A stretch of 64,000 nt of DNA from an uncultured Hormoscilla sp. (GCA_963921275.4 OZ001293.3:6176001-6240000), one strand, 5' to 3'; counted from the first letter of the stretch, positions 1 through 64,000 are shown. Program-made: numbers and translations. Notes: a model not told the origin generated them from the letters alone.

Positions 1-103
1 CAATGGCTGTACAAGCTGGCTTAGATCTAGCTGTCGTAGCATCGGCTGATAGAGAAATTTATACAGCTATTGCTCAAGCTAACCTAATTCTCCGAGATAG
101 TTA
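1..103 (+). CDS. 3' end of a gene entering the window; possible pterin-binding methyltransferase domain (AcsE/MetH-like)
   Basis: Reads MAVQAGLDLAVVASADREIYTAIAQANLILRDS*, resembling the AMAxxAGLDxA C-terminus of pterin-binding barrels; only about 34 codons visible. Confidence 0.4.
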
Positions 104-104
104 G

Positions 105-341
105 ATGACAACTTCATTTCAAAAAGATCTCGAGTCTTTGCGTTCACAAATTGATGATATTGATAACAAGCTATTGGAGCTATTAGTGCACAGAGTCGAA
201 ATTTCAAGCATCATTGCTAAGATGCTGAAGCTCCCTGAAGATTGGATATCAGAGTTATTCAAGATCGTCCTACTAGGTTGTAGAACTATTTCGCATGAGC
301 GTCTCGAAAATGAACGATCAAGTCGAGAATATATTGACTAA
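105..341 (+). CDS. AroQ-type chorismate mutase / isochorismate-pyruvate lyase family protein (short, possibly internally deleted)
   Basis: LESLRSQIDDIDNKLLELLVHR matches the type II chorismate mutase first helix; the usual central K...D..RE segment is not evident. Confidence 0.65.
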   Translation: MTTSFQKDLESLRSQIDDIDNKLLELLVHRVEISSIIAKMLKLPEDWISELFKIVLLGCRTISHERLENERSSREYID

Positions 342-368
342 AAGACAACATTAGTTAAGGAGTTCAAA

Positions 369-650
369 ATGACAATTCTTCGTGTTTTTCTGCAATCACC
401 TCTTGACACTGTAGTTGGGGTGACAAAAGAAGAGACAAAATCGATTAATGCTGATACCGTTTACGGGGCTTTGATTGATCTATGTAACTCACATCCTAGC
501 TTGCGGAATCGGTTGTTCAATGGCGAGCAGCTTAATCCATTTATTAACGTCTTTCTGAATGGTGAGTTGGTGCAACCCTATCAGTGCAAACAACAACCTA
601 TTACTGACTATGACGAGCTATGTTTATTGTTTGCAATCCGCGGAGGTTGA
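369..650 (+). CDS. MoaD/ThiS/CysO family sulfur-carrier protein
   Basis: 93 aa, FINVFLNGE strand, C-terminal AIRGG. Confidence 0.85.
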   Translation: MTILRVFLQSPLDTVVGVTKEETKSINADTVYGALIDLCNSHPSLRNRLFNGEQLNPFINVFLNGELVQPYQCKQQPITDYDELCLLFAIRGG

Positions 651-652
651 TC

Positions 653-1066
653 ATGATTGTGCCACAACATATCAGAAATCAAATTATTTTACATTGCCAA
701 GAAAAGGCACCTTATCAGGCTTGTGGATTAGTTCTCTTTAACTCAGATGGTGTTGCTCAGTCGGTTGAGAAGGCGACTAATTACGGTGCCTGGCCTTACG
801 GTTTCCATATTGCCCCCAAATCGCAGCTTAATGCCTTCCGTAGAGCACAGAAGAAAGGCTGGTCGATTGGGGGAGTTTATCATTGCCATGCAGTATCAGA
901 GGCAATCCCAACCGGTCGAGACCTTGAACGTCCAGTTCCCCCTAATATCCTCTACATCATTGTTTCACTACTATTCCCAGATCGACCGGAAATTCGTGGT
1001 TTCACTTTAACCAATGGTGTCCCAAGTCCTATCGATCTCGACACTGGTAAATCGTTGATTCACTAG
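653..1066 (+). CDS. JAMM/Mov34 (M67, Mec+-like) metalloprotease
   Basis: ATG at 653; PYQACG and YHCH-x7-T-x2-D motifs; directly follows the sulfur carrier. Confidence 0.85.
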   Translation: MIVPQHIRNQIILHCQEKAPYQACGLVLFNSDGVAQSVEKATNYGAWPYGFHIAPKSQLNAFRRAQKKGWSIGGVYHCHAVSEAIPTGRDLERPVPPNILYIIVSLLFPDRPEIRGFTLTNGVPSPIDLDTGKSLIH

Positions 1067-1122
1067 AGTTTACTAGTCCTACATAACTAACATGGATTTT
1101 GTCCTGTACTTAGGGTGAACCT

Positions 1123-2544
1123 ATGTCTATCATTCCCGATCGTATTAACTGGCTTCTTCACCAACAAGAACTCTATCAATTTCTTGTAACTTGTCAGCAT
1201 AATTTTACAGCCCAAGATAGCGAACGAATTATTAGTTTCTCTCAAGCCTTAAACCCACTCGATCCGCTAGCATTTTGTCAAGCAGCTTCTCCCACAAAAA
1301 ATCAATCATATTTTTATCTTGAAAATCCCAGAAAAAAGCAAGCAATAGCTGCTGTTGGAATCACCAAATCAACCACTATTGATTCTCCAAACCGCTTTCT
1401 CAAATCCCGGAAATTTGTTCAGTCTTGTCTTCAGAAAAATATTTGCACTGGCGATCTTCAATTGCCAGGTAGTGGACCATATTTTTTCTGTAATTTCACC
1501 TTCTTCGATTCTCCGGAAAATAGCGACCATTTGTTTCCCTCTGCTACTATTTTTTTACCTATTTTTTATGTATATATATCCAAAAAATGCTGTGTTTTAG
1601 TAGCTAATTTTATTGTCGATTTTAAACGAGATATAGAACTGACTTTCCAGGAAATTCAACAGCAATTTAAAGCTATCCGGAATGCTACTCGCAGTTCTAT
1701 TAACTTAACGTTTATACCACCAGAACAATTGATCCGAAAAGCCTCAGATCATCTTTCCAACTACCAAACATCAGTCATATAAATCTTAAAATCTATTCAC
1801 AAAAAGCAGGTTAGTAAAGTTGTACTTGCCCACACCCTCGATGTCATTTCCCTCATTCCCTTTGGAGTCTTTGAATCTCTTAATCGTCTGCGGCGGCGAC
1901 ATCCCAATTGCTATATCTTCTCTATTAGTAATGGCAACGATAACCACTTTATGGGTGCTAGTCCCGAACGTCTCCTTAGTATCCACAACCAAAAACTTGT
2001 TACCGATGTTCTTGCCGGTTCTGCACCCAGAGGGAAAATAACTTCAGAGGATATCAGCTTTGCCAACAGACTATTGCGGAGTGAAAAAGAGAGGCGAGAA
2101 CACCAAGCTGTGAGTGATTTTATCACCCAGCAGCTTTACCAACTAGGATTGCAACCCCTGCAGTCTCCGCTACAACTGTTGCAACTCTCTAATATTCAAC
2201 ATTTGTGGATGCAAATTCAAGCAAGCGTTCCAAGCGACCTCCATCCTCTCGATATAGTTGCCCAATTGCATCCCACTCCAGCAGTTGCCGGAGTTCCCAC
2301 TGAAATAGCCTGCGAACAAATTCGCCGCTACGAAACTTTTAATCGCACTCTCTATGCTGCGCCGGTAGGCTGGGTAGACTATCAAGGCAATGGAGAATTT
2401 ATTGTTGGTATTCGATCTGCCATGATTTCAGGAAATCGCGCCCGCCTTTATGCAGGAGCAGGCATTGTAGCTGGTTCCGATCCTAATAAGGAACTTGCAG
2501 AGGTTGAACTCAAACTACGATCGCTTTTGAGTGATTTGGGGTAG
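1123..2544 (+). pseudogene. menF: Isochorismate synthase (MenF/PchA-like) with one in-frame TAA at 1780-1782
   Basis: ORFs at 1123 and 1951 share a frame; the interval reads ILKSIHKKQVSKVVLAH...; GASPERL, LHPTPAV and AGAGIVAGS motifs. Confidence 0.85.
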
Positions 2545-2568
2545 CTCGCCCCATTATCCCATTTTCCT

Positions 2569-2677
2569 AGGGTGTGTCATCAAATAGGGAGGAAAGTAGG
2601 ATAAACTCAAAAGCGCCACTGTCCAACCCCCCAAACCATGAGTGATATGAGCACCCGCCGCTATGCGTGATGATCAA
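2569..2677 (+). mobile_element. 5' remnant of an IS5-family (IS427-like) element
   Basis: CTAG-GGTGTGTCATCAA end followed by MSTRRYA then DDQ-like codons, then truncation. Confidence 0.45.
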
Positions 2678-2727
2678 CAGAATTCTTGAGATAACATCAA
2701 AAACAGTTGAGCCAATTGAGGAAGAAG

Positions 2728-4890
2728 ATGAATCTAGCAAACCGGACAGAAGTCAGTCAAACCAAAAGTAGCTATGAGACTCAAAAAGGTATAATTATCC
2801 ATCGAACCATTGAAGCCTTGCCGGACTCAGGGACTATGGATGACCTAATTGAAGCTCTCAATGAATCGCGCGGAGTTTTATTATCCTCTAATTATGAAGT
2901 TCCTGGACGTTATCGTCGTTGGATGTTTGGTTTTATCAACGCCCCTCTTTCAATTAGCGCAATTGGTCGCTCTTTTCAAGTTTCTGCTCTAAACGAACGT
3001 GGACAAGTTATTTTGCCTTTTATTAGAGCGGCGGTTCAACAGTTGAGTGCGGTCGAGTCTATTTCGTTTGACGCAACTGAACTCTCCGGTTCGGTCTGTG
3101 TTACGACCGAGCGTTTCCCGGAAGAGATGCGCAGCAAACAGCCTTCAATTTTCTCGCTTTTACGTTGCTTGATCGAAGTTTTTTATAGCGACCAAGATCC
3201 TTATCTTGGTCTTTATGGTGCTTTCGGCTACGATCTCGCTTATCAATTTGAGAATGTAGAAAAACAAATACCACGCCTACCTGGACAACGTGACTTGGTG
3301 CTATTTATTCCCGATCAGATTTATGTTGTAGACCATTATCGAAATTCCGCCTTTATCAGTTATTATGACTTTGAAATCAATGGGAAATCTACTGTTGGCC
3401 TTAGTCGTGATGGTCTGAGCGTTCCCTATCATCCATCTACTCGGGTAAGTTGTAGCTGCGATCACGAACCAGGACAATACGCGGATTGCGTACGCCAGGC
3501 GCGAGAATACTTTCAGCGTGGCGATTTGTTTGAAGCCGTACCTGGCCAGACCTTTTTTGAACCAGCCAAATTGCCGCCGTCAGCAATTTTTAGGAGTTTG
3601 CGAGAACGCAATCCATCACCTTATCAATTCCTAATTAACCTGGGAGAGCAGGAGTATTTAGTTGGAGCCTCTCCGGAAATGTATGTGCGCGTCATTGGTC
3701 GGCAAATCGAAACCTGTCCCATTTCCGGCACAATTGATCGTGGCAACGATGCTATCGGCGATGCGACGCAGATACGTGAGCTGCTGAATTCCGAAAAAGA
3801 TGAATCTGAACTAACAATGTGTACCGATGTTGATCGCAATGATAAATCCCGGATTTGTATTCCAGGAACAGTTCGTGTAATTGGTCGCCGACAAATCGAA
3901 CTTTACTCTAAACTTATTCATACCGTCGATCACGTCGAGGGGAAACTGGCTGATGGCTACGATGCCCTAGACGGTTTTTTAACCCATACTTGGGCGGTGA
4001 CTGTGACTGGAGCTCCCAAGCTTTGGGCTATGCGTTTCCTTGAGGAACATGAACGTTCACCCCGCAATTGGTACGGTGGTGCCGTCGGCGTTATCGGATT
4101 CAATGGTGACCTAAATACAGGTCTAACATTACGGACAATCCACATTCAAAATGGTATTGCAAAAATTCGTGCTGGTGCAACGCTGCTTTACGATTCAGAT
4201 CCTAAGAAGGAAGAAGAAGAAATCTATCTAAAGGCTGAAATATTCTTAGAGATCGTTCGCGGCTCCAGCAACAGACAAACTCATAAGTGTATTGATCAAA
4301 GCAAAAAAAAGGGGATCGGTAAGCGAATTGTCTTAATCGATCACCAAGACTCTTTTGTTCATACTCTAGCTAACTATTTTCGCCAAAGCGGTGCAGAAGT
4401 CACTACCTTTCGTCCTGGTTTCGATATCGATTACCTCAAATCGGCTAAACCAGATCTTGTTGTCTTATCACCGGGACCTGGTCGTCCTAGTGACTTTTTG
4501 TTAAGCAATACGATCGCAATAGTGAGACAACTAAACTTGCCAATGTTTGGTGTATGCTTGGGACTTCAAGGAATTGTTGAATATTTTGGTGGCAAGCTTG
4601 GGATATTACCTTACCCAATGCACGGCAAGGCTTCTGAAGTGATTCTTCAGGAAAGCAAGCTCTTTGCTGGCCTACCGAAAAAGCTGAAAGTTGGTCGTTA
4701 TCACTCTATCTATGCTATCAAAGAGGAAGTACCACCGATACTTAAAGTTACAGCTATGACAGAAGATGGTATTGTAATGGCTGTAGAACATGAGTTCCTG
4801 CCAGTTTCTGCTGTGCAATTTCACCCAGAATCGATACTTACTTTAGAAGGTAATGTGGGTCTTAAGATTATTAATAATGCCATCCCTTAA
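2728..4890 (+). CDS. trpE: Fused anthranilate synthase TrpE(G)
   Basis: NPSPY, GASPEMYVRV and TGAPK motifs plus C-terminal GATase (SPGPG, GVCLG, QFHPES); GAGG RBS before ATG 2728. Confidence 0.92.
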   Translation: MNLANRTEVSQTKSSYETQKGIIIHRTIEALPDSGTMDDLIEALNESRGVLLSSNYEVPGRYRRWMFGFINAPLSISAIGRSFQVSALNERGQVILPFIRAAVQQLSAVESISFDATELSGSVCVTTERFPEEMRSKQPSIFSLLRCLIEVFYSDQDPYLGLYGAFGYDLAYQFENVEKQIPRLPGQRDLVLFIPDQIYVVDHYRNSAFISYYDFEINGKSTVGLSRDGLSVPYHPSTRVSCSCDHEPGQYADCVRQAREYFQRGDLFEAVPGQTFFEPAKLPPSAIFRSLRERNPSPYQFLINLGEQEYLVGASPEMYVRVIGRQIETCPISGTIDRGNDAIGDATQIRELLNSEKDESELTMCTDVDRNDKSRICIPGTVRVIGRRQIELYSKLIHTVDHVEGKLADGYDALDGFLTHTWAVTVTGAPKLWAMRFLEEHERSPRNWYGGAVGVIGFNGDLNTGLTLRTIHIQNGIAKIRAGATLLYDSDPKKEEEEIYLKAEIFLEIVRGSSNRQTHKCIDQSKKKGIGKRIVLIDHQDSFVHTLANYFRQSGAEVTTFRPGFDIDYLKSAKPDLVVLSPGPGRPSDFLLSNTIAIVRQLNLPMFGVCLGLQGIVEYFGGKLGILPYPMHGKASEVILQESKLFAGLPKKLKVGRYHSIYAIKEEVPPILKVTAMTEDGIVMAVEHEFLPVSAVQFHPESILTLEGNVGLKIINNAIP

Positions 4891-4891
4891 C

Positions 4892-5054
4892 TGTAGCGAC
4901 CTGCAATCGAAATTGGCTCGACCCGCAATCAAGAGCTTTTTGAGACCACATTAATTGAGATTGAAGATGACCTCAGACCCACATTATTTGAGACTGAGAC
5001 CACATTAACTGACCCGGGTCGGCAGCGATCATTGCAGACCCACATTATCTGACA
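4892..5054. mobile_element. Putative Tn7/Tn5053/Mu-type transposon end with repeated binding sites
   Basis: Four AGACC(C)ACATTA(A/T) repeats plus two GACC(T/C)GCAATC copies, bounded by TGT (4892) and ACA (5054). Confidence 0.45.
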
Positions 5055-5128
5055 CTGACTGGTTCAAAACGGTTTTCGTAGATAATCGGCGATCGCCTTT
5101 TTTGCCGCTACCTTAGTAGGGGCAGATC

Positions 5129-5384
5129 TAGCGAAGCTGGCCTGAAGGGCAATCTAGCTTGAAACCCTTACAGAACAAGGGTTTCAAAACTGAAAATTTG
5201 AGGATTGAATTTTGCAGCTTCTGGGCAGTTCCGGCAAAAATCGCCTTTCTGGGTTTGGGGTACTTTTGCCTGAAGGCTTTGACTGGCAATGATTTCAGAG
5301 ATTTAGTGAAGATGGCTCTTGGGAGCACCTCAAGCATTGAAAGCTGCAAAATTTCCTAGATTGCCCTTCATCGCAGCTTCGCTA
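5129..5384. mobile_element. MITE with ~29-bp terminal inverted repeats
   Basis: TAGCGAAGCTGGCCTGAAGGGCAATCTAG ... CTAGATTGCCCTTCATCGCAGCTTCGCTA; TA at both ends; no transposase. Confidence 0.75.
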
Positions 5385-5524
5385 TGTTTACCCCTATATC
5401 ATCGGATTTATAGGCAAGGCGATCGGAAACGTATGGGGTCACTGGCGGTAATTGGGCGGTAATTTCTCCTATTTATTCTTGGTGACAATCCGGAGAGTAA
5501 AAGGCGATCGCATTTAACCGCTCT

Positions 5525-5875
5525 TTACGAGCGTCCTTCCACCTCCTGAATGATAAAGTCTCTCTCTTGCGGTCGGCTACAGAACTGGGTGCTGCCTTTC
5601 ATACCTGCGGTGAAATACTCTTCCTTGCATACCCAATGACGATCGCCTTTCTCCGGTTCCACATAGCGACCAACGATAGTGAAATCGCCCTGCCAGTCCA
5701 ACCGATACAGAATGCGATCGCCGTGCCTGGGAGCGCGCTCGGTCGAGGGCAGTCTGGCGAGTCTCTGTTTCTGTTCTTGGCTCAGTCCCCGAGCAATTTG
5801 GTTCAGTCCCTCAATGCCATATAACTCCCGGATTACCTTCTCCTGGTGTCAGCTGCTTTCATATCTGATTCGTCC
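5525..5875 (-). pseudogene. Degraded hypothetical protein
   Basis: About 107 open codons (HQEKVIRELYGIEG...EVEGRS*) after an in-frame TGA at 5849-5851. Confidence 0.35.
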
Positions 5876-6067
5876 AACCGCAGCTCCGATGTGCTCTGCT
5901 GCTGTGTCTCCTGGGAGCTTGATGTCCCCCGGGAGCGCTAACCGCACTACCCGGGGGACATCGTAGTCGCACTACCCAGGAGACACAGCGCGCTCCATAT
6001 CGCAGGAGCACATTAATCGCACATCGTGCAAAGATAGGACTATCTTGCGGCATTTTGCATCTGCATA

Positions 6068-7132
6068 TTAAAGGCGATCGCCAGTTTGGACATCAAACCA
6101 ATGAATCCGATCGGGTGGCACAGCTAAGGTAAGTCGTTCTCCTTCCCAAGCTTGGTCATTAGGCAACAATACTCGCAGAGTTAACCCATCTGCACCCTCA
6201 ACCCTAAGCCTGATGAGATTGTGCATTCCCAAATTTTCCACCAAATCTACCGTTCCTTCAATCTTCTGAGGGTCTTCTGGGCGGGCGAGGCGGAGATGTT
6301 CAGGACGAATACCCAGTATAATGGACGGGGGCATTTGGAGCAACTCCCGCCCGTGCATGAGAAAGTCCCCCAAAACCGCAGCTTGTCGGTGGCATTGCAG
6401 TTGGAGTAAATTCATCTGGGGACTACCCACAAAAGAAGCGACAAATTTATTAGCTGGATGGGTATAAATTTGCGTGGGGGTGTCTAGTTGCTGGACTATC
6501 CCATTGTTGAGAACTGCCACTTTATTAGAGAGAGTCATTGCCTCGGTCTGGTCGTGGGTGACGTAAATTACTGGCACTTGCTGGGATGCAAATATCTTTT
6601 TCATCTCAGCTCTTACCCGTTCTCGTAGTAGGGCATCCAGGTTACTCAGGGGTTCATCCAGTAAGAATACATCAGGACGACGCACGAGGGCGCGACCCAG
6701 GGCAACCCGTTGCCTTTGTCCCCCAGATAGTTGACCCGGTTTGCGGTCCATTAACGCTTCCAGTCCTAGCAGTTTAGCACATTCAGCGATCCGCTGTTTG
6801 ATTTCAGAAGAGGGTACTTTTTTCAACTTCAGTCCCGATGCCAAGTTGTCATATACTTTCATGTGGGGATACAGGGCGTAGCTTTGAAACACCATCGCCA
6901 TGTTGCGATCGCCCGGTTTTAGGTTTGTCACATCCCGCCCACCGATTAATATCTTTCCCCGAGTAGGTTGTTCTAACCCTGCTATCATCCGCAGGGTCGT
7001 TGATTTGCCACAACCCGACGGTCCCAATAAGGTAAGAAATTCTCCATCTGCTACTTGCAAACTGATGTTATTTACTGGAACTACTTTCTGACTGTAGGTT
7101 TTGTTCAGATTAATTATTTCTACTTTGGCCAT
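6068..7132 (-). CDS. Sugar ABC transporter ATP-binding protein (MalK-like)
   Basis: GPSGCGKST, LSGGQRQR, LLDEP motifs, C-terminal TOBE-like region. Confidence 0.95.
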   Translation of the reverse strand: MAKVEIINLNKTYSQKVVPVNNISLQVADGEFLTLLGPSGCGKSTTLRMIAGLEQPTRGKILIGGRDVTNLKPGDRNMAMVFQSYALYPHMKVYDNLASGLKLKKVPSSEIKQRIAECAKLLGLEALMDRKPGQLSGGQRQRVALGRALVRRPDVFLLDEPLSNLDALLRERVRAEMKKIFASQQVPVIYVTHDQTEAMTLSNKVAVLNNGIVQQLDTPTQIYTHPANKFVASFVGSPQMNLLQLQCHRQAAVLGDFLMHGRELLQMPPSIILGIRPEHLRLARPEDPQKIEGTVDLVENLGMHNLIRLRVEGADGLTLRVLLPNDQAWEGERLTLAVPPDRIHWFDVQTGDRL

Positions 7133-7222
7133 GTTTTTCTGTGCTAATCGCTAATTGCTAATCGCTAATTCCTAGTGACCGGGGTCTTCCTGGGAATGAG
7201 GGTACAGGATAACCGATCTTTT

Positions 7223-8062
7223 TTAGCCTTTGACCGCCCCTGCTGTCAACCCCTGGACGATCTGGCGCCCGCATAAGAACAGTAACAATGCCAGAGGTAA
7301 TGTCCCTACTACTGTCGCCGCCGCGATCGGACCATAAGGGATTTCAAACACGGAACTCCCTCCTATTTGGGCGGCAGCAACGGGAAAGGTTTTCATGGTT
7401 TCCTGGGTCATAAATGTCAGGGCAAAGATAAATTCATTCCAGGCAAATATAAAGGTCAGAATTCCTGTTGTTACCAGGGCTGGTATGGTTATGGGCAGCA
7501 TGATTGTCGTCAAGATCTGCCAGGTATTGTAACCATCGACTTTGGCCGCATCTTCCAATTCCTTGGGCAATTGCTGGAAAAAACTCCGCATCACTAAAAT
7601 TGTCAGGGGCAAATTTATCCCCGTGTAGGGAATAATCAAGGCTAGATAGCTATTCCCCAATTTGAGTCCCTGGATGATTTCTAACAGTTCTAAAAATATT
7701 AACACAAAGGGGAATAGGGTGAGGGTTAATATGCCTGCCATAATTATTTGCTCCCTTTGGATGCGTAACCTTGCTAAAGCATAAGCAGCGGGCGTCCCGA
7801 TCGCCAAGCATGATAAGGTCGAACTGATGGACACTAAAGCACTATTAAAAAGATATCGGAGTAAGGGGCGACGGGTGAATAATTCAACATAGTGTTCTAG
7901 AGTTAACTGCTGCCAACTCGGGAAATAGACATTGGGAACTGCCGCGATCGCCTCATTCACTTTAACAGATGTCAGCACCTGCCATAACACGGGTCCTAAG
8001 CTAAATGCTATCAGTACTACCACTCCGAGGGGAAAGATAATTTTCTTGATGACCAAGTTCAT
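7223..8062 (-). CDS. Carbohydrate ABC permease (MalG-like)
   Basis: LPKELEDAAKVDG EAA motif, WNEF. Confidence 0.95.
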   Translation of the reverse strand: MNLVIKKIIFPLGVVVLIAFSLGPVLWQVLTSVKVNEAIAAVPNVYFPSWQQLTLEHYVELFTRRPLLRYLFNSALVSISSTLSCLAIGTPAAYALARLRIQREQIIMAGILTLTLFPFVLIFLELLEIIQGLKLGNSYLALIIPYTGINLPLTILVMRSFFQQLPKELEDAAKVDGYNTWQILTTIMLPITIPALVTTGILTFIFAWNEFIFALTFMTQETMKTFPVAAAQIGGSSVFEIPYGPIAAATVVGTLPLALLLFLCGRQIVQGLTAGAVKG

Positions 8063-8194
8063 AATTAACTGTTATCTTGTTATTTGTCAGTTGTTATTTG
8101 TTAGTTGTCACATCTCGGGTGCATCCCAATGCAAGTAATTAAGCCTGCGTGGGCTTTGTTTTCCTAGCCCCACCCGGTGAGGGCTGCGTGGTAA

Positions 8195-9094
8195 CTAATT
8201 AATCTGGGCACGGGATTTACTCAGACCCCAAAAAGCGATCGCCACTGCGAAGACCAGCAAGAGAAATGTCACCACAATTAAGGCAGCGCCATAACCAAAA
8301 TCCAGATAGCGCATGACTGTAGCATAGATATAGAGTGACACCATTTCCGTGGCTCCGCCCGGGCCGCCTCCAGTCATCACCTTAATCAGGTCAAAAATGC
8401 CAAAAGCTTGAGCAAAGCGGAATAGCAGGGCAATCAAAATTTGCGGCATTAATAGGGGTAAAGTGATGAAGGTAAAGTTTTGCCAGGGCGTCGCCCCATC
8501 AAGGGAATGAGCTTCGTAAAGGTCTGTGGGAATTGATTGTAGACCTGCTAGCAACAGTATACTAATAAAAGGCGTGGCTTTCCAAACATCAGCGGCGATC
8601 GCGGCCATCATTGCCGTATTTGGCATTCCCAGCCAGTTAATTCCTTGCTCAATTATCCCTAAACGCAGTAGAATATCGTTGACAACTCCAAACTGGTCGT
8701 TAAAAATCCAGGCCCAGGCAAGTCCAATCAAGGCCGTGGGCAATGCCCAAGGCAGGATAGCAATAGTGCGGACAAGATTGCGTCCTGGGAAGGGCCGATG
8801 CAAAATCATGGCAATAATCATCCCCAGTACCAGTTCCAAAAGCACTGACACGACTGTAAAGATAGTCGTATTCCACATCGCCTGCCAGAAGCGCCCGTCT
8901 CCCATCATCCGTTGGTAATTGGCCAAACCGGAGAAGACCGGTTGCAATTGGGTTCCCAGATTCTCCGCAAACAAACTCGACCAAAAGGAGCTTAAAATTG
9001 GGTAGGCATACACTAGCAATAGTAGCAGTAATGCGGGTATTACCAAAATCCAGCCCGTCCGCTGTTCCCGACTGTGGGTTTTATCTGCCTGCAT
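8195..9094 (-). CDS. Carbohydrate ABC permease (MalF-like)
   Basis: LQSIPTDLYEAHSLDGA motif. Confidence 0.95.
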   Translation of the reverse strand: MQADKTHSREQRTGWILVIPALLLLLLVYAYPILSSFWSSLFAENLGTQLQPVFSGLANYQRMMGDGRFWQAMWNTTIFTVVSVLLELVLGMIIAMILHRPFPGRNLVRTIAILPWALPTALIGLAWAWIFNDQFGVVNDILLRLGIIEQGINWLGMPNTAMMAAIAADVWKATPFISILLLAGLQSIPTDLYEAHSLDGATPWQNFTFITLPLLMPQILIALLFRFAQAFGIFDLIKVMTGGGPGGATEMVSLYIYATVMRYLDFGYGAALIVVTFLLLVFAVAIAFWGLSKSRAQIN

Positions 9095-9113
9095 CGATTA
9101 TTTCCTCCCTGAC

Positions 9114-10397
9114 TTAGCTAGTTCCTAATAACCTGCGAGTTTCATCAGCAGCTGATTTCATCGCTTTGACAGGATCGAAGCGCCCTGTCAGTGCCCCACT
9201 CAGATAACGCTGCAAAATATCGGATGCCTGGGCATATTGGGGAATTTGCGGACGTAAGACAGCATTTTCTACTACTTCTAATAACTGTGGGTAGTGGGGA
9301 TATTTAGCAACAATTTCGGGATCGGTAAATAATGGACGGCGGGAAGGGACATAGCCAGTTTTCAGAATGAACTGACGCTGGGCTGCGGTACTGGTAAAAT
9401 ACTCGATCGCCTGCCAAGCTGCTTCAGGATATTTGGAGGTTTTGGATATCCCGAGTCCCCACCCGCCTAGACAAGCGCCGCCCTGCTTTTCTGGGGCAGA
9501 CACCATTGGTTTAATAGCAATTTTACCTGCTATGGGCGAGGTATTTTGATTCGCTAAGGACCAAACATAGGGCCAGTTTCTTAAGAACAATGTTTCCCCA
9601 TTTTGGAAGAGGCGGCGCGTTTCTTCTTCGGCGTAGGTAGTGACTCCTGGAGGAGAAACTCCCCGATCGATTGTCGAAATTAGAAACTTAATAGCTGCGA
9701 TCGCTTCTGGTTTGTCCAGTCCCACTGCGAGAGTTTCCGGGTCAACCCAAAAGCCACCAAAACCAGCCAGTACCTCAGTAAACATGGCAGCTAAACCTTC
9801 GTATTGCTTCCCTTGCCAGACGTATCCCCAGGTAGCTGCCCCATTTCCTTGTAATGCTTGAGAAATATCAATTAAATCGGAAAAAGTTTCTGGCGGGTTT
9901 AGTTTCGCTGCTGCCAGCAGGTCTTGTCGATAGTATAGCATCCCGACATCTGATTGAAAAGGTATGCGATACAGTTTGCCCTCGTATATGCTAGCTTCGA
10001 CATCTTTCTCTAGGAAGGCGCTCAAGTCTGAGGCATTAATGCGATCGGTCAGATCCAGCAGCCACCCCGCAGCGGCAAATTTGGGAACCCAAACTACATC
10101 CATCATAATCAGATCGTAGGGAGAATCACCCAACAAAAAGGCCGACGTGTAGAGGTCTTCCTGTAAATTTGTGTCATTGGGTGCCTCAATTAAGTTAATT
10201 TTGATATCTGGGTACTCTGTTTCAAATTCTTTGACCAGTACCTCCTGCCAAACTGGTACTTCTAGGGCATTAATCAAGATGCTGAGTGTGACGGTTCGCT
10301 GTTGCTGGGCAATTCCTACTGAAATGCCGCGCAGCAAAGTTACAACCAGTATGGTAGCGATGAACAATTTTAAGATCCGAGACATTATCTGTAGCAA
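9114..10397 (-). CDS. Sugar ABC transporter substrate-binding protein
   Basis: Signal peptide, SBP family 1 features, same operon as the permeases. Confidence 0.9.
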   Translation of the reverse strand: MLQIMSRILKLFIATILVVTLLRGISVGIAQQQRTVTLSILINALEVPVWQEVLVKEFETEYPDIKINLIEAPNDTNLQEDLYTSAFLLGDSPYDLIMMDVVWVPKFAAAGWLLDLTDRINASDLSAFLEKDVEASIYEGKLYRIPFQSDVGMLYYRQDLLAAAKLNPPETFSDLIDISQALQGNGAATWGYVWQGKQYEGLAAMFTEVLAGFGGFWVDPETLAVGLDKPEAIAAIKFLISTIDRGVSPPGVTTYAEEETRRLFQNGETLFLRNWPYVWSLANQNTSPIAGKIAIKPMVSAPEKQGGACLGGWGLGISKTSKYPEAAWQAIEYFTSTAAQRQFILKTGYVPSRRPLFTDPEIVAKYPHYPQLLEVVENAVLRPQIPQYAQASDILQRYLSGALTGRFDPVKAMKSAADETRRLLGTS

Positions 10398-10515
10398 TTT
10401 AAGTTCGTAGTAAGGACTTTAGTCCTTTGCCGTTCGTAGTAAGGACTTTAGTCATTCAGGTAAGTAGCCTAGAAACCAAGTTTTTTGTCAAAACCTGGTT
10501 TCTTAATGCAAGCAT

Positions 10516-11442
10516 TCAGATGAGCCCTTTAGGCTTCACGCTTCGATGCGATGCGCGAAGCGCATCGAAATCCTGAGTGCTGGGCACTGCAAACTGCTGC
10601 TCCAGCTGTTTATAATAGGGCACATTAATGATCTGTTCAAACTCTTGGAAGTTAACGAGCGCGTCAAACCCAGAGGTAGTTCCATGTTGCTTCAAATGAC
10701 TCAAGCAATTTATCATGGCCTTAGTAGCAGAGAACATACCGGAAAGGGGATATACTACAATTTTGAAACCTAATTCTTGTAGTTCTTTGCCCGATAGACA
10801 AGGTGTTTTGCCCCCTTCTATCATGTTGGCAAACAAGGGCGCATCCTCAAAGGCAGAGGCGATCGCCTTCAGGTCTTCTAGGGACTGGGGAGCTTCAATG
10901 AAGACTATATCAGCACCGGCGTCAAAATAAGCTTGACCCCGGCGAATTGCTGCTTCTAAACCCAGGGGTGCCCGGGCATCCGTCCGACCAATGATTACCA
11001 GACCACTTTCGCCCCTAGCATGGACTGCTGCTTTGATTTTCTCGACATGTTCGCTCATCGGAATTACGCGCTTGCCCTCAAAATGACCGCATTTCTTCGG
11101 CCAGCACTGGTCTTCTAGGATAATGCCAGCAACGCCTAACTGCACAACATCTGTAACGGTCCGGATCACATTCAGCGGGTTACCATAACCGGTATCAATA
11201 TCAGCGACTAGGGGGATATTTACAGACTGAGCGATCCTGCCCACACTGTAGAGCATTTCCGTGGCCGTGAGGAAACCGTAGTCCGGCTGACCGAGGGTGG
11301 AGCCAGAAATGCCGAAGCCGCTAGTGAACACTGCTTCAAAACCTAATTGCTCAGTCAGTTTCGCGCCGATGCAGTCGTAGACGCCAGGCAGAATGAGAAT
11401 TCCCGGTTGTTCTAGGATTTTTCTGAGTTGATGACCAGACAT
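10516..11442 (-). CDS. Isocitrate lyase/PEP mutase family enzyme (PrpB-like)
   Basis: DIDTGYG, EDQ..PKKCGH and RTDA motifs. Confidence 0.9.
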   Translation of the reverse strand: MSGHQLRKILEQPGILILPGVYDCIGAKLTEQLGFEAVFTSGFGISGSTLGQPDYGFLTATEMLYSVGRIAQSVNIPLVADIDTGYGNPLNVIRTVTDVVQLGVAGIILEDQCWPKKCGHFEGKRVIPMSEHVEKIKAAVHARGESGLVIIGRTDARAPLGLEAAIRRGQAYFDAGADIVFIEAPQSLEDLKAIASAFEDAPLFANMIEGGKTPCLSGKELQELGFKIVVYPLSGMFSATKAMINCLSHLKQHGTTSGFDALVNFQEFEQIINVPYYKQLEQQFAVPSTQDFDALRASHRSVKPKGLI

Positions 11443-11748
11443 ATACTTCCCTCTAGAGGGGACAAGGAATACGTTACTACACTCTTGGACAATTTGTCAG
11501 GGAGTAGCTAATGGCTAAATGATTGCTGTCTCGTTACTGAATGATTACTCAGTAATGCCGAACGAGTCACTACAGTGCGGGATGCCTTGCTGTCTTGACA
11601 GCGGGAGTACTTGCCGCACTACGGTTCCCGACTGCCGCACTACGGTTCACCCAATTCGATGTCGTCCAGCCTGGGAAGTATCTGGAGCTCGTTCGTAGTC
11701 AGCACGCTATGGCTGCGCTCCCGCAAGGGATACGGACTTAGCTCACCG

Positions 11749-11868
11749 GGAAACACTAAAGTGTTTACTACAAACGGCGGAAACACTAAAGTGTTTACTA
11801 CAAACGGCGGAAACACTAAAGTGTTTACTACAAACGGCGGAAACACTAAAGTGTTTACTACAAACGGC
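11749..11868. repeat. 4 x 30-bp perfect tandem repeat; related copies near 10404-10455, 46544-46565 and 54206-54280
   Basis: Unit GGAAACACTAAAGTGTTTACTACAAACGGC. Confidence 0.95.
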
Positions 11869-11954
11869 GATATTATGACAATGTAATTTGCGCACATCCG
11901 CCGATGTTGCCGCTCAACCTTGTCTCACAATAACTTAGCCCCGGAGTTCTGGCT

Positions 11955-12752
11955 ATGACTACATTGGAATTGTTGGAATTGTCGCTTCTCGCTGGTGGGG
12001 GGCTATTGGCTGGAATTCTCGCAGGTTTTCTGGGCATCGGTGGCGGCACGGTTTTGGTGCCCCTTCTAGTAGCCTTGGCTTACCAACCCGTGCAAGCGGT
12101 GGCAACCAGTAGCCTGGTCATCTTAGTAACCGCTACTTCTGGTAGCATCCAAAACTGGTTGATGGGCACCCTCAGTTTCCAGCGGGTGATTTACCTGGGA
12201 TTGCCAGCTTTATTGACAGCACCGGTGGGTGCTTATGTAGCCAATTATCTTAAACCTTACATACTTCTATTGGGGTTTGGGCTGTTTCTGGTGCTGAATA
12301 TCTTTTTAGTGGAAGTGCGCAAAAGCATCACCAGTGATGAAGAAGGGGCAATGCACCAACCCTTTAACCCAATTATGGTGCGCATCTTAACTGGCAGTAC
12401 AGCTGGTCTGATGGCAGGGATGTTCGGAGTTGGTGGCGGGGTGATTATGGTGCCCCTGCAAATCGTGCTGTTGGGAGAAACGATTAAAGTAGCGATTCAG
12501 ACAAGTCTGGGCGTGATTGCGATCGCGGCCACTTCTGCTTGTGTGGGCCACGGCCTGCAAAATCCTGATAATCTCTTGCTGTTGCCCGGTCTGGTTCTGG
12601 GCATGGGGGGACTGGTGGGTGCCCAGATTAGCACTCGCTTTCTACCCAGACTACCCGATGAAGTTATTACCATCGCTTTTCGCAGTTTCCTGGCAATCAT
12701 GGCAATCTATATTTTATGGGAAGCTTGGAATAGTTATCGGCTGGGGCTGTAG
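11955..12752 (+). CDS. TSUP (TauE/SafE) family permease
   Basis: Duplicated G.GGG..xVP motifs, multiple TM helices. Confidence 0.9.
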   Translation: MTTLELLELSLLAGGGLLAGILAGFLGIGGGTVLVPLLVALAYQPVQAVATSSLVILVTATSGSIQNWLMGTLSFQRVIYLGLPALLTAPVGAYVANYLKPYILLLGFGLFLVLNIFLVEVRKSITSDEEGAMHQPFNPIMVRILTGSTAGLMAGMFGVGGGVIMVPLQIVLLGETIKVAIQTSLGVIAIAATSACVGHGLQNPDNLLLLPGLVLGMGGLVGAQISTRFLPRLPDEVITIAFRSFLAIMAIYILWEAWNSYRLGL

Positions 12753-12899
12753 GACAGTCAATCGTCCGTTGCTAGTTGGTTTGACATAATGGATAAAACA
12801 AGTTATGATGAATTAAGGATATCAATACAGTTACGATAACCAGATCGCCTTGCCCGATCTCTTCATACAACTTCGCAACAATTAATAATAACCGACAAG

Positions 12900-13928
12900 A
12901 TGACAGATTACCAATTATCAATGGGACGCCGCAAATTGCTTGGGATAGGGGCGATCGCCCTCGGGAGTGGCCTGCTGACGGCTTGCAGCAATGGCAAGGA
13001 GAAAACGGAAGATGGTCTCGATCGGGTTGAGTATACCACAGACTGGTACGCTCAAGCGGAACATGGGGGTTTCTACCAAGCTGTAGCCACGGGAATTTAT
13101 CGAGAACATGGTCTGGATGCTACCATCAAAATGGGCGGACCGCAAGTCAATGGCACTCAATTGTTGATGGGCGGTGTGGTAGATTTCATGATGGGAAGTG
13201 GTGACGGTGCCATTATGGCTGTGGCAGAGGGGATTCCTAAAATTACAGTAGCAGCAATCTTTCAAAAACATCCCCGAGTTTTAATCGCCCATCCAGGGGT
13301 CAAGAACGACTCCCTGGAACAACTGAAGGGCAAGCCAATATTTGTTTCCGCAGGTCCGGTAGGCTATTGGTCATTTTTGCAGGCGAAATACGGGTTCACA
13401 GAAGACCAAAGACGTCCCTATAATTTTAATGTTAGTCCATTTTTGTTGGATAAAAATGCGGTGCAGCAAGGATACTTCTCTTCTGAACCTTTTACCGTGC
13501 AACAAGCAGGAGTTGAACCAGTAATTTTCTTGTTAGCAGATTCCGGTTACAATCCTTATGCTACTACTATAGATACTCAAATAGAATTGGTAGAAAAAAA
13601 ACCGGACTTGGTGCAGCGGTTTGTGGATGGGTCAATTAAAGGTTGGTATAGCTATCTGGAAAATCCGGTCCCAGGAAATGAACTGATTAAAAAAGATTAT
13701 CCCCAGATGACAGATAAATTGCTAGCCTATGGTTTCACGAAGATGAAAGAATATGGGATGGTGGACTCTGGAGATGCGAAAACCCTAGGAATAGGGGCGA
13801 TGACCGAGGAACGTTGGCAGTCGTTTTTTGATATCATGGTAGAAGCAGGTCTGTTAAAGCCAGATACTAACTACAAAAAAGTCTACACGCTGGAATTCGT
13901 CAACAAAGGAGTAAAATATTACCTGTAG
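12900..13928 (+). CDS. NMT1/THI5-like ABC substrate-binding protein
   Basis: RR-containing leader with LTAC lipobox; WYAQAEHGGFYQA. Confidence 0.88.
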   Translation: MTDYQLSMGRRKLLGIGAIALGSGLLTACSNGKEKTEDGLDRVEYTTDWYAQAEHGGFYQAVATGIYREHGLDATIKMGGPQVNGTQLLMGGVVDFMMGSGDGAIMAVAEGIPKITVAAIFQKHPRVLIAHPGVKNDSLEQLKGKPIFVSAGPVGYWSFLQAKYGFTEDQRRPYNFNVSPFLLDKNAVQQGYFSSEPFTVQQAGVEPVIFLLADSGYNPYATTIDTQIELVEKKPDLVQRFVDGSIKGWYSYLENPVPGNELIKKDYPQMTDKLLAYGFTKMKEYGMVDSGDAKTLGIGAMTEERWQSFFDIMVEAGLLKPDTNYKKVYTLEFVNKGVKYYL

Positions 13929-13989
13929 GGTGGGCACCGCCCACCAGATATCGGGAAATAATTAACAATCAAAATTAAAATTAACAAAA

Positions 13990-14742
13990 ATGAGGGAAAA
14001 ACCAGCAATTTCTATAACTCATATAAACAAGGTTTACCGAAATGGAACGGTAGCTTTGCAAGACATGAGTATGGAGATAAAAGAATCTCAATTCGTGAGT
14101 TTATTGGGGCCTTCAGGGTGCGGCAAGAGTACGGTGCTGCGGCTGATTGCTGGATTGGAAAAGGCGAGTTATGGTAAGATAGAGTGGGGCGATCGCGCCT
14201 GGAACCAAAAGTTGGCATTCGTGTTTCAGGAAGCGGCCCTGATGCCCTGGGAAACGGTAAGGGAGAATGTCCGTTTGCCTTTGAAACTAGCAGGAAAATC
14301 TCAAAAAGAGTCAAGTAGAGCGGTACGGGAAGCATTAGATTTGGTAGGATTAAAGGGATGGGAACACAGCTATCCCCGCCAGTTGTCGGGGGGGATGAAA
14401 ATGCGAGTCTCGATCGCCCGGGCGCTGATTACGGAACCGATGGTATTATTAATGGACGAGCCGTTTGGGGCCCTGGATGAAATTACTCGGAGTAAACTGA
14501 ACGACGATCTGCTGTCTTTATGGAGTCAGAAACGCTGGATGATCGTGTTTGTCACCCATAATATTTATGAAGCGGTATATCTATCAAATCGGGTAATAGT
14601 CATGGCGGCCCGTCCGGGACGAGTGGTGGCAGATATCCCTATTGATGCCCCGTATCCGCGCACGGAAGAGTTTAGAACTTCCTCATTGTATAATAAATAT
14701 TGCCGTGAGGTGGCGCGTTGGTTGGCAGAAGCGATAAAGTAA
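13990..14742 (+). CDS. ABC ATP-binding protein (NitT/TauT type)
   Basis: GPSGCGKST, LSGGMKMR, MDEPFGALD. Confidence 0.93.
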   Translation: MREKPAISITHINKVYRNGTVALQDMSMEIKESQFVSLLGPSGCGKSTVLRLIAGLEKASYGKIEWGDRAWNQKLAFVFQEAALMPWETVRENVRLPLKLAGKSQKESSRAVREALDLVGLKGWEHSYPRQLSGGMKMRVSIARALITEPMVLLMDEPFGALDEITRSKLNDDLLSLWSQKRWMIVFVTHNIYEAVYLSNRVIVMAARPGRVVADIPIDAPYPRTEEFRTSSLYNKYCREVARWLAEAIK

Positions 14743-14743
14743 T

Positions 14744-15439
14744 ATGAGTAGAGTTACTATCCTCGAACCCGATCGATCCTATACTTTTCGCAGCTACTTC
14801 GAGATGGCCTACGAACCGGAGGACATTTTAGCTGAGTTGGGTTACTCTTTTGGGCGCAGGACTGTTAATTTACCCCAGTTTGAAGGGCCACTTGATCGCC
14901 TGGATAATCTAAAATCTAGAATAGCAGAAAGCTTGCCCTATGTCAGTCTGACTAGCGAGGCGGCGAGACGTGAATTGCTGATTGCGCCCATCTTGCTGGA
15001 TGTGCTACATTACACTCAGGCCCAGTTACGGATTGAATATCCCCTCAAGGTCAACGATCGACTCAAGGGGGATCTAGACTATTATCTGTATACTAGGAGT
15101 AGAATCTTGGTAGTAGAAGCGAAGAATGCTGATTTATCCAGGGGGTTTACGCAACTTGCTGTGGAACTAATCGCTTTAGATATCTGGACAGAGTCTGATG
15201 AACCTATGTTAACAGGCGCAGTATCGACGGGAGATATCTGGCAATTTGGACAGTGCGATCGCGCCCAAAAACAGATTACCCAAGATTTGAATTTGTATCG
15301 CGTTCCTTCTGACTTGGAACCATTGCTGAGAATTATCGTTGCGGTCCTGCGATTGCGCGGAGCGCACGCTACGCGATTGCGCGGAGCGCACGCTACGCGA
15401 TTGCGCGGAGCGCACGCTACGCGATTGGCATCTGACTGA
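14744..15439 (+). CDS. Cyanobacterial PD-(D/E)xK-like hypothetical protein inside the ABC operon; C-terminus extended by 3 x 24-bp repeats
   Basis: SEAARRE, G.LDY, VVEAK..D, Q motifs; (RLRGAHAT)x3. Confidence 0.7.
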   Translation: MSRVTILEPDRSYTFRSYFEMAYEPEDILAELGYSFGRRTVNLPQFEGPLDRLDNLKSRIAESLPYVSLTSEAARRELLIAPILLDVLHYTQAQLRIEYPLKVNDRLKGDLDYYLYTRSRILVVEAKNADLSRGFTQLAVELIALDIWTESDEPMLTGAVSTGDIWQFGQCDRAQKQITQDLNLYRVPSDLEPLLRIIVAVLRLRGAHATRLRGAHATRLRGAHATRLASD

Positions 15440-15447
15440 AGATAAAT

Positions 15448-16257
15448 ATGAACAATCGTTTCAATATAAACAAGCTATTTTCTCTTGACGTTATCGCCCC
15501 GGTTGTAGTGGGCATTATCGCCTTGCTAATCTGGGAAATCGGGGTGCGGGTCAGTGGAATCCCCTATTATTTACTGCCCAGTCCGTCATTGGTGCTGCAA
15601 ACCCTGATCAGTGACTGGAATGAATTGTTTGCTTCCCTGCTGATTACGCTGAAAATTACTGTGGTTGCCTTTGTTGTGGCAGCTATTTCGGGTTTGGCGA
15701 TCGCGATCTTATTTGCCCAGAGTAAGTGGATCGAACGCAGCTTTTTTCCCTACGCAGTGATTTTACAAACCATGCCCATTGTGGCGATCGCCCCTTTAAT
15801 CATCATCTGGTTGAGAGATAATACCTTTGGGGCCTTAGTCCTCTGTGCCTGGATAGTAGCATTCTTCCCGATCGTTTCCAATACTACCCTGGGACTGAAT
15901 ACGGTTGACTCTAACCTGAGCGACCTGTTTAAGCTATATAAAGCATCTCGCTGGCAAACTCTGCTATACTTGCGCTTGCCCAGTGCCTTGCCCTATTTCC
16001 TGGCTGGACTCAGGATTAGTGGTGGGTTATCATTGATCGGGGCAGTAGTGGCAGAATTTGTGGCCGGGACCGGAGGGGCCCGATCGGGACTGGCCTATCA
16101 AATTCTCAATGCTAGCTATAATCTCCAAATACCCCGCATGTTCGCCGCCCTGTTGCTGATTACCATGTTGGGGGTGATAATATTTGTGGTGTTGATGCTT
16201 GTCTCTGACTTGTTACTCCGAAACTGGCACGAAAGCGCGCTCGCCAAGGAACGATGA
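15448..16257 (+). CDS. ABC permease (NitT/TauT type)
   Basis: LRLPSALPY, GAVVAEF. Confidence 0.92.
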   Translation: MNNRFNINKLFSLDVIAPVVVGIIALLIWEIGVRVSGIPYYLLPSPSLVLQTLISDWNELFASLLITLKITVVAFVVAAISGLAIAILFAQSKWIERSFFPYAVILQTMPIVAIAPLIIIWLRDNTFGALVLCAWIVAFFPIVSNTTLGLNTVDSNLSDLFKLYKASRWQTLLYLRLPSALPYFLAGLRISGGLSLIGAVVAEFVAGTGGARSGLAYQILNASYNLQIPRMFAALLLITMLGVIIFVVLMLVSDLLLRNWHESALAKER

Positions 16258-16334
16258 GTTCGGAGTTCACCAGATGTAGGGTGGGCATCGCCCACCGTTG
16301 AGCAAATTGAGCAAAAGTTAAGTGGGATCGATAT

Positions 16335-17660
16335 ATGCAATTTAATGACACGAAATACTGGTTAAAAAATGTTCGCGTACCGGCATCTTTGCTGGCAGAA
16401 GTGCCAGAAAATGCCGAGGGTACTTGGGAAGACTTGGTGATGGTCGATCTGGAAGTCAGAGATGGGGCGATCGGGCAAATAATTGCCAGCAGTCAGAGCC
16501 CAGAAACCGGAAATTTGCCCTATTATAATTTACGGGGCGGTCAACTATGGCCTTGTTTTGTAGATCTTCATACCCACCTGGATAAAGGACATGTCTGGGA
16601 TCGATCGCCCAACCCCGACGGCACCTTTAATAGCGCCATAGAAACTTGCCATCGCGATGCGGAACAATATTGGGACGCCGAAGATATCTATCGGCGGATG
16701 GAATTTGGGCTCAAATGCAGTTACGCCCACGGTACTAAAGCCATTAAAACCCATCTGGATTACCTTGGCAAGCATCTGCCTGATAGCTGGGAAGTTTTCA
16801 CAACCCTACGGGAAGAATGGCAAGATAAAATAATCCTGCAAGGGGTTTCTCTCCTAACGCTAGATATGTTTTTGACGCCAGAGGGAGAAAAATTAGCCGA
16901 CAAACTTGCGGAAATTGGCGGGATCGTGGGGGGAATGCCCCAGATGAATGCAGATTTAGACAAGCAGTTAGACCGGGTTTTTTCCCTGGCAACGGAACGG
17001 AATCTCGATCTAGATTTCCACACCGACGAAAGCGGGAACCCCGAGGCCATGACCGTCCGCCACGTAGCAGCAGCAGCCCTACGTCACCAATTCTCTGGTA
17101 AAATTATCTGCGGACATTGCTGTAGCTTGGCAGTACAGTCCCCAGAGGAAGTGAAGCAAACTTTGGAGTTGGTAAAAGAGGCGGGTATTGCAATTGTTAG
17201 CTTGCCCACGTGCAATCTTTACCTGCAAGACCGACAACCCGGTAGGACACCCCGCTGGCGAGGAGTGACTTTATTACAGGAAATCAAAGCTGCTGGTATT
17301 CCTGTAGCTTTAGCAAGTGATAATTGTCGCGACCCCTTCTACGGTTTTGGCGATCGCGATATGTTGGAAGTATTCACAATGGCAGTCCGCATCGGTCACC
17401 TAGACATGCCCTATGGTGACTGGCCGAGGGCAGTTACCTCCACCCCCGCTGACTTGATGAGATTGCCAGAAGTTGGGAAAATAGAAGAGGGTGGACCGGC
17501 AGATTTGATTCTGTTCAAAGGGCGGACCTATAGCGAACTACTCTCCCGTCGGCAGGGCGATCGCTTGGTCTTGCGCCGGGGGAAAGCAATCAATCGCACT
17601 TTACCAGATTATACAGGGTTAGACGATCTCACCGCCCGATCGGAATGCACGAACAATTAG
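16335..17660 (+). CDS. codA: Cytosine deaminase (amidohydrolase)
   Basis: DLHTHLDK, FHTDE, GHCCSL, SDN.RDPF. Confidence 0.88.
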   Translation: MQFNDTKYWLKNVRVPASLLAEVPENAEGTWEDLVMVDLEVRDGAIGQIIASSQSPETGNLPYYNLRGGQLWPCFVDLHTHLDKGHVWDRSPNPDGTFNSAIETCHRDAEQYWDAEDIYRRMEFGLKCSYAHGTKAIKTHLDYLGKHLPDSWEVFTTLREEWQDKIILQGVSLLTLDMFLTPEGEKLADKLAEIGGIVGGMPQMNADLDKQLDRVFSLATERNLDLDFHTDESGNPEAMTVRHVAAAALRHQFSGKIICGHCCSLAVQSPEEVKQTLELVKEAGIAIVSLPTCNLYLQDRQPGRTPRWRGVTLLQEIKAAGIPVALASDNCRDPFYGFGDRDMLEVFTMAVRIGHLDMPYGDWPRAVTSTPADLMRLPEVGKIEEGGPADLILFKGRTYSELLSRRQGDRLVLRRGKAINRTLPDYTGLDDLTARSECTNN

Positions 17661-18188
17661 CAATTGGGCGACCCAGTCGCCCAGGGCTACACGCTACTTC
17701 GTATTGCAAGATGTAATTAATAACGATAGCACAGTATCTCAATCAAATTATTCAGTTGGTCTATTTCCCAACTATCTTCATTGTGAGAGATTGTGTCACA
17801 CTGTGTTATGGGCAAAAATAGACGCTCTTTGCAGTTTGTGAAATGTGCGATCGCGTATACTTGAGAACATCTTTGTGGCGAAAACAATCGTGAGGAAACG
17901 CGCTCGATGACAGTTCAACTTGCGCGACGCTTTCTTTACGTATATCAGCGCGTCACCAAGCAACAAATAATACAGAAAGTTAGGCGGCCATCAAGCCCTG
18001 GGTTAAGTTATCAACCAGTGATAAGCGACCTCTACGAAGGAGATATATGACTCGCTGTGCAGATTTTCTCTCGAACTCGCACTCGAAATCCATTATTGAC
18101 AAGGGTGGTCAGCAGATGGTAGTCGGAGAGGTTGATTGTGCCAGTTTGACGAGTATGATGTATAATAAAAGTAGATGGTAATCCAAAA

Positions 18189-18749
18189 GTGAGCGTATCT
18201 GCCATGAAGACTCTCGTAAAATGGTCTGTAGAAGACTATCATCACATGATCGAAACAGGGCTTTTGTCCGATCGCTCTGTAGAATTGTTAGCAGGTGAAA
18301 TTATAGAAATGAGTCCGGAAACTCCTATTCACTACAGCACAGCAAAGGAAAGTTCTAAATACTTAGAAAGATTGCTAGAAGGGGTTGCTGAGGTTCGTTT
18401 CAACGGACCAATTACTTTAGCAGACTCGGAACCAGAACCCGATATTGCCATTGTGCGGTTACCAGCATCTGTCTATAAAAAGCGTCACCCTCTTGCTGAC
18501 GACATATTTTGGATTATCGAGGTAGCTAAAACTAGCTTGAAAAAAGACTTGGATCTTAAATCTACTATCTACGCTAAGGCGGGTATTCAAGAATATTGGG
18601 TTTTAGATTTATCCGCCAAGCAGATGGCCGTGTTTAGAGATCCTCAAGATGGAAAGTATATCGCCAAACATACTCTTACAGGAGGAGAAATTACACCTCT
18701 TGCCTTTGGACAAATTAGAGTCTCGATCGAGAGACTTTTAAACGATTAA
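18189..18749 (+). CDS. Uma2 family endonuclease
   Basis: VELLAGEIIEMSP, SEPEPD, YAKAGIQEYW. Confidence 0.92.
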   Translation: MSVSAMKTLVKWSVEDYHHMIETGLLSDRSVELLAGEIIEMSPETPIHYSTAKESSKYLERLLEGVAEVRFNGPITLADSEPEPDIAIVRLPASVYKKRHPLADDIFWIIEVAKTSLKKDLDLKSTIYAKAGIQEYWVLDLSAKQMAVFRDPQDGKYIAKHTLTGGEITPLAFGQIRVSIERLLND

Positions 18750-19173
18750 GAACGCTAAATAACTAACTAGAGTAAGCCGTCAGGAGTTGTGCAACTGGAA
18801 TTTTAGGGCTCAGCCCTTACCCTTTCCTCAAACTCCATTTTACTTCAGTACCCTTAACCCAACCTTTTATAAATCCCTCATCTGCGGCCCTTCCCATCGG
18901 CACCCATTGAGGCGGTTTGTTCGGAGGCTTCCGAAGCGATCGTATAGGGACCGACTCGGACCTTACAGTTGACCGACGGCGGATGAGGATCGCGGAGTTT
19001 CACCAATGCATTCGGTGGGTAGCGCCACCACAGGGCAGCAAGCATGGCGTGCATGGTCCGGCTACTCGAACCTTCGCCCGGGCGGGCTATATTACATGCA
19101 TCGTGCGATGCGGCTATCAACTACAAGTGAGCTACGATGCCTTCCGGACGCACGGCGAAAACCCGGAAGGCAT

Positions 19174-19398
19174 CGCACCTGCGTCGGGCTTTAGCTCCCC
19201 CTTAGGGCCTTTTCCGTCACCGGTTGCAACTCGTGGGAGTAACTGTCCTACCGCACCGGGGTCGGGCTTTAGCTCCCCCTTAGGGCCTTTTCCGTCACCG
19301 GTTGCAACTCGTGGGAGTAACTGTCCTACCGCACCGGGGTCGGGCTTTAGCTCCCCCTTAGGGCCTTTTCGAGCACCGGTTGTAACTCGTGGGAGTAA
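19174..19398. repeat. About 2.9 copies of a 78-bp tandem repeat
   Basis: GTCGGGCTTTAGCTCCCCC... starts at 19183, 19261 and 19339. Confidence 0.95.
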
Positions 19399-19650
19399 GG
19401 GTAGCGATCGACATGTAGTGATGGCACAACTACTAACCCGATAAACATTTGTTGTCATCATGCACAAAATACGTGGCTCCTCACATTTTAAGTTGACAGA
19501 AGAGCGCTCTTCTGTCACTCTAGGCCGAAGGCGAACCGAGAACGCTGCAATTCCCCTGACAATGGAGCCGATAGTGCTTGACGATCACCGATTAGAAGAG
19601 TTATAATCAGCCTGCGATGGAAGAGTGTAACAAATCAGGAGACAGAGGAA

Positions 19651-20070
19651 ATGGGCTACGTTTTTGCAGAAATAGAGTTAAGCAATCCCAGACAGCAAGA
19701 TTTAACCCCCTTGAACGTTAGGGCTTTGGCCGATACAGGTGCGCTGATGTGTATTCCCGAACATATTGCCCTTCAACTCAGCCTCGAAACAGAATCTTTT
19801 CGGGAAGTCTCGGTAGCAGACGGGAGAAAAATAAGAGTTCCCTATGTCGGCCCCATCAAAGTCGCTTTTGGGCAACGATTTTGCTATGTTGGGGCATTAG
19901 TCTTTGGTGATGAGGTACTGCTAGGTGCAGTGCCGATGGAAGATATGGACTTAGTCGTTAACCCTGGAGGTCAGGAAGTCACTGTTAACCCCAACAATCC
20001 CAATATACCACACGCACGAGTTAAGCTCACTAACCTATGCTCAATTGAGTTAACCCCCCGGAACGGGTAA
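19651..20070 (+). CDS. Clan AA (retropepsin-like) aspartic protease
   Basis: ALADTGA and LLGAVPMEDMDL motifs. Confidence 0.85.
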   Translation: MGYVFAEIELSNPRQQDLTPLNVRALADTGALMCIPEHIALQLSLETESFREVSVADGRKIRVPYVGPIKVAFGQRFCYVGALVFGDEVLLGAVPMEDMDLVVNPGGQEVTVNPNNPNIPHARVKLTNLCSIELTPRNG

Positions 20071-20253
20071 AGCATCTATATGGGGGGAAAACTCGCAAGT
20101 CGCGGCCCGACAGATGTCTTCGTCCATGACTGCGATCGCGAGGTAGAAGCTATCTACAGTGACTACTTTCTCCACCCGGAAAACTTAGTTTACCAAGTCG
20201 ATCGCTTGCAGCACTACAAAATCGGGAGCAGAGTTTTCCAGATAGCTAATTGA
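20050..20253 (+). pseudogene. C-terminal remnant of a DUF579-like protein
   Basis: SIYMGGKLASRGPTDVFVHDCDREVEAIYSDYFLHPENL recalls the DUF579 DVFVHD.DR.VE motif. Confidence 0.45.
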
Positions 20254-20276
20254 GAAGATTGAAAATTGATTCTTCA

Positions 20277-21536
20277 TTATCTACAGTTTTGAATTACCTC
20301 TGCCAAAGCTTTGAGATGTTCCTCTCCAGTAAATTTGCTGTTAATCAATTCTCGACCAGCATTAGCTAGGTTGCTGCGCAGTTCTTCATCATCCAAAAGG
20401 AGGGCGATCGCCTCTGACAGGGCCGCCGCATTATTCGGTTTCACCAGAATCCCTGTTTTTCCAGGAATAACCCAGGTATCAATTCCCCCCACAGCCGATG
20501 CTACCACAGCCGCACCATTCCGCAGCGCTTCCGCCGCCACAGTCCCCAAAGGTTCGCCCCAGATCGAAGGGACGACAACAATATCAGCTTCCCCGTAGAG
20601 GCGATCGACCTCTTCATAACTTAAATGTCCGAGATATTGGATGGAGATCCATGGATTCTTTGACTCTACCTGATAAACTAACTTCAGACAATCGGACCAG
20701 TAACTCTCATTTTCCACCACCCCGACAATTTTAAAGACAATTTTCTCCTTTACCTGGAGATAGCAGAGGGCTTCGATGGCCAAGTGCAGACCCTTTTCCC
20801 AAGTAATTCTGCCAGCCCAGGCGATCGCTGGCGCTGCGGCAGTCGAGCGCTGTATTCTCTTATTGCTGGGTCGCACCTGTCGAGGTAACACATATGTTTT
20901 CTCGGAAATATCCGGCAAATTCGCGATCAGAATCTCCTTCATAAACTCACTGATCACAACAATAGCGTCAACCCCGCCTAAGGATTTTAGCAGTGAGATC
21001 CGAGCCTCCAGGTCGCCATCGGCAAAATTTCTCTGGGCATGTCGCTTCACACAATCTCCCGCTGCGATATTGTCCAGACAGGCTTGTGAAAGCGGTTGAT
21101 AGCAAACGATATCTGCTTGATTTCTCCGGGCCCTTAACTCCGTTAAGCAGGTGGGGAAGTGGTCGTGAATGTACCATAAAATCAGGTACTTTCGGTCCGG
21201 TTGGTTTAAGGCTTGAATCACCCGCCCGTCGAAGATATTGTGAACGTAGACAAGATCGGGATTGATTTCTCTGACCGCATCCAGTACCCGATCGGGCACT
21301 TCAGCATCGCCATCCCGGTTACCCAGACCCGGAATAAATGTATGGGATATCTCCGAAGGCATGGTGCCGTGGACCCCATCATAAAGCAGATGAGAACTTA
21401 TCCCCATCGGCATCAGGAGTTGGGCAAGACTGATAATATATTCCTCCGTACCGCCAAACTTCCCCCCCTTCTCATTGATATGTAGAATGGAACGCACTCC
21501 TAATCGCGCGATCGTTTCTTGATTTTTTGTCATCAT
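20277..21536 (-). CDS. Glycosyltransferase family 4
   Basis: GRITWEKG, PSIWGEPLGTVAAEA. Confidence 0.9.
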   Translation of the reverse strand: MMTKNQETIARLGVRSILHINEKGGKFGGTEEYIISLAQLLMPMGISSHLLYDGVHGTMPSEISHTFIPGLGNRDGDAEVPDRVLDAVREINPDLVYVHNIFDGRVIQALNQPDRKYLILWYIHDHFPTCLTELRARRNQADIVCYQPLSQACLDNIAAGDCVKRHAQRNFADGDLEARISLLKSLGGVDAIVVISEFMKEILIANLPDISEKTYVLPRQVRPSNKRIQRSTAAAPAIAWAGRITWEKGLHLAIEALCYLQVKEKIVFKIVGVVENESYWSDCLKLVYQVESKNPWISIQYLGHLSYEEVDRLYGEADIVVVPSIWGEPLGTVAAEALRNGAAVVASAVGGIDTWVIPGKTGILVKPNNAAALSEAIALLLDDEELRSNLANAGRELINSKFTGEEHLKALAEVIQNCR

Positions 21537-21996
21537 TCATCTGGTAGTGGTTGCCAAGTGGGCGATCTCAAACCTTCACCCTCTGGTATTCTATCAGCGA
21601 TGGCGTTCCTTGCCATTATTGGCCTATCGCGCAGGGGCAGATTGCTTCGTGCCTCGCAACAAGCTCCGGAGCGCTAGCGCTATCGGCTGTCATGTATATT
21701 CACCAATACCTTTAGTGACAACGGAGTGTGGTCAAAAGTAGTTGTATTAGTGGAGAACAGGGAACGGGGAACTCTTAACACCGAACCCTTGCCAACTGGT
21801 GCCAGGTCACGCCCGTTTCCCTCGTGACCTCAAAGCCGCAGTCGGAACTATAGGGGTGCGGTCATGCATTTGTTGCATTAGTAGAGCAATTTTAGACTCT
21901 CACCGGTAGCGGGCGCTCCCTCCCCAGCCTCCCCAATCGGCGCGGGGGGGAGCAACTTGCCCCCGGGGGGCTGGGGGGGCTCCTCTTACCAACGGG

Positions 21997-24370
21997 GTTA
22001 AACTAAGCCAGGGTGTTACCACCCCAAGGAGTCTTCAGAACCGGACGATCTGCTTTTCACCTCAGGAGGCTCCTCAACAATGCCACCCAAGTCATGGGTA
22101 CGACTCCTACCACTACCATCTCTGGTCGTCTTCTGATCGTGACAATGCTTATGCAGCAACTGTAGGTTATTATATTGATCCGACCCACCTAATGAAAGTG
22201 GTTTAATATGGTCAACTTCCCACTTGTCACTATTTGTGAACGTTAGTCCTAATTCTCGGCAGTTACCTTTCTGCATCTTCATGAGCTTCGCAACTCGTGT
22301 TCCCACATCTGGGCTCTTACCGAGTCTTGTACTCCAGTAAACGAGCTCACCGTTATATGGGCTTACATCACCTTTTACTTTGACATGTCTTACTATCTCT
22401 ACACTACTGTGCTTCAACAGCTCAACTTCCTTACTTTCATCTTTCGATCTGAACAGCCATTGACCATCCTTGTCTATTGACCAGTCATTCTTGGCCATCC
22501 ATTCTCCAGACTTATTCGGGTGTCGTCTTTTCGCCCATCTCCACAAAACCTTCCACAAGTAATCGTCCAGATCACTATACGTTTCCTTGCTCACTCCTGT
22601 TCTGAAGTAATTAGCCCATCCACGTATCAGAGGATTCAGCTTCATTATCAGCTCCTCCTGAGACTTTCTGTCATCTATCTCTTTCTGATGACTTTCCTTG
22701 TGCTAAAGAACGGATTTCTCACTCGGCTTGATTAGTGTTTTGAATCCTAGGATCTTCCCTTTACACCTTCCAGACTTGTTCTTGACTACCTGATATTGTC
22801 TCACATTGAATCCCAGGAAATCAAATCCCGCGTCTTCTGCGTGTAACCTATGAGCAATCCTAGTCTTCTCAGGCTTAAGTTCAAGTCCTATTCCTCTCAG
22901 CCATTCAGCTATAACCTTCTGCGCCTTCTCCACCACTTCCCGACTTTTATGTATGACTACAAAGTCATGTATCTGACCACAGTCAACTCTGTCTTTTTTC
23001 GTTCAGGCACCAGAGTCATAACTTTTTCCTCTAGTCCATGCAGAGCAACGTTTGCCAGCAATGGTGAAATCACTCCTCCTTGTGGTGTACCTTCATTCGT
23101 TGCACACCAATTCCTCCCATCTATCACACCAGCAGTCAGCCAAGCGCGTATTTGTCTACGAAAGATAGATGAAGTATTCACTTTTGTCAACAGCGCTTCA
23201 TGGCCTATCTTATCGAAGCATTTAGCTATGTCAGCATCAAGAACCCATTTAGCTTTCTTGTTGATCGCTGAGCATATTGCTTCGATTGCATCATGACATC
23301 CTCGACCTGACCTAAATCCATAGGAATTACCTTCTTTCCTTAGCTTCCCATTCTGGTTCTAATGCCTGTTTCAGTAATCCCTGTAGTGCGCGGTCGTACA
23401 TCACCGGTATTCCCAATGGACGTAACTCTTTCCTACCTGGTTTAGGTATCCAAACCCTTCGAGTCGGCTTAACCTTCTTCCAAGTCTTAAGTTGTCCTAC
23501 CAGTTCGAGACGCTCGTTAGGTTTCAGCTCTTTTATACCGTCTACCCCAGCCGTCTTCTTTCCCTGGTTATCTTGTGTTACTCGTCGTACCGCTAGACAG
23601 TTGGCAGACCAAGACTTCACTAATAGCCTCTGGAGTTTGCGAACTTTCCGCTTATTACCTTCCTGAGTCGCTCTGTAAATCCGCTTTTGCAAAAGACTAA
23701 CCGCTCCAATTTTGGCCACGGTAGATCTTTCCATTCATACATCGGCTTTCCCGTGTTCATAACGTTTTCACTGCTACAAGTAGCTTCACATTTGACATCA
23801 TTGTGAGGGCGTCAGCGTATCCATACCTATTACAGGTAGGCTTTTGCTTCTCCACGAAATCCTTCCCGGCTATGACCTGGCATATGTAACCAGATGTTGC
23901 GTCTTTGGTGACTACCAGATGTGATCGACCTCTAGATCTGGAGTACATAACCGGTTTACTTCGTTCCTACAGATGATTGATCATGACCTTAGATGGATTC
24001 TATGTACCGGGTTTATTGTCGGTGCTTGTTAGTCGGCCTACGATCCACTAACGACCTCTATCCTTTCCCTTTTGGGCCAGTGTTTCAGCCTTATTACACT
24101 GGTTGTGTGTGACGACACTGCAAATCTTCGCTTCATGCTCACCATAGTCACTTGCTCGACGTTAACCGATTTAGGCTATCAGTCATTGCGCCTTCTATTC
24201 CCGCTTTACGGATTGATGCCAAGTCGCTACCGTAGGGAATATGCTGTCACTCCTGCACCTGGAGGGGTGGACTTTCACCACCATCATCTGTAAGTTGTCG
24301 GCGACTATCGTCGCCTCTAGCGGTCCCCAAATTGACTTGTGTCAACTTGGGGACACTAAACGAATCGCAC
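21997..24370 (-). mobile_element. Group II intron (IIB, chloroplast-like class) with degraded RT-maturase-HNH ORF
   Basis: 5' GTGCG at 24370; DV/DVI ending AAC at 21997; EBS1 loop CGTAGG pairs with exon end CTTGCG. Confidence 0.92.
22016..23760 (-). pseudogene. ltrA: Intron-encoded RT/maturase/HNH, multiply frameshifted
   Basis: RPLGIP, GTPQGGVISPLLAN, GFDFLGF, GWANYF, HNH motif; YADD disrupted. Confidence 0.92.
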
Positions 24371-24487
24371 CGCAAGACCACACCCTTACCAGGCAGATCC
24401 TGGTAAGGAGTAACCCAGAGAATGTGAAATAGTGTAAACTGTCCGCAGAACCTCTAGCATATCACAATTATCAATTCCCAAAAAAGC

Positions 24488-25561
24488 ATGAAAGCATTAA
24501 TTCTATCAGGAGGAAAAGGAACTCGCTTGCGTCCACTCACCTATACGGGGGCCAAGCAGCTCGTTCCTGTTGCGAATAAGCCGATTTTGTGGTATGGTAT
24601 TGAAGGTATAGTGGCAACCGGAATTACGGATATTGGCATTATCATTAGTCCGGAAACGGGTGCAGAGGTGAAGGAGAAAACCGGACCAGGCGATCGCTTC
24701 GGGGCCCGGATAACTTATATCCTCCAGGAAGAACCTGCTGGTTTGGCCCACGCTGTTAAGGTGGCTCAACCCTTTTTAGGGGATTCTCTTTTTATCATGT
24801 ATCTGGGGGATAACTTGATTGAAAATGATATCAACCCCTTTTTACAGACTTTTCAACAACAAAGTCTGGATAGTTTGATTCTCTTGCATCAAGTACCTAA
24901 TCCTAGTGCTTTTGGTGTTGCTAAGGTGGACGATCGGGGACGGGTTTTGCAGCTGATCGAAAAACCGAAAGTGCCCCCTTCTAATTTAGCATTGGTGGGG
25001 ATTTACTTCTTTTCCAGCGCTATTCATGGGGCGATCGCCTCTATCAAACCCTCTGCTAGGGGGGAACTAGAAATTACTGATGCCATTCAAAAATTGATCG
25101 ATCGCTCGCAGCAAGTAGAATCATGTCAGATAGATGGTTGGTGGCTGGATACCGGCAAAAAAGACGATCTACTAGAAGCAAACCGGATTATTCTCGATAC
25201 CCGCTTAACTGCTGCTGTTAGGGGTGAGATTGATGACCGGAGTCAAGCGATCGGGAGAGTGGAAATTGGCGAGGGAACTAAAATAGTTAACTCTACTATT
25301 CGGGGCCCAGTGGCGATCGGGAGCAACTGCCAGATAGAAAATTGCTTTATCGGTCCTTATAGTAGTATAGCAGATGAAGTCAGGTTGCTGGACACAGATT
25401 TAGAGCATAGCGTGATTTTGCAGGGGGCTCAAATTGTGGGAATAGAACAGCGCATTGTTGATAGCGTCATCGGACAGCGAGCCCATTTGACCCTTGCCTC
25501 CCGACGCCCGAAAGCCCTAAGATTTATGATCGGGGATGACTGTCAAATTGCCCTCGTATGA
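24488..25561 (+). CDS. rfbA: Glucose-1-phosphate thymidylyltransferase (long form)
   Basis: LSGGKGTRLRP, RGELEITD, WWLDTG. Confidence 0.92.
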   Translation: MKALILSGGKGTRLRPLTYTGAKQLVPVANKPILWYGIEGIVATGITDIGIIISPETGAEVKEKTGPGDRFGARITYILQEEPAGLAHAVKVAQPFLGDSLFIMYLGDNLIENDINPFLQTFQQQSLDSLILLHQVPNPSAFGVAKVDDRGRVLQLIEKPKVPPSNLALVGIYFFSSAIHGAIASIKPSARGELEITDAIQKLIDRSQQVESCQIDGWWLDTGKKDDLLEANRIILDTRLTAAVRGEIDDRSQAIGRVEIGEGTKIVNSTIRGPVAIGSNCQIENCFIGPYSSIADEVRLLDTDLEHSVILQGAQIVGIEQRIVDSVIGQRAHLTLASRRPKALRFMIGDDCQIALV

Positions 25562-28185
25562 TATGATGGGAATGGAAAAAGGAAAATTGACAAGGGATAT
25601 AAGCAGTCGCTCATTGAAAATGCATAGGTCGATAGATGATTAGACGATCGGGTTATGGATTAGTTTACAGGATGGTCGCGATCTAACTGGGTTATCCATT
25701 AAATACTTAAATCCGTTCGCGACATATCTTCCCGGGGTGCCGGGCGAAGCATTACGAACGGCTTTTTAGTTTCTAAGAGGCTGGAACTGACTGCTTTCTC
25801 TATGGGACTCGCTATGACTATCTATGCAAGCCTCGGCGTCCTCTTTACTCAAGGGCTTGGAGAAGAGATATCCCTGCCCTTGTTCGCAGTTTAACATCTT
25901 CAAATGTGCCAATTGCTCCGTTGTTTCTATCCCTTCGGCAATTACATCCATACCTAAAGTGTGGGCCAGGGTGACAATAGTTCTGACAATCTCGAAATGC
26001 TCGTCATCAGCATGCATCTGCATCACAAAAGAACGGTCAATTTTTAAGGTGTTCACCGGAAAACGGTGCAAATAACTCAAGGATGAGTAGCCCGTGCCAA
26101 AGTCATCCAAACTTAACTTAATATTCCTGGATCTCAGTTGCAACAGCATGTTTCTGGCATTCTGAGCATTTTCCATCAGCACCGTTTCGGTGATCTCTAG
26201 CTTCACAGCAGGACCAGATAGACCAGTTTCAGCCAGAATCAGGTCTATCTGGGGGATTAAATCCGGTTCTCGTAGCTGTTTGCCAGAAAGATTGACGCTG
26301 ATGGTCAATGGTGAGTGTTGCGGATATTGGATCTGCCAAGCCCGGAGTTGACGACAAGCCTCTCGCAACACCCACTGACCGATGGGTATAATTAACCCGG
26401 TTTCTTCGGCTACGGGAATGAACTTTCCTGGGGAGATAAAGCCTCGTTCCGGATGCTGCTAGCGAATCAATGCCTCGAAACCAGCTAACTTACCAGTTAC
26501 TAGGCAAACGATCTGCTGGTAATAAACTAAAAATTCCTGACGCTCGATCGCCCGTCGCAGATCGGGTTTCCAACTGCAAGCGGGCCACAACTTGTTGATG
26601 CATTTGGGTATCAAACAGGGCATAACGAGCCTTGCCCTGTTTCTTAGCACGATACATAGCCGTGTCAGCATCCCGCAGGATATATTCGGGTTGGTCGTAA
26701 CCTGTCGTACTCAAGGCAATGCCAATGCTAGTATTAGTGAAAACTTCATAACCCTGGAGATAGAAAGGTTCTGCAAGGTGCTTGTTGATCCTCTGGGCCA
26801 GGTCGATCGCCTCAGTTTTAGACTCGATATCTGCAAGCAAAATAGCGAACTCATCTCCTCCCAGTCGGGCGAGAGTATCAGTTGGGAGCATCTTTTGCAG
26901 GCGCTGGGCAAAGGCAATCAGCAATTGGTCTCCCACCATATGTCCGAGACACTATCGTTGACCACATTGAAGTCATCAATATCTAAGAAAAGTACGGCAA
27001 ACAAGTAGTCTCCACCTTGTTGATAACGCTGCAAAGCGATAGCGAGTCGGTTCACAAACAAAGTAAGGGATAGCAGGTTGGTGAGGGAGTCGTAAAAAGC
27101 ATTGTGGCGTAGTTGCTCCTCAGCCCGCAGGCGATCAGTGATATCTTCGGAAATACCGAGTAAATATTCGGGTTGACCGTTGCGATCCTAGAGGGGCACC
27201 TTGACAGTGTGGAGAAACCTGCGGCCCAAACTGTGAAAGTCGATCGGTTCTGCGGGAATATCCTCAGCAGTGCCCCGTGCAAAGGTTTGCAGGTCTTTTT
27301 GACGGAAAAAGTCTGCCTGTTCTTTGGGGAAAAAGTCGTAGTCGGTTTTGCCCAGCACTTGCCTTTGAAGTTAATCAAGAGCATGAGTTCGCAGGTTCTG
27401 TTCAACAGCTTAAATGTGCCAAATTGGTCTTTTTTCCCATCTTTGACAAAAACCGAGACTGGCAGATGATCGATAATCGTTTGCAAAAAGTTGCGAGTCT
27501 GGCGGATTTCTGTTTCGGCCCGCAGGCGATCGCTGATATCCAAAATTTGGGCAATACAATGAAGCGGCTCACCCCGAGCATCTCGGAGAACAGTCACATT
27601 GAGGATGGTATTCACCACTTTGCCATCCTTAGTAAGGTAGCGCTTTTCGATTTGAAAATGGGGTATAACTCCAAGCAACAACTTTTGGGTCATGACTTTG
27701 CTGATGCCTAGATCGTCGTATGGGGGTAATATCTATCCAACTGCGGGTCAGCAGTTCTTCAGCATTGTAGCCAAGAGTGTCGCATAAAGCCTGATTGACG
27801 CGGACGAACTTGCCATCAGGCGTGGCGATCGCCATTCCGATCGGGGCCATCTCAAAGATCAGCCGTAATTGCTCGGAACTTTTTCTTAACGCCTCGGAAG
27901 CTTCCTGGCGATCGGTAATATCGGTTTGGATACCGACAAAGTGGGTAAGATGTCCCTGGCCATTCCGGACTGGGGAAATGTTGAGTTCATTCCAAAAGGG
28001 GGTGCCATCTTTACGATAATTTCTGAGTCTGACATGGAATTCTCTGGCCTCTCGAATGGCCGCTCGCACCTGCTCCAGTTCTGGCTGGTCTCTGTCACCG
28101 GCCTGCAAGAAGCGACAGTTGCGACCGATAGCTTCTGCCGCACTATAGCCTGTGATCCGCTTCATTAGCAGGATTGACATAAATA

Positions 28186-29197
28186 ACCTAAGTTGCGACC
28201 TATTAAAAAAAATATGAATTACCCACTTAGACTTTACAGATATTTGAGATATTTCGTAGCTTTTGATACAAAATTATATTTTTTTTGTGCTAGACGGCGG
28301 GTTGGCTGTTTATAGGTTATAATGTACTAAAATAATAGTTAATTGCTGGGGGATGTAGATGATGGAAGATATGATTACAACAATTTTTGTTCTTTGTGAC
28401 GAGCTACTAAAAGCGTTAAATATAAAAGAAGATCCACAAGTAAAAATGAACAATGCCGAAGTGATGACAGTCGGATTAGTTGCTGCATATTTTTTCGGAG
28501 GACACCACGATCGCTCTTGTCAATTTATGGTCCAACACAAGTATATAAAAAATCTGTTAAGTAAAAGTAGGTTCAATCGTCGATTACACAATATTGACGA
28601 ACCAATTTGGATGTTTTTCTTCCAAGTTATAGCTCAAACATTTAAAGAGCTCAATCCGGGTCAAGAATATATTCTTGATAGTTTCCCGGTGCCAGTATGT
28701 GATAATATTAGGATTGATAGATGCCAAATTTATAACAAGGAAGAATATCGAGGGTATATTGCCAGTAAAAAACGTTATTTTTATGGATTAAGAGTTCATA
28801 TGTTGGTAAACAAAAATGGAAAGCCAATAGAATTTTATCTAGATCCTGGTAGTTATAATGATGTTAAAGTTTTGCAATCTTTTGGCTTTGACTTACCATC
28901 AAATTCAATAGTTTATGGAGATAAAGCTTATAATGATTATCAATTAGAGGATTTACTAAAAGAGTCGTCAAGTATAATGTTAAAACCTTTGCGAAAAAAG
29001 AACTCAAAAAGAAAAGAATATTCTTGTTTTGAATATATACAAAAAGTAACAAAAAAACAAGTTGAAACCTGTTTTAGTCGAATCACAAATTTGTTTCCCA
29101 AGTCAATTCATGCTGTTACATCTAAGGGATTAGAGTTGAAAATAATTCTCTTTATCATAGCTTTTTGTATCCAATTTTTATAGGTCGCAACTTGAGT
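28186..29197 (+). mobile_element. IS982-family element (transposase 28359-29183)
   Basis: IRs ACCTAAGTTGCGACCTAT / ATAGGTCGCAACTTGAGT; target duplication TAAATA; ILDSFP, GDKAY motifs. Confidence 0.92.
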
Positions 29198-30088
29198 TAA
29201 ATAATGGGATTATCTGGGGCCGTGGCGTCGGTGATGATAATGCCGTTGGCATTGTGGGCGATCGCCCGTTCCATTAGGTGCAGGCGTTCGATGGACTGCT
29301 GGTGGGCAACTACTGTTGCCAGCAGCTGGGCGATCGCCTGCAAGAAATTAACCTCATCTGCGGTGAACTGCCGTTTTTTAGGACTGTGGGCACTCAAGAC
29401 ACCAAAGGGTTGTTCCCCGTAGGGAATGATGACGCTGATGCCACTTACCACTCGGTGATTGTGCAGCAGGGGCGTACCGCTGAACCTGGTTTCGACCCGC
29501 AGGTCTTCTACTATTACCGGCTGTAGGGAATGAAGAGTATAACCTGCTTGGGAATTTCTCACCCCTACCAGGCAACTGCCCGCCAGTCCTGGAAGCCAGC
29601 CAACGCCCGATCGCAAGAGAAATGCCTGACCGTTGGGTAACAGTTCCAGCACCTGAGAATACTCCACCTCCAGGGTTTGGGCCACCAGGGCAACAGCTTC
29701 TGACATCAGCAGGTCCAGGTTCGTAGCGGCCAGGGCCATTTGACCCAATTTAGCCACGGCTGCTTGTTGGCGGGCACGAGATTGCAGTTGAGTCTCTGCC
29801 CGCTTGCGGTCTGTTATTTCTTGTTGCAGTTGTCTATTGGCTTCTTCCAATTGGGCTGTCAGATCCGAGATTAGCTGTTCTTGGTTCAATCTGCCCGGAG
29901 TCGGCTTTGCTTGAGAGCGCCTATTGACAAGCTGCGGCCAGTACCAGATTACTACAGAAAGTAAAATCCATCCTACCAGGTATCCCACTTCTACCACGAC
30001 GGTTCGATCGGCTTTGCTGAAAAATGTAGAGACATCTGATATCTGACCTAGCGAGACAAGAGCAATTTTCTCAGGCAAAAAGCTGCAC

Positions 30089-31955
30089 GTTAACCTAAGC
30101 GCCCATGTTGCCATGACCGCTCGGCTCCAAAACCGTACATGAGAGTTTCCAATTTATACGGCTCCGAGCGTAATACTATCCTGGTTTTGGATACTGCTCC
30201 CGGATTTGACGGGTTCCCGCGATGTACTATGGTCGAGATCAACATGCTTAGGTGCGGAGGCAAGTGGCTTTCATTATTTGACTGGCAGCTCTGTAACTTC
30301 AGTTATGTACTTTTGCAGGTTCACACTCATGCCTCGGTCAAAATGCCGGGTTCATAGTGTATTAGTGTTACTCAAGACGTTACTTTGACATTACCGTGCT
30401 GGCGTCTGCATATCCCGCGCATTACTACGGGCTTTGGCTTTTCTAGCAATCTTTCTATCTATGACTTACTGTTCGGTAGATGCGTCTTTGGTGATCTGCT
30501 GGGGAGGGTACCTGAATGGGTTACAACGTTGCCGATGACTGATTTGTTTGTGACCTTAGATGGATACTGTACGCTGGGTTTATTGTCAGTGCTTATTGGT
30601 CGGGGGCTCAACCGCCAATGACCATTATCCTTATCCTTTTGGACGTTGGGCATGAGGCCTTTTCCCAATTCTCTGTTCACGACGTTTGCATGTCTTCTGC
30701 TCATCATGGCCACTCGCTCGACGTACACAGTTTAGGTTACCAGTAAGAACGCTTTTCATCCTTGCTTTACGGATTGTTGCGATCGCTACCGTAGGGGAAG
30801 TGCTTTCACTCCTGCACCTGGAGGGGTGGACTTGATTACTCTCACCACCATCAATTACCAGTTGTCAGGTTCTGATTTCTCGGTTCCTGCGGTCCATCCT
30901 CTCTACTAACTCAAGTTGCGACCTATAAAAATTGGATACAAAAAGCTATGATAAAGAGAATTATTTTCAACTCTAATCCCTTAGATGTAACAGCATGAAT
31001 TGACTTGGGAAACAAATTTGTGATTCGACTAAAACAGGTTTTAACTTGTTTTCTTGTTACTTTTTGTATATATTCAAAACAAGAATATTCTTTTCTTTTT
31101 GAGTTCTTTTTTCGCAAAGGTTTTAACATTATACTTGACGACTCTTTTAGTAAATCCTCTAATTGATAATCATTATAAGCTTTATCTCCATAAACTATTG
31201 AATTTGATGGTAAGTCAAAGCCAAAAGATTGCAAAACTTTAACATCATTATAACTACCAGTATCTAGATAAAATTCTATTGGCTTTCCATTTTTGTTTAC
31301 CAACATATGAACTCTTAATTCATAAAAATAACGTTTTTTACTGGCAATATACCCTCGATATTCTTCCTTGTTATAAATTTGGCATCTATCAATCCTAATA
31401 TTATCACATACTGGCACCGGGAAACTATCAAGAATATATTCTTGACCCGGATTGAGCTCTTTAAATGTTTGAGCTATAACTTGGAAGAAAAACATCCAAA
31501 TTGGTTCGTCAATATTGTGTAATCGACGATTGAACCTACTTTTACTTAACAGATTTTTTATATACTTGTGTTCGACCATAAATTGACAAGAGCGATCGTG
31601 GTGTCCTCCGAAAAAATATGCAGCAACTAATCCGACTGTCATCACTTCGGCATTGTTCATTTTTACTTGTGGCTCTTCTTTTATATTTAACGCTTTTAGT
31701 AGCTCGTCACAAAGAACAAAAATTGTTGTAATCATATCTTCCATCATCTACATCCCCCAGCAATTAACTATTATTTTAGTACATTATAACCTATAAACAG
31801 CCAACCCGCCGTCTAGCACAAAAAAAATATAATTTTGTATCAAAAGCTACGAAATATCCTAAATATCTGTAAAGTCTAAGTGGGTAATTCATATTTTTTT
31901 TAATAGGTCGCAACTTAGGTTACTAGCAGTGAGATTTCGGACTAACGAGTTGCAC
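30089..31955 (-). mobile_element. ORF-less group II intron carrying an IS982 insertion
   Basis: 5' GTGCA at 31955; DV GAGCCGTA...TACGGTTT; 3' AAC at 30089; shares blocks with the 21997-24370 intron. Confidence 0.85.
30909..31920 (-). mobile_element. IS982-family element, second copy (transposase 30923-31747)
   Basis: Near-identical to the first copy, inverted; target duplication TACTA. Confidence 0.92.
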
Positions 31956-32493
31956 AATCCCTTTCGGAGTGAGGATTTTACTTCGATGTCTTTGGGGTTT
32001 TCGCTGTCTTGTTTTTTCTGGAACGGTAGATATCGAGGAAGGCTATTAAATGGCTGAAACCCGCTCGCTTGTGTCCAATGAGACCCTACGATGTCTGAGG
32101 GATGCATGGCAAAAACCCCTCAGACATCGCGACCTAAAAATGGATCTTGTGAAAGGGTTTGATGCCCAAGCCACGCCTATTTTTTCCTAAAGTCCCGCTA
32201 GAGGGATCCCGGTCAAGCTAACAGCGGTTTGAGACCAGGTCTGTTGGTGGTGAAGCTGCCCAACCCAGTCCATCCACCACCTAGGAAGTCCGATCGCCAT
32301 CCGACAAGAGTAATTCTTATACTCTCTAATGCTATGTTACACATCTTGACATGAGAACCCCATCTTTCAGGGTTCCGATCTAACTTTTAAGTTTTCTGCT
32401 CTACTTTCACTCTAGCTCCAAATCTTAAGACAATCTTAAATCGCAATAAAACTACATAATTGCGAGAGAAAATCTGCTTTTATGTGCCAGATG

Positions 32494-32573
32494 AGGTAAT
32501 AATCTTGACTTTGTTGGGGAGCGGTGGTAAAGTAAGGTAATAATCTTGACTTTGTAGGGGAGCGGTGGTAAAG
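32494..32573 (+). promoter_or_regulatory. Tandemly duplicated 41-bp promoter-like unit
   Basis: TTGACT-N17-TAAAG(T/A) present twice upstream of the GT2 gene. Confidence 0.55.
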
Positions 32574-32633
32574 AAGATGAGAATGTCGGTATTGATAACC
32601 GGGTAACTCTTGTCAGAGCATTGAGGGAAAACG

Positions 32634-33557
32634 GTGATTTATTTGCTAATCGTCAATTATTACTCGACCGATTTTATCGCAGGTCTCCTCACCTCGATGT
32701 CCTCAGCAGATAACCAAAATTTACGGGTAATTATTGTCAATAATTCTCCCGAAGATCGGGCGATAGCTCAGCTAGCTGCTGCCAGAACAGATTTAATTTT
32801 GATTACGGCGGAAACTAACTTAGGATTTGGCGCTGGTTGTAACCTAGGAATTAAGTATGTTTATCAAACTAACTCTCAAGCTTTAATCTGGTTGCTGAAT
32901 CCTGATACTACCATAGAACCTGATGCGGTTGCCTACATCATGGACTATTTTCAGCAAAATCCCGATTTAGCAATTTTGGGAACTAGAATTAGAGACGCCC
33001 AGGGTAAAATCTGGTTTAGTGAGGGAAGGTTTAATCCAAGGATTGGATCTTTACCACACCGTTCGCGTATCAATAAGCCCGCGCAGGCGGGCTTATTTCG
33101 AGTAGCCCCACCCTTTAGGGTGGGGGGACCTATCCCTTGTCGGTGGGTGTCGGGATGCAGTATGATTCTCAACTTAGCCAGATTCAACCATTGTCCCAAA
33201 TTTGACCCCCATTATTTTCTTTACTACGAAGATAATGATTTGTGTGAAAGATACTATCAACTAGGATATCAGATTGCGGTCACCCAGGATGTTTTGGTGA
33301 CCCATCTGGTTTCTGCTACCACTCACAAAGATAAAACGGCTAAGTTTCGCCACGCTACCTACAGTAAATTGTACTTCCTCAAGCAGCATGGCACTGTTTT
33401 GGCTTTGGGGCTCAATTTGGTTTATATGCTAGCAAAATTGCTGCTGCTTTTACTGCGCGATCGGGCCTCTGCCCTAGGTCGGTGGCAAGGGTTACAAAAG
33501 TTCATCTTAATCAATTCAAAATTCAAAATTCAAAATTCAAAATTCGGTAACCAATAA
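32634..33557 (+). CDS. Glycosyltransferase family 2
   Basis: NLGFGAGCN, LLNPD, FLYYEDND. Confidence 0.9.
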   Translation: MIYLLIVNYYSTDFIAGLLTSMSSADNQNLRVIIVNNSPEDRAIAQLAAARTDLILITAETNLGFGAGCNLGIKYVYQTNSQALIWLLNPDTTIEPDAVAYIMDYFQQNPDLAILGTRIRDAQGKIWFSEGRFNPRIGSLPHRSRINKPAQAGLFRVAPPFRVGGPIPCRWVSGCSMILNLARFNHCPKFDPHYFLYYEDNDLCERYYQLGYQIAVTQDVLVTHLVSATTHKDKTAKFRHATYSKLYFLKQHGTVLALGLNLVYMLAKLLLLLLRDRASALGRWQGLQKFILINSKFKIQNSKFGNQ

Positions 33558-33613
33558 AAAAGCTCTCAGCTTTTCTATTTATGTAAATTCAATGTACAGC
33601 AGCTTATCGTCTC

Positions 33614-34696
33614 ATGAACAATCATGAATTGCTAATCAATCTTTCAGTGTTAATGAAGCGTCCGACAGGAGTAAGTACCTATGCTATGAATTTGCTACCA
33701 CGGCTAAAACCCCTGTCTCCGACGCTGCTGGTCTCCGAACCCATTCAGACTTATAATAGTTATCAAATACCTGCAGGTTTAACTCCAGAACAAGGGGCGA
33801 TCGGGCATCTAAAGCGTTTAACCTGGACCCAGCTACAGATGGGAATAATATACCATAAACTCAAGGGAAAACTGCTATTTTCTCCGATTCCGGAAGCCCC
33901 ATTATTTGCCAGTTGCCGGTTTGCGGTCATGATCCATGACTTGATTCCGCTACGCTTCCCGGAAAAAAAATCTCTTCTGTGGTATTACTTTCGTTACTAC
34001 GTTCCCCAAGTATTAGCACGATCAACCCAGATTATTTGTAACTCCCAAGCTACGGCTAAAGATCTTACAGATTTTTACCAGATATCTATTGACAAAATTA
34101 CGCCCATCCCGTTAGCATACGATCGGAATAACTTTAAGTTCCTAGACTTGCCAACGGGCAACTACTTTCTGTATGTTGGTCGCAGCACCCCTTACAAAAA
34201 TCTGCAGAGATTAATTGCAGCGTTTGCGGCAATAGAGGAAAAAGATTGCGAACTATGGCTGGCAGGTACGCCCGATCTGCGTTATACTCCAGGATTAAGG
34301 GTGCTTGTAGAAGAACTGGGCTTGACAGATAAAGTGAAATTCCTCGACTATGTTCCCTATAGTAAACTACCAGTGCTGATGAATCGGGCGATCGGCCTAG
34401 TATTCCCGAGCTTGTGGGAAGGGTTTGGCATCCCAGTCCTAGAAGCGATGGCCTGCGGCACCCCGGTAATTACCTCCAACATCTCATCCCTGCCAGAAAT
34501 TACTGGCGATGCTGCTATCCTAGTAGATCCCTATAATGTGGGAGAAATTACCGCTGCCATGGAGACAGTAGTCAGAGATGCAAGAGTGCGTTCGGATCTC
34601 AGCAGGGCCAGTCTGGCCCGGGCCAGTCAATTCAGCTGGACGAAAACCGGACTTGCCACCAGGGAACTGCTGAGTCAGCTAATGTATAATTGCTAA
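33614..34696 (+). CDS. Glycosyltransferase family 4
   Basis: [20 protein letters not shown]. Confidence 0.92.
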
Positions 34697-34767
34697 TTGT
34701 GAATGGCGAATTGCTAATGCAGTCAATTTTACAGTCAATAGGATAAAATGATCGGAAACGAGGTAAC

Positions 34768-35040
34768 ATGCTCAGAGTTTATCTAGACACTAGTATTTAT
34801 AACCGTCCTTTCGATGACCAAAATTAACCAAAAATTGTATTGGAAACCCAAGCTGTTAACTTTATACTAGAATTGGTTTCAACTCAACAAATTTAATTAG
34901 TTAATTCTGCTATTTTAGAGTATGAAAAAAACAAAAATAATTACTCTAGGAATCCGGAAGCGATGAATAAGTACTTACAAATGGCTATAATTGAACAAAA
35001 TATAAATGAAAATATTAGAGAACAAACTATAAACCCCGTT
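34768..35040 (+). pseudogene. PIN-domain toxin remnant
   Basis: MLRVYLDTSIYNRPFDDQN* with internal stops, truncated. Confidence 0.75.
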
Positions 35041-35062
35041 GATTTCATTTTGTAGATTGAAG

Positions 35063-35299
35063 ATGAAAATAAAAGTAATGAGTGACCAGCAGATTCTGGA
35101 AGAAGGATTTAAAGTGTTGATGACCCATTTAGGACCATCGAAAGCTATGCGTTTTGGGGCAGCTTGTAAGTTAGGTGAGGGAGACTATCTCCAACTAAAA
35201 GATAGACTTTTTGGCGAAGAGACAGCAGATAGTCTTTATGAAAAAATTAAAGCCTATCAGAATTCAAAACAGTCCGACGAAAAAAAGGAATTAGGCTAG
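35063..35299 (+). CDS. Small hypothetical protein (probable antitoxin partner)
   Basis: EGFKVLMTHLG...GDY pattern; follows the PIN remnant. Confidence 0.6.
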   Translation: MKIKVMSDQQILEEGFKVLMTHLGPSKAMRFGAACKLGEGDYLQLKDRLFGEETADSLYEKIKAYQNSKQSDEKKELG

Positions 35300-35380
35300 A
35301 ACTAGAACAGAGGGTGAAAAAATAGTGGCAAAAAGGCGAGCGCTATGGTAAAAAGGACAATGAACCATTAGCGATATGCC

Positions 35381-36580
35381 ATGCCATCCCTAAAATATGC
35401 TCTCGTCCATGAATGGTTAACCCCGGCAGCCACTGGCGGATCGGAACTGGTCGTTAAAGAAATCCTCAAGCATATTGATGCTGACCTTTATGCCCTGATC
35501 GACTTTGAATCCACCAATCCTGACAGCTATCTATTCAAGCGTAAAATTGGCACCACGTTTCTGCAACAGTTTCCCCTGGCCCGTAAAGGGGTTCAGAAAT
35601 ATTTGCCCCTTTTACCGATCGCGATCGAACAGCTAGACTTACGGGACTATGATGTAATTCTCTCCTCTTCCCACGCAGTTGCCAAGGGGGTCATCACTCT
35701 TCCCCAGCAGCTGCACATCTGCTACTGTCATACTCCCATGCGCTATGCCTGGGATTTAACCTTCGATTACCTGAACAACAGTGCAGCAGGTAGGGGAATC
35801 CCAGGCATTCTCACCCGATATATACTACACCGACTGCGCCAGTGGGACGTGGTCTCCGCTAATCGAGTTGATTACTTGATCGCCAACTCCCAACATACAG
35901 CCAGGCGAATTTGGCGTTGCTACCGGCGTCAGGCGGAGGTCATTTACCCCCCTGTTAATATAGAAAGATTTCCCTTTCAGGCAGAAAAACAAGATTATTA
36001 TCTCACCGTTTCGCGGCTGGTCAGCTACAAGCAGGTATCTATAATTGTGCAAGCCTTTAATCAACTGGGACGGCCCTTGGCGATAATCGGTACTGGACCG
36101 GAATTAGGACGCCTGCGCCAGCTGGCTAAACCGAACGTGCAGCTGCTGGGGGCCCAACCCGATCGGGTGGTGGAAAAGTACATGGCAAATGCTAAAGCTT
36201 TCGTCTATGCTGCCTGTGAGGACTTTGGCATAGCCCTGGTGGAAGCACAAGCCTCTGGCACGCCAGTTATTGCCTATGGTGGTGGGGGGGCCCTGGAGAC
36301 CGTGCGGGATCTGCGGCAACACCCGGATGGGGCTACGGGTTTATTTTTTGCCGCCCAGACAGGGGCGTCCTTGGTGGAGGCCGTGAAAATATTCGAGCAG
36401 TCCAGGGGCCAGCTGCATCCGGAAATCGCCCGATCACGCGCCGCCCAGTTTGACGCCAAAGCCTTTGAACAAAGCTACCTTGCTTTTGTGGAACGCTGCT
36501 ATCATGACTTTCAATCCCGTCCGAACTCCCGGGGTGCCTTACCCCCTGACCCCCCGATCTTGCCGACCGATGGTGATTAG
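35381..36580 (+). CDS. Glycosyltransferase family 4
   Basis: HEWL..GGSE, EDFGIALVEAQASG. Confidence 0.92.
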   Translation: MPSLKYALVHEWLTPAATGGSELVVKEILKHIDADLYALIDFESTNPDSYLFKRKIGTTFLQQFPLARKGVQKYLPLLPIAIEQLDLRDYDVILSSSHAVAKGVITLPQQLHICYCHTPMRYAWDLTFDYLNNSAAGRGIPGILTRYILHRLRQWDVVSANRVDYLIANSQHTARRIWRCYRRQAEVIYPPVNIERFPFQAEKQDYYLTVSRLVSYKQVSIIVQAFNQLGRPLAIIGTGPELGRLRQLAKPNVQLLGAQPDRVVEKYMANAKAFVYAACEDFGIALVEAQASGTPVIAYGGGGALETVRDLRQHPDGATGLFFAAQTGASLVEAVKIFEQSRGQLHPEIARSRAAQFDAKAFEQSYLAFVERCYHDFQSRPNSRGALPPDPPILPTDGD

Positions 36581-36633
36581 GGGTAACTAGCTTTATGATG
36601 AGGACTGTGTGTGGTGTGAAATAGAGGAGTAAG

Positions 36634-37359
36634 ATGACTGCCCAAAGTCAACTGATCTCCGGCAAGACTGTACGGATGTCCGTGAAGCGCCGCTTCCGCA
36701 AGCTGGCGCTTCCAGCTAGACAGCAACATCTGTCCGGTCTCAACGGAGATTTTTTCAAGCGCCTGTTCGATGTCCTGTTTTCACTGTCGGTTTTGATTGT
36801 TTTTTCCCCCCTGTACCTGCTTTTGGGTCTGCTGATTGCCCTCAGTTCCCCAGGCTCAATTCTTTATGTTCAGGAACGGGTGGGGAAAAACCACAAAAAG
36901 TTTCGCTGTCTGAAGTTTAGGACAATGGTGAAAAATGCCGACAAAATGTTAGTGGAAATGATGTCAAATAATCCGCATATTAGTCAAGAATTTGAGGATT
37001 ATTTCAAACTTAAATATGACCCGAGAATTACTAAAATTGGCAGATTTTTGCGGCTGACAAGTCTAGACGAATTTCCCCAATTTTGGAATGTGTTGATGGG
37101 AGATATGAGTGTGGTGGGTCCGCGACCTTTAGTGGTACAAGAACTGCCAAAATACGGTAAGCATATCGACAAGGTTCTGACTATCCGCCCGGGAATTACT
37201 GGGTTATGGCAGGTGTCAGGGCGCAATGACCTCCCTTATCCCCGGAGAATTCAGATCGACATTTACTATGTGAATTTCAAAAATTTATGGATGGATCTGT
37301 GGATAATCGTGAAGACGATCGGGGTTGTCATTTTTCCTAAGAATAACGGTGCCTACTAA
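36634..37359 (+). CDS. Priming sugar transferase (WbaP/HepC-like)
   Basis: KRLFD, KFRTM, SLDEFPQ, GDMSVVGPRP. Confidence 0.92.
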   Translation: MTAQSQLISGKTVRMSVKRRFRKLALPARQQHLSGLNGDFFKRLFDVLFSLSVLIVFSPLYLLLGLLIALSSPGSILYVQERVGKNHKKFRCLKFRTMVKNADKMLVEMMSNNPHISQEFEDYFKLKYDPRITKIGRFLRLTSLDEFPQFWNVLMGDMSVVGPRPLVVQELPKYGKHIDKVLTIRPGITGLWQVSGRNDLPYPRRIQIDIYYVNFKNLWMDLWIIVKTIGVVIFPKNNGAY

Positions 37360-37666
37360 GACCAGATCGCATCGGTGTTTATAGCACGAAGCGATTTATG
37401 AATAAGAAACCCGACACGAGAGTAGTTGCCGGGTTTCTGGGTTATACCATCGGTATTTATAGCACCAAGGAGGCGATCTGAGATCTCATACAGCTAAAGG
37501 CGATCGATACGATCCAAGATACCGTTCGGGAAATTTTAGGTTAAGGTAGAGAAGTATTGTCGGGACTGTGGCATTAGCAGGCCGACTATCGGCACTTGTT
37601 AATGCCACAACTCCCTGACAGAAATGACAACAGTTACTCTCACGAATTGCAAGAAGGACATCGAGT

Positions 37667-38698
37667 ATGACGCAAGGCAAGCGGGCATTAATCACCGGCA
37701 TTACTGGTCAAGACGGCTCTTACCTGAGTGAGTTTTTGCTGGAGAAGGGCTATGAGGTTCACGGTATTATCCGACGGTCTTCAAGTTTTAATACCGATCG
37801 GATCGACCATATATATGTGGATCCCCACAGTCAGGATGCAAGGTTGTTTCTGCATTACGGCGACTTAACCTATGGCACCACCCTGCGCCGGGTATTGGAG
37901 GAAGTTCAACCAGCAGAGGTTTACAACTTGGGGGCTCAATCCCACGTGCGGGTGAGTTTTGACTCCCCGGAATACACGGTTGATACTGTGGCGATGGGGA
38001 CATTGCGCCTGTTGGAAGCGATCCAAAACTACCAGCAGCGTACTAGTATTGAGGTGCGGTTCTATCAGGCGGGTTCTTCGGAAATGTTCGGCAAGGTACA
38101 GGAAGTACCCCAGAAGGAGACGACTCCTTTTTATCCCCGCAGTCCCTATTCCTGTGCTAAGGTTTACGCCCACTGGCAGACGATAAACCATCGGGAATCT
38201 TACAAGCTATTTGCCTGTAATGGCATATTATTTAATCATGAATCGCCGCGCCGGGGGGAGACCTTTGTGACGCGCAAGATTACTCGGGCTGTGGCCCGAA
38301 TTGTGGCTGGCAAGCAGAAAAAACTCTACCTTGGGAATCTGGATGCGAAGCGGGACTGGGGCTATGCTAAGGACTATGTGCGGGCGATGTGGATGATGCT
38401 TCAGCAAGACCAGCCGGATGATTACGTGATCGCTACTAATGAAACTCACTCGATCCGCGAGTTTCTCGACCTGGCATTCAACTATGTCAACTTAAAATGG
38501 CAGGATTACGTGGAGTTCGATCCGCGCTATCTGCGCCCAGCGGAGGTGGATCTGTTAATTGGCGACTCGACTAAGGCGCGGCAAAAGTTAGGTTGGCAAC
38601 CCTCTGTCACTTTTAAGGAGTTGGTAGAGTTAATGGTAGATGCTGATATCAAAACCCTGGAACGGCAGGTGAGAATTTCGGGCAACGGGTTTGATTAG
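37667..38698 (+). CDS. gmd: GDP-mannose 4,6-dehydratase
   Basis: [18 protein letters not shown]. Confidence 0.97.
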
Positions 38699-38721
38699 TT
38701 GATGTTTCGGGGAGGATAACA

Positions 38722-39666
38722 ATGAAGGATTTAGATTTAACAGACAAACGGATTTTGGTGACGGGTGGGGCGGGTTTCCTGGGGCGTCAGGTGGTAGACC
38801 AATTGGCTAAGGCGGGGGCGAATCTCCAGAAGATTACTATACCCCGATCGCGGGACTATGACATGCGGGAGATGGATGCCTGCCAGCAAGTGGTGCAAAA
38901 TCAGGATATTATCATTCATCTGGCAGCCCATGTGGGTGGCATTGGTCTGAACCGAGAAAAACCAGCAAAGTTATTTTACGACAATCTGATGATGGGCACC
39001 CAGCTAATTCATGCTGCCTATCAAGCAGGGGTAGAAAAATTCGTCTGTGTGGGCACTATCTGCGCCTATCCCAAATTCACCCCCGTACCTTTCAAGGAAG
39101 ATGACCTCTGGAATGGCTATCCGGAGGAGACCAATGCCCCCTATGGCATTGCTAAGAAAGCCTTATTAATTCAACTCCAGTCTTATCGGCAACAGTACGG
39201 TTTCAATGGCATTTTCCTGTTGCCTGTAAATTTGTACGGTCCGGAGGATAACTTTGACCCCAGGAGTTCCCACGTTATTCCGGCTTTAATTCGCAAAGTT
39301 TACGAGGCCCAGCAACGGGGAGAGAAGACATTGCCAGTCTGGGGTGATGGCAGTCCCAGTCGCGAGTTTCTCTACTCGACTGATGCGGCCCGGGGGATTG
39401 TAATGGCGACTCAGAAATACAATGACCCCGATCCTGTTAACCTGGGAACCCATTATGAAATTACGATTCGCGATTTGGTAGAATTGATTTGCGAATTGAT
39501 GGAATTTGATGGGGAACTTGTCTGGGAAACGGATAAGCCCAATGGTCAGCCCAGGCGGTGTTTGGATACGGAACGGGCGAAAGAGAAGTTTGGCTTTACT
39601 GCCCAGATGGAGTTTAAGCAAGGGCTGAAAAATACGATCGACTGGTATCGACAGCATCCTGAGTAG
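38722..39666 (+). CDS. fcl: GDP-L-fucose synthase
   Basis: [21 protein letters not shown]; follows gmd. Confidence 0.95.
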
Positions 39667-39771
39667 TCAGCCGGGGATTCAAGAAACCCGGTTTTTCCAA
39701 AAAAAAAACCGGGTTTCTCGGCTACCGATGAATATCCCCGCCGCAAGAGAAAATTTTTAAGTTGTCAGCCC

Positions 39772-40029
39772 ATGGAAATCACTACAGTATCTCAACAAGG
39801 ACACGTAATAATTCCTCAAGCAATGCAGAAAGATTACGGCTGGGAAGCGGATCGAGAATTAATATTGATCGACACAGGCGAGGGGATTCTTATTAAGCCG
39901 AAAAATACTTTTCCGCAAACAACTTTAAGTGAGGTAGCGGGTTGTTTAAAATATGAATGTCCACCCAAAAGCATAGAAGATATGAACGATGCCATTGGTC
40001 AAGGAATAAAGGAGCAATGGCATGAGTAA
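39772..40029 (+). CDS. AbrB/MazE-type antitoxin; toxin partner decayed
   Basis: TTVSQQGHVIIP; followed by an MVVVDINIVV* PIN-like stub. Confidence 0.8.
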   Translation: MEITTVSQQGHVIIPQAMQKDYGWEADRELILIDTGEGILIKPKNTFPQTTLSEVAGCLKYECPPKSIEDMNDAIGQGIKEQWHE

Positions 40030-40296
40030 AAGGATGGTCGTAGTTGATATTAATATTGTAGTCAGCCCTTGAGTTGTGGAAGCAGAGGAGATAGAACAAT
40101 GTTAGCCGAAAATCCCAGATTTAATCAATTGATGGATGCGGCTAAACAACGCATCCAAGCAACAGGCGGAGTTAATCATGATGAGTTCTGGAAGCTAGTA
40201 TAAAAGTCAGATCAGAATAAAATAAAAGCCCGATCGAGCCGTTCGTAGTAAGCACGAAGAGTGCTTCCCAGGCGCGAAAGCGCCTAGGGACTGGTG

Positions 40297-40857
40297 TTAG
40301 CCGCCCATTTTTAACCAGCCAAACACTTGAGCGACTGTGAGTTGCAATTCAATTTCTGGTAACATGGGTAATGGATCGTTTCCGTGAAGGAGTACGGGTT
40401 GTTGTTGGGGATAAAATACCAAAATACTCAGGTCGTCCGGATCTACGAACCAGCCTAATTTACAGCCTGCTTCCAGACAGTAGAGAATGTTGCCAATGAC
40501 TTTATTAGATTGCTGTTCGGGGGAGAGGATTTCGATCGCCCAGTCTGGCCGTAGATCGAAGCGATCGGGGACTTGGCCTTCGACAAAGGGGATCCGATCC
40601 CACAGAAAGATGGCGATATCGGGTAGGATGGAGCGATCGTCAAAACTGCACCGTAGTTCGGGGAAAGCGTAGGCGATTCTTGGTTCTTCGGTAATTTGAT
40701 TGATGACAGCACAAAGCTTGCCTTGCAAACGGCTGTGTCTCCCTTTGGGCATTGGCTTTTGACGAATCTCGCCTTTTATGAATTCAGAAGCAGGTTTTGT
40801 CTCTGGGAGTTTCAAAAACGCTGCTAATGTCAGCGGTGGCGTAGCGGTCTGAATCAT
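40297..40857 (-). CDS. Uma2 family endonuclease
   Basis: ETKPASE, PELRC, PDWAIEILSP. Confidence 0.92.
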   Translation of the reverse strand: MIQTATPPLTLAAFLKLPETKPASEFIKGEIRQKPMPKGRHSRLQGKLCAVINQITEEPRIAYAFPELRCSFDDRSILPDIAIFLWDRIPFVEGQVPDRFDLRPDWAIEILSPEQQSNKVIGNILYCLEAGCKLGWFVDPDDLSILVFYPQQQPVLLHGNDPLPMLPEIELQLTVAQVFGWLKMGG

Positions 40858-41177
40858 TATCCTAAGTCTAATCTAGATCGCCGGTAATCAGTGGATGACT
40901 GTCTTCCCGCTACCTTTATTATAGCCACGATCCCGATTGCTCGATGTAAAGAAATAATACAATTTTAGATCGATATGGCGATCTGGTTACAAAAATTAAC
41001 ATTTAGTAGGGTGGGCACCGCCCACCATCAGGGTACATTATACTCTAAATTAGGGACAGAGGGCTAGAGGCGGTAGGGATCCGCCGGTCCCAGGGGAAGG
41101 AGGGAAAACTTATGAGGAGAAAAGAGCGATCGCATTAATTGTCAAGACCTTGAAGTAGCTTTGTATTGAGGAGTAAG

Positions 41178-41494
41178 ATGAAAGATAGGTTAACAGTAAT
41201 TATCGCCCAGCTCCGCCAAGCCCTTGAAAGGATGTATGGAGAACAATTAGTTAAAATAGTGCTGTTTGGATCTCAAGGGAGAGGCGATGCTAGACATGAC
41301 TCGGATATTGATATCTTAATTGTTCTCAACCAGCCATTTAATTATGGAGATGAAAATGAACGAATTAGCTTTCCAGTTGCAGAAATTTGTCTAGAGTATA
41401 ATGTTCTAATTAGTTGTGTCTTGGCCACACTGGAGCAATTACAGCATAATAATGGTGGATTTTTCAGAAATGTTCGCAGAGAAGGAATAGCAGT

Positions 41495-41498
<4 letters not shown>
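41178..41498 (+). CDS. Minimal nucleotidyltransferase (MNT)
   Basis: LFGSQGRGD...SDIDIL. Confidence 0.9.
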
Positions 41499-42719
<1,221 letters not shown>

Positions 42720-42750
42720 GTATAATCCAGAACTCACCTAGATTAGTGTA

Positions 42751-43585
<835 letters not shown>

Positions 43586-43632
43586 ATATAAGTCGGTAAG
43601 ATAGCTGTAGCCTGTAACAGAAGAGATCCATA

Positions 43633-44196
43633 ATGGAAAAAGCAAAGTTAAGACGAAATATCCTAAAAACACGCAAGGATATGTCAGTTGAAGTCTGGGG
43701 AGAAAAGAGCGATCGCATCTGTAGCCACCTGCAATCTTCACCTTTGTTTGCAGAAGCGAGGACGATGCTAGCTTACTTCAGCTTTCGCCAAGAACCGGAC
43801 CTAAGTCCCCTGTTTACAAATGACCGCAGTTGGGGATTTCCTAGATGTGTTGGGAAATCTCTTTCCTGGCACGCCTGGAAGCCCGGAGAACCCCTGGAAA
43901 AAAATATTTACGGCATTTTTGAACCCTCGGCTGATTCCCCCACCCTACAGCCCAATGCGGTAGATTTAATCCTCGTACCCGCGCTCGCCTGTGACGAACG
44001 CGGGTATCGCTTGGGTTATGGCGGCGGTTTTTACGATCGCTTCCTGAGTGCGGACTCGGAATGGTCATCTCATCGGACGATCGGCATTATCTTCGAGCAA
44101 GCCTTTTTCCCACTGTTACCTACAGAAGCATGGGACCGCCCCTTACAAGCTGTTTGTACGGAAAAGGGTTTGAGGCAAATCATCTTGGATGCTTGA
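43633..44196 (+). CDS. ygfA: 5-formyltetrahydrofolate cyclo-ligase
   Basis: K..LR N-terminus, GYRLGYGGGFYDR. Confidence 0.93.
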   Translation: MEKAKLRRNILKTRKDMSVEVWGEKSDRICSHLQSSPLFAEARTMLAYFSFRQEPDLSPLFTNDRSWGFPRCVGKSLSWHAWKPGEPLEKNIYGIFEPSADSPTLQPNAVDLILVPALACDERGYRLGYGGGFYDRFLSADSEWSSHRTIGIIFEQAFFPLLPTEAWDRPLQAVCTEKGLRQIILDA

Positions 44197-44199
44197 TTT

Positions 44200-44541
44200 G
44201 ACAACAAGAGGCAGAGCCTATAGAATAGCATTACCAGGGAGACCCTGGTAACGAGGGAAAAGTACAAGCAGGTATTGCCTGGTAACGAGAAAAGCTCCCA
44301 TGCTCTCGTTCCCTGGCTCCGCCAGGGAACGATCTCCAGAGGCTCCGCCTCCAGAAGATTGAACTCGGTACAAGATGTCTATTTCAACTATATAGCACCA
44401 GTTGTAACAAGAAGCAGAGCCTATAGAATAGCATTACCAGGGAGACCCTGGTAACGAGGGATTGGTGAGATTGTAAATTGATTTGACAAGAAGAGGCAGA
44501 GCCTATAGAATAGCATTACCAGGGAGACCCTGGTAACGAGA
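44200..44541. repeat. Three copies of a ~50-bp palindromic dispersed repeat; relatives near 54140-54200 and 55478-55665
   Basis: GCAGAGCCTATAGAATAGCATTACCAGGGAGACCCTGGTAACGAG. Confidence 0.85.
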
Positions 44542-44705
44542 GAAAAAATGCTATAATAGATAGACAATGTTTGTAGTCGGTTTTAACCGACTTTACCTAT
44601 GACGCAGGGGTTTGAACCCTCGGTATATCGTGGGTAGTGCGAATAGCGCTCCCACGATATACCGAAGGCGGGCTACCGGGAAAGCAAGGACAAGCAGGTA
44701 TTGAC

Positions 44706-46141
44706 ATGATAGATTTCAACGAGGTCCGGGCGGAGTTCCAGAGAATTTGGGGTTATGCCGATTTTCGCCCGCCGCAAGGGGAAATTATTAGCAGTATCTT
44801 GGCACAACGGGATGCTTTGATCGTGATGCCAACCGGTGGGGGAAAGTCGATTTGCTTCCAACTCCCAGCTTTGCTACAATATGGAGTGACTCTGGTGGTT
44901 TCTCCCCTGGTGGCCCTGATGGAAAATCAGGTGCAGGAATTACGCCAGCTACATCTGCATGCGGCTTTAATTCATAGTGAGTTGTCCAGCAGAGACAAGA
45001 AACAAACCCTGCAAGCATTAGAAAAACAACAGTTGCGGTTACTTTACCTTTCCCCAGAAACATTGTTGAGTATCCCAGTTTGGGAACGGTTGTCTCAACC
45101 CCAGTTGAAAATTAATGGCTTGATTCTGGATGAAGCTCATTGTCTGGTACAGTGGGGGGAAACTTTTCGTCCCGCTTATCGCCGGTTGGGGGCTGTCCGT
45201 CCCGCTTTGTTAAAGTCGAAACCGCCGGGGACGAAACTCCCGATCGCGGCTTTCACGGCGACGGCGGATCCGGACGCACAGCAGATTATTCGCGAAGTAT
45301 TACAGCTGCGATCGCCCCAACCTTTCTTACTCAACCCTATCGTGCTAACTTAAACTTAAAGGTGCAAATTGTCTGGACTCCCCGGGGACGCCGCCAACAG
45401 TTGTTAAAGTATATCCAAGCTAGACGCAAACAATCTGGTTTAGTCTATGTGAGAACTAGGCGAGACAGCGAGGAACTGGCTGGATGGCTGGGGGAAAGTC
45501 GCTTCCAGACCGCTGCTTACCACGCGGGGTTGAGTCCCGACGAACGCCGTGCCATTGAAAATGCTTGGCAGAGTGGTAAGATTCAGTTTGTTGTCTGTAC
45601 TTGCGCCTTTGGGATGGGGATAAATAAGCCCGATGTCCGCTGAGTGATTCATTTCCACTCGCCTCTGCTATTATCAGAATATGTGCAAGAAGTGGGACGT
45701 GGTGGCAGAGATGGTAAACCGGCTGAAGCCCTCACCCTGATTAGCGAACCTACTGGATGGTTGGACCCAGCAGATAAGCAACGACGGCAGTTTTTTACCG
45801 ATAGAATGCGCCAGCAATATCAAAAGGCTCAGCAATTGGCGAAAAATCTCCCCGTTAAGGGCGATGTCAACTCTGTGAAAGCTGAATTTAAGGATGGCCC
45901 GATCGCCCTTTCCCTTCTCCACAGCAGCGGACAGCTCACATGGCTCGACCCCTTTCACTATAGCATCGATCGCTCGGTAAAAGCACAGCCATCCGACCAA
46001 TCCCGAGCCGTCCAGCTAATGTCACGGTATCTGACAACCCGTGATTGTCGCTGGAAGTTTTTATTAACCGCCTTCGGCTTTACTCCCGCTGCTAATTATC
46101 GCTGCGGTCACTGCGATAACTGTACCAAAACCAAATCTTAA
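44706..46141 (+). pseudogene. recQ: RecQ-family helicase with a frameshift (~45340) and TGA at 45641-45643
   Basis: MPTGGGKS, DEAHC, FGMGINKPDVR*VIHF, QEVGRGGRDG, CGHCDNC. Confidence 0.88.
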
Positions 46142-46222
46142 CCTCCAGCAAACCTAGAAATAACCCGTTCTTTAGCTGTCAGAGATAAAATAGTAGCCGA
46201 GTTTTAAACCCGGGTAAGTGCT

Positions 46223-46510
46223 ATGGTCTATTCTTTGGCGTCAGAGGCAGTTGACGAAGGAGATTTACGTCAGCTACTGGAAGAAATATATCAAGAACGC
46301 AGTCTCAGCTTTTTCTGTAGCGGTCAAAATATTCCCATGGGCGATCGGGATATCTGGGTGGTCTATCGGGGTGTGGTGCAATTGAATATTCTCTATCTCA
46401 GTGGGGAAGAGGGTTTGCTGGGTTTGGCCGCTGATTATATGCCCTTTGGTCTGCCTCTGACCGCGATCAATGCTTACTACGCAACTACCCTATCAGATAA
46501 CGTCATATAA
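46223..46510 (+). pseudogene. Truncated Crp/Fnr-family regulator
   Basis: cNMP-like segment VVYRGVVQL...GEEGLLGL; no HTH. Confidence 0.6.
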
Positions 46511-46619
46511 TTATTCAGTCTAAGTAGCGTGAGGGCGAGGAAAGACTAAAGTCTTTACTACGAACGGGGGATACGAACGGGGGATAGAAACGGGGGATAG
46601 AAACTTTTCCCGTTCTACT

Positions 46620-47085
46620 CTACCTGCCTAATTTCCAATCTTCCCCATCTGGCAGTTTACTCACTTTCTCCATGATTATACCGCGTATTGTTTGCCTTGA
46701 ATGTTCGTAAGTCAAATTTAGCAGTTGAGTCGCGGCCTGCACTACTGCTGTCTTATCTACCATCTCTTCGAGTTGAAATGGCGTCACTCGCCCATCCAAA
46801 ACTTCCTCACTCGCTATGGCAATTGCATCAAGAAAAGCCATTTCCATGTAGTCATCCCATTCATTTTGCTTAATATAGTAAGAGGTTTTATCCTCTTTCA
46901 GATTTAGACCTTGGATCTTCAGCACCGAATCTCCGATCGAAGCATACCATAAATTATTCATCCTTTCGGAAATTTTGTTTTTAATTAAAAGCACAAGCAT
47001 TCTGACGAGGAAACTCTCGATATTCTGCAAAATGGCTTTCTTACTCATCCCTTCCAGTTCGTCTACTAACATTAATGCCTCATTA
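46620..47085 (-). pseudogene. DUF29-family protein, 5'-truncated
   Basis: Paralog of 52900-53406; lacks the N-terminal helix. Confidence 0.7.
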
Positions 47086-47455
47086 TACCAGCAATTTGCT
47101 ATAATATCAATACTGCGGTATTAGTGGTATTATTGCCCTTACTCTGTGTATTTATGCTTACTGCCATCGGCCAGCCCCTGAAACCCTCGGTTTTTCGTTG
47201 GCCCGATCGCCTTTTGGGGCCTCTTCGGGAAAACGCCCGACTAGAAGCACAAAATTTTTTTGCTACCTCCATCTGTACGGTTGACAAATTATTTTATTCA
47301 TGTTAGAGCGGTAAATTTATCCGTAAATTGGCTCAAGAACGAATATTAAGAGTATAATATATGGTGCGATTCGTTCTGATGTAAACCAGTAATGGTGAAA
47401 ATCGGGCCTGGTCTTATTTGCCAGGTAACTTTGGTGCCATGAGGGTTAAATTCCC

Positions 47456-48449
47456 GTGCGATGAGTTCCAGCCTAACGTAGTCATATACGGAACTCTGGC
47501 CTAGGAAACTAGGAACTCTGGTAATCATGGGGGTTTAATTCCCCCTCCCCAGGTACAGGGGTAACCGCGTGAGGTGCTGCGAAGTAACATCATCGTGGTG
47601 CCAAGCGAGGACTCAAATGTAGGATAACTGGCAGCCCAAGCCGGTGACTCTGCTAGGAAAGATGTCCATGGCTAGAACAAGCGAACCTATGTAAACCTCG
47701 TTAAACCCAACCAGCGAAATAAGGCTTAATGCGCTGGAACAAAAGTTAATGCAGTTAGTGTTAATTAGGGAATTGGCTAACATTGTACCCAAATAACTGC
47801 CGGGGAAAAGTAGGGGCCTAAAGGCATCGTGAAATGATACCAGGGAACGAAGTAACCTCAGCGAGAGGAACGAAGTAACCCCCGTGGTGCTGTCCTCATT
47901 TGGACAAGTCAGATGTGCGTCCGCGTAGCGTGCGCGCAGCGCATAGCGCATGCCCATGAGGGGAGAGATGGCCCGAGAAGCTAATGCCTAGGCGGTGTCT
48001 GGAGCATGCCTTGGTGTCTGGAGCACACCGAGTCCTTCAGGACAAGAGTGTGCGGAAGACGCCAAAGTCCTTCAGGACAAGAGCATGCGGAAGACGCCGG
48101 TAATGCCTATGGATACGCAGACGCGGGTCGGTGATACTAGTAAACTATTGGTACAAGTAGCTCTAAAATGTCATAAGCCCATTTACAGCGTTAGCGAAAG
48201 CGAGTTGAGGATTGAGGAATGTTTAACTGGTAAAACGGAGTGTTAAATGGTGATACTAAAGGTTATCCGGCAGCTCCACTCACCAACCAGGAAAGGGGCG
48301 GACGTGCAAGTAGTAAGGGACAATGGGAGTAATCCCTAGTAATCCTACCCGTGAAAGGGGCCTAGTACCCAGTAGCCGTGTGCGGTGAAAGTCGCATGCA
48401 CGGTTCCGAAAGGGAGGGTTGTCCCGCGAGGGACAGCTCGACCCCGACT
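47456..48449 (+). mobile_element. Nested ORF-less group II intron, in domain I of the outer intron
   Basis: GTGCG...CCCCGACT; EBS1 GGGAAT pairs with ATTCCC. Confidence 0.88.
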
Positions 48450-48909
48450 TCCGCCCAGATACGGGGCTGACATCGGTTCTCAGTGCTACGAAGTAACATC
48501 ATCGTGGTGCCAAGCGAGGACTCAAATGTAGGATAGCTAGTAGCCAAACTGGCAACTCCGCGCTTATTAGAGGTTCATGGTTAGAGCAGGCAAATCCCTG
48601 TAAGTATCGTTAATACTAACCGGTGTAATGGCTGACTAACACCGGCCTAAAATAGGAAAGCAGGCAGCGCCTTAGCTTTCATATGTGGCTAAGGACGTAT
48701 CCGAAAGAACTGCCGGTATATAGGGGAGACCTAAAAGCCTCGCGAAATGGCATCAAGGAACGAAGTAACCCCCACGTCGCTGTCCCCAGGGACAAGTTAG
48801 ATGTAAAGCGCAAGTAAGTGTGGGTGGGAGGGATGTCCTAAGAAGCCAACGCCCAGGGTAATGCCTGTGGATATGCAGACGTAGGACGGATATGGTAAGA
48901 AGCCTTGGG

Positions 48910-49850
48910 GTGCGAATCGTTTTGGCGTAAGTCTGAAATATGGCGATCGCCGGGCTGGTTAATACCAGCAACTCTGGTCATCATGGGTTCAATTCCCCTT
49001 CCCCCAGGTACGGGGGTGACCGCGTGAGGTGCTGCGGAGTAACATTACCGTGGTGCCTCCCGAGGACAAATGTAGGATAAGGTCTCAGCCCAGAGACCGA
49101 CGCCGCATGGCTGCGCCACGCTGCGCGATCGGAAAGAGGCTCATGGTTAGAGCAAGCGAATCCCTGTAAGCATCGTCATCTTAAACAAGCGAAAAGAGGC
49201 TGACACGCTTGGTGCAAAATGCGCACGCAGTCCGCGTATCAGTGGTTGCACGTCACTGATATCGTACCCGAAATGACTGCCGGTGTATAGGGGAGACCTA
49301 AAAGCCTCGTGAAATGATACCAGGGAACGTTCCGGACAAGAGCGGTGCTGTCCAGATGGACAAGTCAGATGTGCGTCCGCGTAGCGTGCGCGCAGCGCCT
49401 AGCGCATGCCCGCGTGGGGAGGGAGGTCCTAAGAAGCTAATGCCCGGGGTAATGCCTGTGGATATGCAGACGTAGGACGGATATGGTAAAAAGCTCTAGG
49501 AGATAGTAGCCCTCTAAACGTGCTTAACCAGTGGCAACACTAGGTAGTAATGATGGACTGAAATCCTAACCGGGTAAAAAATTTAGAGGCCCCATACGGG
49601 CACCTGTTAGTAAAGAACGGTCATAGTGGTTTTCTAGTTCTCCCCCGTAAACCTTCCGGAGTTAGGTACTCAACTAGTTCATGACTGACCATAAAGGGGC
49701 TATATTTCATAGGGCAAGGGACAACGGGAGTAATCCCTAGTAATCCTACCCGTGACAAGGGTTTACCAACCAGTAGCCGTGTGCGGTGAAAGTCGCTCTT
49801 CAGGTTCCGAATGGGAGGATTGTCCCGCGAGGGACAGCTCGACCCCGACC
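48910..49850 (+). mobile_element. Nested ORF-less group II intron, in the domain IV region of the outer intron
   Basis: GTGCG...CCCCGACC; removal restores AAGCCTTGGG|AGAAACTAGC, similar to AAGCTCTAGGAGATAGTAGC in the inner intron. Confidence 0.85.
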
Positions 49851-50414
49851 AGAAACTAGCCTTAAAAAGTCATAGACTAAGGAGCAATCCTAAAGGATGA
49901 ATGATGGACTAAAATCCTAGCCGGGTAAAAACTCAGAACCCCGAGTAAAAAGTAAATGGGGACCATGTTAGCAAAGAGCGGCTAGTGCGGTTTGCTGGTT
50001 CTCCTCCGCGAACCTTCCGGAGCTAGGTACTAAAACGGTCTGTTGGCTAACCACAAAGGGGCAAAATCTCATGGGGCAAGGGACAACGGGGGTAACCCCT
50101 AGTAATCCTGCTGATGACAAGAGCTTACCAACCAGTAGCCGTGTGCGGTGAAAGTCGCTCTTCAGGTTCCGAAAGGGAGGGTTGGGAAGTGATTCCCAGC
50201 TCGACCCCGACCACAAAGCCTGCGAAAAAGACCAACTTTCTCTCCTCTGAGGGAAGCGCGATCGCCCAGCACAAACCCGATCGCCCCACGGGAGAAGAAA
50301 CCGGGTTTCTACTAAATTTTTATCGTCCCGAGAGGGTGTAAAAGAAACCCGGTTTCTAGCAGACACGCGATCGCCTCAAGCAAGCACCGGTGCAAACCAG
50401 CGGTTTCTGGGCGG

Positions 50415-50506
50415 AAAAAAATTTCCCAAAAGGGTTGACAATGGAATTCGCAGCCATTAAGATGGTAAAAAAGCGGTCGCAGGATTGCCGTACCTGGAAA
50501 ACTTCA
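50415..50506 (+). promoter_or_regulatory. Strong sigma70-type promoter with UP element and boxA-like motif
   Basis: A-tract, TTGACA(50435)-N17-TAAGAT, short hairpin, ACCTGGAAAAC. Confidence 0.55.
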
Positions 50507-50559
50507 TATACGGTACTGCGCGAGCGCAGTTTAATGACACTTTTCACACCGAGGTCCCT

Positions 50560-50781
50560 GTGGAAACCATCGAATTCAAGACTATCCTCCAAAGCGGATC
50601 CGTAACCATTCCCCCCGAATATTCTGCCCAGTGGGAAGGCAAAAATATCCGTGTTATCCTATTGGATGATGAGGGAAACTTAGCCCTACCCATGGAACAA
50701 CCCCCAACACCGTCATTTAAGACCATTTCCCTCTATACACGGGAGTTTAAATTTAACCGAGACTCAGCTAATGCCCGCTAA
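50560..50781 (+). CDS. Small antitoxin-like protein
   Basis: GTG start after GAGG; overlaps the PIN gene start. Confidence 0.65.
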   Translation: METIEFKTILQSGSVTIPPEYSAQWEGKNIRVILLDDEGNLALPMEQPPTPSFKTISLYTREFKFNRDSANAR

Positions 50782-51174
50782 GATTTTCCTCGACACTAAC
50801 ATCATTATCTGCTGCTATTCCCAAGATGGGCCAAATAAACAAGAACGCGCTCTAGCATGCGTTTGATCGGGGACAGGATTAGCACTCAAGTCCTGAATAA
50901 AACAGTCAACACCTTGAGACGGAAGTTTTTACTGAAATATGCTCAGATAGGTGCGGTTGTCGATGAGCTAAAGCAACAGCTTAAAGTCGCAACTGTCTCA
51001 ATAAACACGATTCAGCGCGCCTTAGAGATCTCCGAACGATATAAATATAGTTACTTCGACAGCCTCATTATTGCCAGTTCTTTGGAAGTTGGTTGCGATA
51101 TCCTCTACAGCGAGGACCTACAGGATGGACAAAACATTGATAGCCAACTTACTGTTATTAACCCCTTCCTCTGA
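50771..51174 (+). pseudogene. VapC/PIN toxin, frameshifted near 50860
   Basis: IFLDTNI...; ISTQVL, YFDSLIIA, LYSEDLQ. Confidence 0.82.
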
Positions 51175-51473
51175 AACCTAATGAAATCTCAACAAAAATC
51201 TATGCACGAGGAAGCGCAGAGAAGCGATCGCCCCTAGGGGACTGGCGCAGGATCGGGAGAGAGGCGAAGTCCGAAAGGTACTGTCACTTTTATCTCTATA
51301 ATACTCATTTGCCTGCTGCCCTTTGCTGTTGATTACCTTTATTACACAAAAATCCAGATTCTCAAACGAGTATGGTTGTCAAGGTTCGGGTCTTGGTTGG
51401 TGGGATGCTTATAGATTCATTGTATCCCGTCCCCCGTGAGTAGGAGTGAATGGTCTCATCCCTACCCTAAATT

Positions 51474-52584
51474 TTATTGAGCAAACTCCTTTTTCAGATG
51501 TAAAGCAATGCTGGTGGTTTCTGCCTTGTTTCGTCCCGTGGTTTGAATGCACAACCCATAACCAGCATCCGTCCATGTTAGCACGAATTCCACAATTCCG
51601 TCATCTTTAATCCGCCGAATGGCATTCTTCTGTTGGGAATTAAATGGCAGAGAGTCGATCGCTCCCCTCACGTAGGCAGATCCACATAGCTTCTTGGCAA
51701 ATTACTCTAGTTTGTCCTTCCCACGATCGTCTCTGAGTTTGATCTGTTTCTGTTTAGCAGGACTGTCATTCTCAGGAATTATGGACATAATTGCCCTTTC
51801 CTGCTTGGCGAATTGTAGGCGCGATCCCTCATTAAACAGCACCCCCATTGCGGACAGACTCACCAGGGGGATATCGTCTACAACTTCTTCATCAATTAGA
51901 GAGGACCAATATTTATTGTCCGGAGACTCTTCCAGTTCGGACTTTTCCAGAGTTTGTCCGCTTTCGAGTTATTCAAACCAAGAGTAATTATGCAACCAAA
52001 ATCCCAGAGCCAGCGCCACCGGTTGGAGTGGCAATTCAATCACCTCGGAGAACTTCTCAAATAAATAGTATACGGGAATTTTCAGCGCTTGTCCGATCGT
52101 CCCGGCAAAAGATATTTGTGCTTTATAACCCCCGTAGCATTAATTGCTATTGCTTCGGGACCAAAATTCCTCACTTCGGTACCGATCTCACGGACGAGAT
52201 TTTTCAATCCTGTTGCTTAAAGTCTTTGACGCTATCATCTCGCAACCCCGACAATACTCGCATTTCCACCCGATCGAACCCCAGGGGGTTGCGGTTATTT
52301 TCGTAATACAGTTTCAGCAATGCGCCTGTTTTCTTCCCATCTTCCGTATCGGATACCAAAAAGATTAAACGCAGTCGGTTAGCAAGGAATCCCTTTTCGC
52401 AGATCCGCGCAATGGAGTTAATTTCCGCACCGCACAAGCGGTCCGTGTTCGGTTTATCCAGCAGCAGCAAAGACAGTTGATTCCAGTTTTCCCCTTCCCA
52501 TGCTTGCTTGATGGGGTCTTCCTCATTCCTTTTCAGGTTATTCAACAGACTCGTGCCGACGGTACAGATCAGAGTGCTTCTCAT
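51474..52584 (-). pseudogene. CRISPR-associated CARF protein (APE2256 type, possibly Cami1-like CARF-wHTH-RelE)
   Basis: CTVGTS, AEINS, SDT.DG, NATGGYK; frameshift near 52205 and stops near 51970 and 51703. Confidence 0.8.
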
Positions 52585-52899
52585 GATTCTCTCCTTTCAA
52601 ATATGTCATTGCGAGGGGGTCTGACAGGGAGTAGAGGACGCGATCGTAACCGAACTGACCCCCGAAGCAATCTCACCACCTATCATACAGGAGATTGCTT
52701 CTGAGGGTCATCGGGTATTGCAGTTTTTCCCATCCCTCCTGCCAAATGGGAACCTTTCATAACCGTATTAATATACTAGCAGCGGGTGGAAGACCCCTTT
52801 TCCTATTCCTCGTTCCTCCTTCTCAGCGTCCCCGCTGGGAAGGAGAGATATTTCACTTACTGTCGGGTAAGCAATTGATAAATGGCAATTCCAAGAGTT

Positions 52900-53406
52900 T
52901 CAAATCCAATCTTCACCACCAGGTAACTGAGTGAATTCCGAATCTATGACATCCCGTAAGCTATCATCGGAATGAGAATAAGTCAAACTTATTAGTTGGT
53001 TAGCGGCGTTCATAATCTGAGTTTTGTCCACAATTTCTCGGAGTTGACGTGGTTTATATACGCCATTAGCTACTTCCACGCTGGCCTCATAAATAGCATC
53101 CTTAAAAGCCCTTTCCAGATTATCTGTCCATGCCTCTTGCTTGATGTAGTAAGATGTTTTATTATCTTTGAGATTCAGACCTTGAATCTTCAGCAGCGAA
53201 TCTCGAATTGAAGCCGCCCAATAATTTGTGAGACGCTGTTCAACTTGATTTTTTATCAAGTGAATCAGCATTCTGACGAGAAAACTATATATCTTTTGCA
53301 AAATAGCTTTTTTACTCATCTCTTCCAGTTCGTCTACTAACATTAATGCCTTGTCATAGCGACCTGATAGGATGGAAGTTCTGATCTTTGCGAGTTCTTG
53401 AGTCAT
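52900..53406 (-). CDS. DUF29-family protein
   Basis: DELEEMSKK, LIHLIK, WAASI. Confidence 0.8.
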   Translation of the reverse strand: MTQELAKIRTSILSGRYDKALMLVDELEEMSKKAILQKIYSFLVRMLIHLIKNQVEQRLTNYWAASIRDSLLKIQGLNLKDNKTSYYIKQEAWTDNLERAFKDAIYEASVEVANGVYKPRQLREIVDKTQIMNAANQLISLTYSHSDDSLRDVIDSEFTQLPGGEDWI

Positions 53407-53966
53407 AGCTGTCTCCCTCCGCGACTTTAATAAAATAGTCTTGCTGTCAATGCAGTGAACCTTGATTGGTTTACAAAATATAGCATTAAAATGCTCAGAT
53501 GTCAACTTTTTTCTGTAGCAGAGCCCTATTCAATACTTCTTGGTTAAGCATCTTATTTGTCATTGCGAGGGGGGGGGTACGTAGCGATTAACTTATGCTT
53601 TACGAGTTAACCCCCCCCGAAGCAATCTCCCCGCCCCATATGAGATGAAGAACACTCCGGCGTCGTTCGCTGTATCCTGGTCGCTCGATGTCTTCTGGGA
53701 GCGCTAGTCGCACTACCCAGAAGACATCGTACTCGCACTACTCAGGATACAGCGCGGTGAGATTGCTAGCCCTCCGGAGCTTGTTGCGAGGCACGAAGCA
53801 ATCTGCCGCTGCGCTTTTACGAAGTGCGCGTAGCGCTACGGGGGGGGATCCAGGCGGGGCTCAACACTGCCGTTGGTTTGGGAGCCCCCCTCGCTCCGGA
53901 CAAGTTATTAACCGAGAAGTATTGGGGCCCTATTCCCTCACCCCCAAAAAAATTTTACAGAAATAC

Positions 53967-53996
53967 TTGACAGTTAAAGGCGATCGATGCTAGATT
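53967..53996 (+). promoter_or_regulatory. tRNA promoter
   Basis: TTGACA-N18-TAGATT with upstream A/T tract. Confidence 0.65.
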
Positions 53997-54006
53997 ATAA
54001 ATAGCT

Positions 54007-54087
54007 GCGGATGTGGCGGAATTGGTAGACGCGCTAGACTTAGGTTCTAGTGTCTTTGACGTGAAGGTTCAAGTCCTTTCATCCGCA
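54007..54087 (+). tRNA. trnL: tRNA-Leu (anticodon TAG)
   Basis: GCGGATG/CATCCGC acceptor stem, CTAGA-CTTAGGT-TCTAG anticodon arm, long variable arm, GGTTCAAGTCC T arm. Confidence 0.96.
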
Positions 54088-54277
54088 CTCGATCGAGCGC
54101 GAGGACACGCTCGATCAATCGCTTTTGAGACTCTGCGTTCCCGTGATTCCCAGGAGGCAGAGCCTCTTGTGGACGTTCCCTGCCGGAGTCAGGGAACGAG
54201 GGAAGCGTTTACTACGAACGGGCGGGCAAAGATTAAAGTCTTTACTACGAACGGGCGGGCAAAGACTAAAGTCTTTA

Positions 54278-54952
54278 CTAGGAACGGGGAGAACTGCTGA
54301 GGATTTCGTCGAGTTGGCTAATGCGCAATCTCATTTGCGCTAGTTCCCGATCGAATGCTGCTCGACTCAGCAACCGCCCTTCCAGATAGCAGGTTTTTCC
54401 TTGACTCCAGTCCGTGCTACAGTCGGCTTTTGCTGCTAGAGATTTCATATGTGCTAGGCGTTGAGCTAGATCCCTACGTTCATTTTCTAATTCAAGTCGC
54501 TTTTGCGCGGCTATTTCTAGTTCAGCACTAATTTGGCTCAATTCTGGATCCCATGTTGCTGGCGGTGGCTCGATCGCCCTTCTGATGGCGGGGACAACTG
54601 ATACTAATGCGATCGCTGCACCGGACAGCAGGGATGAAAGGAAAGCTACTTTTATTCCCCGGCGTAGCAGATGTTTTTTACGGGCCCTTTCTAACTCTTC
54701 TTCGAGAGTCAGGCCCGGTTGACCGTTGCTTTTGCTGCGGAATAGCAATGTCCCGCTGTAGGGATCTGCTTCGATCGCGTCTCTCATCTGTTCCGAGTGC
54801 AGCAGGCGATCGCACTCTGTCTTTGATAGCCCTAGCTGGGATGCGATCGCGATCGCCGAGAGTCCCTCGGGATAACCGGATAGTAGGGTATGCAGGGCTT
54901 CGCGATAAGGATGGATGTTATCAGCAGCGGTCTTTTTTCTCAACATAAGCAT
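54278..54952 (-). CDS. Hypothetical protein (HTH-like N-terminus, one TM helix, coiled coil)
   Basis: 224-aa ORF with plausible composition. Confidence 0.65.
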   Translation of the reverse strand: MLMLRKKTAADNIHPYREALHTLLSGYPEGLSAIAIASQLGLSKTECDRLLHSEQMRDAIEADPYSGTLLFRSKSNGQPGLTLEEELERARKKHLLRRGIKVAFLSSLLSGAAIALVSVVPAIRRAIEPPPATWDPELSQISAELEIAAQKRLELENERRDLAQRLAHMKSLAAKADCSTDWSQGKTCYLEGRLLSRAAFDRELAQMRLRISQLDEILSSSPRS

Positions 54953-54958
54953 TATCAG

Positions 54959-55342
54959 TTATCTCCTCCCCATAATTTCGTCAAAGATGGTCTGCTCTAA
55001 CTTAGCAACATTCTGTGCTTCCGGCGGTGTAATGTTTTCTTGGAGAATCAACTTTGTGGAAGCGATGATTTTGTCTACTTGAGCTTGCTCTTCCGGCGAC
55101 GCCACCGTACTGAGTTCTAGTTTTTTCTCCAGCTTCCAGACGTTTTGCTCTAACTCGCTAATCTGAGCGTCAATTTTGGCGAGTTTAGGTTCAAGCCAAT
55201 TAACAGAATGCCGTAAAATGGCTGTCCGTTCGAGCAGGCTGATTTCTTCCCTGTATCTTTCCCGGTTCCTCAGCAAGTCTTGATGACTGTCTAGTCCCAG
55301 TCTTGGCAATCTTTGCCGAATATCATTATAGTACTGTAACAA
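54959..55342 (-). CDS. Coiled-coil hypothetical protein, probably 5'-truncated
   Basis: TTG start coincides with an apparent rearrangement junction. Confidence 0.5.
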   Translation of the reverse strand: MLQYYNDIRQRLPRLGLDSHQDLLRNRERYREEISLLERTAILRHSVNWLEPKLAKIDAQISELEQNVWKLEKKLELSTVASPEEQAQVDKIIASTKLILQENITPPEAQNVAKLEQTIFDEIMGRR

Positions 55343-55775
55343 GGACTGGAATCAAGGGAATACCTGTTATCTGGAAGGGCGGTTGCTCAGTCGAGCACAG
55401 TTCGATCGGGAACTAGCCCGAATGAAATTAATGATTAGACAAATCAAGTAATAAATCCTCAGTTTGCGATCTCGATCTCTCGTTCCCTGACTCCGGCAGG
55501 GAACGTCCGGGAGAGGCAGAGCCTCCGGGAGAAGAATGCCGCGAGGCAGAGCCTCCGATCGTCGTTGCTAGCTAGAAACTAGCAACGAGAAAATGCATTA
55601 TTCCCCGTGATTCCCAGGAGGCTTCGCCTCAAGGTGGACGTTAAGAGTCGGAGTCAGGGAACGAGAAAATATCAAATCTCTGCGATCGGGGGGTACTTTT
55701 CGTGTTCCAATAGCTGAGAGGCTCTCAAAGTAAGGGTTTGACGGCGATATCTAGACTGAAATTTGGAGATTCCCA

Positions 55776-56063
55776 ATGAAAACACTGCCCCCTAATGTAA
55801 CAGCCTACCGAGAAACTCCTGTTTTTACGCAAGAGACTATTCCCAAAGGACTGCTCGATCGCCACACTACAAAAGAGGGGAGTTGGGGCAAAATTTGTGT
55901 CATATCTGGCCAACTTTGCTATCGAATCCTCACAGATCCCCCTGAAGAACATGTGCTAACACCTGATTCACCAGGTATTGTTGAGCCCCAGACACCACAT
56001 CAAGTCGAACCTTTCGGCTCGGTGGAATTTTATGTAGAGTTCCATCGCGAAGCGGAAAGCTAA
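55776..56063 (+). CDS. DUF1971 (TehB N-terminal/YeaR-like) cupin
   Basis: TPVFTQETIP.GLL..H.TKEG.WG...HQVE. Confidence 0.85.
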   Translation: MKTLPPNVTAYRETPVFTQETIPKGLLDRHTTKEGSWGKICVISGQLCYRILTDPPEEHVLTPDSPGIVEPQTPHQVEPFGSVEFYVEFHREAES

Positions 56064-56202
56064 CGTTCCTCCGAGAGTAGCTTCGCCCTGGCGAGATTGA
56101 GATGCACTCCACCATCTTTGCTTCAAGATAGTGATTCATGGAAGTCAAATGCATTATTAATTTTCTAACTCATCAATTAATGCTTGAACTTGCGATCGCA
56201 TT

Positions 56203-56380
56203 TTAGGTAACTCCGAAGCGATCTTCAATAATCTTCCACACTACTTCCATATCTACTCCCCAATAATGGTGTGCAAGCACATTCCGAAAATCCACAATAT
56301 CTTGCCAAGGAATATGGGAATAGGTTGCTTTCAGAGCATCTGATAGGTTATTCACCGCCTCTCCAATAATAACCAGTCGG
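56203..56380 (-). pseudogene. DUF86/HepT-like HEPN fragment
   Basis: IIGEA...IPWQDIVDFRNVLAHHY; N-terminus lost, palindromic repeat next to it. Confidence 0.78.
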
Positions 56381-56807
56381 TGTGTCCCGGACGCGCTACT
56401 CGCACTGTCCGGGACACACCGATAGCAACGCGGGGCAATTTTCGAGGATTGAACATCATCAACCTTTAACGGGAGCATATCTCTTTGGGCAGATGCATGG
56501 ATCGAGGGTGCGCGAGGGGTCGGTAAAGTAGCTATGGCAGCCCCTTCGAGCTTTGAGCAAAAATACTTATGGCAAAATTGACATACTTCTACTATTGACA
56601 TTTTGCCTGTGTAATGCCATAATAGTAACGATGGACTTGACAATGATTGCTCCTGGCGATTGAGCATATGCAGCCCCTTCGGTAACTGAGCAAAAATACT
56701 TATGACAACGTGAGATGCTCCCACCTTTAACTGGGTGTATCTCACGTTTGTAGCCCTTATCCTAAAGGGTAGTCTATCGAATAACTTTACCTTAGAAAGG
56801 ATTGAAA

Positions 56808-58193
56808 ATGCAAGAAATAAAGTATAAAGGATTCTGGTGGCTTCCATCCGATTCCGAGAACAAAGTAGCGGTAGATTTAACCTTTTCTAATTCTAATGGA
56901 ATCAAATTAAACATAATAGGTTCATGGGTTAATCATTGGAATTCATCGATGCTAAACGAGGGGCAATCAGAAACTATTAAAATTATACTAGGCATTTCAG
57001 AAGCGGGAAAACTAATTACTATTTATGACTCCATATTGAAGAATTATGTTTTGCATTCTTCTCCTGGGTTAGATACCCAAAAGTATAGATCCAAAATATT
57101 GTTTATTGACGCTCACTTTACCGATCCTAGTGATATACTATTTTACAAAGCAGAAGTAGATTATAGCTACTTGTCTGACTGGGCTAACCTGCCTGTGCCT
57201 GCTATCAAAGGTCGGGAGTATAATCTTAGTTACACTTATCCAGAAAAAATTAGTGCAAAGATCGCGCAGGGTCAAATATCTGTAGTATACAGATATTCAA
57301 GTGTATATGATTTAAGGCATGTTAGGCTATCTGCCTGCTTGCAAATTGAACCAAAGATGGAATTGTCATTTGAGGATTTTTACTCTCAATTTATTTTCCC
57401 TATTAAAAATTTCTTGACTTTAGCAACTAATAGACCAAATTCGCCGACGAGTGTTCGTTTATATTCCCGAAATGGTACAACCCAAGGCAGTCATGCTCTT
57501 GAGGAAATTCCTATTCAAGCAATCTTTCAAACCGAGTTCCGTGAAAATATAGGTAAAAAATCAAGAGCACTTATACTTTTTTCACTTGAAGACATTAAAA
57601 GTAATTTTAGCCTTGTGATGCAAAAATGGTTCAATGTAGTTAATGAATTGGGCATGGGCAGTCTATGCAATCTTTTTTTTAGCGTTTTTAGCGTTCTTTA
57701 CAGTAAGGAAATGTATGCGGAACATCGGTTTCTCAATCTTGTGCAAGCCGCTGAATTATATCATCGTCTCAAAAAGAATAATCAAGTATTGCCAAAGAAT
57801 GAACATGAATATCGCCGCAATTCGATACTAAATAGTATTCCTGAAGAGCACAAAGAATGGCTAAAGCAAAAACTTGAATTTAGTAATGAGCCAACTCTCA
57901 AAGAAAGATTATCAGATTTAACAAAAGAAGTAATTATACGTTTAATTGATGACCCGGAAAAATGGATAGTAAAAATTAAGAATACCCGAAATTACTATAC
58001 CCACTATAATCAATCTCTTAAGAAAAAAGCAGCTAAAGGTGAGGAGCTTTTTTTGCTTACTCAGGAACTATCTTTTGTCCTACAGACTTGTTTACTTATT
58101 GAGTTGGGATGTTCCCCAGAACGCAGTGCTGAGTTAGTTCAGAAAAACGAGTACTGGAAGTACCGGCAAAGGGTAAAAGAAAATTCCCAATAA
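56808..58193 (+). CDS. ApeA-like HEPN antiphage protein
   Basis: GFWWLP N-terminus, FLNLVQAAE.YH, NEPTLKERL, RNYYTH (RxxxxH); AT-rich, no HIP1 seen. Confidence 0.78.
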   Translation: MQEIKYKGFWWLPSDSENKVAVDLTFSNSNGIKLNIIGSWVNHWNSSMLNEGQSETIKIILGISEAGKLITIYDSILKNYVLHSSPGLDTQKYRSKILFIDAHFTDPSDILFYKAEVDYSYLSDWANLPVPAIKGREYNLSYTYPEKISAKIAQGQISVVYRYSSVYDLRHVRLSACLQIEPKMELSFEDFYSQFIFPIKNFLTLATNRPNSPTSVRLYSRNGTTQGSHALEEIPIQAIFQTEFRENIGKKSRALILFSLEDIKSNFSLVMQKWFNVVNELGMGSLCNLFFSVFSVLYSKEMYAEHRFLNLVQAAELYHRLKKNNQVLPKNEHEYRRNSILNSIPEEHKEWLKQKLEFSNEPTLKERLSDLTKEVIIRLIDDPEKWIVKIKNTRNYYTHYNQSLKKKAAKGEELFLLTQELSFVLQTCLLIELGCSPERSAELVQKNEYWKYRQRVKENSQ

Positions 58194-58570
58194 TTAAGAT
58201 TTAAGCTATAGCTAATTGCCAATGGATAATTGATAATATTCCGTAGGTTGGGTTGACGCCAGGAAACCCAAACCGCAGCATCGAGAGAAACCCAAAACCC
58301 GCTGCGTTGGGTTGAGGAACGAAACCCAACCTACAGTACTAATTAAACCTTACCCCGCAATGCTGCTAATTTTGAGCTAATGGACAAGGGTTGATATCCC
58401 AAGGCAAAGGCTTTAGAACTATCTAAAGAAACATCCGGTGGTCTGGGTGCTGCTATTTGGGTGTCTTGTTGGCGGAACAATTGCGACAAGAACTCCCCCC
58501 TCGCAATGACAATGTGCCCAGTATAACATGTCTTGATGTACTATTATATATAGAGGAAAGAGAATTAACC

Positions 58571-59651
58571 ATGTCTAAAGCAGCAGACGATTTACTGAAA
58601 CAAGGAATAGGGCAATATCAGACCGGTGACGTAGCAGCAGCATTACAGTCTTGGCAGCAAGCCCTGACCCTCTATCGGGAAGCAGACGATCGCAAACGAA
58701 CGGGGGCGGCCTTGGGCAATTTGGGGGCGGCCCATGAGGCCCTGGGAGAGCTGCCAGTCGCCCTAGATTACTATCAGCAGCATCTGGCGATCGCCCAGTC
58801 AATCTCGGACTGGCGGGGACAGGGAAATGCTCTGGAAAATATAGCTAATGTCTACCATAGTTTGGGAGAACTGTCAAGGGCAATAGACTATTATCAGCAG
58901 CGGTTGGCGATCGCCCGAGAACAGTCCGACCTTGAGGCATCCGGCAGGATATTGGGGAACCTGAGATTGACATATAAGGAGATGGGAAATGAGCAGGAGG
59001 CGATGGCCTGTTGCCGGGAACAATGGGCGATCGCGCGGCAGAGGTTTTCCGCAAAAAAAACGGGGGACTTTATGGAAATCGCGGAACAGGTAGGTTTAAA
59101 CCCGATGGAAGACTTCGCGGGGGCGGACCTGAGTGGAATCAACCTGTACTATGCTAACCTAGGCTGGGCAGATTTACGGGAAACAAATTTGAGTAATGCC
59201 GACTTTAGATTAGCAGACCTGAACAATGCGAAATTAAGTAAAGCCAATCTGAGCAATGCCAAGTTAAGTAATGCGAATCTGCGGGATGCCGACCTCAGCT
59301 ATGCAAATATGACGGGAGCAGATTTGCGGTTATCAGAACAACCACTCGCTAAACCAGGAAAGGGAAGAAAAGACAGGCGGCAAGGGCTAACGGAAGTAAT
59401 TCCTATTAAGTCTACCTATGAAAAGGGCCTAGTACCCAGTAGCCGGATGCGGTGAAAATCGCAAGTCCGGTTCCGAAAGGGAGGGTCGGGAAGCGATTCC
59501 CGGCTCGACCCCATCCAAGTTGGTGGGAACTAAACTCAAAGGGGCGTTCCTCAAGGGGGCAAATGTGGAAAAAGTGGACTTCAGAGAAACATCAGGTATT
59601 TCTCAGCAGATGAAAATTGACCTGATGGAGCGCGGGGCGATTTGTGAGTAA
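58571..59651 (+). pseudogene. TPR plus pentapeptide-repeat protein interrupted by an intron remnant
   Basis: TPRs and A(D/N)L repeats; C-terminal KLVGTKLKGAFL...ERGAICE* resumes at 59517 in another frame. Confidence 0.8.
59328..59516 (+). mobile_element. 3' remnant (DIV end, DV, DVI) of a group II intron
   Basis: AGCCGGATGCGGTGAAAATCGCAAGTCCGGTTCC...CTCGACCCCATCC; no 5' domains. Confidence 0.85.
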
Positions 59652-59676
59652 AATGATAAGCAATTCAAAATTCAAA

Positions 59677-60276
59677 ATGGAGAAAGCCACGGCTGTAACT
59701 CGGAAACGTTTTACCAGAGAAGAATATCACCGCATGGGGGATTTGGGATTCTTTGACGATCGGGTAGAATTGATGCGGGGCGAAATTATCCAGATGCCAA
59801 GGAAGCAACCACCCCATTCAGTCTGCAATACCCGTTTGTGGAAGGAGTTATTCCAGCTAGTGGGCGATCGGGCCATTGTGCGGGCAGGAGAACCAATTAT
59901 ATTATCTGCTGATAGCGAACCTCAGCCCGATCTGGTAATAGCACGCGATCGCCCAGACGAGTATTTATCGAGTCATCCCGAACCGGTGGATATCTTCTTG
60001 GTGGTGGAAATTGCAGATGGGACATTGAGTTACGATCGCAACAGGAAGTTATCCATCTATGCTGAAGATGGGATTACAGATTACTGGATATTCAACTTGC
60101 AAGACCAGCAACTGGAAGCATACAGCGAACCCGATCGAGATTTGCAGGGCAAGTTTGGCTATGCTAGCAAGGGTATTTTTTTGCCCGATGCAGTTATTGC
60201 TATCCCCGGTTTCCCCGATCGGACTCTAAATTTAGCGAAAATATTTCCAGGGGAGATGCAGTCAGAGCGATTTTGA
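59677..60276 (+). CDS. Uma2 family endonuclease
   Basis: RVELMRGEI, SEPQPD, YAEDGITDYW. Confidence 0.92.
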   Translation: MEKATAVTRKRFTREEYHRMGDLGFFDDRVELMRGEIIQMPRKQPPHSVCNTRLWKELFQLVGDRAIVRAGEPIILSADSEPQPDLVIARDRPDEYLSSHPEPVDIFLVVEIADGTLSYDRNRKLSIYAEDGITDYWIFNLQDQQLEAYSEPDRDLQGKFGYASKGIFLPDAVIAIPGFPDRTLNLAKIFPGEMQSERF

Positions 60277-60317
60277 GGATAAAATAAGTCATAATCATGA
60301 GGAGGATTGGCAAAGCC

Positions 60318-60701
60318 ATGTCTCAAGCAACCATAACTGATGTTTCCTTAAACCAGACGTTCGATCGACTAGCCCAAATCAGCAAACTGCCACCTAATTG
60401 GGATTCTTATGGCGCAGAACCAGTGTCGTCGGTAGCTGTAGTAAAGGCTTGTCAGCTTGTAGTTAATGTGAAAGAATCATGTTATAATTTGGTGGGAGAA
60501 AAAGTGCTACCCTTTGCGGTGGCACCCCTTGCGGATGGTGGCCTGCAAGTGGAATGGCGAGGAACAATGAATGTTCTGGAGGTCGAAATTAGCCCGAACG
60601 GAGAGTTCGGCTATTTGTCGATCGCAGGAGAAGGAAATAGTCGCAAGTTTGAGGAGAAAGATCCTGCTGACTTGGAAGAATTGCTTTCCCTGGTGTTATA
60701 G
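60318..60701 (+). CDS. Hypothetical protein
   Basis: LPPNWDSYGA, DGGLQVEW motifs; GGAGG upstream. Confidence 0.7.
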   Translation: MSQATITDVSLNQTFDRLAQISKLPPNWDSYGAEPVSSVAVVKACQLVVNVKESCYNLVGEKVLPFAVAPLADGGLQVEWRGTMNVLEVEISPNGEFGYLSIAGEGNSRKFEEKDPADLEELLSLVL

Positions 60702-60859
60702 GCGATCGGCCCCAATATCGCGCTTGCATAAATCCGCCTGGGCAGACTATAATTGTAAGAGGGAAGGAATTCCAGATCGCCGGTTCACCCGATCGGGCTC
60801 TAAATTTAGGGAAAATATTTCCGGGGAGATGCAGTAAACCTTATAGGTCGAGTAGTGAG

Positions 60860-61105
60860 ATGAGTCTGGTTATTTCCGATGAAATTGTGAAAGCAAGTGG
60901 GCTATCAGAAGACGAACTTTTCTTGGAAATTGTTTTGCTGCTCTTTAAGCAGGACAAGATTAGCCTAGGAAAAGCAGCGGAATTGTTAAATATGTCGCAA
61001 ATTCGCTTTCAGCGGTTGATGGCCGATCGGGGTATTTGCGTCCATTATGACGTGGCTGAATTGCAGGAAGATATCCAGCATTTGACTGCAAAGGGGTGGC
61101 TATGA
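60860..61105 (+). CDS. UPF0175-family antitoxin-like protein; partner lost
   Basis: KISLGKAAELL, HYDV..LQED. Confidence 0.85.
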   Translation: MSLVISDEIVKASGLSEDELFLEIVLLLFKQDKISLGKAAELLNMSQIRFQRLMADRGICVHYDVAELQEDIQHLTAKGWL

Positions 61106-61363
61106 TTATGACAATGTTTTTAGTCGGTTTTCAACCGACTTTAGCTATTAGCCGGGGGTTTGAACCCCCGGCGGGGTAACTGCGCAGACTATAATGGTAA
61201 GAGGGAAGAACTTCACTATCGCCAGTTCACCCGATCGGGCTCTAAATTTAGCGAAAGTATTTCCCGGGGAGATATCGGGGGATTGAAATCCCACGTCCAC
61301 AATTCGGTCTGGGCGGACTATAATAGTAGAATCGAAGGACATCACCATCACCATCATGCCCAA

Positions 61364-61785
61364 ATGACTCAGCCACAGCCAAAATCTCAGCCAACCAGAT
61401 CCCAGTCACGTCCAACCCTCGCACAGCAGTCTCCCCCAGCAGGTACGCGGTTGGGTAGGTTGACACAAAAGCTTGTGCGGAACATTTTAGAGGTTGTGGA
61501 TCAGCTATTGTGGGCGGTGATGGGTAAGCTGGGGAGAACAGTTTACGAGTCAATTCAGGATGCGATCGCACTCAGCATCCTTCTGAAACTACCCGGTTTC
61601 ATCGGCGAATTTATTCTCGGAAAAAAATTCTCCGATTTTGGTGTTTGTAACAAAGAGAATCCCTTGTCGAATTTTATGCTTGTTACCTCATCTTCGCCTC
61701 TGACTTTTTGCTTTGTATCGTTCTAGCGGGTCGAATTATTATTCGTTTTTGGAAAGACATCGACATCAAAGATTTGAGAAACTAA
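61364..61785 (+). pseudogene. Hypothetical membrane protein, apparent frameshift near 61675
   Basis: Hydrophobic continuation CYLIFASDFLLCIVLAGRIIIRFW in another frame. Confidence 0.45.
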
Positions 61786-61800
61786 TAGGAGAAACGCGAT

Positions 61801-62481
61801 ATGACAAGAGTCAACAGTGAAACAATTAGTCTTTACGAAGAAGCCAAGGCAGGATTAAGTTCTTTGGTCAAGCAAACGGCTCAGGTTGGTGCGGGTTTTC
61901 TGGTGATGCTGCTGCTAACTGGCGGTCAACCATTAGCCTATATCGTGGGGTTTAGCTTTGTTGGAGGAGTTGCCTTTGTTGCTTGGAGCGAACATAAGCG
62001 GTTGACTAAACCTAACATGCCTTTTTCTGCTACCATATATAAACCCTATGAACAAATTATAGAAGACCAAATTAAGCGCATTATTGAAGCAGAAAAAGAT
62101 AATTTTTATGAGCTTGTGAAAAATGAAGATCTAGATCCCGCTGAAGATTTTGCTGGCGCTAACTTAGTGGGAGTTATTGGCGTTGGTTGCAACATGAGGA
62201 GTTTCAACTTCAGCGGTACAGACTTGAGTGAAGCTGACTTGAGTCGCGCAGATATGAGGGAGGCAAAACTGATGAATGCTAAACTGATACGTGCTAAACT
62301 GATACGTGCAGACCTGAGTCGCGCCGACTTAACAAAAGCTCAACTGATGGATGCTGACCTCAGCTATGCTGATATCAGAAATGCTATCTTAGAGGTCCCC
62401 ATTGAGCCCAGGGTGCAAGCTTATAGCGAAAACGGGTCCCGTGCTCCTACGGTAGCTTGTGCCCAATTAAAACTGCTGTAG
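61801..62481 (+). CDS. Membrane-anchored pentapeptide-repeat protein
   Basis: Two TM segments, EDFAGANL, ADL repeats. Confidence 0.85.
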   Translation: MTRVNSETISLYEEAKAGLSSLVKQTAQVGAGFLVMLLLTGGQPLAYIVGFSFVGGVAFVAWSEHKRLTKPNMPFSATIYKPYEQIIEDQIKRIIEAEKDNFYELVKNEDLDPAEDFAGANLVGVIGVGCNMRSFNFSGTDLSEADLSRADMREAKLMNAKLIRAKLIRADLSRADLTKAQLMDADLSYADIRNAILEVPIEPRVQAYSENGSRAPTVACAQLKLL

Positions 62482-62512
62482 TTGAACTGACCTCTTGTAA
62501 TTTATATTAGAA

Positions 62513-63151
62513 GTGATGAATGCTAGTTTCAGCATGAAACAACCCCTACCGATAATGCCTCAGCCACAGCATGAAAACCGATACCCAGACTGCTTGTGGA
62601 TGGAATTGGAAGCTATCCCAGTTCCATCTCAGCAGCTCGACTTGCCAGTGACCATCAAGTTTAACGAACAGTGGGAGCCGCTGTTGAATGGTCGTGTCAA
62701 GTTTGGCCTGAAGGGTGGAGAACTGAGGCTAAAGCTGAAAAACGGTCAAATTCCCTATAATTGTCGTCATCTAACTGAATCATTTGAGCTTTATATCGAG
62801 AACGAGACAGGGGAAACAGATCCGTTCCAGTCAACTTTGTGTCAGGTAACGACGAATGGTTCGGAGGTAAACCCTGGCTGGGTGTTTGAGCTAAAGATGG
62901 GTTCGCAGGTTTTGAAAGGCTCGCTCCAGAAGAAAAAGCTGGGAACTTTGATGGTAACGGACAACTCTTGCGGGGTGGAAGCAACTTTTGAAGTTTTGCT
63001 GAAATACCTGCATTTAACTGATACTGAGGAACTGTGGCCGCCAAACATCAGCCGCAATAAACGGATAGTTTTGGAGAGGGCGATCGCCAAGCATCTCCTA
63101 CAGTCAAAGTTACAGCCCTATCTCAGTCGGACGGTGTTGCAATATGACTGA
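62513..63151 (+). CDS. Hypothetical protein coupled to a pentapeptide gene
   Basis: FNEQWE...GRVKFGLKGGEL; overlaps the start of the next gene. Confidence 0.75.
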   Translation: MMNASFSMKQPLPIMPQPQHENRYPDCLWMELEAIPVPSQQLDLPVTIKFNEQWEPLLNGRVKFGLKGGELRLKLKNGQIPYNCRHLTESFELYIENETGETDPFQSTLCQVTTNGSEVNPGWVFELKMGSQVLKGSLQKKKLGTLMVTDNSCGVEATFEVLLKYLHLTDTEELWPPNISRNKRIVLERAIAKHLLQSKLQPYLSRTVLQYD

Positions 63152-63740
63152 TGAAGAATCTATCCAGGAACTTCAAGACCTCATCCAGCGGGTTGTCGAG
63201 GCAGAAACAAATGATTTTTCTGAGCTAGCAGAAATTTCTGGTCTAGATATTGCTGAAGATTTTGCGGGTGCAGATCTGAGTAATGCCGACCTGAGCGTTA
63301 GTCTGAGCGGTGCCCTTGCCCTGAGATTTGTTGGTCTGGGCGGTGCCCTGAGCCTTGCCCTGAGAGTTGTTCGTCTGGGCGGTGCCCTGACCTATGGTCT
63401 GACCAATGGTCTGACCGATGGTCTGATCGGTGATCTGAGCGTTGACCTGAGTGATGCCCTCCGGAGGCGTGCCAAACTGAGTAATGCCAACCTGAGGTTC
63501 GCCGACTTGAGGCGTGCCGACCTGAGCAATGCTGACCTGAGCAATGCTGACCTGAGCAATGCCGACTTGAGGCGTGCCGACCTGAGCAATGCTGACCTGA
63601 GCAATGCTGACCTGAGCAATGCCAACCTGAGCAATGCCGACCTGAGCGGTGCAGAAGTAGAAAATGCCCGATTCGGATATAATTCTGGAATTTCTGAGGA
63701 TATGAGACTTTACCTAATTCGACGAGGAGCAATATTTTAG
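63144..63740 (+). CDS. Pentapeptide-repeat protein
   Basis: EDFAGADL, (LSNAD)n, RRGAIF C-terminus. Confidence 0.88.
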   Translation: MTDEESIQELQDLIQRVVEAETNDFSELAEISGLDIAEDFAGADLSNADLSVSLSGALALRFVGLGGALSLALRVVRLGGALTYGLTNGLTDGLIGDLSVDLSDALRRRAKLSNANLRFADLRRADLSNADLSNADLSNADLRRADLSNADLSNADLSNANLSNADLSGAEVENARFGYNSGISEDMRLYLIRRGAIF

Positions 63741-64000
63741 GATTCTTCGGGCGGTTATAAAAGGCGATCGTCCCAAAAATAAGTCCACAAAAATTATGGC
63801 TATCATCCTAAATAAGTTAGATATAATTCGATGATTTCAGCCCGATACAGACCTGCATTTTCTGACAAAATAAACCCTGTTTTTTGACCGATTAAAGGAA
63901 GTCAAGCCACAAAAAAGCGAGATAATGATACTATAATAGCAGAAGTAATCGTGGGGGAAATAGATATGTACCAACCAGTGGCGCCTGCGAAGCTCCTAAC

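Follow-up and report, generated by a model that had tools for sequence, protein, structure and literature searches.

A stack of three group II introns that lack ORFs, in an intergenic stretch of an uncultured Hormoscilla genome, two of them with a mispaired domain V

How do three group II introns without reading frames come to lie one inside another, and does anything require them to be spliced in order? The question is raised by positions 47364..50212 of the stretch of uncultured Hormoscilla DNA analysed here (the window: 64,000 nt, G000:C1:6176001-6240000), which an earlier note, made from the sequence alone, had parsed as one outer intron with one insert in domain I and another in the region of domain IV. 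This parse is upheld by excision and by consensus folding. The three GTGCG starts that it named are all present, at 47364, 47456 and 48910, and its three ends of domains V and VI (DV-DVI), at 48449, 49850 and 50212, agree with an empty sibling and with empty sites genome-wide. The complete inner introns, A and B, sit precisely and on the same strand inside a complete outer intron, O:

47364..47455, plus strand: O segment 1, with the 5' GTGCG and the 5' part of domain I (DI), ending midway along the 3' strand of hairpin IA
47456..48449, plus strand: inner intron A, 994 nt, ORF-less, intact DV, ends GACT, of the IA-targeting lineage
48450..48909, plus strand: O segment 2, with the remainder of DI, DII, DIII and the first 22 nt of DIV
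48910..49850, plus strand: inner intron B, 941 nt, ORF-less, mispaired DV, ends GACC
49851..50212, plus strand: O segment 3, with the remainder of DIV, a mispaired DV and DVI, ends GACC

When the three segments are joined, they give an outer intron of 914 nt that is 99.3% identical to a solo copy at G000:C1:2750557-2751471(-), with 5 substitutions and 1 gap between them. The note had proposed that excision rebuilds sequence collinear with sibling introns and that solo copies be sought elsewhere; the solo copy exists, and both excisions restore it to the base. There are no intron ORFs in the nest, as also claimed: no ORF inside exceeds 132 aa, and the two internal ORFs that reach 100 aa both lack a Pfam match. 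O is present at 3 sites in the genome. The closest full copy of A differs from it by 1 nt, as does the closest copy of B, and O lies 6 nt from its sibling; the inner introns look younger than the outer one. Judged against the solo sibling, we regard the nest as real and confirmed to the base.

The last two bases are CU in A and CC in O and B, one base beyond the canonical ...GAC ends. We tried these earlier ends as well; they leave exactly one surplus base per junction in rebuilt O compared to the solo sibling. Genome-wide, a 3' end 9 nt from the branch A is supported in 68 of the 68 introns that have an exact empty site. The last base covaries with its gamma partner (A:T in 109/110 and G:C in 161/168, with 278 of 373 introns scorable), which fixes all three CY ends, and EBS3 covaries with the +1 base (U:A in 190/245 and A:T in 24/34 unique sites, with 40 introns unscored). 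Because empty sites, gamma-gamma' covariation and EBS3 covariation agree, the ends given in the note are correct and the canonical ones are refuted. O, A and B thus do not carry the terminal AY of group IIB, which a review gives as the 3' terminus (PMC4424553); their lineage mostly ends CY, with AU in some families. We have filed the three as an atypical IIB-type lineage rather than as textbook IIB members.

Exon recognition through EBS1-IBS1, EBS2-IBS2 and EBS3-IBS3 is good in O and A and weak for B at this site. The elements involved are:

47351..47363, plus strand: target site of O, with IBS2 AGTATA at 47351-47356 (5/6 pairs) and IBS1 TATATG at 47358-47363 (5 Watson-Crick pairs and 1 G-U)
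48680..48685, plus strand: EBS1 of O, CATATG, partner of IBS1 TATATG
48612-48617, plus strand: EBS2 of O, AATACT
48831, plus strand: gamma G of O, partner of the last base, C50212
47768..47773, plus strand: EBS1 of A, GGGAAT, 6/6 pairs with ATTCCC at 47450-47455
47703-47708, plus strand: EBS2 of A, AAACCC, 5/6 pairs
47966, plus strand: gamma A of A, partner of the last base, T48449
49247..49252, plus strand: EBS1 of B, TGCACG, 3 Watson-Crick pairs and 1 G-U with CTTGGG at 48904-48909
49179-49184, plus strand: EBS2 of B, TCTTAA
49422, plus strand: gamma G of B, partner of the last base, C49850

Folding of the reconstructed units, a check suggested with the original parse, yields domains I to VI for O, A and B alike. 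In the consensus fold, 92 of 213 pairs show double-sided changes among 6 sequences, with per-helix counts taken from 47 family representatives; O was folded through its row in the alignment and its 99.3% solo sibling. All three introns begin with GTGCG, in keeping with the GUGYG of group IIB 5' ends, and the epsilon' bulge, where AARC is expected in group IIB (PMC12350094), reads AAGC in A and B and AGGC in O. The covariance-model scan proposed alongside bore out only one of the three introns: Rfam RF00029 finds DV-DVI of A (48371-48448, 47.9 bits) and leaves those of O and B unrecognised even at E<=1. Intron counts based on Rfam would miss such introns, as they miss 2/3 at this locus. The elements of DV and DVI are:

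48372..48407, plus strand: DV of A, with AGC triad, AU bulge, GAAA loop and 14/14 consensus pairs
49773..49808, plus strand: DV of B, with the AGC triad kept, TCTTCA at 49797-49802 in place of ATGCAC, a UC bulge and 11/14 pairs
50135..50170, plus strand: DV of O, with the AGC triad kept, TCTTCA at 50159-50164 in place of ATGCAC, a UC bulge and 11/14 pairs
48441 (A), 49842 (B) and 50204 (O), plus strand: bulged branch A in DVI

The minimum free energy of DV is -14.3 in A, with a canonical fold, and -7.2 in O and B, with a non-canonical one. Since a review names the AGC triad and the AY bulge of DV as metal ligands, and a continuous DV helix is expected (PMC4424553), we predict that the DVs of O and B are impaired.

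The same DV variant is found in 45 of the 373 copies of the lineage (28 are unclassified), in 8/8 full copies of B and in the commonest sequence of a 16-copy family, family 2. This uniformity within families suggests that the young families with the variant moved with the lesion. An assembly artefact was considered and is disfavoured: the variant is also present in 2 copies of a different family in a congener, G004. The read contigs show no alternative letters at the variant, which is not proof, and the just 2 loci with the variant in the GTDB collection are not counted as extra evidence. On a tree of DI-DIII, built from 32 of the 47 representatives (in the 15 dropped, the split motif was not found), the variant is scattered with at least 5 changes and a single clade is rejected (p-AU 5e-5), indicating that it recurs or is swapped by recombination. 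Among 314 top-level introns, the sense:antisense counts of those in long ORFs are 65:38 for intact DV, 9:4 for mispaired DV and 6:6 for others, where 4/9 mispaired sense insertions share one IS site and the strand bias is uninformative on the need to splice. The 11 sampled sense-strand hosts of DV-aberrant introns are an IS transposase, kinases, regulators, a transporter and similar genes, none of them clearly essential.

The candidate accounts of this DV puzzle are tolerance aided by protein, DV supplied in trans, and conversion after insertion. That the DV-mispaired families (at least 45 copies; O, B, family 2 and others) are mobile ribozymes which have lost a working catalytic domain of their own and borrow DV in trans from the hundreds of intact introns in the cell strikes us as a long shot. 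If DV were borrowed in this way, these families would represent, in a living bacterium, a stage on the way to a catalytic RNA shared in the manner of U6, and nests would place an intact DV, as in A, beside defective partners, moving as composites.

Insert A belongs to a lineage that favours one hairpin of its sister introns. Consensus folding places A within the 3' strand of O's hairpin IA in domain I; this position replaced one at the IA/IB junction. EBS3 of A reads the +1 T, and its IBS1 and IBS3 are perfect. The 5' ends of the A lineage lie at the IA site of sister introns in 13/14 cases and at a genomic mimic in 1/14; the IA site is present in nearly all family members and few are filled. 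Filling goes with the base at -14: of the hosts with A there, 7/10 are filled, compared to 6/345 other hosts (p 1.5e-9), or compared to 6/80 (p 2e-5) when the comparison is restricted to +1 T and two young big families are dropped; related hosts are non-independent and both p values overstate the effect. O has A at -14. The two largest families likewise show an excess of A-15/A-14 at their sites, and these are positions that the TeI4c and EcI5 proteins read, as reported in PMC2882425. A's choice of hosts with A at -14 probably reflects recognition by a protein. None of the 4 congeners searched, with completeness of 93-97%, has a filled IA site.

Insert B interrupts the basal stem of O's domain IV, 22 nt in. 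The genome has 8 full copies of it, at unrelated sites, and 2 partial ones; 7/8 full copies are within 8 differences of one another. The earlier observation that its EBS1 fits CTTGGG poorly is correct, and the fit is the worst among the 8 full copies; moreover, the GTAAGA motif that serves as IBS2 is 3 nt from IBS1 in O instead of the usual 2. Of the two origins offered for this mismatch, ectopic insertion or drift, the first stands and drift is ruled out, because the empty O sibling already reads CTTGGG and IBS2 is one base off most other B sites. Judged by B's rules, no fewer than 340 positions in the genome are as suitable as its site in O.

A second locus in the same genome, on the minus strand, has the same O::A'::B order in decayed form:

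G000:C1:4515387-4513093(-): in order, O 1-92; an A-lineage intron; B 343-941; O 553-561; an IS at CTAG; O 558-585

The A-lineage intron here is of a different subfamily at the same IA junction, and the A-type inserts at the two loci are most simply taken as independent. Decay has proceeded by deletion, which joins the A-type insert into B 343-941, by the IS and by an antisense intron. The two O::B loci have unrelated target sites, each a match to O's EBS1 (TATATG, and CATATG at the second, which is EBS1-perfect), and their flanks diverge exactly at the intron's first base. Since at least 340 positions suit B equally well, a single origin of the O::B junction is more likely than two independent hits. 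Between the loci, 2 substitutions separate the O pieces over 125 nt, compared to none over the 596 nt of B (p 0.03); this lower divergence of B leans toward B having been copied later onto the second O. Gene conversion may account for the second O::B, at a little under even odds; composite retrohoming is a more doubtful source, and independent hits would be more doubtful again.

Is the nest an artefact of assembly? A collapsed-repeat misassembly, which the note had named as a possible refutation, could be suspected in a repeat-rich genome. Public contigs built from short reads (3 runs of one study) span both outer junctions only, reaching 28 intron letters at each, below our threshold of 31, and none is seen over the four inner junctions. 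Small assembly errors also exist: contigs carry 2 G more at 48984 than the assembly, probably a homopolymer error in the latter. Against this, both excisions give the sibling sequence to the base, and the junctions obey the EBS/IBS rules and recur elsewhere with different partners. The contigs at the outer junctions fit, and in one contig 47455 is joined to 48450, which is the empty A site of the sibling. In a run of another study a loose end at 49859 matches the second locus, and the DV variant recurs in the 2 copies of G004. With exact excision and rule-abiding junctions, misassembly is unlikely, and that a collapsed repeat produced the nest is very improbable indeed.

The nest is intergenic: measured between stops, the longest open stretch across the rejoined site is 69 aa. 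Upstream lies a divergent ORF without a Pfam match; downstream, a small ORF and a PIN gene have a promoter-like match of their own at 50435-50463, although such matches are weak (4 found compared to 3.3 expected). A consensus scan of 47000-47363 found no promoter-like match on the plus strand. A search of congeners for the orthologous empty O site matched only part of the upstream ORF, in 4/5 genomes. The proposal that the nest needs ordered splicing is not supported: with the locus intergenic and at most 69 aa open, no gene is interrupted that would need it, and the mispaired DVs of O and B make full resolution of the nest doubtful.

The genome around the nest is heavily loaded with introns. 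The contig of 6.88 Mb has 4,754 GCGATCGC sites, an abundance that marks cyanobacteria according to published abstracts. When 511 5' ends and 503 3' ends were parsed as brackets, 74 starts and 66 ends were left without a partner and about 437 introns were paired, covering 6.8% of the contig. The lineage of the nest accounts for 373, all without RT, in 83 clusters, the largest of 145 and 72; the 64 introns of a second lineage (L2) are mostly RT-bearing. The nest's lineage is found in 4/4 congeners, and 6/26 other genomes have only weak, short matches. The contig's 380 top-level elements include 29 double, 11 triple and 2 quadruple ones; 3 of the triples are entirely ORF-less, and among those parsed only the nest has its members all on the same strand. 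With 11 triples and 2 quadruples on the same chromosome, and with ORF-less introns inside ORF-less introns and five-fold nests already published, the description of the nest as unusual is not supported.

Nor is the supposition that the nest is protein-free supported. In the genome, RVT_1 gives 93 matches and the long RT ORFs number 33, and these RTs can be regarded as trans-acting; the nest is ORF-less but likely not protein-free. Of the long ORFs, 14 run to the 3' end of an L2 intron and 0 are directly followed by an end of the nest's lineage. The best PDB match of one RT protein is 6me0, "maturase reverse transcriptase" (E 1e-113), which we take to be the Thermosynechococcus TeI4h protein. 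Of the marks of TeI3-type introns, the nest's lineage shows the lack of an ORF together with near-identical multiple copies at EBS-matched sites. A closely related ORF-containing parent was not found in the genome, where the RT lineage has a different DV and RNA similarity between the two lineages is confined to short patches of 70-83%. From the copy number and the A-14/A-15 bias, we infer mobilisation in trans.

Taken together, we favor, with a probability of roughly 0.7, a reading of the nest as an intergenic stack of three ORF-less IIB-type introns, built by separate RT-borrowing retromobility events and with no host-gene splicing need. For each of the three landings the site is seen and the event is proposed. 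O would have retrohomed into its EBS-matched intergenic site. B would then have landed ectopically in O's domain IV, probably once, after which O::B may have been copied to the second O by gene conversion or B carried there as cargo of O. A, an IA-hairpin specialist acting through EBS1/2/3, would have retrohomed into domain I. RT would have been borrowed throughout from RT-bearing introns elsewhere in the genome. If the nest is transcribed, A is predicted to come out first and cleanly; for B and O, poor or help-dependent splicing is expected, given the weak exon pairing of B and the mispaired DV of each. There are points against this reading. The RT-bearing lineage shares only the short, 70-83% RNA patches with the nest's lineage; the spread of B (8 full copies) and of O (3 sites) conflicts with poor splicing, since mobility should be blocked by a broken DV; and the divergence of 2/125 in O compared to 0/596 in B argues mildly against the pair moving as a unit.

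Other readings take the same observations differently. The nest could be a functional three-step splicing unit, in which A and B leave before O and the cell or the element depends on the order. A splits O's hairpin IA, and O likely folds fully only once A leaves; A itself has perfect IBS1 and IBS3 and an intact DV, and sequential splicing of a twintron has been demonstrated in Trichodesmium (PMC4649490). However, there is no host ORF, the consensus scan found no plus-strand promoter-like match upstream (47000-47363), B pairs poorly, O and B have mispaired DVs, and at the second locus the same architecture has decayed through a deletion, an IS and an antisense intron, all of which make a dependence on order improbable. 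A live composite retroelement, where O retrohomes with B as its domain IV cargo and A-types attack each new copy, is better placed but still doubtful. The same B junction in two O copies at unrelated EBS1-matched sites, with flanks diverging at the first base, at a site that is poor for B, is what such an element would leave; O and B together make about 1.85 kb, shorter than an RT-bearing intron, and mobility of this kind is raised as a possibility in PMC2882425. It must be reconciled with a B that is less diverged than the O pieces between the loci (p 0.03), as gene conversion would give, with the interruption by B of the basal domain IV stem, by analogy a protein-binding region, and with the mispaired DV of O.

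At the other extreme, O and B could be catalytically dead members of an inert junk pile, their DV lesion spread after insertion by recombination. The DV energies (-7.2 and non-canonical in O and B, -14.3 and canonical in A) would fit this, the scatter of the lesion on the DI-DIII tree is as module swapping predicts, and the 11 sampled sense insertions of DV-aberrant introns hit no clearly essential gene. But canonical DV donors are several-fold commoner, and conversion should then tend to repair the lesion, yet it is present in 8/8 full B copies and in the commonest family 2 sequence; we consider this account unlikely, if less so than the splicing unit.

Several known systems resemble the stack of separate insertions that we favor. 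In Thermosynechococcus elongatus, ORF-less TeI3 introns (family F3) lie in TeI4a-e and TeI3i lies in TeI3h, as described in PMC2882425 (Mohr, Ghanem & Lambowitz 2010). That paper and the present genome have in common cyanobacterial IIB introns, an ORF-less intron within an ORF-less intron, a family that specialises in a site conserved among sister introns, inserts that are younger than their host introns and the A-14/A-15 preference; the ORF-less copies there are described as moved in trans by "driver" proteins, and the same is proposed here. The two differ in that the site described for Thermosynechococcus is in domain IV between start codons, with one insert per host, whereas here it is hairpin IA of domain I and the host has two inserts. 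The helpers there are close kin, whereas the RT-bearing lineage here is only distantly related; the nest has CY ends and mispaired DVs in 2 of 3 introns; and the load is about 437 paired introns compared to 28. The nests of Methanosarcina acetivorans (Dai & Zimmerly 2003), as outlined in the review PMC4424553, share repeated homing, a lack of surrounding coding exons and no effect on a host gene, but they are up to five deep and arise by homing into intron ORFs, whereas the present nest has two neighbouring inserts, both in ribozyme domains of a host without an ORF. The T.e.I7/I8 twintron of Trichodesmium erythraeum (PMC4649490, Pfreundt & Hess 2015) is likewise cyanobacterial, with the inner intron early in its host. 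According to that report, however, both of its introns are protein-coding, they interrupt a conserved gene and splicing in vivo is shown, in contrast to our ORF-less, intergenic nest. Finally, Arthrospira platensis is another cyanobacterium with a very high load of group II introns (PMC8919778, Miura et al. 2022). The maximum in that survey, whose pipeline is said to miss outer twintron partners, is 101 introns, and the genome of the nest has about four times as many. The review in PMC4424553 calls bacterial ORF-less introns rare.

We found no literature on group II introns of Hormoscilla. For CY ends, an IA-targeting lineage and a mispaired DV in mobile families, a search at the level of listings returned no match, and prior description is possible. 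Nesting of ORF-less introns is already known; what appears odd is that 2 of the 3 DVs are mispaired, yet in families that appear to have spread recently. The nest probably has no function for its host; it is best seen as a trace of the movement of introns, and is of use as a compact test system: a 2.85-kb fragment contains one intact ribozyme, two with a DV that should fail by textbook standards, and targets in domain I and domain IV. Such a system bears on whether a nested intron moves as a unit, on what mobile introns need of DV and on whether a distantly related maturase works for an entire ORF-less lineage, and so on how self-contained introns came to depend on shared splicing parts.

The inner introns also contain short dispersed repeats:

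47917..47942, strand not assigned: 26-nt dispersed micro-repeat in the DII loop of A, with 28 exact copies in the genome

A related micro-repeat is found in DII of B, and further micro-repeats lie at 48067-48099 (22 copies) and 49107-49131 (27 copies).

At window position 48984, within intron B (the ORF-less intron inserted in domain IV of the outer intron), the assembly is 2 G shorter than every public short-read contig aligned there, and the extra G is present wholly or partly in most other copies of B. The shortfall is probably a homopolymer error in the assembly; adding 2 G would restore the IA stem of B.

Nested introns also occur elsewhere on the same contig, OZ001293.3 (C1 of genome G000). 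We found another double-loaded host, whose hairpin IA holds an insert of the A-lineage (introns aimed at that hairpin) and whose domain IV holds an RT-bearing intron. The 145-copy family is nested in itself in five twintrons, always at the identical position in domain IV.

G000:C1:6622023-6626001 (+), further double-loaded ORF-less host intron
G000:C1:1325884, 4741854, 5180205, 6029576 and 6410258, 145-copy family, self-nested twintrons

At four loci, two to three intron copies lie head-to-tail in exact tandem arrays:

G000:C1:5447656-5450268 (+), tandem intron array
G000:C1:824934-826675 (-), tandem intron array
G000:C1:524521-526114 (-), tandem intron array
L035:230-2045, tandem intron array

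At the junctions, the first G directly follows the last base of the preceding copy, with no EBS match; the arrays may have originated from circles or by unequal crossing over.

The window itself holds further members of large families. Two near-identical introns lie 167 nt apart, the first apparently interrupting a small gene in sense orientation, and a pentapeptide-repeat-like ORF (58457-59455) hosts a 3' fragment.

41750-42584, ORF-less intron, 72-copy family, first of pair
42751-43585, ORF-less intron, 72-copy family, second of pair
59336-59515, 145-copy family fragment (end of DIV, DV, DVI), 5' part absent

Across the ORF-less lineage, clustered multi-base replacements recur in DV-DVI and at 5' ends, including GA to TC, GAAA loop to TCCA, and GCTCTT motifs; inserted micro-repeats of 25-33 nt, with 22-28 exact genome copies, occur as well. 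In family 3 (14 copies on C1, e.g. 4184504-4185439), the representative has lost the 3' end of DIV and its DV 5' strand is rewritten; the family is nevertheless multicopy, and five of its copies sit within long ORFs in sense orientation.

At least 59 near-identical copies exist of a 1,020-nt repeat that is frequently inserted inside introns. Two of these copies, the second of them in the window, are listed first below; genes and remnants in the window follow, among them a RecQ-like gene whose reading frame is split by frameshifts or stops, reflecting a pseudogene or assembly errors.

G000:C1:4512834-4511820, 1,020-nt repeat
window about 28184-29200, 1,020-nt repeat
window 22016-23340 (-), fragments of broken RT genes, with RVT_1 matches at C1:6198802-6199340
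window 44637-46141, split helicase gene, judged RecQ-like by eye
window 50563-51174 (+), small ORF and PIN-domain gene, toxin-antitoxin-like pair
window 52204-52584 (-), Cas_APE2256 (CARF-type) fragment
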